Below are positions 1-41,048 of a stretch of DNA of 41,048 bases, one piece after another. The position numbers were made by a program, and so were the translations under genes. The stretch comes from a virus (taxonomy: Duplodnaviria; Caudoviricetes). The notes beneath the pieces were generated by a model that did no database searches, was not told the origin of the DNA, and saw only the letters and a list, made by a program, of their open reading frames with translations. Numbering within the stretch: position 1 is the first letter of the stretch; each line of letters opens with the position of its first letter. Where the stretch lies: the IMG/VR virus record IMGVR_UViG_3300032301_000472, positions 1 through 41,048 of that record; one strand, given 5' to 3'.

Positions 1-198
1 GGGGGTAGAACTCTTAACCTGACCCCCACTGAATAACCCGTCCCCCTCTGGGGAGGGGGTATGGGGGAGGGGATTTGCAAGCAAGAACTTCTGGTATCGC
101 TTCTGGGCCTGGTCCTTGGTCAAACCAAGTTGCTGGCCGATTGCGGAAAATGAGAAACCCTCAGAACGCAGGGCGTGGATGTCTTGTTCAAGACCCAT
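1..198 (-). CDS. Partial ORF running off the window start; N-terminal helix-turn-helix-like segment, probably the 5' part of the metallophosphoesterase gene at the other window end
   Basis: Manual translation: MGLEQDIHALRSEGFSFSAIGQQLGLTKDQAQKRYQKF..., with GGAG upstream of ATG 198 and no stop before position 1. Not in the ORF track. Confidence 0.6.
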   Translation of the reverse strand, partial: MGLEQDIHALRSEGFSFSAIGQQLGLTKDQAQKRYQKFLLANPLPHTPSPEGDGLFSGGQVKSSTP

Positions 199-207
199 TT
201 TCATCTC

Positions 208-450
208 CTAGGAACCTGAGGTCAGGCTCACAATCAGGGTGGCAATGATGCCTACAGCAGACACCAAGATACCCAGTTTCCATTGTACACCCAACTCGGT
301 GTCCCTACCAACTGCGCGGATGGCTGACGCCTTGGCCTGGTCGACCTCGACGGCGCGTAGGCGGCGCTCGATATGATCAAGCCGATTAGAGATCTCCTCA
401 CGAAGCCCGTCTACAGCAGCCAGCAAGGTGTTAAACTGAGATTGGGTCAT
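208..450 (-). CDS. Small coiled-coil protein with C-terminal transmembrane helix (holin/XhlA-like architecture)
   Basis: Heptad-like LREEISNRLDHIERRLRAVE, then hydrophobic LGILVSAVGIIATLIVSL; located at the end of the tail genes. Confidence 0.55.
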   Translation of the reverse strand: MTQSQFNTLLAAVDGLREEISNRLDHIERRLRAVEVDQAKASAIRAVGRDTELGVQWKLGILVSAVGIIATLIVSLTSGS

Positions 451-457
451 GTTTTTC

Positions 458-2401
458 CTACCTACTTGGCGGCGCAGTGAAGGCTGCCGCGAATGCTGAC
501 CCCTGGATTAGATCTAGTTCCGTGCGCTCGTGTCCGTCCGATTCTCCAAACCAGCGGACGCCCGCGATCACAAACGGCTCGTCGATGTCCACCAAGCCAC
601 GATTGATCGTGACTCGAATCGAGTCGCCCACGTCCCATCCGCTCCATAGGTCAACACCGTCAACAACGACGGCAAGGCCCACCTGCTTGGAGTTGGCTGG
701 TTTGTACGAATTTAGTAAGCGGGTGGCTTGGTTCTGTGCCGCTTCTGCGTTAACGAATCCTCCTTGCGCCGCAACGAGCGGCAATCGTCCATACAAGTTC
801 AGGCTTGCCGAGTCCGAGGCCGTGGCGCCGATAATCTGCGCCCCTTCTGATCCCTGTACCGTGGCACCGCTGAGGTACCGTTCTGTTGGAATGATCGTGA
901 TGTCGTTGCGGACCTTGCTAAACCCAGGGGTAAACGAGAAGGCTCGGATGTTCTCTGGGTAACGCAAGGCAAAGGCCGTGCTGGCAGCGCTTGATACAGA
1001 CATATTCAACTTGAAATTACCAGCATATGTGGCGCCACCAGTTGGCTTGTTAATTCCAAAGACAACCTTGCTTCCATCTGTCTTTGCGCCCATCTCTATG
1101 TCTGCGAGGTCGCCGATGTAGTTAACGACAGGCTGTCCAGCGCTATATGTGATATGGGTAGTCTGCGTCGATCCACTAACGGAAAGCGTGGCGTACCGAA
1201 TACGAGAAAAGTTGCTGGCTGTTTGGGCGTTGGTAAACACCCTTGAGACAATCACCGAGAGGTTCTCAGTTCCCTGACCAAGCGTTACCTCTGGCATTTG
1301 AACACCCGCAAGCGTTCCATACCAGATTGGATACCCCTGAGCATTGCTCGTCGCGCCAGAATCGGTACGGTGGATAGCGCCGTAGATTTGGAATGAGTAT
1401 GTCAACCCTTTACGCAGCGCCCAACCAGTGAGGGTTCCAGTGGTGTAGTTGCTTGCCGAGACCCCAGTTACGGAAATCGTGTCTGGCATCGCTGTTTCGA
1501 TTAGCGCGGTGCTGGCACCAAGTGCAATCAGCGCAGTGCGAAGTTCCTGCTTTGCCTCGTAGGGAAACAACTCAACGACACGGTTTGTCACCGCAAACTT
1601 TGATGTACCGCTTGATCCGTCTGCTGGAACGCTGAACTCAGCCATCTTGCCAAACTCGCCAATAGGGGGAACCCCAGAATCCACCGAACCAGGGGGCGAA
1701 GCGTTGATCCTAAATCGCCATTGCGGTGTGGTGAGGAACGCGGTGGTTGTAGGGGCGATCCATACGGCACTATACGTAATCTTAAAATAGGGGGTAAGGA
1801 CGCTTGCGGTTTTTGAGTCGGCAACGATGGTCTTTGTTGTTTGAGCAAAAGCCTCTACGCTGGCAGAGGAAATCTTAATGTTGGCATCTCCGAGGTAATC
1901 GTAATAGGCGTTTCCAGTTGTATCGTAAACCGCGCCGTTGATATTATCTTTTCCAATCGTTCCGTCAGTCTGGTTGAACGCTGTAGGGATAGACATTGTG
2001 GCAATGTTTGGGTTAAGCGGCGTAGAGGAAGAAAACGTAATGTTGCTGAGTGGCGTAAAGATCTGGTTCATCACAGCCATGTAGTCGATACCGCTGAACG
2101 TTGTTTGGTATTCGGTGACGTTGTAATCGTCTAAGATTCCAGCGGCGACAAACTCCCAGCGGCTGCGTGCAAGCGACCATCGGGAAATCTCGTAGTGTGT
2201 TTCCAACGGGGTAAACTTGCTGATCTGGGGATGATCATTGTTTAGCGTCCAATAAGCAGATCCGACATCGTTAGCGTTCTCTTGAACACCAACGGACATG
2301 GCATCGTAGACCACGGCCTTGGCGCTAGAATCTCTCCAGCCCGTACTTGTGTCTAGTTGCCAAAGGGTAATTCGGAACTTCTTTTGATCGCTCAAAGCCA
2401 A
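458..2401 (-). CDS. Minor tail/baseplate hub-like protein
   Basis: 647 aa, Ser/Thr/Gly-rich; C-terminal 'WDVGDSIRV...VIAGVRW' pattern typical of tail hub proteins; follows a Dit-like gene. Confidence 0.6.
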   Translation of the reverse strand: MALSDQKKFRITLWQLDTSTGWRDSSAKAVVYDAMSVGVQENANDVGSAYWTLNNDHPQISKFTPLETHYEISRWSLARSRWEFVAAGILDDYNVTEYQTTFSGIDYMAVMNQIFTPLSNITFSSSTPLNPNIATMSIPTAFNQTDGTIGKDNINGAVYDTTGNAYYDYLGDANIKISSASVEAFAQTTKTIVADSKTASVLTPYFKITYSAVWIAPTTTAFLTTPQWRFRINASPPGSVDSGVPPIGEFGKMAEFSVPADGSSGTSKFAVTNRVVELFPYEAKQELRTALIALGASTALIETAMPDTISVTGVSASNYTTGTLTGWALRKGLTYSFQIYGAIHRTDSGATSNAQGYPIWYGTLAGVQMPEVTLGQGTENLSVIVSRVFTNAQTASNFSRIRYATLSVSGSTQTTHITYSAGQPVVNYIGDLADIEMGAKTDGSKVVFGINKPTGGATYAGNFKLNMSVSSAASTAFALRYPENIRAFSFTPGFSKVRNDITIIPTERYLSGATVQGSEGAQIIGATASDSASLNLYGRLPLVAAQGGFVNAEAAQNQATRLLNSYKPANSKQVGLAVVVDGVDLWSGWDVGDSIRVTINRGLVDIDEPFVIAGVRWFGESDGHERTELDLIQGSAFAAAFTAPPSR

Positions 2402-3291
2402 GCCTCCTTGTATGCAAGAGAAACCGTAGTGGACGTAAGTGCCAAGACCGTTACCGTCGTGTTTCCCGTAATCATGTACGGCAAGATGGTCGTCGTGGCA
2501 AGGACGAGGTCCATGCGCAAAGTGCTGCCTACAGTAACCGTGCGATCATCACCATTAATTTTTACAGTCGTATTTGCTGGGATCACTAACGACGTGGTGA
2601 ACAGGCTTGTCCTAATGGTTGCCGTCTGCGTGCTGGCACTTGTACTAACAAATGTTACGTCTGGGTAGATGTTGTAGTTTCCGTCGTTTGTTACAGTGGT
2701 AGTCGTCGACGTTGAAGCCGATACGTTGAGCGAGGAAGTCCGAGTAGCCTGCGACAGTCTACGCGGGTCTTTAGAAAATAAAGTGACCAAGGCGCGGGTC
2801 GAGACGCCTCGGTCACTTGTTTGTGGTGTAACCATGTCGTTGTTCAACTGGTACGATGGGAGCGACGTTGGTCTGACTTTCATCAACAAGTTGAGCAGGC
2901 CAGTAGTATTGTTGGACGTGGTGATAGCGGTTGGTTGAACGAAACGCAACTCTCGGAATCCGTCGTCGGATGTGGCGTAGGATGGGTATGGGCGCATAGC
3001 CCCGTTGAGGCCGTTCAGTTTGTCGTAGAAGTCCGCTAGGCTGGAGCCGTACACCTGGACAACCATCTGAATCTGACGCGGACCAAGCAAGGCGATGTCC
3101 GCCTCAGAGCCGTCTCGCTGTGCCTGGCTTTCGGTAAAGCCGCTAATATTAGCGTTGGCGTACGAGACGTTTTCTACTAGGTAGCCAGAGAATGGCGTAC
3201 CCACTGTCGGAGCAGCCGTGATGCTGTTAAGATTGACGAACGCGCTCGTCGCAGTGCCAGTCGCGATCTGGATCGCTTTGCTAAAGTCCAT
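2392..3291 (-). CDS. Distal-tail (Dit)-like protein; probable start MDFSK at 3291
   Basis: 'LGPRQIQMVV', 'LFSKDPRR', 'VTNDGNYNIYP', 'GNTTVTV' and terminal 'AYKEAWL' match the Dit-like pattern; ATG lies just after the upstream stop at 3294. Confidence 0.6.
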   Translation of the reverse strand: MDFSKAIQIATGTATSAFVNLNSITAAPTVGTPFSGYLVENVSYANANISGFTESQAQRDGSEADIALLGPRQIQMVVQVYGSSLADFYDKLNGLNGAMRPYPSYATSDDGFRELRFVQPTAITTSNNTTGLLNLLMKVRPTSLPSYQLNNDMVTPQTSDRGVSTRALVTLFSKDPRRLSQATRTSSLNVSASTSTTTTVTNDGNYNIYPDVTFVSTSASTQTATIRTSLFTTSLVIPANTTVKINGDDRTVTVGSTLRMDLVLATTTILPYMITGNTTVTVLALTSTTVSLAYKEAWL

Positions 3292-3293
3292 GG

Positions 3294-3938
3294 TTAACCG
3301 TTCTTTCGGAAGCGGCGGATGCGATTCTTCTCCTGGCGCCAACGCTGCTGGGCGCTCATGGCAAGGTTGTTCATGCCAAGTGCGGTGACGTCTGAGTTGC
3401 CAGATCCCACCTGCCACTGCTGGAATTGTGCTCGGTCAAACGTAAGCATCGACAGTGATTCTGCCTCAACGAACACCTTGACTGCGTTCGCAGCGGTGAC
3501 GTCCAGGTTGGTAATGGAGGTTGTCTGTGCGGTGTTGATCTGCGTCCAGTCTCCGTAGCCAAAGATCTTTAGGGTTCCCTGACCGACAGCGAGGGTGTAA
3601 CGCGTCGGCAGGTACAAGACACCACCGTGGATTTCCCACCCAGAGTCTGGTCCTTCGCCGTTTGCTGGGTAAACTGTCTCTCGGTACTTTGAGTCGTTAT
3701 CGTAAACGTCCACTCGGATTGGCCAGGACACGTTAGTTAGGGCAACGGTGAACGCAGATCCGTTGATTGGCTGCGTAAACGCAACCGAGTCGATGGTCTC
3801 GCTTGGGTACACGCCGCCGATGGCGTCAATGCCACGGTTAATCAGTTCGCCAATTTGGGCGTCTGACCACGTCGTTCCGTTAGGGTCACGGAGCGACAGC
3901 CTCAGCGAGGTGAGAAGGCTTGAAAATGTGGTGCTCAT
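3294..3938 (-). CDS. Head-tail adaptor/connector protein
   Basis: N-terminal 'LRLSLRDP...WSDAQIGELINRG' is typical of phage adaptor proteins; lies downstream of the capsid gene. Confidence 0.6.
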   Translation of the reverse strand: MSTTFSSLLTSLRLSLRDPNGTTWSDAQIGELINRGIDAIGGVYPSETIDSVAFTQPINGSAFTVALTNVSWPIRVDVYDNDSKYRETVYPANGEGPDSGWEIHGGVLYLPTRYTLAVGQGTLKIFGYGDWTQINTAQTTSITNLDVTAANAVKVFVEAESLSMLTFDRAQFQQWQVGSGNSDVTALGMNNLAMSAQQRWRQEKNRIRRFRKNG

Positions 3939-5167
3939 GCGATCTTGGCTCCTTTTCCTTTATTCTCGGCTGCCCATTTGAAGGCGTCAGCCCATTCCTT
4001 TGCTCGATCCTTGTAGTGGTATTCCTTGAGGACTCGCTCTCGTGCGGACCCAGCCAGTTGCTCTCGCAGATCCTTGCTGCGTGTTAGTTTCTTCATCGCT
4101 TCGTACCACTCGCCACGACCACGGGCAAGGAGTCCGTCGACTCCGTCTCGAACAACCTCGTAAGGTCCACCGTTACGCATTCGTTCTCCGATGAACGCAC
4201 CGCCAACCATGGCGTATTCCAGCCAGTGAAGTTCTGACTTGGCTTGGTCGAAGACGTCACCCATAAGCGGCGCAATGCCGATGTCTGGGTGGCTGTTTGC
4301 AAGCGTCTCGCAGAACTTAGCGATACCCTCTACGTAGAGAACCTGCTCGTCGAAGAGGGGAGCAATAAAGTGTTCGGTTCCAGGATTGGTTCCAATGAAG
4401 ACGCGAGTCATCTCTTTCTTGAGATCCTCTACGGCCTTTCCAGCGTATCCGCCGATAATCTTTCCGCGTGGACCTTCTGGGTATCCAGCGTAGTCGCGGA
4501 TGCGAGCGGTGCTACCGTAGTACACCATTCGTGGCTTGTCGCCCGCTGGGCGTTCGGTGGTTGCCTTGTAGAGTTCTGGGTCAATGGCGTTGCGGATGAC
4601 CCTAATGTTGTCGTTGAATCTCGAATAACGATTGCCAATGACATCCGTTGACGTCGTTACCAAGTCGGCACGCTTGGCCATCTCCTCAATCATCACCAGT
4701 TCTGGAATAACGTCTTTCTTGTATCCGTTCCAGTCCTTGATGTTGAAATGGTCGTCGTCAGTTTCGTAGACAATTGCCTTGTCGTGGGCAGCAAATCTAA
4801 ATGCTGGCCAGAGGAGCCGCGTAATAAGATCGCGCTCTTTCCATCCGTGTGGGTGGTCAATGGCTTCTTGGTATGAGAATGTGACAAACGGACAAGTTTC
4901 TTCTTTGCAGCAAAGCGTAGTGTTGTAGTACCTGCGGAAGACGACGACGTCAGCCCAGTCAACTTCCGTAGAATCAAATTCGATGAAGCCCTTGTTGAAC
5001 GCCTCTGGCATTAGCATTTTTTCGCCGCCAGGCTTCACGTTGAAGTTGACTTTATTTAGACCCCTGTATTCGACTCCGAGTTTCTTGAGTTCCTCGGTGA
5101 ACTGGTGCCCACGGAAGTAGGCGCAAGGACCGTCCTCGACGTGTCCCCAAACTAGGACTTTCAGCAT
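3935..5167 (-). CDS. Glycosyltransferase (GT-B fold, GT4-like)
   Basis: 'ADVVVFRR', 'VYETDDD', 'ADLVTTST', 'VIRNAID', 'DIGIAPL...AKSELHWLEYAMVG', 'VRDGVDGLL'. Confidence 0.85.
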   Translation of the reverse strand: MLKVLVWGHVEDGPCAYFRGHQFTEELKKLGVEYRGLNKVNFNVKPGGEKMLMPEAFNKGFIEFDSTEVDWADVVVFRRYYNTTLCCKEETCPFVTFSYQEAIDHPHGWKERDLITRLLWPAFRFAAHDKAIVYETDDDHFNIKDWNGYKKDVIPELVMIEEMAKRADLVTTSTDVIGNRYSRFNDNIRVIRNAIDPELYKATTERPAGDKPRMVYYGSTARIRDYAGYPEGPRGKIIGGYAGKAVEDLKKEMTRVFIGTNPGTEHFIAPLFDEQVLYVEGIAKFCETLANSHPDIGIAPLMGDVFDQAKSELHWLEYAMVGGAFIGERMRNGGPYEVVRDGVDGLLARGRGEWYEAMKKLTRSKDLREQLAGSARERVLKEYHYKDRAKEWADAFKWAAENKGKGAKIA

Positions 5168-5259
5168 ATTCGACCCCCTGGGGGTATCTAGGTACCACCC
5201 TGACCCTTTTCGAGGCTCCTTGCTCGTCTGGCAGGCCTCTCCGTTGATTCTAGCAGGGC

Positions 5260-5291
5260 TCCCCCGCCCAGTCCATAGGACCAGGCGGGGG
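5260..5291 (-). terminator. GC-rich hairpin just downstream of the capsid gene (terminator or processing/stability hairpin)
   Basis: CCCCCGCC...GTCC ATA GGAC...GGCGGGGG inverted repeat; no clear U-tract on the minus strand. Confidence 0.4.
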
Positions 5292-5309
5292 TTTCGGCGC
5301 CCTAGCCGA

Positions 5310-6281
5310 TTAGACTCCGACCGTAGCCTGGGTCTTAACGATGCGGTAGCGAGCGCCTGCCTCGTCTAGGAGGAGGGAGCCGAAGCGCATCTTGTAACCG
5401 ACCAACGCCTTCTGTGCGAGTGGGTCGGTGTGGTCACCACCAGGCGCAACGAAGTACGACTGGAGGGTCTGGCTGTCGCCAATTGCGTAGGCGTCAGGAC
5501 CAAGGAAAGTTGCGGCGTACACGTTGCCTGACGAAGCGCCAGCGGTCGCGTAGACCTTGGCGTCCGAAGACACGATGAAGCGCACGCCAGCGAACATACC
5601 AATCTCGCCCGTGAGCAGGTTGGTGTTGTCCACGTACTTGCGCGACTCAATCCAGCCGTTTACAGCGGTATCGCTAATCAAGTCATACTCCTGTGAAGGA
5701 TGGATGATTGCGCGATACGTGCCATCAGCGAACTGAGGAACGTTGGCACCCTTAAGTCGAGCAACGATCTGCTTGACGAAGGCACCGTTCAGGAGGCCAG
5801 CAGCAGCAACTGAACTGTTGGCGGCGTTCTGGGTCAGCGTGCCCGAAGCGGTAGCACCAAAGACAGCGCTCGTAACAGCGGTGCTGTGGATGTTATCGCG
5901 GACGATCTGGTCCATCGAGCGAACTGCCTGATACGCTACACGCTCGGCAGCAATGCTGACGAGGTCATGTGGCGAATCAATGTTGGCCAGGTCGGAGATT
6001 GCGACCGTCGCGCCGTACTGCACAGCAGTAAAGAACTCGGACGAAATCGTCAGTTCCTGGTCAGTAGGTGGGGCGCCTTCCGTAAGCGGCGTCGTGTTGA
6101 CCGCGAGGTCAGCGTAACGAGCGTAGCGGAGGGTGTTCGTGCCCTTAATGAAGCGAGCAGGGACGTAAAGCCCTGGCATCGCGTGTACAGCACGTGCGCG
6201 AAGTTCCTCGAGCGCTCGGGCAGAAACAAGTTCCTGTACGAGTCCCGCGAAATTCGTTGTGCTGGTCGTTGTGGTAGCCAT
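5310..6281 (-). CDS. Major capsid protein (N4-gp56 family-like, HK97 fold)
   Basis: 'PLTEG', 'QYGATVAISD', 'AIIHPSQEYDL', 'GEIGMFAGVRFIVS', 'DPLAQKALVGYK'. Confidence 0.9.
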   Translation of the reverse strand: MATTTTSTTNFAGLVQELVSARALEELRARAVHAMPGLYVPARFIKGTNTLRYARYADLAVNTTPLTEGAPPTDQELTISSEFFTAVQYGATVAISDLANIDSPHDLVSIAAERVAYQAVRSMDQIVRDNIHSTAVTSAVFGATASGTLTQNAANSSVAAAGLLNGAFVKQIVARLKGANVPQFADGTYRAIIHPSQEYDLISDTAVNGWIESRKYVDNTNLLTGEIGMFAGVRFIVSSDAKVYATAGASSGNVYAATFLGPDAYAIGDSQTLQSYFVAPGGDHTDPLAQKALVGYKMRFGSLLLDEAGARYRIVKTQATVGV

Positions 6282-6294
6282 TTATGCTACTCCT

Positions 6295-6849
6295 TTACTC
6301 AGCGAATGGATTTCCCAGTTCCGCGAGTTTCTCTTTGATACTCTTGGAATCGGGCTTGACAATTGGCGCAGCGGTTGCCCGTCGCGCATTATTTGGATCC
6401 ACTGGCGCTGGCTCCGACTCGACAGGTTCAGCGGACACGGCAGCAGCGTCACGGATAAATTGCTCAAGCGCAGCGATGCGTGAGACTTCATCCAGACCGC
6501 TTGTGTCTTTCTGGAACTGATGGGCGAGTGGGAACTCCTTTGCTAGGCGCTCCTCGCGTGCCGCAGCCTCAACAGCAGCAGCCTTCGATTCAAGTTCTCG
6601 AATACGCGCCTGCGCCTTCTCAAACTCAGTCATCGATGACTGTTCCTGCTCAGCCTTCCAGCGAGCGAGTTCCGCAGCCTGGGACTTGAGGTCATCAAGT
6701 TCCTTCTTGGTCGCGGTGAGTGCCTGATCCTTACCTGCTAGGCGCTTCTTCCAAGTGGTGACGTCACCCTCGTTCTCAGTGGTCGTGGCAACCTCGGGGG
6801 CTACCTCAGGCGACTGGACTTCGGTGCTGTTCACGACTTCTTCAGCCAC
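6295..6849 (-). CDS. Capsid scaffolding protein
   Basis: Acidic N-terminus, long coiled coil, directly upstream of the capsid gene. Confidence 0.7.
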   Translation of the reverse strand: MAEEVVNSTEVQSPEVAPEVATTTENEGDVTTWKKRLAGKDQALTATKKELDDLKSQAAELARWKAEQEQSSMTEFEKAQARIRELESKAAAVEAAAREERLAKEFPLAHQFQKDTSGLDEVSRIAALEQFIRDAAAVSAEPVESEPAPVDPNNARRATAAPIVKPDSKSIKEKLAELGNPFAE

Positions 6850-6900
6850 AGCATTTCTCCTTTTCTACAACCCACCCCAACACAGTGTCGGGGACTTTAT

Positions 6901-9900
6901 TTACGGATTAAAGAACCTATTGACGTCCAACTGGATGTCCTCTAGGTCGTTCTCGACGGCATCTCCAAATGCACCAACTCCACCAAGGAGTGCGCCACCC
7001 TGGCCAAGAACGGTACCGCGAATGACGGTCTCGCCAATAAGTTCAGGGATTTGGGAAATTTGGGCAAAGTCGAGCGGCTGGTTGCGCTGCGCTGGCTCAA
7101 GGACGCCCTTGCGGAGCCAGTACGGAGCGGCGAAGCCCAGGTTTGTGGGCGTCGCGGGAACCATGATGTTCAAAGCATACCACAAAGGTCGTGCCTCTGC
7201 GACGGATGTCATGAACCCACGGTCTGTGTTTGCATCAACGATTAGAGCCTCTTGTAGGCGCATGGCATTGATGTACCCAAATCCAGGTCGGACGTGTCCA
7301 GCGATCTTTGGCGCGAACATCATTTTGAGCATCCACGGGATCGCCTTCTGCGTCATGTACGAATACGGGTAGATTCCAAGGAACGGATGGTTGATCGAAC
7401 GCTCAAACCATGAGCGGTAGGAACTGAAGAACTGGTACTTGTTGGCACGTCGCGTGCCACGGATCATGGCGTCAGTAAAGACACCGTGGGCGGCGGCTGC
7501 GATTTCTCGAGCCTTCGACTCAGGGATGCCAGACTCAGCAAGCGCCCTGCCCCATAGCCCGATGGTCGGGCCAGCATCGCGTCGGAGCACCGCAGCGAAC
7601 GCTTCTGGGCTAGACTGGATCATGCCGTCCTCAAGGATGCGAGCCATGACGGTTCGACCATCAGTGAGGCCAGCCTCAGCGAACTGTTCGAATGTCTCTG
7701 GCATTGCCTTCTTAAGGAGGTCGTACATCTCGTTGACAGCCCACTCTGATGCCATGATGTCTCGGATCATCAATTTGTACTCTTCTGGGTTATTGATCGC
7801 CCAGACGCCGTCCTTAATCGCGCCCTTTGCCTTGAGCACTCGAGATACGGCATTGTTAAATGCTGGCTTTTCGCGTACTGCGGAAATTGCAGCGACTGCG
7901 GCTTTCTCCTGGTCATAGAACACGGACTCTGCGATTTCGTTAGTTACTGATCGGCTGTCCTCAGTCATTCGGCGTACCAACTTCGATGGCTTGTCGCCGA
8001 GGAACTCATCGACTTGATCGGCCTTGATCCTGTCGATCAAGCCCATCATCCTGGTTTCGATTGGCTCGAGGATCTGTCGGAAGAATGGGTTACCCTTACC
8101 GAATCGGAAGAGAGGGAACGCACGGTCGGTGACCGCACCCATGACGGGCCTCCACGCCTTGGCCCGACCGCTGAAACCAGGGAGTAGGCCAACGACGCTT
8201 ACGTCTCCAGCAGCAGCAGTGAAGAGGTCGGTGAGCGGATCATTGTTCTCGATGTACTTGAAGTACTCCGCGTCACCGAGCACCTCTCGGAAAATCGTCT
8301 GTACCTGATCGCGCTCGAACCACAAGCCGCGCATCGTGGTCTCCTTGCGTGCGGCAAGGTTGCCGACGCGGGCCAGGATGATCTCAGCCTCTCGTGCGGT
8401 GATCATGGTCTTCTTGGTAATGTCGGTGACGAATCGCTCGACGTAGTTCGTCCTGACCACGTCAGGTCCGTACTCGCGAGTCATGTTGTCCCTGAACTTG
8501 TCGAGGAATCCGCGACGCTTATTGACACCAGCGGTTACCTCGTCCAACTTGTTGATTGCCGTCGTATCAAGCAGGTCAACGAATGGCTGCGCTGAGGTCG
8601 CGATGCGAGTGCCGCCGAATCCATCGGACACACGAGTTGTGCGCTCGATGATGCCGCCCTTGGGGGCAACGCCGTATCGGTAGCCTCCAAGGGCAATGTC
8701 AGCCTGTCGGGCCTTGAAGCCATCTGGCAATAGCCGAGCCTCGGCCTCCGTGAGTTCTCGGACGGTAATCTCTGGGTGGTTTCGTACCCAGTCAACGATG
8801 TCGGCAGCAGAGCCGCCCTTATTCCACCAGACGGCAGCAACGTCATCGTACTTCTCGACGAGTTCGTCAGCGATTGGTCGGAGCGCGGATTCCAACTGAT
8901 CAGCACCAATGCGAGGCTTGCTCAGTTTCTCAATCTCGGCAGGGCTGATGTCTAGTGCGGATCGAGTGATCTTTGCGTTCTCCCGCTCTGCCCCGAGTCT
9001 ACCAAGCGGCGTGTCTAGGAAGTACTTGCCGTAGTCGTTGAGCCTGAATACCGACTGCTGCTGCGCTCGAGTACCAGCCTCGATTGCTTCCTGGACGCTG
9101 TCGTACTTGATCGAGACATCGATGTAGTACGTGTCGATCTTGGCGTCATCATAAAGCCCAATGTAGTGATTGTCGAGTGATAGTAGATCCTCGTTGCTCT
9201 TGAGGTACTTGCCAAGGACTTCTTTCTGGAACGCCTTGTCCGTAAGGAATCGCTCTCGGTCTGCACCCTTCAGGACAACGCTTCGACTCAGGAATGGTGA
9301 GTTCATGAACCCAAAGTCCTTGCCAGCAACCTGGACCGTGTTTCGGATTGGGTTGAACGTCGCGCCGTCGCCACGAACGACCACACCGTCGTCAATGCGC
9401 TGCGTCAGATCTACTGCGGCGTCATCGACCGAGCGGAGCGTTTCGCTACCGTCGGTCTCTCCAAGAATCATGCCAACGCGCTTGAGAACGGCGTCTCGTG
9501 CATTCTGGGTTAGGCTTCGTTCGCTGATGAGCGTAATGCGCGACCACGTGTCTGCATCTGGCAGCGGCTGTGGGCCGTTGTGGCTCAACATGCGATCAAA
9601 GACGTCACGCAGTTCTGGGTGAATCTGCTCGGTCTTGCTTACCTTGGACCAGAGATCTGCCATGAACTGACGGATCTTGCTGAATAGGTCGACTAGGCCA
9701 GGCGTTGGTGCCCGTCCAGTGTACATGTAGTTAGTAAAGTCCTTGGCAAACTTCTCTTCGAGTTCTGTGGTCCAGCCACCCTTGGCGCCGTAAACCTCGA
9801 GGACTACCTGCTGATCAACATCGGAAAGATGTCGTCGTCCGATGTGGCCGATCTCGTGGATCGCCGTCGTGACATCTGCGCCCTTAAAGAGTTCGATTGC

Positions 9901-12900
9901 TGACCTTCCGTTTCGGTAGAACTTAGCCTTGCCAAGTACCTGACCGCCGCGCTCCTCGAGGAACTCAGCCATTACGCGTGGGTCTACGCCATCGAACTGC
10001 CTCTTAGTAGTGAATCCACCAGAAGAACGAATTGAGGAAATTGCCCTCCGAACCTGATCAATAGTTGGCTTTGCCAACTTATCGGCATCTCGATGTAGCC
10101 ACTGGTGTGGCTCCAACTGCTTTCGGAAAATATCCCAAATAAACCATTGCTTTTGTCCTCCAGACATCTTGTCCAGCCCAGTGTAAACGATTCTTTCTCC
10201 GTTATCTGCAATTCGTCCAACGGTTGACCACTGGTCTGCCATCATGCTAACGTACTTGTTCATGACCTTGAAAGAACTTCCCTCTAGCAAAGTAACTTTT
10301 GCAGATGTCGCCTTAGTAGTTGACCAGTTTGGCAGTGTTCCTACCGAGGCCTTGGTAAATGGGCTGGCGTTTGATCCATCAATAGTCTTTGGTCCCAAAG
10401 TTGACTCTGCTCCATTAGCGCTAGGACCATACACATTCTCCCCAGCCTTAATCCTTGGAATTAGAGACTCCAATTCGTCTGCGTATTTATTTGATTCCTT
10501 AGTGCCGATTTCTCGGAGTTCTTTGATGAGGTTACCATCAATACCATTGTCCATGGCCCATTTAAGAACACCACCAGACATCTGGGCATCGATAGCGCCG
10601 ACTGCTGCGTCTGATGCCCGCATCAACTCTACAGCAAACGATCCTACCTTAAGTTGCACGCCATTAAGAAGTGTCAACCTTTCGGCAAACTGGGTTAGGC
10701 TCTCGCCGTTTTTAATTAGGAAGAATTCAGGGTTTTCTTTTGCAAGAACTAGGACCCTTGCGGCGTCAGACAGGTGGGAGATGATACCAGTCACATCTCC
10801 ATCTTTTGCTCCCATGTCGAATCCAAAGTCCTCGGCAATCCTCTTGCCAAGTCGAGCAGATGCCCCAGCGTCGAGGTTTGGAAGATTCTTAACATCGTCG
10901 CCATACCTTGCAACAAATGCTGCTAGGTCATCCGCGTTACCAACTCGTAGCGCCTGGTATACGGCAGCATTTCCAGACAGATTACGACGAGGTGATAGTA
11001 GGGAAAACACAACCCTGTTCGCCACGGCAATTGGATCGGACATGTCAATGCTCTTTGAGGCAGTCATCTTTAGGTGCATTTTTACCCGAATGTCTCCAGG
11101 CAGGGCCTCAATGATTTCGTAAGGTTGCGAAGCGATAACGACCTCGTCAATGATATTGTACGGCGTTAGATCGTCGAGTGCGGCAGTCCCTCCAGGAAGA
11201 GCAAATGCCCCCTTGGCCGTCTCAACCGTTTCAACTGCCAACTGGCCACCAAGACCAGCAGCAACCATGCGCTGGGTTGGTTTAATCGATTTGGCAACTT
11301 CAAGGATCTCGGCAGGGGTCTTTGCGTCCCTGAATGCTGCCTTGGTCAACTCCGTTGTGCTGTAGAGTTCGTCAACGAGCGATACGGCAGCGTCTGCCTC
11401 GCTGAGTCCAGAAACGCCGTAGGTGTACTTGGCGTACCACTGGTTAGGCGTCAAACCCTCTCGGGCAGCGCTGGTAATCGCCATCTGGTCAAACAGTTTT
11501 CCGACGGCAATCGCTTCTTCCCCTGCGAGTTCTGGGAAGTATGCCTTTGCCACAGCCTCGTGTCGCCCAGCCGCAGCCTTCTCGATAGCAACAAGGCCAT
11601 CGGATTCCTTGGCACGCTCCAACGCAATCTCGCGCATCGAGCGACCGAACGCAGCCATGCGCCCAGTCTCAAGAAGATTCAGAAGGTCTCTGGTATTTCC
11701 AGCGTTCTTTGCCCACTGATTTCGTGCAATCTCTTGGGCCTTGTCGGCGGAAACCCTGAAGCCAAACTGCAACGTTCGGCTTAGGTAGTCGACAAACTGT
11801 GTCTCGTCTCCTGCAAAGCGGATGAGGTTCAACTTGTTTCGCTGGATGAGTTCAACGCCAGCGTCAACGGCATAGCGAAGGTTAGACTTACCAAGTGCCT
11901 CGGCGGCATTGACGTAGAAGTCTGGTCGAGCCTTCACGTCGATTCGGGACATAACATCGGTTAGTTCGCTATAAACCTTGGCCACAGCGTCGCTGCCATA
12001 GAATGCCTTAACGGTTGGGGTGTAGGCATTCTCCACAGCAGTGACAATCCGAGCCTGGTCTGCGCTGGAGTACCCAAGGTCAGTGAGGAAGTCCTTAATG
12101 GTTCTCTCGCTGCCGTACTGAACGGCAAGGAGCGAGTCGGCACCCTTCGATCCAGTTCCAATAGCGGCGTATAGGGTCTTGACAAGGTTCTGGCTAGAGG
12201 CACGCCAAACGTTGCGCTGCGTACTCACAAGTGTTTCGGCTACGGCTGCCTTGTTTGCGTTGACGGTGGTTAGGACGGCGTTTCCCAGTGCCTCATCTAC
12301 GTTCTGCTTTCCAGTGGTAGCGGTAAGTTCGTCAAGCATTGCAGTGGTTGCCTTGCCGCCGACGATTCGCTCTGGCTGCTGTGCAAGTTCCCTGCTCAGT
12401 CGACCGCCAGTTGCCTGTGACCACTTATCTGCAACCTTGCCCCAGGTTGCGGTGTACATCTTGCCAACCCAGTCGTACTTCTCAAGAAAAACTGCATCCT
12501 CTGCGAATCGAGTAGCATCTGCTCGTAGTTTGGCGCCAAGTTCCTTGTTTCCCAGTTTAAGTGCTGCGGAAGCATCTCGCTTGGCGATTTTGGCTGCGGC
12601 ATTAAGTCCATCTACTCCAGCGGCAGAAAGACGAGCAGCCTTGGCTCCAACAGTGAACGGCTTAGTGATCGGAACGATGTTAATTGGATCGAGCAACATG
12701 GTCCACAGGAAGTTAGCCAACGCATCTTGACTGTAGGCTCCCTTACTTGCTTCTCCAATACCGAACTGTCCGACATAGTCGGCGGCAATATCTTCTGCCG
12801 ACTCACCATCTTTATACCGACGAACCGCATCCTTAGGAGCATCCGACCATAGGAACGTTGCGATGTCCTTCTTGCCCATAACGGTAGACTTAATGCGGGC

Positions 12901-13341
12901 TTCCATAACTTTCTTCGCAAGTTCTTCGCCTGGAATGGTAAGCGCCTTGAGCGCACCCTGTAGCGGAAGCGTTGCCACATTGAAGGCAAAACCAGCGGCG
13001 TCATTTGCAGCCTTGCCGATTGGGCCAGAGGAAATTCCCTTGACGACCTGCCCCACGGTTGCGTCAGCAACCGCACCAACGGCTCCGATTACTGGCTTTG
13101 TAATAAGACCAGCAATTGGAATGTTCTCGACAACGCTGACCACAGCCTTGCCGACAGCCTGAATGCCACCAGCAAATCCTTCGGCAGTTCCGCCAAGGCT
13201 TTCCGCTGGTTTCGTAATGTCTAGGTTGAACTTGCCCATCGTGGACAGGTTTGATCCCGCTCCACCCAGCGGCCTTGTTGGGACGTCAGCCTGTGGGCCG
13301 ACCGAAGCCTGGGATGATGGTCCTAGACCTTTAATTGGCAT
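6901..13341 (-). CDS. Giant (2146 aa) internal virion/ejection protein, polyvalent-protein-like, with HEXXH metallopeptidase and putative HhH glycosylase-like domains
   Basis: Size and position between portal and scaffold; 'TAIHEIGH...EEKFA'; 'FSLLSP...LNGVQLKVGSF...AIDAQM...QWFIWD'. Confidence 0.7.
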   Translation of the reverse strand: MPIKGLGPSSQASVGPQADVPTRPLGGAGSNLSTMGKFNLDITKPAESLGGTAEGFAGGIQAVGKAVVSVVENIPIAGLITKPVIGAVGAVADATVGQVVKGISSGPIGKAANDAAGFAFNVATLPLQGALKALTIPGEELAKKVMEARIKSTVMGKKDIATFLWSDAPKDAVRRYKDGESAEDIAADYVGQFGIGEASKGAYSQDALANFLWTMLLDPINIVPITKPFTVGAKAARLSAAGVDGLNAAAKIAKRDASAALKLGNKELGAKLRADATRFAEDAVFLEKYDWVGKMYTATWGKVADKWSQATGGRLSRELAQQPERIVGGKATTAMLDELTATTGKQNVDEALGNAVLTTVNANKAAVAETLVSTQRNVWRASSQNLVKTLYAAIGTGSKGADSLLAVQYGSERTIKDFLTDLGYSSADQARIVTAVENAYTPTVKAFYGSDAVAKVYSELTDVMSRIDVKARPDFYVNAAEALGKSNLRYAVDAGVELIQRNKLNLIRFAGDETQFVDYLSRTLQFGFRVSADKAQEIARNQWAKNAGNTRDLLNLLETGRMAAFGRSMREIALERAKESDGLVAIEKAAAGRHEAVAKAYFPELAGEEAIAVGKLFDQMAITSAAREGLTPNQWYAKYTYGVSGLSEADAAVSLVDELYSTTELTKAAFRDAKTPAEILEVAKSIKPTQRMVAAGLGGQLAVETVETAKGAFALPGGTAALDDLTPYNIIDEVVIASQPYEIIEALPGDIRVKMHLKMTASKSIDMSDPIAVANRVVFSLLSPRRNLSGNAAVYQALRVGNADDLAAFVARYGDDVKNLPNLDAGASARLGKRIAEDFGFDMGAKDGDVTGIISHLSDAARVLVLAKENPEFFLIKNGESLTQFAERLTLLNGVQLKVGSFAVELMRASDAAVGAIDAQMSGGVLKWAMDNGIDGNLIKELREIGTKESNKYADELESLIPRIKAGENVYGPSANGAESTLGPKTIDGSNASPFTKASVGTLPNWSTTKATSAKVTLLEGSSFKVMNKYVSMMADQWSTVGRIADNGERIVYTGLDKMSGGQKQWFIWDIFRKQLEPHQWLHRDADKLAKPTIDQVRRAISSIRSSGGFTTKRQFDGVDPRVMAEFLEERGGQVLGKAKFYRNGRSAIELFKGADVTTAIHEIGHIGRRHLSDVDQQVVLEVYGAKGGWTTELEEKFAKDFTNYMYTGRAPTPGLVDLFSKIRQFMADLWSKVSKTEQIHPELRDVFDRMLSHNGPQPLPDADTWSRITLISERSLTQNARDAVLKRVGMILGETDGSETLRSVDDAAVDLTQRIDDGVVVRGDGATFNPIRNTVQVAGKDFGFMNSPFLSRSVVLKGADRERFLTDKAFQKEVLGKYLKSNEDLLSLDNHYIGLYDDAKIDTYYIDVSIKYDSVQEAIEAGTRAQQQSVFRLNDYGKYFLDTPLGRLGAERENAKITRSALDISPAEIEKLSKPRIGADQLESALRPIADELVEKYDDVAAVWWNKGGSAADIVDWVRNHPEITVRELTEAEARLLPDGFKARQADIALGGYRYGVAPKGGIIERTTRVSDGFGGTRIATSAQPFVDLLDTTAINKLDEVTAGVNKRRGFLDKFRDNMTREYGPDVVRTNYVERFVTDITKKTMITAREAEIILARVGNLAARKETTMRGLWFERDQVQTIFREVLGDAEYFKYIENNDPLTDLFTAAAGDVSVVGLLPGFSGRAKAWRPVMGAVTDRAFPLFRFGKGNPFFRQILEPIETRMMGLIDRIKADQVDEFLGDKPSKLVRRMTEDSRSVTNEIAESVFYDQEKAAVAAISAVREKPAFNNAVSRVLKAKGAIKDGVWAINNPEEYKLMIRDIMASEWAVNEMYDLLKKAMPETFEQFAEAGLTDGRTVMARILEDGMIQSSPEAFAAVLRRDAGPTIGLWGRALAESGIPESKAREIAAAAHGVFTDAMIRGTRRANKYQFFSSYRSWFERSINHPFLGIYPYSYMTQKAIPWMLKMMFAPKIAGHVRPGFGYINAMRLQEALIVDANTDRGFMTSVAEARPLWYALNIMVPATPTNLGFAAPYWLRKGVLEPAQRNQPLDFAQISQIPELIGETVIRGTVLGQGGALLGGVGAFGDAVENDLEDIQLDVNRFFNP

Positions 13342-16163
13342 TAACGACCTCCAGTACGGGTTGGCTTAATCGGTGCAGGTGTCTGGGCAATTAACGCACG
13401 TCTAGCCTCTGGGTCCTCAGCATTAAACGGCATAGCCGTTGCTGGGGTAATCGAAGTTGGAGCCAATGGCGTTGGCGCTGATGGAACGCTACCATACTTG
13501 TCATTCATTGGATTGGCGCTAATGCCAGTCCCGCTAGTTGAAGACAGGTTTGTTGGAGTTGTCGGCTTGTTCCTGAAGAAGTTGAAAACGTCGCCAATGA
13601 TGTTGAGTGTGTCGGAAGCAGCGCCCTGATTGAGGAACGCAGTCCCACCAAGACCAGCGGTAAGCGGATTCGCTTGGCCAGCGGCCATAGGCGTCGATGG
13701 CTTCGGGGCTGCAATTCGAATATCGACGACGTCTGGAAGTTCCCTTCCCTGATCGTCGATATTGTAGTCTCGACCAAACCCAAGAGCGTATCCACCAGCA
13801 CTGCCCCCTGGGCCAGTTGGCTGTCGCAACCTGTAGAGTCCTGGTTCTACCTCTTCGTAACGTGATGAATTTTCTCGAACAAGATTAAATTGTGCTACCT
13901 GAGTGCCACCAGTCTTTAGTTCTACAATCTGTGCCTGTAGACTGCGGATGTAGTTTGCATCTGCGCCCTGTCGCGTGGCGTTTCGTAGAAGAATCTGCGT
14001 GCTCTTAAGTTGCGCATCTTTGGCCAGCGTTTCAACCTGACCAATCTCGCTAACAATGTTGGCTCGGTCAACTGCTCCAAGAGTCTGCAACCACTCGGAG
14101 TTTTCCCCGACCAACGCATTAAGGTTATTGGCAACTTTGTACAATTCGCCAAACGACTTAGGATTTGCGCCATTGAGTGCCGAGTCGATGTCGATTGATG
14201 GTGCTGACTTTAGCGGCTGAACACCACCAGATGTTCCTCCCTCAACAAAGTAAACGCCTCCCTCTAGCAGCCTTGGCGGTTTGTCAAATGGGTTTTCGTC
14301 ATACGACTGACCAGTGGTAGAGACGTAAATAACCTTGCCGCTTTCCATCTGGTACTGGTATCCCCACGTTGTGGTTGCCGTGCCAGCAGCAGTCTGAATT
14401 GTACCACTTGCTTTAATAGACTGAATAACTGGAACCCTTTGCCCATTTGGCCCGTCAACGTACGTAATGACCGAAAGGTATCCGCCATCCTTGCTTGCAA
14501 TCTGAGTGTTGCCAAGGTTTCCACTTGGGCCAACAGCAATCGGGTCAGTTGTTACCTTAGTAACGGTACCAGTCTGTGGGTTCCTGGTGACTACCTGAAC
14601 TTTACGTCCGCTTACTAGATCATTGTAGTTCATCAATGTCTCTGGGATGCTGCCGTTGGAGTAGGTTGCGCCGAATGTCACTACGCCATCACCGCTAAAA
14701 CCAGCAGGCACCTGGAAGAAATCTTCTAGCGTCTGGTCTCCAGCGCCAAGAACGGTGCCAGCAATTCCCTTTTCGGTATTGGACAATGCCGTCCTAAAAG
14801 CAGTTCCGTATACGCCGTAGGTTGCAAGTTGCTGGTCAAGAACCTGTCGACCAGTAAGGCCTCGTTTCGGATCTCCCTGAAGTTGTCCATAGGCTGACTT
14901 ATCTCCAGCCAGGAACTTCTGCCATTCATTGGTTGCCCGTGCGATGGCAATGTCGTCACCAGAGGCTCCAGCCCGTTGGAGGTCTGATGCGTACTGGTTC
15001 ATACCCTCGGAGACATCGTCAACTAGGGTTCTGCTACCAATTGTTCGGGACAGGGTCTTGCTAAGTAATGCCCATGCTGCGTTATTCTTAGTAGGGTTTA
15101 GGCGATTGGCCGCAGCACCAGCAACTTCGATACTTCGTACTTCAACGTCCAGAATTCTGCGAATGTCGTCTGGGCTGTCAATGTCGTACTTTTCTGCAAG
15201 TTCTGGGTCAATCTGAGCAGTTCCATTCTCGATCATGGTAATCCAGGTCTCTAGTGCTCCTGGATTATTAGCAATGTCAGCGATTGAGTAGGTCTTTCCA
15301 GCAGCAATGTCCTCGGCAGTCAACTCTGCCCCCATAATGCCACTTGTCGACAAGGCCTCTGCGTATAGTTCCGCAAGAATGCCCTGTGACTTAAGTACCC
15401 TGTCAACCTGTGCCCCGCCAGCGGCGGCAGAACCAGATGCTCTGGTAGAAACAATGTCTGCGTCAATTCTGGTAAGAAGTTCTCCACCGATGCCCTCTGC
15501 GGACATTCGGCTCTTCATCTGATTTAGGAAGTTAACAAAGCCAGAGTAGGCGCCGCTCTTGTTTGCCTTGATTCGGTTCTGGTACTTGGTGTACTCGCCG
15601 TTGTACTCAGCGACGAATGCCGAATACTTCGCGTCGTTATACTCCTTCGAACCCTTGGTGAAGGACGAGTTGATTCCAGCATCAACCTGTGACCTGAAAT
15701 CATCAATCGTCAACTGGCCCATCTGCAACTGACTCGAGGCCTCATTGATGAAGTTATTTGTAACGTTCTTTCGTAGGTCTAGGTACTGCTGTGCAGTATT
15801 CCTGTCGTTAACAGTCTGGGCAGCGCCATTTAGGAAATCCATCAACTCAGAATAGTTTTTCCCACCGCTGCTGTTAAACTCAGCCAGAAGGTCATCGTAT
15901 TGGTACTTGATTCCAGTATCGTAGACGTTCTTCTTTCGGTCGTTCAACTGCTGGTACTCTAGAGATCCTTCAGAGTACCCAGAGGAGGCAGCCCAAGCGT
16001 CATAGAACGCCTGCACTTCTTCGGCAGTTACCTCGCGTCGCTGGAATCGCTGAAGCAGCAACTGCTCCTCTGCGCTCTTTCGCTCACGAAGCAAAGAGAT
16101 GATTAGGCTGCTAAGATTCTGTCCGCCAGCGTTTGGATTAGTGAATCGTCCTCGTCGTGCCAT
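13341..16163 (-). CDS. Large (940 aa) putative internal virion/ejection protein
   Basis: Helical N-terminal half, Gly/Thr-rich C-terminal half; translationally coupled to the portal and giant-protein genes. Confidence 0.55.
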   Translation of the reverse strand: MARRGRFTNPNAGGQNLSSLIISLLRERKSAEEQLLLQRFQRREVTAEEVQAFYDAWAASSGYSEGSLEYQQLNDRKKNVYDTGIKYQYDDLLAEFNSSGGKNYSELMDFLNGAAQTVNDRNTAQQYLDLRKNVTNNFINEASSQLQMGQLTIDDFRSQVDAGINSSFTKGSKEYNDAKYSAFVAEYNGEYTKYQNRIKANKSGAYSGFVNFLNQMKSRMSAEGIGGELLTRIDADIVSTRASGSAAAGGAQVDRVLKSQGILAELYAEALSTSGIMGAELTAEDIAAGKTYSIADIANNPGALETWITMIENGTAQIDPELAEKYDIDSPDDIRRILDVEVRSIEVAGAAANRLNPTKNNAAWALLSKTLSRTIGSRTLVDDVSEGMNQYASDLQRAGASGDDIAIARATNEWQKFLAGDKSAYGQLQGDPKRGLTGRQVLDQQLATYGVYGTAFRTALSNTEKGIAGTVLGAGDQTLEDFFQVPAGFSGDGVVTFGATYSNGSIPETLMNYNDLVSGRKVQVVTRNPQTGTVTKVTTDPIAVGPSGNLGNTQIASKDGGYLSVITYVDGPNGQRVPVIQSIKASGTIQTAAGTATTTWGYQYQMESGKVIYVSTTGQSYDENPFDKPPRLLEGGVYFVEGGTSGGVQPLKSAPSIDIDSALNGANPKSFGELYKVANNLNALVGENSEWLQTLGAVDRANIVSEIGQVETLAKDAQLKSTQILLRNATRQGADANYIRSLQAQIVELKTGGTQVAQFNLVRENSSRYEEVEPGLYRLRQPTGPGGSAGGYALGFGRDYNIDDQGRELPDVVDIRIAAPKPSTPMAAGQANPLTAGLGGTAFLNQGAASDTLNIIGDVFNFFRNKPTTPTNLSSTSGTGISANPMNDKYGSVPSAPTPLAPTSITPATAMPFNAEDPEARRALIAQTPAPIKPTRTGGR

Positions 16164-18814
16164 TAGGCGGGTACCTCATTGGTCCCCGTTGGTGCGGGGA
16201 GAAGATTCTGTTCACCAGGAGCCGCCGCGTTCGCTGGTAGCGACTCGGCTGGAGCCTGTGCCTGGTTCTCTGGCTGGTTGAGGGTCTGGCTACCAGGAAC
16301 TGGTGGATTCTGCGTGCGTGCAGCATTCTGTGCCTGGGCCATTTGGTTGCCAACGGCGCCCATTTCTGCCTGCATCTGCTGTTCCTGCATCTGCATCTGC
16401 TTCATCATGTTCATGACCTGAGCCATCGTGGCCACAGCGCTCGGGTTGAGCGTTGCGTCAGTCTGCTCATCACGGATAAGTTCCTTCTCGCCAACTGGAT
16501 CTTCCACGCCCACGCGATCCATGGCACGCTCAGCGCTCCAGATGCGGTTCTGTACAAGGTTGATCGCGGTGGAAGCAAGTTCGAGCGTATCTCGAGGAGT
16601 CAACTCAGGGGCAACGATCTCAATGCGGTATTCACCATCAATGATTTCCTTTACTGCTGGGTCCTTGACTTCCCAGATGCGTGCGCACATCTCCCATACC
16701 TGGCGCATCCAGGAGTAGAATACCTTGCGCTTAGGAGCAAGTCGTGCTTCGTAGTTAGCAATGAGCGCAGCGATGGCTCGGGATGAACCAAGCACTTGCG
16801 ATGGAGCCAGACCAAGGAGCAGGTCATTAAGACCCGTAGCAACTGCGAGTTCGCGGTCGATACGCCCAATGTACTGCTCGATCTGGAAGTTAGGAATGAA
16901 TGGCTGGATGGCGCGGAGTTCGTTGCCAGGGCCAGGTGTGGCAACGCGGCCAGGCTTTGGCAGCGCATTGGCAGGAACCTCGTCAGGCGCCTCGGCACCG
17001 ACCAACTGCCACATCTGTCCACCGACAACTGATTGGATCATCTGCGCCATAGCAGTGACCCGCTCATCCTTCTCACGAAGGAGTTGTTCGGCGTCGTAGA
17101 GGGCTGGCTTGCCGTATGGGCTTCCAGGAATCTTTCCGTTTGGAAGGTGAATGTACGGGATCTGTCCCTGGTACTCAGGGTGCGGATCATTCTTAACCAT
17201 CGTATTGCCGACAAAGATGGCGTTGTATACTAGCGGTGCCTTTCCAGGAGTCGTGGGTACTTTGTACCAATAGTCATACACCTCGACCTGCATCTGCTCA
17301 TAGGCAGATTCACGTCGAAGTGGGTTACGCTCAAAACTATTCATCCAGACGTTGCCGATTGGATCGTCGTGTGTTCCACGAGTCGTGTATGGGAAATATT
17401 TGTCACCCTGCTTTACAGGAATAACATCTACTCCGTAATCTTCCTGCACGGCCTGCGGTGACATTCCATAGGTGTAGATACCCCAGTCTAGACGGGTATA
17501 GTCACTTGTGCCGAATCCAAGGTAGAGGTTCTCTGGGCGCTCAATGATTGAGACCTTTGGCAGTTCGGCAACTGGATCCCAGTAGACCTTGGCTGCCGTG
17601 TGTCCGTACAACTCCTTGAGGAGTGCAGCATGCTCGTGGGTGAGATCCATGTCGTTGGCATCCCACCAGCGGAAGTAAAGTCGCTCTCGGAGTTGTGCAG
17701 TCTGTCGCTCCTCTGGCGTTGGGCCAGTGGCGATGTAGTTGATGACTGGGCGTACCGCCTGGATGGCAGCAGGGATCTGTACGTAGGCGTGGTGGATGTT
17801 GACCGAGACGTGGGCTCGGCCAGCAAGGCGTGCGCTTGGATCTTCTGCCCAGTGGTCTGCTCCGCCAAGGGTTAACGTCTCTGGGTGGTAGAGATTATCC
17901 ATACGTCGGAAAAGCGAACGGAGTCGATTCTGCTCTGGCTCAACCAACTGCTTGCGTCCAAGGATCTCCTGGAGTAGGAGAAGTTCCTCGTTCTCTCCTG
18001 GGTTCTCCGCTCGGCCAGCAAGCGAGGACTCGAGCATTTTAATGGAGTTCTTTTCTCCAAGGGTGAGTCGCTCGATGTTTGGCTTGATCTTGCGAATTAC
18101 TGGAGCCTTGCTAGTTGCATTCATTGATGCTGGAGAAGTTGCAATCTGGCCACCAGCGCTTTCCGCTCGTGTCGTATTAAGCAATTCTTTGAGTCTCGCT
18201 CGACTCGTTGGGCTATTTGGTGTCTTGACAGCAGGGGCACCAGGGCCGCCAGATACGTTAACCTTTGATGGAGAGGTAGCGATTGTTCCGCGAGTAGTCG
18301 TTCTATTTGGAGTTTGCTTTGCTGGCTTACCTGCGCCTCCGCTTACATTGCTGCCATTAAAATATTCTGCTGCTGCTCGAAGTCGATCAAGTGCATCGAC
18401 AACTCGGCTCTTTTTCGGAGCAGCATCTGTTGGCAGAGCGTTCTGGTTTGGCTTGCTATAGAGAGATTCATCTTCGCTGCCAGCAGCACCCTTGAGTCCA
18501 GCAGAGAACGCGGAGCCAGCGTCGACACTTGGCTTGCTTGTGGAGATAAGACCAGCAGGAGTTGTGCTGATCGGTGTTCCCTTGGTCTGGGGAAGATTTG
18601 GTTTACCACCAGTAAGTTTTGTCTTAATCGGAGCAGCATTTGATGCAGACGAGATGACGTTATTTCCCTTGGCAATATTTCGTGCCTTAGCGTTGGCAGC
18701 ACCAATAGAGGCAATCTGCTCAGGCGTGGCAATGTCAGGGTCAGTAGTATACTGCGCTGGGATTGCCCGCGTTCCTTCGAACGCTGCGGGGATCTTTCGT
18801 ACTTTCTTAGCCAT
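16163..18814 (-). CDS. Portal protein with ~260 aa low-complexity N-terminal extension
   Basis: Directly follows TerL; portal-like core ('LYGHTAAKVYWD', 'IPYIHLPN...SPYGKP', 'ATGLNDLLLG'); Gln/Pro-rich C-terminal tail. Confidence 0.8.
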   Translation of the reverse strand: MAKKVRKIPAAFEGTRAIPAQYTTDPDIATPEQIASIGAANAKARNIAKGNNVISSASNAAPIKTKLTGGKPNLPQTKGTPISTTPAGLISTSKPSVDAGSAFSAGLKGAAGSEDESLYSKPNQNALPTDAAPKKSRVVDALDRLRAAAEYFNGSNVSGGAGKPAKQTPNRTTTRGTIATSPSKVNVSGGPGAPAVKTPNSPTSRARLKELLNTTRAESAGGQIATSPASMNATSKAPVIRKIKPNIERLTLGEKNSIKMLESSLAGRAENPGENEELLLLQEILGRKQLVEPEQNRLRSLFRRMDNLYHPETLTLGGADHWAEDPSARLAGRAHVSVNIHHAYVQIPAAIQAVRPVINYIATGPTPEERQTAQLRERLYFRWWDANDMDLTHEHAALLKELYGHTAAKVYWDPVAELPKVSIIERPENLYLGFGTSDYTRLDWGIYTYGMSPQAVQEDYGVDVIPVKQGDKYFPYTTRGTHDDPIGNVWMNSFERNPLRRESAYEQMQVEVYDYWYKVPTTPGKAPLVYNAIFVGNTMVKNDPHPEYQGQIPYIHLPNGKIPGSPYGKPALYDAEQLLREKDERVTAMAQMIQSVVGGQMWQLVGAEAPDEVPANALPKPGRVATPGPGNELRAIQPFIPNFQIEQYIGRIDRELAVATGLNDLLLGLAPSQVLGSSRAIAALIANYEARLAPKRKVFYSWMRQVWEMCARIWEVKDPAVKEIIDGEYRIEIVAPELTPRDTLELASTAINLVQNRIWSAERAMDRVGVEDPVGEKELIRDEQTDATLNPSAVATMAQVMNMMKQMQMQEQQMQAEMGAVGNQMAQAQNAARTQNPPVPGSQTLNQPENQAQAPAESLPANAAAPGEQNLLPAPTGTNEVPA

Positions 18815-20313
18815 TAGTCACTTACTCCAAAATATGTGAACACTGGGTCGTTCACGGGCTTCTCTGGGTTGCGGATTGCATGACGTACAGCGATTGCCAG
18901 TGCCATCACTGCGTCTTGTTCCAACTTCTTATCGTCTAGTTTGTACGCGAGAAGTTGCCTTCGCAACTCGTCCCACGCGCCCCCCACAGGGAAACTGATC
19001 TGACCCTTATCGATCACTGCCTTGAGGTCGTTCAATAATTCGACCTTCTTGGACTTTGTTCCGCCGAAGTCGAAGCCTCGGATCGGCCTGATGATGCTGA
19101 ACTCCTGCTGGAAGAGGCGTCCGCCCAGTCCAGTGGAGTCAACGATGGTCGTTGCCGACGCACCATCTTCGTTGTAGAGCAGATGACCCTCTCGAACCAT
19201 GTTGACCACGGCTGAGATGCTCTGCTTGCCTCCGCGCTTGCGGACGCGGGTGCCAGTCATATGCTGGCGGTCCGTAGTGTCGAGCGTGATGGCCCATGTT
19301 GCGTCATGTGAAATACCAGGATCAACGCCCTGGACGTACCGATGGTGGCGCTTCGGGCCCTGCTCTTCGACTTCGTTCTTAAATGCTGATTGTACCGACA
19401 CCGACCAGAAGAATGAATCCCTGGCCTCGATGAAATACCCGTCAATGTTTTGCGGAATCAGATATGGAGCCTGCTGTCGAACAACGTCATCGAAGTTCTC
19501 TTGCGTTAGGCCGTACCCGATGTTGGACCGAGTCGAGAGTCGGAAGGAGATGAACTTCTCGTCCTTCTCTGGATTCTCTGGATTACCTTTTTCCCAAAGG
19601 TCGGAGTAGTCGTTGATGCCCTCGGTTGGCGTTCCAATGAAGTGGAGCGGTCCGCCAGTGGAGAGTCGTCGGAGGTTGAGTACCTCTTGGTAAATCATCA
19701 GCAAGTGGGGCTCGAACGCCGCCTCGTCAAACGAGATGCCATTCATGTCCTTACCGAGGAGAGCCTTGGCTCGATCCTGCGTGGTTCGGAAGTGGATGTT
19801 CGCCCCGCCTACGACGGAGTTGAACTTGATCCACGGATACTCACCGCGATACTTCTTGGTGGTCTCGACGATCTTGCCGAGTTCTTTGATGATAGGACAC
19901 CCACGGCCCCTCTGGGCTTGGTGGACTCCGTTAAGGATCGTCTCGATCTCTCGGAAGACCAACTCTGCGGTCTCCTGTTGGATCCCAACATGGTACCACT
20001 CGTACGGAGCATCTGTCCAACGCCGTGCTGACTCCATGTCGCCTGGGGTGGGATTTGCCAGCCCCAACTTGTACAGTGCATGGTGGAAACAGACTACAGC
20101 CATGGCAAGCGTTTTGCCTGCTCGGTTGCCTGCCGAAACTACCGTGGTGATGTACTTAGGCCTAAACCCACTCTCGTCGCGCTCGGCGCAGGCTTTCCAC
20201 CAGGTTACTTGTCCAGGATTACCCTTGATTCCAAGCCATCGATCCGCAAAGAACTCAATGTCGTTACGCCCCCTAGCAAGGTCAAAGGCAATTGCGCTGT
20301 CGACCTGCTTCAA
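18814..20313 (-). CDS. terL: Terminase large subunit
   Basis: Walker A 'SAGNRAGKT', Walker B 'ISFDEAA', motif III 'GTP', nuclease 'GVDPG' and 'QDAVMALA'. Confidence 0.9.
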   Translation of the reverse strand: MKQVDSAIAFDLARGRNDIEFFADRWLGIKGNPGQVTWWKACAERDESGFRPKYITTVVSAGNRAGKTLAMAVVCFHHALYKLGLANPTPGDMESARRWTDAPYEWYHVGIQQETAELVFREIETILNGVHQAQRGRGCPIIKELGKIVETTKKYRGEYPWIKFNSVVGGANIHFRTTQDRAKALLGKDMNGISFDEAAFEPHLLMIYQEVLNLRRLSTGGPLHFIGTPTEGINDYSDLWEKGNPENPEKDEKFISFRLSTRSNIGYGLTQENFDDVVRQQAPYLIPQNIDGYFIEARDSFFWSVSVQSAFKNEVEEQGPKRHHRYVQGVDPGISHDATWAITLDTTDRQHMTGTRVRKRGGKQSISAVVNMVREGHLLYNEDGASATTIVDSTGLGGRLFQQEFSIIRPIRGFDFGGTKSKKVELLNDLKAVIDKGQISFPVGGAWDELRRQLLAYKLDDKKLEQDAVMALAIAVRHAIRNPEKPVNDPVFTYFGVSD

Positions 20314-20609
20314 GCCTTGTTGCGCTTGCTGATCGCGGCTGCCTTAGCGCGGGCATCCGCCTTGCTGCTGGCTCCCCAAGCCTTGAGGCTTAGGAGTAGG
20401 CGTGTCGGTTGACCCTTCTCGTCACGCTCTGGACCAGGCATTCCTCCCATGCGGGCGAGGAAAGAAGCACGTCGCGGGTTGTCCCCGCTTTTGACTGGCG
20501 CCTTTAGCGTGCCACCAGTCTGCGCCTTGTAGGAGGCACGGCCCTTAGCATTAAGGCCACCCTTTGGGTTCTTGCCCTCTTTTCGTTGCCATGCTGCGCT
20601 TTTTGGCAT
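20310..20609 (-). CDS. Small basic phage protein (DUF6321-like)
   Basis: 'AWQRKEGKNPKGGLNAKGRASY...RRASFLARMGG', recognised from memory of this phage family. Confidence 0.65.
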   Translation of the reverse strand: MPKSAAWQRKEGKNPKGGLNAKGRASYKAQTGGTLKAPVKSGDNPRRASFLARMGGMPGPERDEKGQPTRLLLSLKAWGASSKADARAKAAAISKRNKA

Positions 20610-21664
20610 TACTTCCGAACGACACCGTAGTCGGTATTGCTTGGGTCTAGCGCCTTTACGACGACCTGGAGGGCCGAGGCTAGGCCAGCAGAAAGCACCA
20701 GGCGGAAATCTCCGCCGTTGATGTCGAGGAGCGGGATTCCGAGGCCGAGTGCCACCGAGATGGATACCGTCAAGAACGTTCGGGTGGCGTCGAGGAGCAT
20801 GTCGTCCAACTTTGTGTGGACTACAAGGTAGGTAAGGAAATACTTAATCTTCTTGAGCACGGTGGTTTCCTTGCTCGACCCCTTTAGCGCTGCGGATGCT
20901 ACCCCAGCATATTGCTTCCCAACAGTGCCCCAGTCCAAGTTTTCGAAGGACTTAATAGCCTGTTCTAGTTCGGATGGTGTCTTAGTACCAGATTCTACTT
21001 TTCGAGCCTCTACGGGCTTCCTAGGTGCCTCTACGTTGATTTTAGCGACCACCTTGGCGTCTGGCTCTGGCTTGGCAACTGCTACTACCTTGGCGGATAC
21101 AATCCAGGCCATGGGTGTCTTGCGCTTGGCGTTTTGCTCGCCAATGCCCCAGTGGGCAATGGTCTTGGCTTCCTCAGCAGTAATGATCTTGCCAAACTCT
21201 TCGGCCCCATTACCGCTCATCATTGGATCAGCGAAGACGAACTTTCCGTTTACGATTGCCAGCGTGGCGAAATGTCCGTAGGAATGCTTGGGTCGGCGCT
21301 TAAGGCTTGCCTTCTGGGCTGCGCTCCAAGCCGATGCTGGGACTGCAATTGGGGCTCGGAATGCGACGCAGACGGCGTTTCCCGCGTTCATCGCGGCAAC
21401 TGCCTTGGCCCACGTTGGTGCTACCGTCATCTTTGCCCCAAGTAGTGAGGCAGCCTTGATGATCTGTACGAACGTTGTTCCTTCGCTGGTGCCGTTCTTG
21501 TCGACGCGACCAGCCTTTGCTGCGGCATCGATGGCGGCCTTGACGCCAGGGTTAGATGTTTCCTTGGAGGCGTAGAAGATCGCGGCGGCAAGCGCAGCAG
21601 GGCCGCAGTCATCCAGGCGACCGCCCTTTTCTGCAAATGGTAGTTGACTAAAGACCCTTAACAT
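20609..21664 (-). CDS. C39-like cysteine peptidase (putative lysin) fused to a C-terminal holin-like membrane domain
   Basis: Q..C 'SQL...DDCGPAA', His 'GHF', Asp 'FADP'; C-terminal hydrophobic 'RTFLTVSISVALGLG...LSAGLASALQVV'; AAGGAG RBS favours ATG 21664. Confidence 0.65.
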   Translation of the reverse strand: MLRVFSQLPFAEKGGRLDDCGPAALAAAIFYASKETSNPGVKAAIDAAAKAGRVDKNGTSEGTTFVQIIKAASLLGAKMTVAPTWAKAVAAMNAGNAVCVAFRAPIAVPASAWSAAQKASLKRRPKHSYGHFATLAIVNGKFVFADPMMSGNGAEEFGKIITAEEAKTIAHWGIGEQNAKRKTPMAWIVSAKVVAVAKPEPDAKVVAKINVEAPRKPVEARKVESGTKTPSELEQAIKSFENLDWGTVGKQYAGVASAALKGSSKETTVLKKIKYFLTYLVVHTKLDDMLLDATRTFLTVSISVALGLGIPLLDINGGDFRLVLSAGLASALQVVVKALDPSNTDYGVVRK

Positions 21665-21685
21665 CCACACTCCTTTTCGAGCGGC

Positions 21686-22171
21686 TCATTCATCGGTGCC
21701 CTCGACCTGCTTAATTTCTGTTGCTTCAATAACCTGGAACCTGGCGTCGCCTCCACCGAGAATCGCGGCGAGCGTAAGGGCGACTTCTCGGTCTGCACCC
21801 TTCTCCTGTCGTCGGTCGATCATCTCCTGCGCCCGCAGGCCTTCTGCCAGCGTTGGGGTCATGATTCCGTCTTGAACGGCGCTGTGTACGTAGTCTCGGA
21901 CAAGTGAGGCAAGGTCGCCAGTCACCTTGATGGTGCCCTGCTGCTTCTTCATGACCTTGGCAGCCTCGATCCTGACTCGCTCGTGTGGATCGGTGAGGTG
22001 CTCACGCTTGTGCTTGCCGAGGGTGATTCGGCTGACATAGTGGCCCGCATCCTTGAGCCACGCGGAGATGACCTTGTCTGGGACTTGGTCCTTCATCTTC
22101 TTGTTGATCGCCTCAACCAAAGGGCTGCGACAGACGTGGCAGCCAGTAAGCACTGGAGCCAGGTCGGTCAC
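21686..22171 (-). CDS. Putative terminase small subunit (Zn-binding/HTH N-terminus)
   Basis: 'CHVC...ISAWL...VSRITLGKHKREH' followed by helical region; lies upstream of TerL. Confidence 0.55.
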   Translation of the reverse strand: MTDLAPVLTGCHVCRSPLVEAINKKMKDQVPDKVISAWLKDAGHYVSRITLGKHKREHLTDPHERVRIEAAKVMKKQQGTIKVTGDLASLVRDYVHSAVQDGIMTPTLAEGLRAQEMIDRRQEKGADREVALTLAAILGGGDARFQVIEATEIKQVEGTDE

Positions 22172-22296
22172 TCTGGAACCTCCTCGGGCATCCGCTCATT
22201 CTTGCCGATGATCTTGCCAGTCTCTGCGTCTCGGACGATCTCGGTGAGCATACCAGTCTGCTCGTCTAGGTAGGCTGGTTCAATGATGACTGGCAT
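22168..22296 (-). CDS. 42 aa hypothetical protein (possible tail-fibre accessory)
   Basis: MPVIIEPAYLDEQTGMLTEIVRDAETGKIIGKNERMPEEVPE; start and stop overlap both neighbours; GGAGG upstream. Confidence 0.55.
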   Translation of the reverse strand: MPVIIEPAYLDEQTGMLTEIVRDAETGKIIGKNERMPEEVPE

Positions 22297-23702
22297 CAGG
22301 ATACCTCCGCAAACACACCACCAAGGGCCCCACTGACTGATCCTGTTGATGGTGTCACAAGATCTGCTTCGCCTGAGTCGTTGTAGAGCGCGACGCCAGT
22401 TGCAGCGTTCGCTGCGGTTGCTTGTCTGCCGGTTGCCAGCAGAAGCGTTGCAGTCGAGGATGCTACCTGAATCACCGAAAGGAAGTATTCGGTGCCAGCG
22501 ATCATTGTGTAGGTTGCAGGGTAGCCACCTGTCGTGTCGAGCGCACGAGTGAACTTGGTGTTGCTTGCGTTGAAGATTGTCGTGTCTGATGCCGTGCGAG
22601 CGACGAGTGTGAAGGTCGTGCCGCTGCGTGTATAGATGCCAAAGCGAATAAGTGTTGGCACCGAAGCCGCTGTGGTAGACACGAAAGCAATGTTTGTCAC
22701 GGTAAAATCTCGGTGCGGAATGATTCTGCTATGAACGATTGTTCCGCTTGCAGGAGTACTGGGAGCCGTAAGCACGAATCTTGGAACAGTAGCAATAACT
22801 CCAGCCGTTCCAAAGGTGTACGCCTCCCACCCTGCCGTGGCAATGTCATACGCCTTCTTGACGGCAGTTGGCGTAGCGGCAAGCACGCTGCTTGTAGTGC
22901 TGACTGAATCGCTCAACTGCACCACGCCAGAGGCTGAAGTCGATGCGTCCGTGATGCTGATGGCTGGCGTACCGCCGCCGCTAGAGACAATCGGCGCGGT
23001 GCCGCTAACGGCAGTGACGTAGGTTCCAGCAGGCTGGTAGGCGTGGGTGTGGGTAGAAAGGCTGACGGATGTGCCGCCATTCGTCAGTGATCCAACTACC
23101 TCTAGTGCGTCGTCGGTCTTTAGTGCGTTTGCCGATACTCGGTAAAGATTGACATCATCACCAAACGTGATGCCATCGTCTACAAGCGTTGGAGATGTGG
23201 TGCTGGAGTTTACTCCGATAGATTTTGCCCGAAGGCTTTGCTTCGTTGGACCAGATTGCACCAGGACCTCAATTGGGTTTTTGGATCTAAGGTGAAGGTG
23301 GTCGTCGGTGGCATTGACCGTAATGGAGCCATAGGACGTTCCCTTGGCAACGATGATCTCGCCAAAGCCAACAGTGGTTGTGGTTGTTGCTGAGGAAACA
23401 AGCAACTGTCCACTCATGGTATCGCCAGTTTTATTTACATACGTCCCTGATCCTCCACCAAAGTTTCCAGTCGCAGTTCCAGTGAGGGTGATATCTCCAA
23501 CTGTAAGCGTAGACACCTGGATGTTGCCCGTTGTTGGGGTCTCGGTAATGACAAGGTTGCCCTTGGTTAGTTGTTCGGCCCAGTCAATGAGAAACTCATC
23601 GTAAAACGCGTCTGGAAAGGTGTGGGTAGACCCAGCAGCACCAACAAAGTCATTATTACGCCAGCGGGTATTAATGGTTACGTTTGAGGTAAACTTAGCC
23701 AT
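22296..23702 (-). CDS. Tail fibre / receptor-binding protein
   Basis: Thr/Ser/Gly-rich; phage fibre repeat 'ASGVVQLSDS...AATPTAVKKAYD'; 'THTH' motif. Confidence 0.75.
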   Translation of the reverse strand: MAKFTSNVTINTRWRNNDFVGAAGSTHTFPDAFYDEFLIDWAEQLTKGNLVITETPTTGNIQVSTLTVGDITLTGTATGNFGGGSGTYVNKTGDTMSGQLLVSSATTTTTVGFGEIIVAKGTSYGSITVNATDDHLHLRSKNPIEVLVQSGPTKQSLRAKSIGVNSSTTSPTLVDDGITFGDDVNLYRVSANALKTDDALEVVGSLTNGGTSVSLSTHTHAYQPAGTYVTAVSGTAPIVSSGGGTPAISITDASTSASGVVQLSDSVSTTSSVLAATPTAVKKAYDIATAGWEAYTFGTAGVIATVPRFVLTAPSTPASGTIVHSRIIPHRDFTVTNIAFVSTTAASVPTLIRFGIYTRSGTTFTLVARTASDTTIFNASNTKFTRALDTTGGYPATYTMIAGTEYFLSVIQVASSTATLLLATGRQATAANAATGVALYNDSGEADLVTPSTGSVSGALGGVFAEVS

Positions 23703-23926
23703 CAGCCGCCTTTCTGTCGATTCGCCCTTCGGCTCATCAACTGAAGATTCTTCTTCGAGTTGTTCTTCGGGTTGCCGTCCTTGTGGTCGACTTCCTTACC
23801 CTTTACCGCAGCCTTGCCATGCTTCTTGGCCATGGTGGCGCGGGCGGAGTTACGGGAGGCACGGTTCTTGATCTGCTCAGGGGTACCGTGGTACTCGTCG
23901 TATTCCTTGCGGTAGTTACGGGGCAT
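23702..23926 (-). CDS. HNH endonuclease
   Basis: 'EVDHKDGNPKNNSKKNLQLMSRRANR'. Confidence 0.8.
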   Translation of the reverse strand: MPRNYRKEYDEYHGTPEQIKNRASRNSARATMAKKHGKAAVKGKEVDHKDGNPKNNSKKNLQLMSRRANRQKGG

Positions 23927-24138
23927 TACTTCTTCTTCTTCGCCGTCTTGGCAGAGTCCCTGAAGTCCTTGGCGCTCGGGGCGCCCTTGCTTCCTGGCTT
24001 GCGCATCTTCTCGCCAGAGCCAGCGGCAATGCGCTTCTTCTTGGCGTTGATGTTGGCGTACAGGCCTTTCTCGGCCTTCTCTGCCGCAGCCTTACCAGCC
24101 TTCGTGTATGGGAACTTCTTCCCACCGACCATTGGCAT
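23926..24138 (-). CDS. Small Lys-rich phage protein
   Basis: 'GLYANINAKKKRIAAGSGEKMRKPGSKGAP'; AGGAG RBS; coupled to neighbours. Confidence 0.7.
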   Translation of the reverse strand: MPMVGGKKFPYTKAGKAAAEKAEKGLYANINAKKKRIAAGSGEKMRKPGSKGAPSAKDFRDSAKTAKKKK

Positions 24139-24527
24139 TATTTTACTCCTACTGGCAGGGGTAGTAACTCTGCCACTACATTTGAGAGCGAGTCGGCTGA
24201 CCGCTCAGATTCCGTATCCCATACATGGGAGAGCAACTCATACGCTGTGGAGCCCAAGGGCTTCTCCAGCGCTTCGACCAGCCGCTCTACGCCTGCCTGA
24301 TGGATATGGATCAACTCGTGTGCAACCACCCGACGGATGTCCTCTGGCTTCTCTGCCCATAGTTTAGGAGAGAAGCGGATGGTGGCAGTGTAGAGGTTGG
24401 TACTAACCTCTACGTCAGCCCAGGCATCATCCTCACAAGGATCTGCCGAGATGTTTACCGTCCAGTGGGCCAGACCCATAAGGTCTTTACATTGGCCAAC
24501 ATATTCATGTACCTTTTTGCTCGCCAT
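24138..24527 (-). CDS. Putative zinc metallopeptidase (HEXXH)
   Basis: 'VVAHELIHIH' with downstream 'ESE'. Confidence 0.65.
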   Translation of the reverse strand: MASKKVHEYVGQCKDLMGLAHWTVNISADPCEDDAWADVEVSTNLYTATIRFSPKLWAEKPEDIRRVVAHELIHIHQAGVERLVEALEKPLGSTAYELLSHVWDTESERSADSLSNVVAELLPLPVGVK

Positions 24528-24573
24528 TGTGCCCCCACTGAAACGGTAAATTTTTATACTTACTTAGGACCTT

Positions 24574-24813
24574 TTAGCGTCCGCCTGGTCGCTTTGGAAC
24601 GACTGGCTTCTTCTTTCGAATCGGCGACGGCATCTTCTGAAGATCGCTTGGCTTACCTTGGAATAGGTCCCTGATTGGCTTTACCATGCTGCCTGGCTTT
24701 GGCTTTGGCTTCCCTGGCTTTGGCTTCCCTGGACCTGGCTTTGGGCGTCCAGGCAACAGATTTCCCTTGCTTGGGTCAAATGGCTTTGGCTTACCTGGCC
24801 TCAGTGATGCCAT
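24574..24813 (-). CDS. Lys/Pro-rich basic protein with PKPG repeats
   Basis: 'PGRPKPGPGKPKPGKPKPKPG'; starts 2 nt after the upstream stop. Confidence 0.55.
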   Translation of the reverse strand: MASLRPGKPKPFDPSKGNLLPGRPKPGPGKPKPGKPKPKPGSMVKPIRDLFQGKPSDLQKMPSPIRKKKPVVPKRPGGR

Positions 24814-24815
24814 TT

Positions 24816-25232
24816 TTAGTACCCCTTCTTCTTTGCGCCCGTCTTGCGGGTGCCTGAACCACGGTTGTGCTGGACTTCGGTTACGGTTTCTGGTCCTGCA
24901 ATTCGGTAAATTTCCAAATCATTATAGTTACGCATGGGGACATTAGCGGTTGAGTACTTTCTTGTAACCGTGTTCTCTCGTCGCCCACCCTGCCCAAGGG
25001 TTGTGTTCTTTCGCGTAAGCGTCGAAGGGCGCGAATTACCCTGCGCATTTTCGTTCGAAGATGCGAGAGTTGTCTTAATAGTCTTTCCATATTTGTTTGA
25101 AATTCTTGAAGAAAGAGTAGCCGAACGACCCAATTTATCGGTCATTCCGCCACCTGGGTAGATTACGTCGCGAGAGGCTCTGAGCCCCTTGCCTGACGCC
25201 TTGGCTTTGCCTGCCTTCTTTGGTGTTGCCAT
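24816..25232 (-). CDS. Basic hypothetical protein, first gene of the late block
   Basis: AAGGAG RBS; Lys/Arg/Thr-rich, 138 aa. Confidence 0.6.
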   Translation of the reverse strand: MATPKKAGKAKASGKGLRASRDVIYPGGGMTDKLGRSATLSSRISNKYGKTIKTTLASSNENAQGNSRPSTLTRKNTTLGQGGRRENTVTRKYSTANVPMRNYNDLEIYRIAGPETVTEVQHNRGSGTRKTGAKKKGY

Positions 25233-25546
25233 TTTTTACTCCTTGGGGGTATCCCCCTCTTAACCTGGCCTAGCGGCCAGGAGGTACGAACTCTAGTTTA
25301 GTTTAGACCCTGGGCAGGAGGATGAGTTCGTGGCCCCCTCTGTGTCTCCCCCATTTAACCAGAAAAAAGGGGGGTTTATGTCAAAAATGACATACGGTAT
25401 TTTTTCTTTGACTGACAAGGGGCTTTTTTCACGGGGGAGGCCGCCTTTTCACAGGGGTGTTCAATGCGGGGTGGGGTGTTCCTCACTATATTAGGGGATA
25501 CCCCCAAAATGCTACGGGGGGAGGGGACCTGAAATAAATTCAGAAA

Positions 25547-25563
25547 TGGCACAATCTGTGCCA
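25547..25563. promoter_or_regulatory. 17 bp palindrome TGGCACA-N3-TGTGCCA, copy 1
   Basis: TGGCACAATCTGTGCCA; three copies in the non-coding region. Confidence 0.6.
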
Positions 25564-25657
25564 GAACAGGACAAGCAAGCCTGTCGCACGAGGACAGGGG
25601 GGGTTGTCCCCTAGGACAGGGCGGGTTGTCGGGTGGGAGGAGGGGGCGTTACCCTTC

Positions 25658-25674
25658 TGGCACAACTTGTGCCA
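25658..25674. promoter_or_regulatory. 17 bp palindrome TGGCACA-N3-TGTGCCA, copy 2
   Basis: TGGCACAACTTGTGCCA. Confidence 0.6.
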
Positions 25675-25958
25675 TTCAGCAGCAGCCCTCTGACCGTCCA
25701 GCCAGCAGCCCCCCGCATTGCCACCCAACAGCCACGCAGAGCCCTCCGCACCCCTGACTGGCACCAACACACCACCCCAGCCCTGAACGTGGCTCTCCGT
25801 GGCTCCTACCCCCCTGTTCAATTCTTGAGCAAACGTGAGGATCCATCACGAAGATCTGGCACGCAACACCTGTTGCAATCCCGCCCAACCTGTGCGAAAC
25901 TGAACCCAGACGGGCGGCAGATGACCACCCGCGAGCACGAAACTGAAGGAGGCTCACA

Positions 25959-26321
25959 ATGAGCAAGCGCTACAACTTCCGAACCCAGAAGGGGATCCTT
26001 GAGCACTGCGCCGACCGTGGCGAGGGCGTGATGGCTGCCCGCGATCTGCTGGAGAACTTCCCGTACGTCGGTCAGCCAGCCACCTTCCACATCGGCAGCG
26101 ACTCGTACGCCGACGAGGTGGTCAAGGTGAACCTCAAGAGGGATGGCACCTTCAAGTCGGTCGTGACCAAACGCGGCACCTTCGTCCAGAAGGTCAGCCC
26201 GAACTGCCACAGCACGGGCGACGGCACGGGCTGGTACCACGAGTCCTACCTAGACGGGCTCAAGACCAGCGGATGGATTGAACTGGGCGTCGCCAAGACG
26301 TACCTAGACCCTCACTTCTAG
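25959..26321 (+). CDS. Hypothetical early protein
   Basis: AAGGAGG RBS, 120 aa, followed by a terminator. Confidence 0.75.
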   Translation: MSKRYNFRTQKGILEHCADRGEGVMAARDLLENFPYVGQPATFHIGSDSYADEVVKVNLKRDGTFKSVVTKRGTFVQKVSPNCHSTGDGTGWYHESYLDGLKTSGWIELGVAKTYLDPHF

Positions 26322-26333
26322 GCAGCACTGGGC

Positions 26334-26367
26334 GGGAGGCGGGCGGGGCTCGCCTCCCCCCTTTTTT
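26334..26367 (+). terminator. Rho-independent terminator
   Basis: GGGAGGCGGGC GGG GCTCGCCTCCC hairpin followed by CCCTTTTTT. Confidence 0.75.
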
Positions 26368-26395
26368 GCCCACCCATTTGTTACAGTAACAATCG

Positions 26396-26450
26396 GTGAT
26401 AGTCAATAAATGATAGTAACCTTATGATAGGCGATTGTTACATTGTTACA
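26396..26450 (+). repeat. AT-rich cassette copy 1 (3x TGATAG + TTGTTACA repeats)
   Basis: GTGATAGTCAATAAATGATAGTAACCTTATGATAG...TTGTTACATTGTTACA. Confidence 0.85.
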
Positions 26451-26495
26451 TAGAACAGATGTTCTATTTGCCAATTAGAACAGATGTTCTATTTG
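26451..26495. promoter_or_regulatory. Two tandem LexA (SOS)-type boxes AGAAC-N4-GTTCT
   Basis: TAGAACAGATGTTCTA at 26451-26466 and 26476-26491, inside a 20 bp perfect direct repeat. Confidence 0.75.
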
Positions 26496-26500
26496 AGAAG

Positions 26501-26527
26501 TTAGCACTCTCGCCCTCCGACTGCTAA
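26501..26527. promoter_or_regulatory. CIRCE element (HrcA operator)
   Basis: TTAGCACTC-TCGCCCTCC-GACTGCTAA vs consensus TTAGCACTC-N9-GAGTGCTAA: 17/18 match, exact spacer. Confidence 0.85.
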
Positions 26528-26528
26528 C

Positions 26529-26545
26529 TGGCACAACCTGTGCCA
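26529..26545. promoter_or_regulatory. 17 bp palindrome TGGCACA-N3-TGTGCCA, copy 3
   Basis: TGGCACAACCTGTGCCA, 1 nt after CIRCE. Confidence 0.6.
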
Positions 26546-26554
26546 CCACCTTCC

Positions 26555-26573
26555 TGTTGCGCCTGACGCAACA
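26555..26573. promoter_or_regulatory. Palindrome TGTTGCG-N5-CGCAACA
   Basis: TGTTGCGCCTGACGCAACA; same half-site in GCAACACCTGTTGC near 25864. Confidence 0.45.
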
Positions 26574-26821
26574 CCCCCTTGACTTTTGGAAAACCCCGCA
26601 GCGTGGCTCCTAGGTGCCTCTACGGTCAAATGCCCCAAAAGGGTGTCTGTACCCCACCCTGACCCCAAACGCCTCTCTCCGTGGCTCCTAGACCCCTGTT
26701 ATTTTCGCCGCATTGGCACCTACCAGCCACGCAGAGCCCCGTTCTCCCTCAGACCCCATAATCCCCCACCCCAGCCGAAACGCCTCTCTCCGTGGCGCAA
26801 ATCGCCTCGCTCCAGCGGGGA

Positions 26822-26890
26822 TGATAGTCAATAATGATAGTTACCTTATGATAGGATTTGTTACATGTTACATTGTTAAGAAATCTTACA
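26822..26890 (+). repeat. AT-rich cassette copy 2
   Basis: TGATAGTCAATAATGATAGTTACCTTATGATAG...TTGTTACATGTTACATTGTTAAGAAATCTTACA. Confidence 0.85.
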
Positions 26891-27070
26891 CATTGGCGTT
26901 AACATTCCGTTAACATTGATGCTTCACAATGGTCATAGACGAAGAGGAGCGATCCTCTGGGTGATGGGTGACTGACCCGTGGTGAACGGAGGCAGTCAAC
27001 CGATAAGCCCGACGATCAGGTGACTGAGACCCAGCACCTGACCGAAGAGTCCTTGGACAGATGAATAGAG

Positions 27071-27160
27071 ACCTCCAAACGAAACGGTGGGTGCATAGGC
27101 AACCCTTCAGCCCCACCGTCTGCGGACTTGTATGATCCGCACTGATGAGTAACTGGAGGT
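27071..27160 (+). ncRNA. Hammerhead ribozyme 1 (type II), predicted cleavage after C27120
   Basis: AC-GAAA-CGGTGGG...CCCACCG-TC / TGCGGA-loop-TCCGCA-CTGATGA-GT; distal ACCTCCA pairs with TGGAGGT. Confidence 0.85.
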
Positions 27161-27165
27161 TCACA

Positions 27166-27435
27166 ATGGCAGTCAAGATTATCCCGATGACGTTCGTGGT
27201 AAAGGTGCCGAAGATCTTTTGGGACGATCACGTCTCACGAGATCTGGACTTCACCTCAACGATCATCAAGGAGTCTGGTGCCTTCTATGAAGTGCTCATG
27301 ACCATTGATGCCATCAATGAGTTGTGGTCGGATGCCGACTACTACGGCAACTTCATGAAGGAGTTTGAGAACGACGGCGGTCGCTCAATCTGCGCAAGTG
27401 CTCGCGCTACGGTGCGCGCACTAGAAAACCGATAG
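27166..27435 (+). CDS. Hypothetical early protein (ribozyme cassette ORF 1)
   Basis: TGGAGGT RBS then ATG 27166 (MAVKIIP...); the track's 27145 start lies within the ribozyme core. Confidence 0.75.
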   Translation: MAVKIIPMTFVVKVPKIFWDDHVSRDLDFTSTIIKESGAFYEVLMTIDAINELWSDADYYGNFMKEFENDGGRSICASARATVRALENR

Positions 27436-27496
27436 CCGAAACTAGCCGATGCGAACGGCTAGTATGCTGGGATTGATTACCCAGCACTGATGAGGC
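27435..27496 (+). ncRNA. Hammerhead ribozyme 2 (type II), predicted cleavage after A27464
   Basis: GCC-GAAA-CTAGCCG-loop-CGGCTAG-TA / TGCTGGG-ATTGATTA-CCCAGCA-CTGATGA-GGC. Confidence 0.9.
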
Positions 27497-27523
27497 AGAT
27501 CCTCGTAACTGGAGGTACACACA

Positions 27524-27757
27524 ATGACCAACGGCAAACTGGCACTGCTGCGACTGGCAATGCGTGAGTTTGAGGGCATCTCTGCTTCGGCTGAGATGTT
27601 CATCAGCAACGCACACAACCACAGCGAGGCAGACGCTGAGATCTGGGACTTGCTCAAGAAGATCGGCGCGATCCAAGAGAAGTCCGACAAGATCCTCAAC
27701 AAGTTGTACGGCAAGACGAAGCCGTACGAAGACATTCAGATCAAGGAGATCTACTAG
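27524..27757 (+). CDS. Hypothetical early protein (ribozyme cassette ORF 2)
   Basis: GGAGG RBS, 77 aa helical protein. Confidence 0.75.
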   Translation: MTNGKLALLRLAMREFEGISASAEMFISNAHNHSEADAEIWDLLKKIGAIQEKSDKILNKLYGKTKPYEDIQIKEIY

Positions 27758-27809
27758 CCGAAACCCCTTCGGGGGTCTGGCGGGATTGATTACCCGCCAC
27801 TGACGAGGC
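27757..27809 (+). ncRNA. Hammerhead ribozyme 3 (type II), predicted cleavage after C27777
   Basis: GCC-GAAA-CCCC-TTCG-GGGG-TC / TGGCGGG-ATTGATTA-CCCGCCA-CTGACGA-GGC. Confidence 0.92.
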
Positions 27810-27835
27810 AGATCCTCACACACTGGAGGTTCACA

Positions 27836-28120
27836 ATGGACACGCTAACGAATGCGGTTCAGCCACGTGCGACTGATCGCGCGACCCTTGACCACAAGAA
27901 TGTGTGGCGGATTGCGTGCCAGATTCCCACGTGCCTTCTACCTGCAACGTGGACGTTCTTTTATGCTGATGGTGGTGCCAATCGTTATTGCCGCCACCAT
28001 GGCAACAATCGGTATGAGACTGGCGCGTATGCGACAGCCAACCATGCCCCGATCAAGGCTCCTCTTTCTGTTGACATGAAGGATGAACTTCGTGTTGACA
28101 TGGAGGCGTCAACCATCTAG
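27836..28120 (+). CDS. Hypothetical early protein, possible Zn finger (ribozyme cassette ORF 3)
   Basis: GGAGG RBS; 'CQIPTC...YCRHH'. Confidence 0.7.
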   Translation: MDTLTNAVQPRATDRATLDHKNVWRIACQIPTCLLPATWTFFYADGGANRYCRHHGNNRYETGAYATANHAPIKAPLSVDMKDELRVDMEASTI

Positions 28121-28173
28121 CCGAAACCCCTTCGGGGGTCAGCGCGGGATTGTAGCCCACGCTCTGATGAGGC
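28120..28173 (+). ncRNA. Hammerhead ribozyme 4 (type II), predicted cleavage after C28140
   Basis: GCC-GAAA-CCCC-TTCG-GGGG-TC / AGCGCGGG-ATTGTAG-CCCACGCT-CTGATGA-GGC. Confidence 0.9.
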
Positions 28174-28198
28174 AGACACCTCGCAACTGGAGGACACA

Positions 28199-28456
28199 AT
28201 GAACGGATCAACAGTGCTCAGGATTCAGGTCGCACTCAACACGTGGTACCAGATCCACACGAACGGAGGCACGACGACCTTCGCCCGTGTGACTCAGGGC
28301 GAGGACTCTGACGGCTACGGCTGCTTCTGGTTTGAGAAGATGTCGGTGGACTCAACCAGCAAGGAAGGCAGTGCTGAGGTCTTCGGGCATCAGGACTTCA
28401 CGGGCGACCTCACAGCGTTTGAGCGCCTGTACGCCGCGATTGAGAGCGGCATCTGA
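28199..28456 (+). CDS. Hypothetical early protein (ribozyme cassette ORF 4)
   Basis: GGAGG RBS, 85 aa. Confidence 0.75.
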   Translation: MNGSTVLRIQVALNTWYQIHTNGGTTTFARVTQGEDSDGYGCFWFEKMSVDSTSKEGSAEVFGHQDFTGDLTAFERLYAAIESGI

Positions 28457-28462
28457 CGGGAT

Positions 28463-28494
28463 CGGCGGCGGTGGGCTTCGGCTTGCCGCCGCCG
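28463..28494 (+). terminator. Strong hairpin closing the ribozyme operon (no U-tract)
   Basis: CGGCGGCGGTGGGC-TTCG-GCTTGCCGCCGCCG. Confidence 0.6.
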
Positions 28495-28575
28495 TGATAG
28501 TCAATAATGATAGAAAATCCTTATGATAGAAAATTGTTACATGTTTGTTACATGTTACATTGTTAAGAAATCTTA
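28494..28575 (+). repeat. AT-rich cassette copy 3
   Basis: GTGATAGTCAATAATGATAGAAAATCCTTATGATAG...TTGTTACA...TTGTTAAGAAATCTTA. Confidence 0.85.
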
Positions 28576-28577
28576 TC

Positions 28578-28607
28578 TTGACAGGTGGTTGAAACCTGTG
28601 GGAGAAT
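28578..28607 (+). promoter_or_regulatory. Sigma70-type promoter
   Basis: TTGACA-18 nt-GAGAAT with extended -10 TG; same layout as 29557-29586. Confidence 0.6.
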
Positions 28608-28654
28608 CAATGCAGAGGGGGAGGACAATCCTCCCCCCAAGAATTGGAGGCAAC

Positions 28655-29275
28655 ATGAATCAGGACAGGGTAGCACTCAAGGTCTGCGCCGAAGGCGGCG
28701 AGGTAGCCAAGTGGGTTAAGCGTGACGAGACTGGCAAGCCAGTCCGTTACTTCTGCGGCAAGCACATGGGCATCCACCGTCGGATCGTCAGCAGTTGGCG
28801 CACCGACAAGTGGACGACCGAGTGGCACCAGAGCGCCATTGCTGATGCGGTTGAGATGAGCGAGGTGGAGAAAGCGGAGTCCCTGCTGAACTTCAACACA
28901 GCCAAGAAGGCTGAGGACGAGGCTCGCTGGGCTGCTTCCGAGAAGCGCGCAGAGGAGAAAAAGCGACAGGAGATTCTGAGCCAGCCAAAGTGGCTGCGGG
29001 AGCGAGTCAAGAACTTCCGCTACGAGCAGGAGAACACTAACTTCACCCGCAAGGTTGAGGTGGTGACCAGCCCGTACGGCGTACAGATTGAACTCATGAA
29101 CTGGTCGTATATCAAGTCCCGCAAGCACGCGGAGGCTCTGATCGGCGAGATCAAGTGGGCGCTCCAGAAACTAGACGAGGACACCATCAAGTGGGAGGAT
29201 GAGATGAGCGACAAGATCGTCGCCGCCGACGCGGCACTGGCAGCCCTACAGGCTGAGGAAGGGGTGGTCGCATGA
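28655..29275 (+). CDS. Hypothetical protein with N-terminal Zn-finger-like and coiled-coil regions; start MNQDR
   Basis: TGGAGG RBS before ATG 28655; 'C...YFCGKH'. Confidence 0.7.
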   Translation: MNQDRVALKVCAEGGEVAKWVKRDETGKPVRYFCGKHMGIHRRIVSSWRTDKWTTEWHQSAIADAVEMSEVEKAESLLNFNTAKKAEDEARWAASEKRAEEKKRQEILSQPKWLRERVKNFRYEQENTNFTRKVEVVTSPYGVQIELMNWSYIKSRKHAEALIGEIKWALQKLDEDTIKWEDEMSDKIVAADAALAALQAEEGVVA

Positions 29276-29403
29276 CCTGTGAACTGTGCCGATACGCCAC
29301 GCCAGTGGTGAGGATCTACAAGGGGATGATCTTCTGCCCAGAATGCGAAGAGACGTTCCGCCACCACGAGGAGATGCAGGTGGTTACTTCAGACCAAGAT
29401 TGA
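29272..29403 (+). CDS. 43 aa Zn-ribbon protein
   Basis: MTCELC...FCPEC; ATGA overlap with the upstream gene; not in the ORF track. Confidence 0.6.
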   Translation: MTCELCRYATPVVRIYKGMIFCPECEETFRHHEEMQVVTSDQD

Positions 29404-29424
29404 CCTCCAGTGGTCTTGGTCGCA

Positions 29425-29456
29425 GGGGAGTGGGCTTCGGCTCACTCCCCTTTTTT
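29425..29456 (+). terminator. Rho-independent terminator
   Basis: GGGGAGTGGGC-TTCG-GCTCACTCCCC-TTTTTT. Confidence 0.85.
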
Positions 29457-29471
29457 ATTGCCGAAAAATTG

Positions 29472-29545
29472 GTGATAGCAAATAATGATAGAAAATCCTT
29501 ATGATAGAAAATTGTTACATTGTTACATTGTTAAGAAACCTTACA
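29472..29545 (+). repeat. AT-rich cassette copy 4
   Basis: GTGATAGCAAATAATGATAGAAAATCCTTATGATAG...TTGTTACATTGTTACATTGTTAAGAAACCTTACA. Confidence 0.85.
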
Positions 29546-29556
29546 CTGCTGGGGGG

Positions 29557-29586
29557 TTGACAGGCTCCAAAGGGCTATGAGACAAT
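29557..29586 (+). promoter_or_regulatory. Sigma70-type promoter
   Basis: TTGACA-18 nt-GACAAT with extended -10 TG. Confidence 0.6.
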
Positions 29587-29632
29587 CTCTTCAGAGGCGG
29601 GGACAATCCCCGTCCAAACAAATGGAGGCAGT

Positions 29633-29812
29633 ATGGACAACAAGGATCGCATCGCCTTCGGGTTGATCGCAGGGCTGATCATCACCGTCGGCACGTCAAC
29701 GGCACTGGTGCTCTCTGGGGCAGAGGTACCTAACGAGTATCGGATGGGCATCGTCGCCTACACGGTCTTCGTGAGTTTTGTAGCCACGGCAGTATTCGGG
29801 AGGGACAAGTAA
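29633..29812 (+). CDS. 59 aa two-TM membrane protein
   Basis: MDNKDRIAFGLIAGLIITVGTSTALVL...IVAYTVFVSFVATAVF; TGGAGG RBS; not in the ORF track. Confidence 0.65.
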   Translation: MDNKDRIAFGLIAGLIITVGTSTALVLSGAEVPNEYRMGIVAYTVFVSFVATAVFGRDK

Positions 29813-30075
29813 TGGCAGGAGAGACCAGAACAGAGGCAGCCCAGCGGTTTGCCGTTGACCACATCTTCACCTTCAGTGGCGGGATGGGGTACGGCGAAGT
29901 CGTGGAGGCGCTCGTAGACGACGGCGACAGCATCCTGCCCTTCGGGCATGAGGTGTTGACACCGTGCGCAGTCTATGAGACACTTAGTGCAGAACTCCTG
30001 TTGGTGGAGTTGGAGTCGCTCTACATCGGCGCAGAAGCGCTGCTGGAGCAGTTTTGGGATGAGGAGGAGAACTGA
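29812..30075 (+). CDS. Acidic hypothetical protein
   Basis: Coupled TAATG; Glu/Asp-rich. Confidence 0.7.
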   Translation: MAGETRTEAAQRFAVDHIFTFSGGMGYGEVVEALVDDGDSILPFGHEVLTPCAVYETLSAELLLVELESLYIGAEALLEQFWDEEEN

Positions 30076-30359
30076 TGGGGTACGAGATTAACGAGCGACC
30101 GTTCACGGACGAGGATGACGATGATGGTCTGGACTGGGACTGCTACGCAGTCTACCGTACCATCGTCGTCGCCGACGGAGAGGTGCTCGGCGGTGTCTAC
30201 GACACATGGGACGACGCGTTTGAGGCTGCTCGTAGGATCGGGAGAAATCTCGGTCAAGACGTCGCAATGCTGACCCGCTCAGAACTGGACGAGCAATTGG
30301 CAGATGACTACCGAGTGTCTTACTCGGAAGTAGCAGTAAGGGAGGTGCTCTATGCGTAA
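30075..30359 (+). CDS. Acidic hypothetical protein
   Basis: Coupled TGATG; 'DEDDDDG'. Confidence 0.7.
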   Translation: MGYEINERPFTDEDDDDGLDWDCYAVYRTIVVADGEVLGGVYDTWDDAFEAARRIGRNLGQDVAMLTRSELDEQLADDYRVSYSEVAVREVLYA

Positions 30360-30552
30360 GGACACAGACGGGTACATGACGGCAGAGGAGTTGAAGAAGA
30401 TGAAGCCAGTGCGTGGCATCTCTGGCGCGGGCGTCCGCACCCTCAACATCCCAGCGTTGGGCTTTGAGGTGGTGGTCATCGGAGCCGATGCCAAGACAAA
30501 CGCAACCATTGAGGATATGCTCAACAAGAAGTTGGCAGAGGAGGTTAAGTGA
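30352..30552 (+). CDS. Hypothetical protein
   Basis: GGAGG RBS. Confidence 0.65.
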   Translation: MRKDTDGYMTAEELKKMKPVRGISGAGVRTLNIPALGFEVVVIGADAKTNATIEDMLNKKLAEEVK

Positions 30553-30806
30553 AGAAGTACCTGATTCAGGTTGAGGTCAAGTTGATCAAGAACCTGCTGG
30601 TTGAGGCTGAGACCGAGGAGGATGCAGTGAGCATCGCCTCCACGATTGATGCCGACAGGCTCGCCACTGGCGAGTCCGACAACGAGGATGTCTACGTCAT
30701 CCTTGGAGACGAGCCAGCAGGTCATGGTAGCGGTGGCGTGTACGTCCTCGCTGAAGAAGGCACCCCAGAATGGGTGTATGAGTTTGGGAAGGAGATCACA
30801 CAGTGA
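30549..30806 (+). CDS. Acidic hypothetical protein
   Basis: GGAGG RBS; 'VEAETEEDA' motif common in small phage proteins. Confidence 0.7.
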   Translation: MKKYLIQVEVKLIKNLLVEAETEEDAVSIASTIDADRLATGESDNEDVYVILGDEPAGHGSGGVYVLAEEGTPEWVYEFGKEITQ

Positions 30807-30949
30807 GTCCAGAATTGTTTCGGTACGTTAAGTTGGCACACGAGGAGCGCCAACGTCAGGCACGCTGGCTACTCGCCTCTCGTATTCTCGGTCTGGCAGC
30901 GGCGTTCTTCGCGGGAGTCACGGTCGGGCTGCTGGTAGCGCAGTGTTAG
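30803..30949 (+). CDS. 48 aa membrane protein
   Basis: MSPELFRYV...ILGLAAAFFAGVTVGLLV; AAGGAG RBS; GTGA overlap. Confidence 0.55.
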   Translation: MSPELFRYVKLAHEERQRQARWLLASRILGLAAAFFAGVTVGLLVAQC

Positions 30950-31359
30950 GGCTGCTGCTGGCGGCAGTACTCTCCTCCTCGGCGTGGCTAATCCCCACGC
31001 CGCAGGAGGGGAAGGCGACATGGTACGGAGCGCGTACCAGAGCCGTCTGCTACGGTGGTCGTCCGTTCACCTGCACGCCGTATCTCAGCAAGGCTGACGG
31101 CGGGCGAGGCGGAGAACTTCACCGCTACTGTGCGGTCAAGGGCTTCGGGTTCTACGACAAGCCGTTCTGGGTCAAGGTCACAAACACCAAGACAGGCAAG
31201 TGGACAACCTGCCTCGTGCGGGACTACTGCGCCTGTGTCGGTGGCGGGATCATAGATCTCAGCCCTATGGTATTCTTGGAGATCCAGAAAAGTTTGGGAC
31301 TCGGTATAGTCCCAGTGCGAGTGGAGCGCTTAGACTCTACACGGAAAGGGGGAAGGTAA
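30943..31359 (+). CDS. Secreted RlpA-like double-psi beta-barrel protein
   Basis: Signal-peptide-like N-terminus; 'GKATWYG', 'VKVTN...TGK...VRD', 'IIDLS'. Confidence 0.75.
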   Translation: MLGLLLAAVLSSSAWLIPTPQEGKATWYGARTRAVCYGGRPFTCTPYLSKADGGRGGELHRYCAVKGFGFYDKPFWVKVTNTKTGKWTTCLVRDYCACVGGGIIDLSPMVFLEIQKSLGLGIVPVRVERLDSTRKGGR

Positions 31360-31541
31360 TGGACATCGGGAAGTGCTCTCGCTGTAGCGAGGGGCTGCTC
31401 ATCGGAGCAGACGACACGCAGTATCTGGAGGACGGTACGCCGCTTCACCAGTGGTGCTATGAAGATCTGGTGCAGGAAGATGCGCACTGGACACAGGAAG
31501 AGATTGGCGTTGAAACCGCCAGAGAGGAAGGGAAACTATGA
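31359..31541 (+). CDS. Small Zn-finger protein
   Basis: 'CSRC...HQWC'; coupled start at 31359. Confidence 0.6.
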   Translation: MDIGKCSRCSEGLLIGADDTQYLEDGTPLHQWCYEDLVQEDAHWTQEEIGVETAREEGKL

Positions 31542-31918
31542 GCACACCTTACAAGTGCATTGACTGCGGCGAGCAGTTTGAGGGAGCCGCCTACGAGCCG
31601 CTGGGGACGTCGGTGACGTGCCCGAAGGCAGACGAGCACGCTAACAAAATCAGCAAGGAGAAGGCTGCCGAGATCCTCGCAGGATCACGCGGTCGCTTCC
31701 TAACGATTGAGTTCACGAAGCGGACGACTGGTGAGCACCGTGTGATGACGTGCCGCACAGGCGTGACCAAGCACCTCAAGGGCGGAGCCAAGGCATACGA
31801 TGCCAAGGCGCTCGGTCTTGCAGTGGTCTGGGACACGAAGTCCAAGGAGTACCGCAGCATCCCGACCGACGCCATCACGGCGGTCAAGTTTGGTGGGAAA
31901 CGTCTGGTGGTACGATGA
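31538..31918 (+). CDS. Zn ribbon plus SH3/Sm-like beta-barrel phage protein
   Basis: 'CIDC'; 'IEFTKRTTGEHRVM...VWD...YRSI'. Confidence 0.6.
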   Translation: MSTPYKCIDCGEQFEGAAYEPLGTSVTCPKADEHANKISKEKAAEILAGSRGRFLTIEFTKRTTGEHRVMTCRTGVTKHLKGGAKAYDAKALGLAVVWDTKSKEYRSIPTDAITAVKFGGKRLVVR

Positions 31919-31976
31919 TGGACTTCGTCAAGTTCTGGCTGTTCTTCATCGTCATCGGCTTCTTGATGAGCAAGTA

Positions 31977-32522
31977 GTGACGGTCAATGCGATCCCGTTC
32001 GTCCTTTCCCCAGCCCACTGGGAGGAGAAGGAAGACACGCACGTCAACGGGATGAATAGGTGGAGGATGGCGGTAGAGTACTACAAGAAGGTTGCCATTG
32101 AAGACGCCATCGGGCTGTACGCCATCCATAAAGGGATCAGAGTCGTCTTTGACGGCTCCTGCGAGTACGCCATGACCTGCGATGACTGCGGGCTCTGGGC
32201 GAACGTCAGCCGAAAGGTTGGCTGGCGCCGAGATACCGTAGATCATCGTGGCGGGGCGCTGCTGGAAGTGATAGCATGTGATGCCCTAGAACTGCACCGA
32301 CGCTTCGGCAAGGTAGTTCTGCGGGATGGGGATGAGGCTTGGAATGGGTACACAGGCTGGGACTTTGAGCCAGTGTTGAACTGGGAGCACCTCGCTGGGT
32401 ACACCGACATGAGGGGCGTCAAGAAGGCGCATTGGAAGGCGAAGAGAAAGGTATGGAGAGATGAGGAATCCACCGAAGAGCAGGGAGGCGGAAGCGGGCT
32501 TGATTGGCTCCTGCCTGATTGA
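31977..32522 (+). CDS. Hypothetical protein (start uncertain)
   Basis: In frame with the 31800-32522 ORF; Trp-rich, 'CDDC'. Confidence 0.5.
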   Translation: MTVNAIPFVLSPAHWEEKEDTHVNGMNRWRMAVEYYKKVAIEDAIGLYAIHKGIRVVFDGSCEYAMTCDDCGLWANVSRKVGWRRDTVDHRGGALLEVIACDALELHRRFGKVVLRDGDEAWNGYTGWDFEPVLNWEHLAGYTDMRGVKKAHWKAKRKVWRDEESTEEQGGGSGLDWLLPD

Positions 32523-33774
32523 CGAAGCGTCAATCAACGTAGCGACCGACATCAAGGCAGAGGACTTCAGCCAGCCAGCACACCGACCGATCTGGTCAGC
32601 GATCATGGAGTTGTCTGGTCGCGGCGAAGCCGTGGACGTGCTTACAGTATCGGACGAGATGAAGCGGAGGGGAAGCCTAGAGGATGCTGGCGGCTACTCG
32701 GCGCTGGCGGACTTCTCTCGGCAGACCCCGACGTCAGCAAACGCCGAGCAGTACGCCAACATCGTGCGACGGACAGCGACGCTTCGGCGCCTGCTGGACG
32801 CCGCTACGAAGGTGGCAGAGATCGCGTACCAGAACCCGACGGACACCGACGAGGCGCTCGGTCGGGCTGAGGCGGAGATCTTTGCGGTCGCTCGCGAGGC
32901 TCGGCGCTCTTCGTTCACCGAGATGGACGACCTCATCGGGGCAGCCATCTCTCGGCTCGGCTGGCTGCGGGAGAACCGTGGCGCCTCCCGTGGCGTCGGC
33001 TCTGGGATTGACTCGCTGGATCGGATGACGGGTGGCTGGCAGCCGTCCGACCTGACGATCCTCGCGGCTCGCCCCAGCGTCGGCAAGACGTCTTTGGCGC
33101 TGAACATCGCCCAGCACGCCGCCATCAACGAGGGAAAGCGGGTAGCCGTCTTCTCCCTTGAGATGAGCAAGGATCAGTTGACGACACGCCTGCTGGCTGG
33201 CGCCAGCGGGGTGGACATCTTCCGCATCCGACGTGGCGAGGTGGAGGGCTTTGATCTGGCTCGCATCGCAGGGGCGGTGCACACGCTAGAGGCAGCGAAG
33301 ATCTTCATTGACGACACCCCGACGGCGTCGCCGATTGACCTGCGGGCGAAGGCTCGTCGGCTGGCTGCGGATGGCGGGCTTGACCTCATCATCGTGGACT
33401 ACCTCCAGTTGATGATGCCGAGCCGCCAGACCAAGGATGTCAACCGAGTAGTGGAGACGAGCGACATCAGCCGAGGGCTGAAGGCGATGGCACGGGAGTT
33501 GAACCTCCCAGTGCTCGCGCTGTCTCAACTCTCGCGAGCGTCGGAGAGCCGAGAGGGTGGGCAGCCACGCCTCGCAGACCTCCGAGACTCTGGTGCCATT
33601 GAGCAGGACGCCGACTTGGTGATGCTGCTGTGGCGACCGAACGGGCAAGAGCACGGCGCAGCCGAGGAGCAGATCAAACTGTCCCTCGCCAAGCACCGCA
33701 ATGGCCCGACTGGGGAACTGGACTTGAAGTTCGTCAAGGCGACGACCACCTTTAAGGACGCGCTCCCTAACTAG
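32461..33774 (+). CDS. dnaB: Replicative DNA helicase DnaB
   Basis: 'EAEAGLIG', Walker A 'ARPSVGKT', 'FSLEM', 'IVDYLQLM', 'LSQLSR', 'DLRDSGAIEQDAD', 'KHRNGPTG'. Confidence 0.97.
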   Translation: MRNPPKSREAEAGLIGSCLIDEASINVATDIKAEDFSQPAHRPIWSAIMELSGRGEAVDVLTVSDEMKRRGSLEDAGGYSALADFSRQTPTSANAEQYANIVRRTATLRRLLDAATKVAEIAYQNPTDTDEALGRAEAEIFAVAREARRSSFTEMDDLIGAAISRLGWLRENRGASRGVGSGIDSLDRMTGGWQPSDLTILAARPSVGKTSLALNIAQHAAINEGKRVAVFSLEMSKDQLTTRLLAGASGVDIFRIRRGEVEGFDLARIAGAVHTLEAAKIFIDDTPTASPIDLRAKARRLAADGGLDLIIVDYLQLMMPSRQTKDVNRVVETSDISRGLKAMARELNLPVLALSQLSRASESREGGQPRLADLRDSGAIEQDADLVMLLWRPNGQEHGAAEEQIKLSLAKHRNGPTGELDLKFVKATTTFKDALPN

Positions 33775-33802
33775 ATACGGCGGGCTCCTCCCCCGCCACC
33801 AC

Positions 33803-33842
33803 GAGAAAGACCCTGCTGGATCCTCACCAGCAGGGTCTTTCT
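33803..33842. terminator. Bidirectional terminator between convergent blocks
   Basis: AGAAAGACCCTGCTGG-ATCCTCA-CCAGCAGGGTCTTTCT. Confidence 0.8.
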
Positions 33843-34047
33843 ATTGCTCCGAGCAGACGGGGCAAGAATCGCTGTACTTTCCCCCGTGGTCGTGAACCGA
33901 TGATAGCGGTATGACTGATGGAAGGTCGCGCCCGATCAGGGTCTCGTAGACAACGCCGTTGTCTCTGCACCACTGGCGCAAAGACTTACCTTCCTTGGCT
34001 GCCGCCGCCTTGAATAGATCCCTGACCTCTGCGTCGCTCACGAACAA
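33841..34047 (-). CDS. Small protein, possibly DNA-binding
   Basis: 'FKAAAAKEGKSLRQWC' (ribbon-helix-helix-like) and 'H..H...CPVC'. Confidence 0.5.
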   Translation of the reverse strand: MFVSDAEVRDLFKAAAAKEGKSLRQWCRDNGVVYETLIGRDLPSVIPLSSVHDHGGKYSDSCPVCSEQ

Positions 34048-34210
34048 TCTCCAATGATAAATAGACGCCTAAGGCAGCGCTTACGCGCTGTTCTGACGTG
34101 AGTAGGGGTAAGATACCAGACCATGTGGAAACGATGCTCTCCGTGGCTCCTAGAGCCCTCTGGAGCGATTCCAGTTCGGCTTCTAGGGAGCCGAGGTCAC
34201 CCTTCTTCAT
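33986..34210 (-). CDS. Hypothetical protein
   Basis: ORF overlapping neighbours in the leftward block. Confidence 0.45.
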   Translation of the reverse strand: MKKGDLGSLEAELESLQRALGATESIVSTWSGILPLLTSEQRVSAALGVYLSLEIVRERRRGQGSIQGGGSQGR

Positions 34211-34553
34211 TCAGGTCAACCTGCAAGGAAGACCACTTGTTGTCGATCAGGCTGAGGAGGATCAGCGCGTAGTTGGCTGAGTCAATGAGGGCGTCCCGCA
34301 CTGACGCGTGCTGGAGTTCGGCAAGGGACGCGTCAGAAAGGATGACGCGCCCCTTGACCACTTCGCCGTTGAGAGCCTTCTTGACGCGGCTCATCTTGTC
34401 GTCGCTCATGCGGGAGAACACACCAGGAACGCCCAGGGACTCAATGTTGGCTGGACCATACTGGCGCTGGCGCTGGACGAGGATGCCCTTCGCCTCGTCG
34501 TACAGGGTGCTGAAGTACTCTTCAAAGTCTTCAATCTTCTGTGTGTTCTTCAT
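34197..34553 (-). CDS. Nucleotide-modification-associated domain protein (DUF1599-like)
   Basis: 'RQRQYGPANI...RMSDDKMSR...SVRDALIDSANYALI'. Confidence 0.7.
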   Translation of the reverse strand: MKNTQKIEDFEEYFSTLYDEAKGILVQRQRQYGPANIESLGVPGVFSRMSDDKMSRVKKALNGEVVKGRVILSDASLAELQHASVRDALIDSANYALILLSLIDNKWSSLQVDLNEEG

Positions 34554-34731
34554 AGATCCTCTCCATCCATCTAGCCTTTGATTCGGTCAGTATAAAGGAC
34601 GCGACCGCGACGCGTCGGCGGCAGTTCAGGCACTGGTAGAGCCTGATGCTGTACTCCCGAAGCCGTCGCGGCTGCTTCCGCTGAGGCTTGAGATCGCCAC
34701 GACACTGGTGGCACTCAAGCCCGATGTTCAC
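34531..34731 (-). CDS. Zn-ribbon protein
   Basis: 'CHQC...CLNC'. Confidence 0.6.
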   Translation of the reverse strand: MNIGLECHQCRGDLKPQRKQPRRLREYSIRLYQCLNCRRRVAVASFILTESKARWMERIYEEHTED

Positions 34732-34931
34732 TTCTTGCGATCCGCCGCAAGGACAGTGACGAGGAAGGCGCCGATTGCGCCAAACGGGAACGCTGCCAGC
34801 GAGGCAAGCGCTGCCGCCGCGCCGTACAGGATAACCGTGCGGACGTTCGGGCTGTTCACTGGAGCAGACACGAACTCACGGATCTTAACTACTGGCTCGT
34901 ACTCTACCTTTTCCAACGGTTCAGTCGCCAA
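34728..34931 (-). CDS. Small membrane protein
   Basis: GGAGG RBS, TTG start, hydrophobic C-terminal half. Confidence 0.6.
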   Translation of the reverse strand: MATEPLEKVEYEPVVKIREFVSAPVNSPNVRTVILYGAAAALASLAAFPFGAIGAFLVTVLAADRKK

Positions 34932-35100
34932 GGGAAACCTCCTTCAAAATTGCATTGGCAGCAGATGCTGCAATTGTGTGCGCCACCTTCGGATCGTTCA
35001 CCGTTGAGGAGATCGCCTCTAGGACATGCGCATAGATCTGGAGCCACGTCTGGGCGCCAAGTAGTGGTGCGGGCTTACGCTTTGCCCCTGGGATGCTCAT
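34921..35100 (-). CDS. 59 aa hypothetical protein
   Basis: MSIPGAKRKPAPLLGAQTWLQIY...; ATGA overlap with rmlC; not in the ORF track. Confidence 0.55.
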   Translation of the reverse strand: MSIPGAKRKPAPLLGAQTWLQIYAHVLEAISSTVNDPKVAHTIAASAANAILKEVSLGD

Positions 35101-35633
35101 TCCTGTTCCGCCGCAATCTGGTCGCCAGCACGCTTCCAGTTGGCGATGGTCTCCAAGCCTCCCTTGATGTCGAGCGACTTCTGATCCTTCTCGCTGATGA
35201 TGAGGTTCAGTCGGCTCTTCTCAATGATCTCCTGGATCTTTGGCAAACCAAGGTACGAGATCGCAATCTCGTGCTCTGGTCGGTAGACGTCGGTCGTTGC
35301 ATAGACAATGGTGCAGTCGGTCTTCGCGAGGAAGCCGCGACCCCACCACCACGGTGCGTAGAAGACCTTGCCATCACCAGCCTTGACGTCCTCGGCAATG
35401 ACCTGACCGAACAACGCCGAAGATGGGTCAAGGTTGACCGCAAAAATCGTAGCCTCGCCAGAGGCAACCCACATGGCCTTGTCCATCAAGCGCTGGGCGT
35501 GGATGCCACGGAACGTGCCGCCGATGGACCAACTCATGTTGATCTGTCGGGACTCGTAGTCCTTGAGCACCTCGCTGAAGAACCCTCGGGTATCGGTAAA
35601 TACAGAACTTTTGATAATCTGAGGCTCACTCAT
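35097..35633 (-). CDS. rmlC: dTDP-4-dehydrorhamnose 3,5-epimerase (RmlC-like)
   Basis: 'FTDTRGFFSE', 'QINMSWS', 'GTFRGIHAQ', 'ISEKD'; probable start MSEP. Confidence 0.85.
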   Translation of the reverse strand: MSEPQIIKSSVFTDTRGFFSEVLKDYESRQINMSWSIGGTFRGIHAQRLMDKAMWVASGEATIFAVNLDPSSALFGQVIAEDVKAGDGKVFYAPWWWGRGFLAKTDCTIVYATTDVYRPEHEIAISYLGLPKIQEIIEKSRLNLIISEKDQKSLDIKGGLETIANWKRAGDQIAAEQE

Positions 35634-36030
35634 TTTCTTTATCCTTTCCATACCATGAGATGAAGTCGTCAAAATCAATGACCACTAGCGCTCGGCGCTT
35701 GGCGCCAGCACCTGGAGAATCCCCGACCACTAGGATGCCCAACTGATCCGCCTTGGGGTTCAACTCCCGAAGCCACTTGTCAAGGCGCTCTGGATACGAC
35801 AGTCCGACCTTGCACTGAATCACGAAGTGCCCAGCCTCGACGTCGTTCTTGCCGCCGTACATGCCAGTGCGCTTGCCGTTCAGCCGAGCAGCGACCTCGC
35901 GCTCAAAGGCATTGCCGCGCTGACGGGCACGCTTGCCACGAAGAGATCGATGCTTTTCATACGCTTCTAGCATTTTCTTTTCTCGGTCCTGATTGGCCTC
36001 GTCAATGGCCAGGTCTTTCATCTTACCCAC
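35626..36030 (-). CDS. PD-(D/E)xK Holliday junction resolvase-like protein
   Basis: 'RQRGNAFEREVA...DV...IQCK'. Confidence 0.75.
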   Translation of the reverse strand: MGKMKDLAIDEANQDREKKMLEAYEKHRSLRGKRARQRGNAFEREVAARLNGKRTGMYGGKNDVEAGHFVIQCKVGLSYPERLDKWLRELNPKADQLGILVVGDSPGAGAKRRALVVIDFDDFISWYGKDKENE

Positions 36031-36343
36031 GGAGTAACCTCGCCGTCTGTGCTCTACGACCGTCGCCTAGGTTGACCTTCTCGCCCAACTCAATGGCTCC
36101 AGCCTCAAGCAACTGCTTGTTGAGAACCCTGTTCTCAATGGTCTCTCGAAGGAAGAACCAGCCCTCTGGGGCTTTGATTCCTTCGTCAAGGTAGCGTCGC
36201 GAAAGGAACGCCCAGACCCGAAACATCTTGGTGTCGGCTGCCCAGCAGACGTCGCCGCGCTGGATCAGTTCCAAGTTGTCGTCAAGGAAGCGTCCGTCGA
36301 TTCTTACTTCTGGTTCAGATTCATGCACTTGCGGTGTTTCCAT
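36023..36343 (-). CDS. Hypothetical protein (start uncertain)
   Basis: ORF coupled to the resolvase gene. Confidence 0.5.
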   Translation of the reverse strand: METPQVHESEPEVRIDGRFLDDNLELIQRGDVCWAADTKMFRVWAFLSRRYLDEGIKAPEGWFFLRETIENRVLNKQLLEAGAIELGEKVNLGDGRRAQTARLLRG

Positions 36344-36504
36344 GACCAACGTGTCCTCCGTACTCCAAGGTCGATAACGCGCACATGGTACGCGTCCGCC
36401 AGTTTGCCGATGATCTCGTTGCATGAATCGCAGGGCACTGGTAAAAAGACTGGATCAATCTTCTTACCACTACCCTTCGTCTTCACTCCTGCCATTAGCG
36501 CCAC
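36304..36504 (-). CDS. Small Zn-binding protein
   Basis: 'CDSC...HRKC'. Confidence 0.55.
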   Translation of the reverse strand: MALMAGVKTKGSGKKIDPVFLPVPCDSCNEIIGKLADAYHVRVIDLGVRRTRWSWKHRKCMNLNQK

Positions 36505-36725
36505 ATCTCCGTCATGACCGAATTGGATGCGCGGTTCTCGTATAGTCGGATGGCAGCGGAGTTCGAAGGGGAAGCAACAAACTCAGCCACCATCCGACAG
36601 AGGTCCCTCGGGCTTGTCGGGCAGAACGCACACCCTTCGCCATGCCCAGCCGAGGTCTTGAATGTCGAGATGCGTGCGAGGGCACACGTAGCAGCAGCCA
36701 CGGCGTCCTCAGGTGTTTTAATCAC
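36495..36725 (-). CDS. Hypothetical Cys-containing protein
   Basis: 'H..GCAFC'; overlaps neighbours. Confidence 0.55.
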   Translation of the reverse strand: MIKTPEDAVAAATCALARISTFKTSAGHGEGCAFCPTSPRDLCRMVAEFVASPSNSAAIRLYENRASNSVMTEMWR

Positions 36726-37131
36726 CGAGTGGCGTCCAGATCAACGGGCTTGCGTCCCGAACCGTGACGTCCTCGTAGTTCTTGCCCTCGTACTCGCGCT
36801 GGTTGCGTCGCTCGCCTGTAACGTGCAGGTTCGGGCGCTTCTCCGATGAGTTCTTAGCGCGAGCCTCGACGACCTTGTAATAGATCTTGTACAGGTGCTC
36901 CTGCGCCTTCTTGTCAAAGACGGTGAGCGTGACGTACACGTACTTGTTCTCTGGCGCTTCAGGCTTGCCCTCCTTGGGAAGCGCACGCCAGTTGGCGTAC
37001 TCCTCCGTCGAGCGCGAAGCGTAGAACTCGATGGCAGTCGTTCCGCTCTGGAACGTCTTCTCCTTCGGCTCCTTCTTGTCTGAAAGCCAAACGTCGTATG
37101 CTACCTGTGGACCACGAATATTCTCAGCCAT
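36718..37131 (-). CDS. Putative single-stranded DNA-binding (OB-fold) protein
   Basis: 'YVTLTVFDK...LHVTGE...REYEGK' pattern; adjacent to ERF. Confidence 0.5.
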   Translation of the reverse strand: MAENIRGPQVAYDVWLSDKKEPKEKTFQSGTTAIEFYASRSTEEYANWRALPKEGKPEAPENKYVYVTLTVFDKKAQEHLYKIYYKVVEARAKNSSEKRPNLHVTGERRNQREYEGKNYEDVTVRDASPLIWTPLGD

Positions 37132-37649
37132 TAGAAGTCAAACTCCCCTAGGTCGGTGTTCTTCTTTGCGGGAGCGGGAGCGACCTTCTCCTGATCCCCG
37201 AAGATCTTAGCACCTGCGGCAGCGACCTTGTCGGTTGCCGTGTCGCTCTCTGGGTCATCGCCCGTTGGGACGAGGAAGCCCGTGAGCAGCGCGTACTTGA
37301 GGGCGCCAGTCGCCGCCTTGTAGGCAGCCTTGTCACCTGAGTCGGCTCCCGTGCCGATGGACTGGAACGAGATCGTCTCGCCCGACTCGCCGTCGGTCAG
37401 TGTCCATGTAAAGCGCAGCGTCAGCAACGACTGTTTGCCGCTAGGGGTCAGCCCTTCGCTGATGACGTCGATGTTGGTCGGCGTCATCGAGATGCTGAGG
37501 GCAGCCAACTGCTCGCGCACCTTGTCGGCAACGACCGACGCCTGCACGAACTTGTAGCCCTGCGCTGAGTTAGTTCCCGTCTTAGGGACGTAGCCTACCG
37601 CTTCCATGACCTTTGCGATCTTGGCAGCGAGTTTGACTGGGTGCGTCAT
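37131..37649 (-). CDS. erf: ERF-family single-strand annealing protein
   Basis: 'VPKTGTN..QGYKF', 'GADSGDKAAYKAATGALKYAL...GDDPE'. Confidence 0.85.
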   Translation of the reverse strand: MTHPVKLAAKIAKVMEAVGYVPKTGTNSAQGYKFVQASVVADKVREQLAALSISMTPTNIDVISEGLTPSGKQSLLTLRFTWTLTDGESGETISFQSIGTGADSGDKAAYKAATGALKYALLTGFLVPTGDDPESDTATDKVAAAGAKIFGDQEKVAPAPAKKNTDLGEFDF

Positions 37650-38317
37650 CCTCTACACTCCTTTAACCATTGGCAGCCCTTGCAGGGCCACTGCGCCTTC
37701 ATATCTCCCCCACGGGAGGGCAAGCGAGGCGGCTTACGCTTGTCATAATAATTGAGAGCCTTGAGCACACGTACCGCTCGGTCACGCCAACCCCGCTCCA
37801 AAAGGTATTCTACCATCTGGAAGTTATCTGCGCAAACGTAGACCACACGAGCCTCGTGGGGGTCACCAGTCTGCGTCTCAAGGATGTGCGCGTAGATCGA
37901 CGCCTGAATGGCGTGCTCTGGCTTTACGGTCTTGAGGTACTGCATGCCACGGCTGTTGATTGACTTGTACTCCCAGACCTCCTTGATGCCGTCCTTGCGC
38001 TCAACGACCGCGTCCGCGTTTCCTGAGAAGTTGTACTCTTCCCAGATCAGTGGCACCTCTTCGACAAACGACACGAGGTCGCCAGCCAACTCGGCTTCAC
38101 GACCAGCGCGGTTGAGCACCTCGGCGACAACGTGCCCGCGCTCGAAGACGCGGTACAGGCTGTCTGGGAACGGGTTGCTAGACTCTACGCCCTCGGCGCT
38201 GTACCACTGCTGTCGGATGCACGCACCCAGCAGGGAGCCACGCCAACGGCGTGCCGCAGGGCGCCCGACGGCAGCCTTGCGCATGAGGTGGGCATCGAGG
38301 ACCTTCGAGACGCTCAC
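37646..38317 (-). CDS. Cas4-like PD-(D/E)xK exonuclease
   Basis: 'CIRQQWY', 'GHVV', 'SGNADA...WEYKS', 'QASIY', C-terminal 'CKGCQW..C'. Confidence 0.8.
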   Translation of the reverse strand: MSVSKVLDAHLMRKAAVGRPAARRWRGSLLGACIRQQWYSAEGVESSNPFPDSLYRVFERGHVVAEVLNRAGREAELAGDLVSFVEEVPLIWEEYNFSGNADAVVERKDGIKEVWEYKSINSRGMQYLKTVKPEHAIQASIYAHILETQTGDPHEARVVYVCADNFQMVEYLLERGWRDRAVRVLKALNYYDKRKPPRLPSRGGDMKAQWPCKGCQWLKECRG

Positions 38318-39273
38318 GACCACAACTTCTTCTGGTAGAGGTCCGTACGGGTTGGCAGGTTGCCGTTGTATGCGCGTAGACACTTCTCGACCTTCCACAG
38401 GTTCTCTGGGTTATGCGTCGTCTTAAACTCGTTGTCGCGGATCTCGAGGTGGAACTTCACCTTGCTGTTGTCCATGTGGTAGTCTCGTCGGTCGCCGTCG
38501 CCCGTGCCGTACTCGACGCGTGCGTTGAGCGCCTGCCCAATGCGAGCCGCAAGATCGTAGACCGTGATGTTCTCGGAGCAGACGTTCATGATGCCATGCG
38601 CGGATGGGTTTAGGGCAGCCAAGGCAATTGCCAGCCCAGCGTCCTCGACGTTGAGGATCGGGCGGCGGGCATCTGACTTCGGCTTGATCACGCCCATGTG
38701 GATGGCTTCCCAGGCAAACGCATTGACCACGAGGTCGCGGCGCATGTTCGGAGCCTCGCCCCACAGGGTGCCAAGGCGCAGCGATACCCACGGGTGGTTC
38801 TCCTGCTTGAGGAGCCACGAGTCCGTCTGGTACTTGGTGCGAGCGTACGCGGTCAACGGGTTGACTGCGGCTTCCTCGGTCGACGGCTTGTCCCGACCAG
38901 CGCCGTAAACGGATGCCGACGAAATGTAGATGAACTTGCCCGATGGGTTCTCGTGCCAGAAGCGCTTCGCCTGAAGGATCGGCTGCTCGTAGTTCGACCA
39001 CTCCGTGTCGAAGGCGTCGAGTTCTCCGAGGTGGTCGTTGCTGACCGCAGCCAACCAGATGATGACGTCATAGGAACCGAGTGGATCCACGTCAAAGAGC
39101 CGCGAGTTTAGACCATTGCGTTCGCTGTGCGGAATGTGATCAGCGCTGAGACCCAGCATGCTGTCGACGTACCAATCCTCGTCGATGCCGTGGACGGTAA
39201 CGCCCGCCCGCTTGAGATGCTTCACCGCCGCTGGGCCAACGTACCCACGGTGACCGACCACTAGTGCCTTCAT
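38314..39273 (-). CDS. NAD-dependent nucleotide-sugar epimerase/dehydratase (extended SDR)
   Basis: 'GHRGYVG', 'SSASVYG', YxxxK 'YARTK'; start MKAL. Confidence 0.88.
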   Translation of the reverse strand: MKALVVGHRGYVGPAAVKHLKRAGVTVHGIDEDWYVDSMLGLSADHIPHSERNGLNSRLFDVDPLGSYDVIIWLAAVSNDHLGELDAFDTEWSNYEQPILQAKRFWHENPSGKFIYISSASVYGAGRDKPSTEEAAVNPLTAYARTKYQTDSWLLKQENHPWVSLRLGTLWGEAPNMRRDLVVNAFAWEAIHMGVIKPKSDARRPILNVEDAGLAIALAALNPSAHGIMNVCSENITVYDLAARIGQALNARVEYGTGDGDRRDYHMDNSKVKFHLEIRDNEFKTTHNPENLWKVEKCLRAYNGNLPTRTDLYQKKLWS

Positions 39274-40112
39274 CGCTTGATCCTTTCTTCCGCTTTTGTG
39301 CCACGGAAATATTCGTCCATCGCTTCCGTCCAGTGGCGGAGGCGTGGCAATCGCGTATTCTTCAACGCACCGTACGTCGGTCGCGTCTTGTCCCATCGCA
39401 TGGAGCCGACAATCTTCGAATTGTTACGGTTAAGTTTTCGAGCCTGACGGGCAACCTCGACCCACGTCGCTGTTCCCTCATTGACTACATGGTACACCCC
39501 TGTCGCAGCCGCGTCCTCTGCCAAGTCGATGATGACCTTCGCTGCGTCTGGCAGGTAGGAGATCCTAAAGAACTGGTCTGCTGGCAGGTCCAGTTCCTTG
39601 TACGACATGGAAGCGAAGTCTACGAAGTGCGGCTTCATCGGTGACGGGTAGACGCCGAAGGGGCTGCTAATGCGAGCCACGACGCCGCCGCGTGATAGTA
39701 CGACACGCTCGCCTTCCAACTTGGTCTGACCGTAGATGCTGAGGGCACCTCGGCTCTCCGCCTTCTCATCCAGCGTGCGTGACTCCTGGTTCTCGTCAAA
39801 GACGTAGTCTGTGCTGATGTAGATCTGGTTCGTCACTTCACCAATGATCTTGGCTAGGTCGACGTTCGCAATGTACGCGTCGTGTGGGTTCTTATCGCAC
39901 AGCGCAATGTCCCGTAACGCGGCGCAGTTGATCACTTGCTTAATCGCGTGACTACGCAGCAGGTTTGGCAAGGTCTCTGGGGTATAAGAAAACACGCCCG
40001 ACTCCCGCATAGGAGCCGAGCGTGTATAGACGACGTGCGGGATCTCCCGAGCCTTGAGTTCCGCGATAATGTGCTGGGCAACCTGCCCTGTTCCGACGAC
40101 CCCGTAATTCAT
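39270..40112 (-). CDS. rmlD: dTDP-4-dehydrorhamnose reductase (RmlD-like)
   Basis: 'GTGQV', 'INCAA', 'ISTDYVF', 'YGQTKLEGE'. Confidence 0.85.
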   Translation of the reverse strand: MNYGVVGTGQVAQHIIAELKAREIPHVVYTRSAPMRESGVFSYTPETLPNLLRSHAIKQVINCAALRDIALCDKNPHDAYIANVDLAKIIGEVTNQIYISTDYVFDENQESRTLDEKAESRGALSIYGQTKLEGERVVLSRGGVVARISSPFGVYPSPMKPHFVDFASMSYKELDLPADQFFRISYLPDAAKVIIDLAEDAAATGVYHVVNEGTATWVEVARQARKLNRNNSKIVGSMRWDKTRPTYGALKNTRLPRLRHWTEAMDEYFRGTKAEERIKR

Positions 40113-40138
40113 CGACCCTCCCTCTTGCGTGGTTTAGA

Positions 40139-41048
40139 TCACTTTACCACGCTCTTGGGAGAATAGCGAACGCCACGCCAGGCCAACTCGGCGCCCGTCC
40201 ATGATGCGAAGTCAGGCTGCCACTCTCCCGCCTTCTCGCCCCACAGTTCGATGACTGCGAAGCCAGCGGTCCAGCGGCTGACCTGGTGCTGGGCGAGGTA
40301 GCCCAACTCGGTTCGTCGGCACATCATCCCCGTCGAGATTGCCGCCGTGCGCCTCTCTTCAATACCAGCGAAGCCGCCGATGGTTCGGAAGGCAACTCCT
40401 TGCGAGTGGTCGTGTCCGCCGACGACGCTGACACCTGCTGCGTCGACAATTGGAATGATGCTCGCACCGCCGCCAGTACTTCGAGAATATGTGCCATGCG
40501 TTGCGATGAGGTCTGGCGCGATCTGGTAGTACGAGCGGAAGTGTTCTGGTCCTGCATATGCGAGCCCCTCCGAAAGGCATGGCTGGATCTGTAGCGCATC
40601 TAGGCGCAAGAGGTTAGCGAGAGAAAGGATCTCGCGTCCTTCGGCATCCGTCATGCCGACCAACTCTGGGGCACGCTTGGCAATCCACTTGGAGAGCCGC
40701 GCCTCATGGTTCCCGTAAAGGAAGAAGATTTGCGCCTCAGGTCCAGCGGACGCTCGGATTTCTGCAAGGCGTCGGTGAGCGTGGGCGAGTTCCGCCTGAA
40801 CAGGCATTCCGAGGCGCGGGTCCTTGTCGTATGCTGAGACGGCGGTGAGGTCAAGGATGTCGCCCGACAGCACGATGCGATCAGGTCGCTCTGCTGCGAG
40901 GAACGTTAGAAACGACGAGTAGACCTCTGCGTCCTCAAAAGGGAACTGGAAGTCACCCGCGACAACGACCAACTCGTTTGTCGATTCCGTTCGATTTCCA
41001 ATCCTCTGAACATAGTCTAGTTGCACAACGTCCACTGGCTTGATATAC
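40139..41048 (-). CDS. Calcineurin-like metallophosphoesterase (frame open to the window end)
   Basis: 'GDFQFP', 'GDILD', 'GNHE', 'THG', 'GHDH'. Confidence 0.85.
   Translation of the reverse strand, partial: YIKPVDVVQLDYVQRIGNRTESTNELVVVAGDFQFPFEDAEVYSSFLTFLAAERPDRIVLSGDILDLTAVSAYDKDPRLGMPVQAELAHAHRRLAEIRASAGPEAQIFFLYGNHEARLSKWIAKRAPELVGMTDAEGREILSLANLLRLDALQIQPCLSEGLAYAGPEHFRSYYQIAPDLIATHGTYSRSTGGGASIIPIVDAAGVSVVGGHDHSQGVAFRTIGGFAGIEERRTAAISTGMMCRRTELGYLAQHQVSRWTAGFAVIELWGEKAGEWQPDFASWTGAELAWRGVRYSPKSVVK

Follow-up and report, generated by a model that had tools for sequence, protein, structure and literature searches.

An anti-Shine-Dalgarno arm at the first hammerhead ribozyme of a phage gene array and its putative role as a cut-before-translate gate

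Introduction

Does the first self-cleaving ribozyme of a phage gene array keep the ribosome-binding site of the gene behind it out of reach until the RNA has been cut? The question is raised by a locus in a 41,048-nt stretch of DNA (hereafter the window), which is an entire virus record and carries terminase, portal, major head, tail and DnaB genes. Its plus strand carries four small ORFs, each preceded by a type II hammerhead motif, and a sequence-only reading had proposed that an arm upstream of the first motif hides the Shine-Dalgarno (SD) site of the following gene, with translation blocked until cleavage and release of the 5' fragment, possibly as a timer or as a ligand-gated step. Tandem type II hammerheads around single (pro)phage genes have been described and are active in E. 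coli as well as in vitro (Perreault et al. 2011, PMC3088659); the terms "Shine", "ribosome binding" and "translation" are all absent from the main text of that report. According to a 2019 review (PMC6765202), the roles of self-cleaving ribozymes in bacteria and phages are largely elusive, glmS being the sole well-understood case.

Results

The phage and its gene array

Sequences related to the window come mostly from runs labelled as lake-water, freshwater, fungus or unspecified metagenomes. Among the 120 DnaB matches listed, the only ones with an organism name are two from Ca. Limnocylindrales/Limnocylindrus, at 52-55% identity, which weakly suggests a host in the Chloroflexota. A scan of GTDB returned 47 matches with no convincing hammerhead among them, and consequently no host could be assigned through a prophage. 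The features of the array and its leader, all on the plus strand, are as follows.

26931-27068, plus strand: structured 5' leader of about 140-150 nt, conserved; transcription start inferred from relatives
26977-26989, plus strand: apical leader hairpin whose GGUG(A) loop is conserved; 4 pairs, 3 of them with two-sided changes (11 sequences)
27057-27067, plus strand: ACAGNUGAAUA motif, invariant columns in 16 sequences; relatives were gathered by this motif without selection for the anti-SD
27070-27077, plus strand: anti-Shine-Dalgarno arm with the sequence (G)ACCUCCA, 5' of the predicted cut
27079-27150, plus strand: hammerhead 1, type II, predicted cut after C27120
27079-27080 with 27149-27150, plus strand: stem II of hammerhead 1, 2 bp (A27079-U27150 and C27080-G27149)
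27081-27084 (GAAA), 27118-27120 (GUC) and 27142-27148 (CUGAUGA), plus strand: core of hammerhead 1, matching the consensus in type II order (stem II open)
27084-27094 with 27110-27119, plus strand: stem III of hammerhead 1, 8 contiguous pairs
27121-27127 with 27134-27141, plus strand: stem I of hammerhead 1, 6 contiguous pairs
27154-27161, plus strand: Shine-Dalgarno sequence UGGAGGU(U) of ORF1, 3' strand of the putative masking helix; the TGGAGG box is common to ORFs 2-4
27166-27435, plus strand: ORF1, 89 aa, no family; its stop codon adjoins hammerhead 2
27435-27496, plus strand: hammerhead 2, type II, GUA triplet, predicted cut after 27464; 44 bits in Rfam; no upstream anti-SD
27524-27757, plus strand: ORF2, 77 aa; resembles, by eye and at the level of translations, the first gene of another array (L437)
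27757-27809, plus strand: hammerhead 3, predicted cut after 27777; 44.3 bits in Rfam; no upstream anti-SD
27836-28120, plus strand: ORF3, 94 aa
28120-28173, plus strand: hammerhead 4, predicted cut after 28140; 41.5 bits in Rfam; no upstream anti-SD
28199-28456, plus strand: ORF4, 85 aa, last gene of the array

Ribozymes 2-4 start at the preceding ORF's stop codon and score above the Rfam threshold, and each of the four ribozymes is followed by TGGAGG and then ATG; a box of the TGGAGG type is also found ahead of many genes of the phage arm carrying the array. The triplet of ribozyme 2 (window 27464) is GUA here and GUC in contigs of runs X2, X3 and X7. Twelve homologues of ORF1 were found, and searches for its function gave no match in PHROGs or Pfam and no usable match in the Atlas. 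Behind ORF4 the alignment of a weak Rfam match shows a GC-rich hairpin at about 28463-28494.

Elsewhere in the window, an AT-rich block is present four times (26396-26451, 26821-26888, 28494-28575 and 29472-29543) and two of these copies directly precede TTGACA promoters (28578 and 29557); the block is likely an operator or upstream element. A perfect 14-nt inverted repeat (25243-25256 and 25494-25507, 237 nt apart) lies between the divergent gene arms and is possibly an origin, packaging or regulatory site. One glycosyltransferase gene and two nucleotide-sugar epimerase genes (3935-5167, 38314-39396 and 39270-40112, minus strand) suggest glycosylation of the virion or of the DNA.

Hammerhead 1 and the predicted helix between its anti-SD and the SD

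As the sequence-only reading held, ACCTCCA at 27071-27077 and TGGAGGT at 27154-27160 are perfect Watson-Crick complements, and the ATG at 27166-27168 as well as the GTC triplet at 27118-27120 were confirmed in the window. G27070 and U27161 form an eighth pair, resulting in an 8-bp SD helix that includes one G-U. The accompanying statement that the pairing extends stem II stands in so far as the helix lies beyond that stem, but a 1x3 internal loop separates the two. Hammerhead 1 has three stems, of which I and III are loop-closed, and the G10.1-C11.1 pair is present. Against the Rfam Hammerhead_II model (RF02276) it scored 29.6 bits (E=0.0044), under the 37-bit gathering score, which is a library threshold and not a catalytic feature; among the matches listed, the first ribozymes of relatives scored 30.9-39.1 bits. 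The anti-SD belongs to the 5' product and the SD to the 3' product, on opposite sides of the predicted cut after C27120. In ViennaRNA the central pair 27074-27157 was predicted with P=0.999 in all four precursor lengths, and the fold of 27066-27170 reached z=-3.56 relative to 200 shuffles.

Conservation across related arrays

Alignment of anti-SD-positive arrays revealed a conserved upstream leader ending in ACAGNTGAATA, and a rescan with the leader motif alone returned 20 viral and 39 metagenome loci, with a hammerhead fold behind the motif in 18. ACCUCC is present in 16 of these 18; in the other two (L380 and L429) the motif nearly abuts the core and there is no match to the leader model. 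The set compared below consists of 16 arrays, namely 14 leader-motif arrays (duplicates L411 and L423 dropped), L294, which was found through the anti-SD pattern, and the window; the leader motif itself was derived from arrays first found by their anti-SD, and the set is consequently not fully blind. Identity over leader and ribozyme ranges from 52 to 96% (median 63%), with 12 clusters at 90%.

All 16 first ribozymes carry ACCUCC, always 4 nt ahead of GAAA, and CCUCC is found upstream of 16/16 first but 0/45 internal ribozymes, a contrast that Fisher P values overstate because the arrays share ancestry and the counts are not independent. At the anti-SD site 43 of the 45 internal ribozymes have a stop triplet instead (the frame was checked for the window only). 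The median energy of the anti-SD/SD duplex is -13.2 kcal/mol at first and -4.8 kcal/mol at internal ribozymes, one of which reaches -11.6 kcal/mol. The SD reads GGAGGU at every first site and at 30/45 internal ones, and GGAGGUC, which gives a G-C flank pair, is found at 5/16 first versus 0/45 internal sites. Judged from these sequences, the complementarity between anti-SD and SD is not a matter of chance: ACCTCCA occurs four times on the plus strand of the window, corresponding to a chance of about 0.15% per 15-nt zone, a post-hoc figure compared with which the conservation is the stronger test.

Within the family the six core pairs of the SD helix are invariant, hence without covariation, and the pair at the other end is formed in 4 of the 16 arrays. 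The flank pair is G-U in six arrays, G-C in five, A-U in four and unpaired in one, with a covariation that is not significant (permutation P=0.10), whereas stems I and III and the pseudoknot show two-sided changes among the same relatives. Since the SD is constrained and cannot vary freely, compensation must come from other lineages.

The protein encoded behind ribozyme 1 varies between arrays (a translatable ORF is present in 15/16), and none of the 13 viral loci with an ORF1 homologue has a hammerhead. Because the first gene differs, the mask would belong to position 1 and travel with the leader, not with ORF 27166. In most of the loci L248-L257, a TTGACA promoter and a short hairpin leader immediately precede the ORF1 homologue, and there is no ribozyme. 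An exact search of viral contigs with the ribozyme tail plus SD gave one match, not a hammerhead, and the four loci of the neighbouring 129-aa gene, which are short on the array side, held no hammerheads.

Two pattern scans extended the comparison. A scan for CCTCC before GAAAC (120 loci, 5 of 64 parts) yielded two matching hammerheads, one with the same layout. The full CCWCC scan (118 loci, CTGATGAG only) yielded 15 distinct hammerheads with CCUCC and 21 with CCACC, and GGAGG lies downstream in 6/15 of the former versus 1/21 of the latter.

A different short complement accompanies the internal ribozymes: CCUC is located just past the pseudoknot strand of ribozymes 2-4 (window 27501-27504, 27814-27817 and 28179-28182, plus strand), where it can form a weak hairpin with its own GAGG, and is seen in 19/45 internal versus 0/16 first ribozymes. 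Being 3' of the cut, this hairpin would adjust translation whether or not cleavage takes place.

The upstream leader RNA

Leader, anti-SD and stem III together make up a predicted 5' cleavage product of about 190 nt. Two-sided changes occur at 7 of the 9 consensus pairs of the 16 leaders, and the predicted leader fold has z=-4.76 in the window and -3.98 to +0.98 in the other arrays. The distance from the promoter region to ribozyme 1 is about 135-200 nt, and 10 of 15 leaders have a sigma70-type promoter pattern directly upstream; no such pattern directly precedes the window leader, the nearest (26825-26852) matching 9 of 12 positions. The leader had no match in Rfam, and its candidature as a known riboswitch, a T-box or a second ribozyme was discarded on that result. 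It is nonetheless the one place where regulation could enter, and candidate roles for it are antitermination, protein binding and action as a small RNA.

Pseudoknot and stem II

A loop I-tail pseudoknot of 5-7 bp is found in 15/15 relatives, while the window copy, with at most 2 bp, falls below the 4 bp or more of loop I-tail pairing taken here to define a pseudoknot of the type described in 2011; its tail lacks six bases and its loop is different, and the pseudoknot is thereby lost. The same pseudoknot-less ribozyme is present in contigs of runs X2, X8, X13 and X20 (the last labelled RNA-Seq, probably DNA), which belong to four studies other than that of X1, the run from which the window probably comes, and once it is followed by another gene; given this recurrence across studies it is no assembly slip. 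The pseudoknot form is found in X3, X4, X7 and a second X13 contig. Shortening of the pseudoknot led to large rate losses, and it is needed for fast cutting (Perreault et al. 2011, PMC3088659), for which reason the window copy may cleave at a low rate or rely on the SD helix. Stem II has 2 bp in 14 of the 16 first ribozymes, with 1 bp in one of the remaining two and 3 bp in the other, compared with 3-4 bp in 45/45 internal ones. The crystal structure in PMC11300833 has another connectivity and leaves the coexistence of SD helix and pseudoknot unsettled.

Other lineages with their own SD

In two other lineages the anti-SD matches the array's own, different SD. The record G002 (L490, G002:C1:3000-12000, minus strand) has 12 hammerheads, all with the SD GAAGGAGGA; the first, preceded by a leader of about 175 nt, forms the 9-bp anti-SD pairing UCCUCCUUC/GAAGGAGGA at -16.5 kcal/mol, and the best of the 11 internal ones reaches -7.5 kcal/mol. 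This record was found with the CCWCC pattern, which selects for the anti-SD core and not for the restriction to position 1 or for the extension. The second lineage has the SD GGGAAG, paired as UGCUUCCC/GGGAAGCA over 8 bp in the fragment L493 and as CUUCCC/GGGAAG over 6 bp at the first ribozyme of G001; it provides the weaker evidence, since an internal ribozyme of G001 nearly equals the first (-10.2 versus -10.8 kcal/mol) and a single ribozyme is seen in the L493 fragment. The covariance model of the leader matched family members only, and not G001, G002 or L493.

The anti-SD was also considered as a general feature of type II hammerheads and rejected as such: none of 55 hammerhead-SD units had a duplex at or below -11 kcal/mol, with 0.67 expected from swaps. 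These were the distinct units from 122 loci, in 12 of 64 parts scanned, and were selected only on a downstream TGGAGG; as far as these sequences tell, most phage hammerheads manage without a mask. The Streptomyces phages Marav, Paedore and Haizum (L485, L486 and L487) each have at least 7 type II hammerheads between small genes, which are absent from the annotated features. The most upstream ribozyme found in these arrays has only a 2-3 bp match (the true first may lie outside or have been missed), and one internal ribozyme has a 7-bp match. The three phages are culturable, and the function of hammerhead arrays could be studied there.

Predicted accessibility and duplex energetics

At first ribozymes the median probability that the SD is unpaired is predicted to rise from 0.005 before to 0.485 after release, compared with 0.40 and 0.52 at internal ribozymes. 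For the window, release would raise the value from near 0.0 to 0.61-0.67 if little 3' context is included, but to only 0.25 when 27121-27260 is folded, as the SD can re-pair with coding sequence. When the full leader is folded freely the SD helix has P>=0.9 in only 9/16 arrays, and with stems I and III enforced P>=0.8 in 13/16. The product duplex is predicted at -10.8, -13.0 and -14.1 kcal/mol at 37, 20 and 10 C, with half-lives of 3-27 s, 6-57 min and 1.4-14 h, respectively, assuming on-rates of 1e7-1e6 per M per s and secondary structure only. In cold water, according to this model, the product duplex may outlast the message, as release may be slow there. The suggestion that cleavage and release act as a timer is thus plausible in terms of the modelled energetics.

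Discussion

The architecture of anti-SD and SD is, in the sequences compared, real, conserved and restricted to the first ribozyme, and fits a cleavage-coupled ON step. We hypothesize, at roughly even odds (about 0.5), that the first hammerhead is a cut-before-translate gate that also clamps its own 2-bp stem II. A 30S subunit bound at the SD of hammerhead 1 would sit over the strand needed for stem II and pseudoknot formation. In the uncut RNA, the SD helix would keep the subunit off this overlapping site and at the same time brace the 2-bp stem II, enabling the ribozyme to fold and cut. After the cut, only the SD helix and 2 bp would hold the leader product to the message, and once the strands part, or a ribosome displaces the arm, translation of ORF1 would proceed on a shortened message with a 5'-OH, as for the downstream cassettes. 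RNAs with such an end are resistant to decay that depends on the 5' end. Such a gate would work constitutively, with a delay that depends on temperature, and ligands would not control it. The layout predicts that a dead ribozyme is off, an active one on and an anti-SD mutant on regardless, which would make this a directly testable job for a phage ribozyme; ribozymes 2-4 supply negative controls within the same array, and nature offers variants that have the pseudoknot as well as variants that lack it.

The features that recommend a gate also invite a purely structural explanation, in which the helix closes the ribozyme domain, insulates it from the leader and makes up for the short stem II, while co-transcriptional cutting is so fast that masking of the SD leaves protein output unaffected. 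The 2-bp stem II typical of first ribozymes against the 3-4 bp of internal ones, the fixed linker length and the persistence of the pseudoknot-less variant in four other studies, as if the helix replaced the tertiary contact, all agree with it, and tandem hammerheads do cleave while being transcribed in vitro (Perreault et al. 2011, PMC3088659). Any sequence would however serve such a clamp, yet three lineages each pair with their own SD, and one extra pair in stem II would be simpler, though that can slow cutting (same source). We take this explanation, including its claim on protein output, seriously as a minority view; if it alone were true, the locus would represent a modest structural variant. 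The same match to different SDs in G002 and L493/G001, together with the restriction to position 1, the fixed spacing and the nearly always paired flank bases, weighs against a coincidence fixed by descent, in which ACCUCC would be conserved within the leader motif for some other reason and would not pair with the SD. That two-sided changes are lacking from the SD helix in the family, and that CCUCC does not exceed the control CCACC in frequency ahead of viral hammerheads generally (15 versus 21 distinct), would be expected under this coincidence, which we nevertheless consider very improbable.

The conserved and covarying leader of about 150 nt, always ahead of the anti-SD, raises the issue of regulation. 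A natural aptazyme, whose leader binds a ligand, protein or RNA and thereby controls either cutting or the choice of the anti-SD between the SD and the leader, would be in line with G-rich stretches of the leader that can take up CCUCC, alternative partners being predicted at P of 0.6-0.8 in 7 of 16 5' products. The predicted alternative site differs across arrays, however, control would reach ORF1 only, and the different small protein that comes first in most arrays argues against gene-specific logic; with no aptamer match in Rfam and a gene behind ribozyme 1 that changes from array to array, the ligand gating put forward by the sequence-only reading finds no support, and a regulated switch of any kind seems improbable. 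Alternatively, the released leader might hold or rebind the SD as a thermosensor-like damper of ORF1, or mask the shared GGAGG boxes of phage or host messages as a small RNA, with cutting serving mainly to mature the leader RNA. The arm outcompetes a 7-nt 16S-like motif at -13.3 versus -10.0 kcal/mol, the Kd predicted for it drops from 25 nM (37 C) to 0.2 nM (20 C), CCUCC is predicted to be 58% unpaired in the free 5' product, and the same SD box stands ahead of many genes in the phage arm. A seed of 6-8 nt is short for action in trans, on the other hand, and the fixed 4-nt spacing to stem II points to a role in cis, which leaves this proposal a slim chance. A broader scenario would unite several of these elements in a natural ON switch: the leader senses a host or phage signal or temperature and times the cut of hammerhead 1, the freed leader with its exposed anti-SD then acts as a small RNA on shared GGAGG boxes, and several lineages reached the design separately with their own SDs. 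We offer it as speculation and hold it to be distinctly unlikely.

Comparison with known systems

The cut-before-translate gate can be set beside systems of several kinds. With the clustered hammerheads assigned to RF02276 (Perreault et al. 2011, PMC3088659) the window array shares the type II topology, the consensus core, the short stem II and the tandem placement between small, variable genes, for which processing to single-gene mRNAs was proposed; the loop I-tail pseudoknot is likewise found in ribozymes 2-4 and in the relatives, but not in ribozyme 1 of the window. Unlike the arrays described there, the first ribozyme here adds an anti-SD helix and a conserved leader.

Processing by RNase III or RNase E is known to free occluded ribosome-binding sites in phage mRNAs; in the present case the cut would be self-catalysed and the masking arm built into the ribozyme. 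In the RiboJ insulator, cutting removes upstream RNA and standardises the 5' end before the ribosome-binding site, without an anti-SD. Natural ligand-dependent ribozymes, including glmS, are similar in that a catalytic RNA in the 5' leader affects expression of the next gene, but they belong to other classes, cutting by glmS lowers expression, and no ligand is indicated for the phage unit.

The original engineered hammerhead design for masking an SD is reportedly that of Wieland and Hartig. A search of the open-access literature for a natural SD-masking hammerhead found none, and as far as the sources consulted go, ribozymes that mask the SD are engineered constructs for E. coli (PMC7445771, PMC5052635, PMC12192606), the active form giving 5- to about 100-fold more reporter (PMC5052635). 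The phage unit resembles these hammerhead and twister switches in that a helix flanking the ribozyme contains the SD and loses its other strand on cleavage, after which translation follows (here a prediction). It differs from them in several respects: the engineered hammerhead is of type I with the SD in an extended stem I, whereas the phage ribozyme is natural, of type II and has the SD beyond stem II; stem I of the phage ribozyme would remain part of the message, 12-13 nt upstream of the SD (in the twister P1 design, output was lowered by a leftover hairpin); and no aptamer was identified through Rfam in the phage unit, unlike in the engineered ligand switches. If the gate is confirmed, phages would be using the SD-masking switch design of synthetic biologists, and a new family of leader RNA would come along with it.

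Follow-up and report, generated by a model that had tools for sequence, protein, structure and literature searches.

Why do phages put self-cleaving RNAs between their small early genes? The arrangement has been known since 2011 and the question is an open one: in the available portions of a 2019 review, the purpose or benefit of phage hammerhead cutting is still described as undefined (PMC6765202). Here we analyze one such array in a 41,048-base virus record (IMGVR_UViG_3300032301_000472), which is rated complete and which we refer to, over its whole length, as the window. The initial annotation of this DNA had suggested that gene units excised by the ribozymes may close into protein-coding circular mRNAs, an idea that has likewise been in print since 2011, with a negative result. 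Do the units show signs of such a fate?

Profile matches identify terminase, portal, major capsid and DnaB helicase genes in the window, as well as two recombination genes (an Erf-like annealing protein and a Cas4-like nuclease). A search of genome contigs for relatives of the capsid protein found none, so no host is assigned to the phage. Around the array, small genes on the plus strand form a block in which AT-rich promoter-like elements recur; this block is most likely the early region.

26396-26451, 26821-26888, 28494-28575 and 29472-29543: AT-rich element with TGTTAC repeats, four copies, upstream of early transcription units

These elements are likely promoter or operator blocks, and TTGACA promoter-like sites lie behind two of the four. 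TTGACA follows the AT-rich element in two related metagenomic arrays, L384 and L383, while other sequence occupies that place in the window (26860-26940). Elsewhere in the window, a glycosyltransferase gene adjoining the capsid gene, together with dTDP-rhamnose pathway and epimerase genes (3935-5167, 35097-35678, 38314-40112), suggests glycosylation of the virion or of the DNA.

Three matches to the Rfam family RF02276 (Hammerhead_II) exceed the gathering cut-off of 37, at 44.0, 44.3 and 41.5 bits (27434-27504, 27756-27817 and 28119-28181, respectively). A fourth, at 27077-27158, scores 29.6 bits, below the cut-off, and has the core; this is ribozyme 1. A structural scanner also returns four motifs in the window, all on the plus strand, compared with one in total over 40 dinucleotide-shuffled windows. 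On the minus strand there is no Rfam ribozyme and the type II scanner gives 0 matches. The features of type II hammerheads are present, namely the CUGANGA and GAAA core, an NUH site, closed stems I and III, and an open stem II. Judging from these motifs, self-cleavage is likely at four sites, after positions 27120 (GUC), 27464 (GUA), 27777 (GUC) and 28140 (GUC), which would delimit units of 344, 313 and 363 nt. The array is laid out as follows:

27070..27160, plus strand: hammerhead 1 (type II), predicted cut after 27120, 2-bp stem II
27166..27435, plus strand: ORF1, 89 aa; a different ORF at the same place in L383 and L384
27435..27504, plus strand: hammerhead 2 (type II), predicted cut after 27464 (GUA), Rfam 44.0 bits
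27465..27777, plus strand: unit 2, 313 nt, made of the 3′ half of ribozyme 2, a ribosome-binding site (RBS), ORF2 and the 5′ half of ribozyme 3
27524-27757, plus strand: ORF2, 77 aa; identical in L384, 44% identical in L383
27757..27817, plus strand: hammerhead 3 (type II), predicted cut after 27777 (GUC), Rfam 44.3 bits
27778..28140, plus strand: unit 3, 363 nt, made of the 3′ half of ribozyme 3, an RBS, ORF3 and the 5′ half of ribozyme 4
27836-28120, plus strand: ORF3, 94 aa; other ORFs here in L383 and L384
28120..28181, plus strand: hammerhead 4 (type II), predicted cut after 28140 (GUC), Rfam 41.5 bits
28199..28456, plus strand: ORF4, 85 aa, last gene of the array; 94-95% identical in L383 and L384

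Each motif is placed between a stop codon and the next RBS. The stop codon of each of the three enclosed ORFs lies 2 nt before GAAA (TAG-CC-GAAA) and therefore overlaps stem II, whose strands are AC/GU in ribozyme 1 and GCC/GGC in the other three. A candidate pseudoknot between loop I and the 3′ tail reaches 4 bp in ribozymes 2 and 3, one more than in ribozymes 1 and 4 (3 bp); several orthologues have 5-7 bp. Between 25000 and 32000 the repeats comprise ribozyme and RBS only, each cassette ORF matching once in the window; the 24 nt before the cut are the same in ribozymes 3 and 4 (repeat D19). ORF1 has no match in PHROG, Pfam or NCBIfam, and the four homologues of ORF2 are all unnamed or hypothetical. 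ORF4 has a ribozyme upstream only; downstream of it is a G+C-rich hairpin (about 28461-28493), read by eye and absent from the computed terminator list.

Upstream of ribozyme 1 we find a further structured RNA:

26958..27045, plus strand: two-hairpin leader RNA, conserved, predicted fold
571-682 of L384 and 1815-1925 of L383 (minus strand): counterparts of the leader RNA

Its fold has a z of -3.8, and none of 200 shuffles folds as well. An alignment of three arrays has 51 consecutive invariant columns and changes on both sides in 6 of 32 pairs; the first hairpin is nearly invariant and the compensatory changes lie in the second. A search of Rfam gave no match at E<=5, and blastn did not find the leader in a further related array, L327. 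Its position is reminiscent of phage antitermination RNAs such as put of HK022.

How well do the ends of the excised units fit each other? The initial annotation described units 2 and 3 as starting with stem I-CUGANGA-GGC and finishing with GCC-GAAA-stem III-UC, and the sequence bears this out. A motif scan likewise confirms that stem II is the same (GCC/GGC) in ribozymes 2-4, so the geometry proposed there, in which either unit can rebuild a complete chimeric hammerhead from its own two ends, is correct. It was also right that the first unit is less compatible: AC/GU against GCC/GGC leaves its chimera a single base pair, and unit 1 is incompatible in L384 as well. The loop I-tail pseudoknot would be retained in the chimera, since both of its strands are downstream of the cut. 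However, tandem hammerheads of the same type always give this chimeric geometry, and the geometry is therefore no evidence of function.

Is pairing across a unit under selection? Scanning 263 loci gave, among the matches listed, 66 distinct neighbouring ribozyme pairs 100-1500 nt apart. Pairs within one locus are not independent, one of the viral scans required GCC...GGCAG, and the scanner only picks up motifs with some native stem II and overlooks cores with an additional U. Both ribozymes have the same stem II in 43 of these 66 neighbouring pairs, compared with 12% of random pairs (24 of 38 in a less biased scan, both among the matches listed), a point on the side of circles. Neighbours are, however, alike in all parts: their likeness compared with that of random pairs is 0.54 against 0.28 for stem III, 0.62 against 0.35 for stem I and 0.59 against 0.32 for the tail (among the matches listed), which duplication or recombination explains. 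GGC/GCC is also the second commonest stem II (24 of 139 among the matches listed).

Stem II differs in the remaining 23 of the 66 pairs. Among the matches listed, the native stem has at least 2 bp in 23 of 23, a figure that owes something to how the scanner is built; the circle chimera reaches this in 13 and the reverse chimera, a control with no meaning for a circle, in 12. Compared pair by pair, again among the matches listed, the circle chimera is better than the reverse one in 8 cases, worse in 6 and tied in 9. When the stems are extended, the native pairing beats the circle chimera 39:16 (p 0.006, the pairs not being independent), and the circle chimera stands against the reverse chimera at 35:29 (p 0.34, or 0.29 with one pair per locus), both among the matches listed. 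Stem II, in other words, follows the native ribozyme and not the circle.

Folding was predicted with ViennaRNA, which leaves pseudoknots and ribosomes out of account. Adopting the chimeric fold costs the linear units 2 and 3 an estimated 2.4 and 3.1 kcal/mol, where native ribozymes 2-4 need 1.1-5.3, so the fold is feasible; that part of the circle proposal, that ligation is chemically possible, holds. Inside a circle, the hammerhead fold would cost about 4 kcal/mol in both units, and the closing pair has a probability of 0.04 and 0.01 in the two window units. Against shuffled interiors both are ordinary in a whole-fold test, with 31 of 60 shuffles as good for unit 2 and 38 of 60 for unit 3. 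In the relatives the closing pair is more frequent, at 0.61 in unit 2 of L384, 0.92 in unit 3 of L384 and 0.41 in unit 2 of L383, and these units beat 29 of 30, 30 of 30 and 27 of 30 shuffles, respectively. Over 25 of 28 eligible units among the matches listed, the whole-fold test leans towards circles (mean rank 7.3 of 19, where 9.5 is expected). A closure-only test shows no lean (mean rank 11.0 of 19 for 26 other units among the matches listed), so the whole-fold lean reflects ribozyme halves and hairpins left intact. Unit 3 of the window does beat 19 of 19 shuffles on closure alone, by about 0.9 kcal/mol, and unit 3 of L384 beats 18 of 19, while unit 2 of the window ranks 7 of 19; among the matches listed, ranks of 0 or 1 are reached by 4 of 28 units, close to the 2.8 that chance would give.

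A separate candidate, a self-inactivating hairpin between core GAGG and a CCUC tail that would block religation, was rejected as a general feature. CCUC does occur in the tail of 28 of 153 GG-type ribozymes and 1 of 105 others, but the other stem types have no matching 4-mer in the tail, and pairing of G10.1 is not above that in shuffles (0.38 versus 0.41, n=257), all among the matches listed. In the window the hairpin is predicted for ribozyme 4 (0.99) and weakly for ribozymes 2 and 3 (0.22, 0.02). We also note that contigs of one run, probably DNA, contain 12 and 6 short pieces with no back-joint, which is uninformative on circles. A 299-nt contig of low likeness joins the 3′ half of ribozyme 1, other letters and ribozyme 2, with both cut sites in genome order; this is not evidence either.

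The relatives show instead how the array changes. A pattern search of metagenomes returned four loci (L383-L386). In L384 and L383 the number and order of the ribozymes are those of the window, four in all; L385 has three and L386 one. Four more ribozymes lie in L327, part of a complete record (G051) whose capsid protein is 82-84% identical. The ORFs between the ribozymes differ in L383, L384, L385 and L327. The window and L384 have ORF2 and ORF4 in common, whereas ORF1 and ORF3 are unrelated; at both places the divergence begins just after the start codon and the sequences reconverge at the stop. Unit 2 of L384 contains a second small ORF, and units of L383 reach 737 nt. Unit 3 of L383 carries a 208-aa gene, a 42% homologue of the window gene at 28655-29275; the window gene lies outside the array behind its own promoter-like site, while its L383 homologue lies inside. 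Across four arrays the cores are intact, and stems I and III vary in sequence yet stay paired.

In the wider group, RF02276 gave no match in 50 related records (0 of 9 among the near-complete ones), with four matches in the phage's own genome; the 50 comprise 49 of 79 capsid loci, chosen mostly by length, and one further locus (L207). Neither Rfam nor the scanner matched any of thirteen stretches from the early regions of relatives, and exact patterns derived from the window found nothing in viral contigs. On these comparisons we regard the array as an accessory module: its genes can be exchanged, and the wider group can do without it.

Array sequence matches 28 Streptomyces phage records over short stretches. 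In Streptomyces phage Marav (OQ995441.1, 43441-49508) there are nine Hammerhead_II matches within 6 kb, eight of them over the cut-off, lying between small genes, and one precedes an OCR-like antirestriction gene. The strand before GAAA is GGC in seven motifs, GCC in one and CGC in one, and each pairs with its own downstream strand. Four motifs have an extra U after CUGANGA, and two stand directly behind promoter-like GTGTGATACT. The hammerheads are missing from the annotated features of the record, and a literature search for them found no report. In addition, a viral contig (L074-L077) has at least nine pattern matches in about 7 kb, a longer GCC/GGC array.

Ribozyme 1 differs from the other three in a way that bears on translation. 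Its stem II is extended by a predicted 8-bp helix (GACCUCCA/UGGAGGUU), which hides the Shine-Dalgarno sequence of ORF1. By prediction, opening the region from Shine-Dalgarno to AUG costs 14.0 kcal/mol before cleavage and 3.8 after it, and a similar drop is predicted in L384 (8.6 to 2.5) and L383 (9.8 to 2.6). The helix is also present in L327, and so occurs in four related arrays including the window. By these predictions, the cut in ribozyme 1 would switch on translation of ORF1 by removing the anti-Shine-Dalgarno strand. For ribozymes 2, 3 and 4 the RBS goes from 5.6 to 5.1, 8.0 to 4.8 and 6.1 to 6.2 kcal/mol, so the predicted opening is small or absent for ribozymes 2 and 4. As a general feature of type II hammerheads the helix was tried and rejected: among the matches listed, it occurs in 5 of 159 ribozymes, compared with 2.0 +- 1.6 in shuffles (3 of 23 first, 0 of 49 internal or last and 2 of 87 solitary ribozymes). 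It is confined to the lineage of the window array. Since this extended pairing is native, no chimera can supply it.

Compared with L384, ribozyme 1 of the window has, by alignment, a 6-nt deletion of the pseudoknot tail and a changed loop I, and its 3-bp pseudoknot compares with 5-7 bp in orthologues. Without the tail it may be slow, and it may be degraded or rely on another contact. Separately, the tails of ribozymes 3 and 4 in L383 are able to pair with the downstream RBS; the window tails are shorter versions. These L383 tails resemble the anti-Shine-Dalgarno end of 16S rRNA.

The reading that we prefer, at a probability of roughly 0.68, is that the hammerheads cut an early polycistronic transcript into linear messages and also serve as repeats at which genes are swapped. 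The four motifs would cleave the early transcript during transcription, yielding linear one-cassette messages that start with a 5′-OH hairpin and end with a hairpin and a 2′,3′-cyclic phosphate. Ends of this kind (5′-OH groups, terminal hairpins, cyclic phosphates) delay the breakdown of RNA in bacteria. With a stem II of 3 bp, the pieces would come apart once cut, so that each gene would receive a uniform 5′ end whatever its neighbour. At ORF1 the loss of the anti-Shine-Dalgarno strand would switch translation on. The repeated ribozyme and RBS sequences would be DNA recombination points for cassette swapping, a role that the Erf-like and Cas4-like recombination genes of the phage fit, and homogenization by recombination at these repeats would account for the one stem II that ribozymes 2-4 share. 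If circles form, they would be no more than a by-product.

How do other readings fare against this one? An unlikely one is that cleavage is regulated or destabilizing: with a stop codon overlapping stem II, ribosomes on the upstream ORF would keep the ribozyme from folding, cutting would follow ribosome traffic, and the outcome would be to time or shorten early gene expression, not to stabilize it. The place of the stop in all three window units fits this reading, and so does a stop triplet, in any frame, 1-5 nt before GAAA in 185 of 258 ribozymes among the matches listed (47 of 256 at a control position); glmS offers a precedent of cleavage followed by decay (PMC6765202, available portions). 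Tight packing of genes and repeats, however, explains the stop position without regulation. We think it quite improbable that the ribozymes act chiefly as DNA repeats, or travel as passengers of mobile cassettes, with RNA cleavage being incidental. The swapping of genes between ribozymes, the absence of the array from the 50 related records and the degraded look of ribozyme 1 count for such a reading, but intact cores and the maintained pairing of stems I and III count against it. Moreover, the loop-tail pseudoknot fits its own tail in 50% of 258 ribozymes and 9% of shuffled tails (among the matches listed), which argues for selection on RNA structure.

Equally doubtful are functional circular mRNAs, in which units 2 and 3 would be closed by the chimera or by a host RtcB-type ligase and the circles would be the long-lived translated form; the same doubt attaches to a variant in which the circle is protected from recutting by ribosomes that halt at stem II. 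A complete chimera at near-native cost, the frequent closing pairs of L384 and L383 and the closure-only ranks of the two unit 3s speak for it. So do the available portions of a retrozyme study (PMC7229834), in which a tertiary-stabilized hammerhead can ligate almost as well as it cleaves and RtcB circularizes 30-80% of retrozyme monomers in vitro; there, however, self-ligation gives about 1-3% circles, and a review puts hammerhead ligation at about 0.01 per min against 1 per min for cleavage (PMC12118343, available portions). RtcB and RNA_ligase profiles have no match in the phage, while the controls are positive in 10 of 14 and 6 of 14 genomes; as RtcB is known to circularize such RNAs, a host RtcB could make some circles. 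An intact ribozyme in a circle could nevertheless recut itself, and ribosomes terminating at the stop codon over stem II would open that stem. With a circle chimera no better than its reverse control, a native stem that beats it, closing pairs of at most 0.04 in the window and an incompatible unit 1, we find no sign of selection for circles in the sampled arrays, and functional circular mRNAs are unsupported. Trace circles that could be detected are, in our judgement, a roughly one-in-four prospect.

The closest known systems are the prophage clusters of Perreault 2011 (PMC3088659). In the accessible parts of that paper, several hammerheads flank a single gene or a short gene block, cleavage was seen for three such arrays in vitro and for one also in E. 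coli, and the loop I-tail pseudoknot is needed for speed. Processing into single-gene mRNAs was proposed there and circles or splicing were mentioned, but the authors found neither kind of product (data not shown in the paper). The window array is like these clusters in its type II motifs, short stem II, candidate pseudoknot and tandem order around small variable genes; unlike them, it lies in an uncultured tailed phage. The anti-Shine-Dalgarno extension of ribozyme 1 and swapping between orthologous ribozymes were not met in the accessible main text of Perreault 2011. Nor did a literature search, covering mainly the main text of open papers, find a paper showing circles from phage hammerhead arrays.

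Retrozymes (Cervera and de la Pena 2020, PMC7229834; PMC4918200; accessible parts) resemble the array in that two hammerheads free a piece of 170-400 nt with ligatable 5′-OH and cyclic phosphate ends, as we predict for the phage units. They are, however, eukaryotic repeats of one unit with type I or III hammerheads, and circles have been detected, whereas the window units hold unrelated ORFs at one locus and are of type II. The window array has no repeats of the same unit, no ribozyme on the opposite strand and, the closure rank of its unit 3 aside, no sign of selection on cross-end pairing. Ribozymes in the UTRs of fungal and plant RNA viruses (PMC13725137, accessible parts) also cleave upstream of an ORF in connection with translation, and tandem pairs enclose segments of 186-399 nt; the setting there is eukaryotic cap-independent initiation in RNA viruses, compared with a predicted bacterial Shine-Dalgarno helix in a DNA phage. 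Cleavage ahead of an RBS has a counterpart in engineering as well as in nature. RiboJ, a synthetic insulator that goes back to Lou and colleagues in 2012, reportedly uses a self-cleaving RNA before the RBS to give a uniform 5′ end; it is engineered, while a natural insulating role of the window ribozymes is what we infer.

Natural circular mRNAs from a DNA phage would, if true, be surprising, and the evidence does not favour them. The new leads from this locus are the exchange of genes between fixed ribozymes and a first ribozyme that is predicted to unmask an RBS on cutting. Why phages place self-cleaving RNAs between small early genes can now be asked in culture: Streptomyces phage Marav, with its nine motifs in 6 kb, makes the question directly testable.
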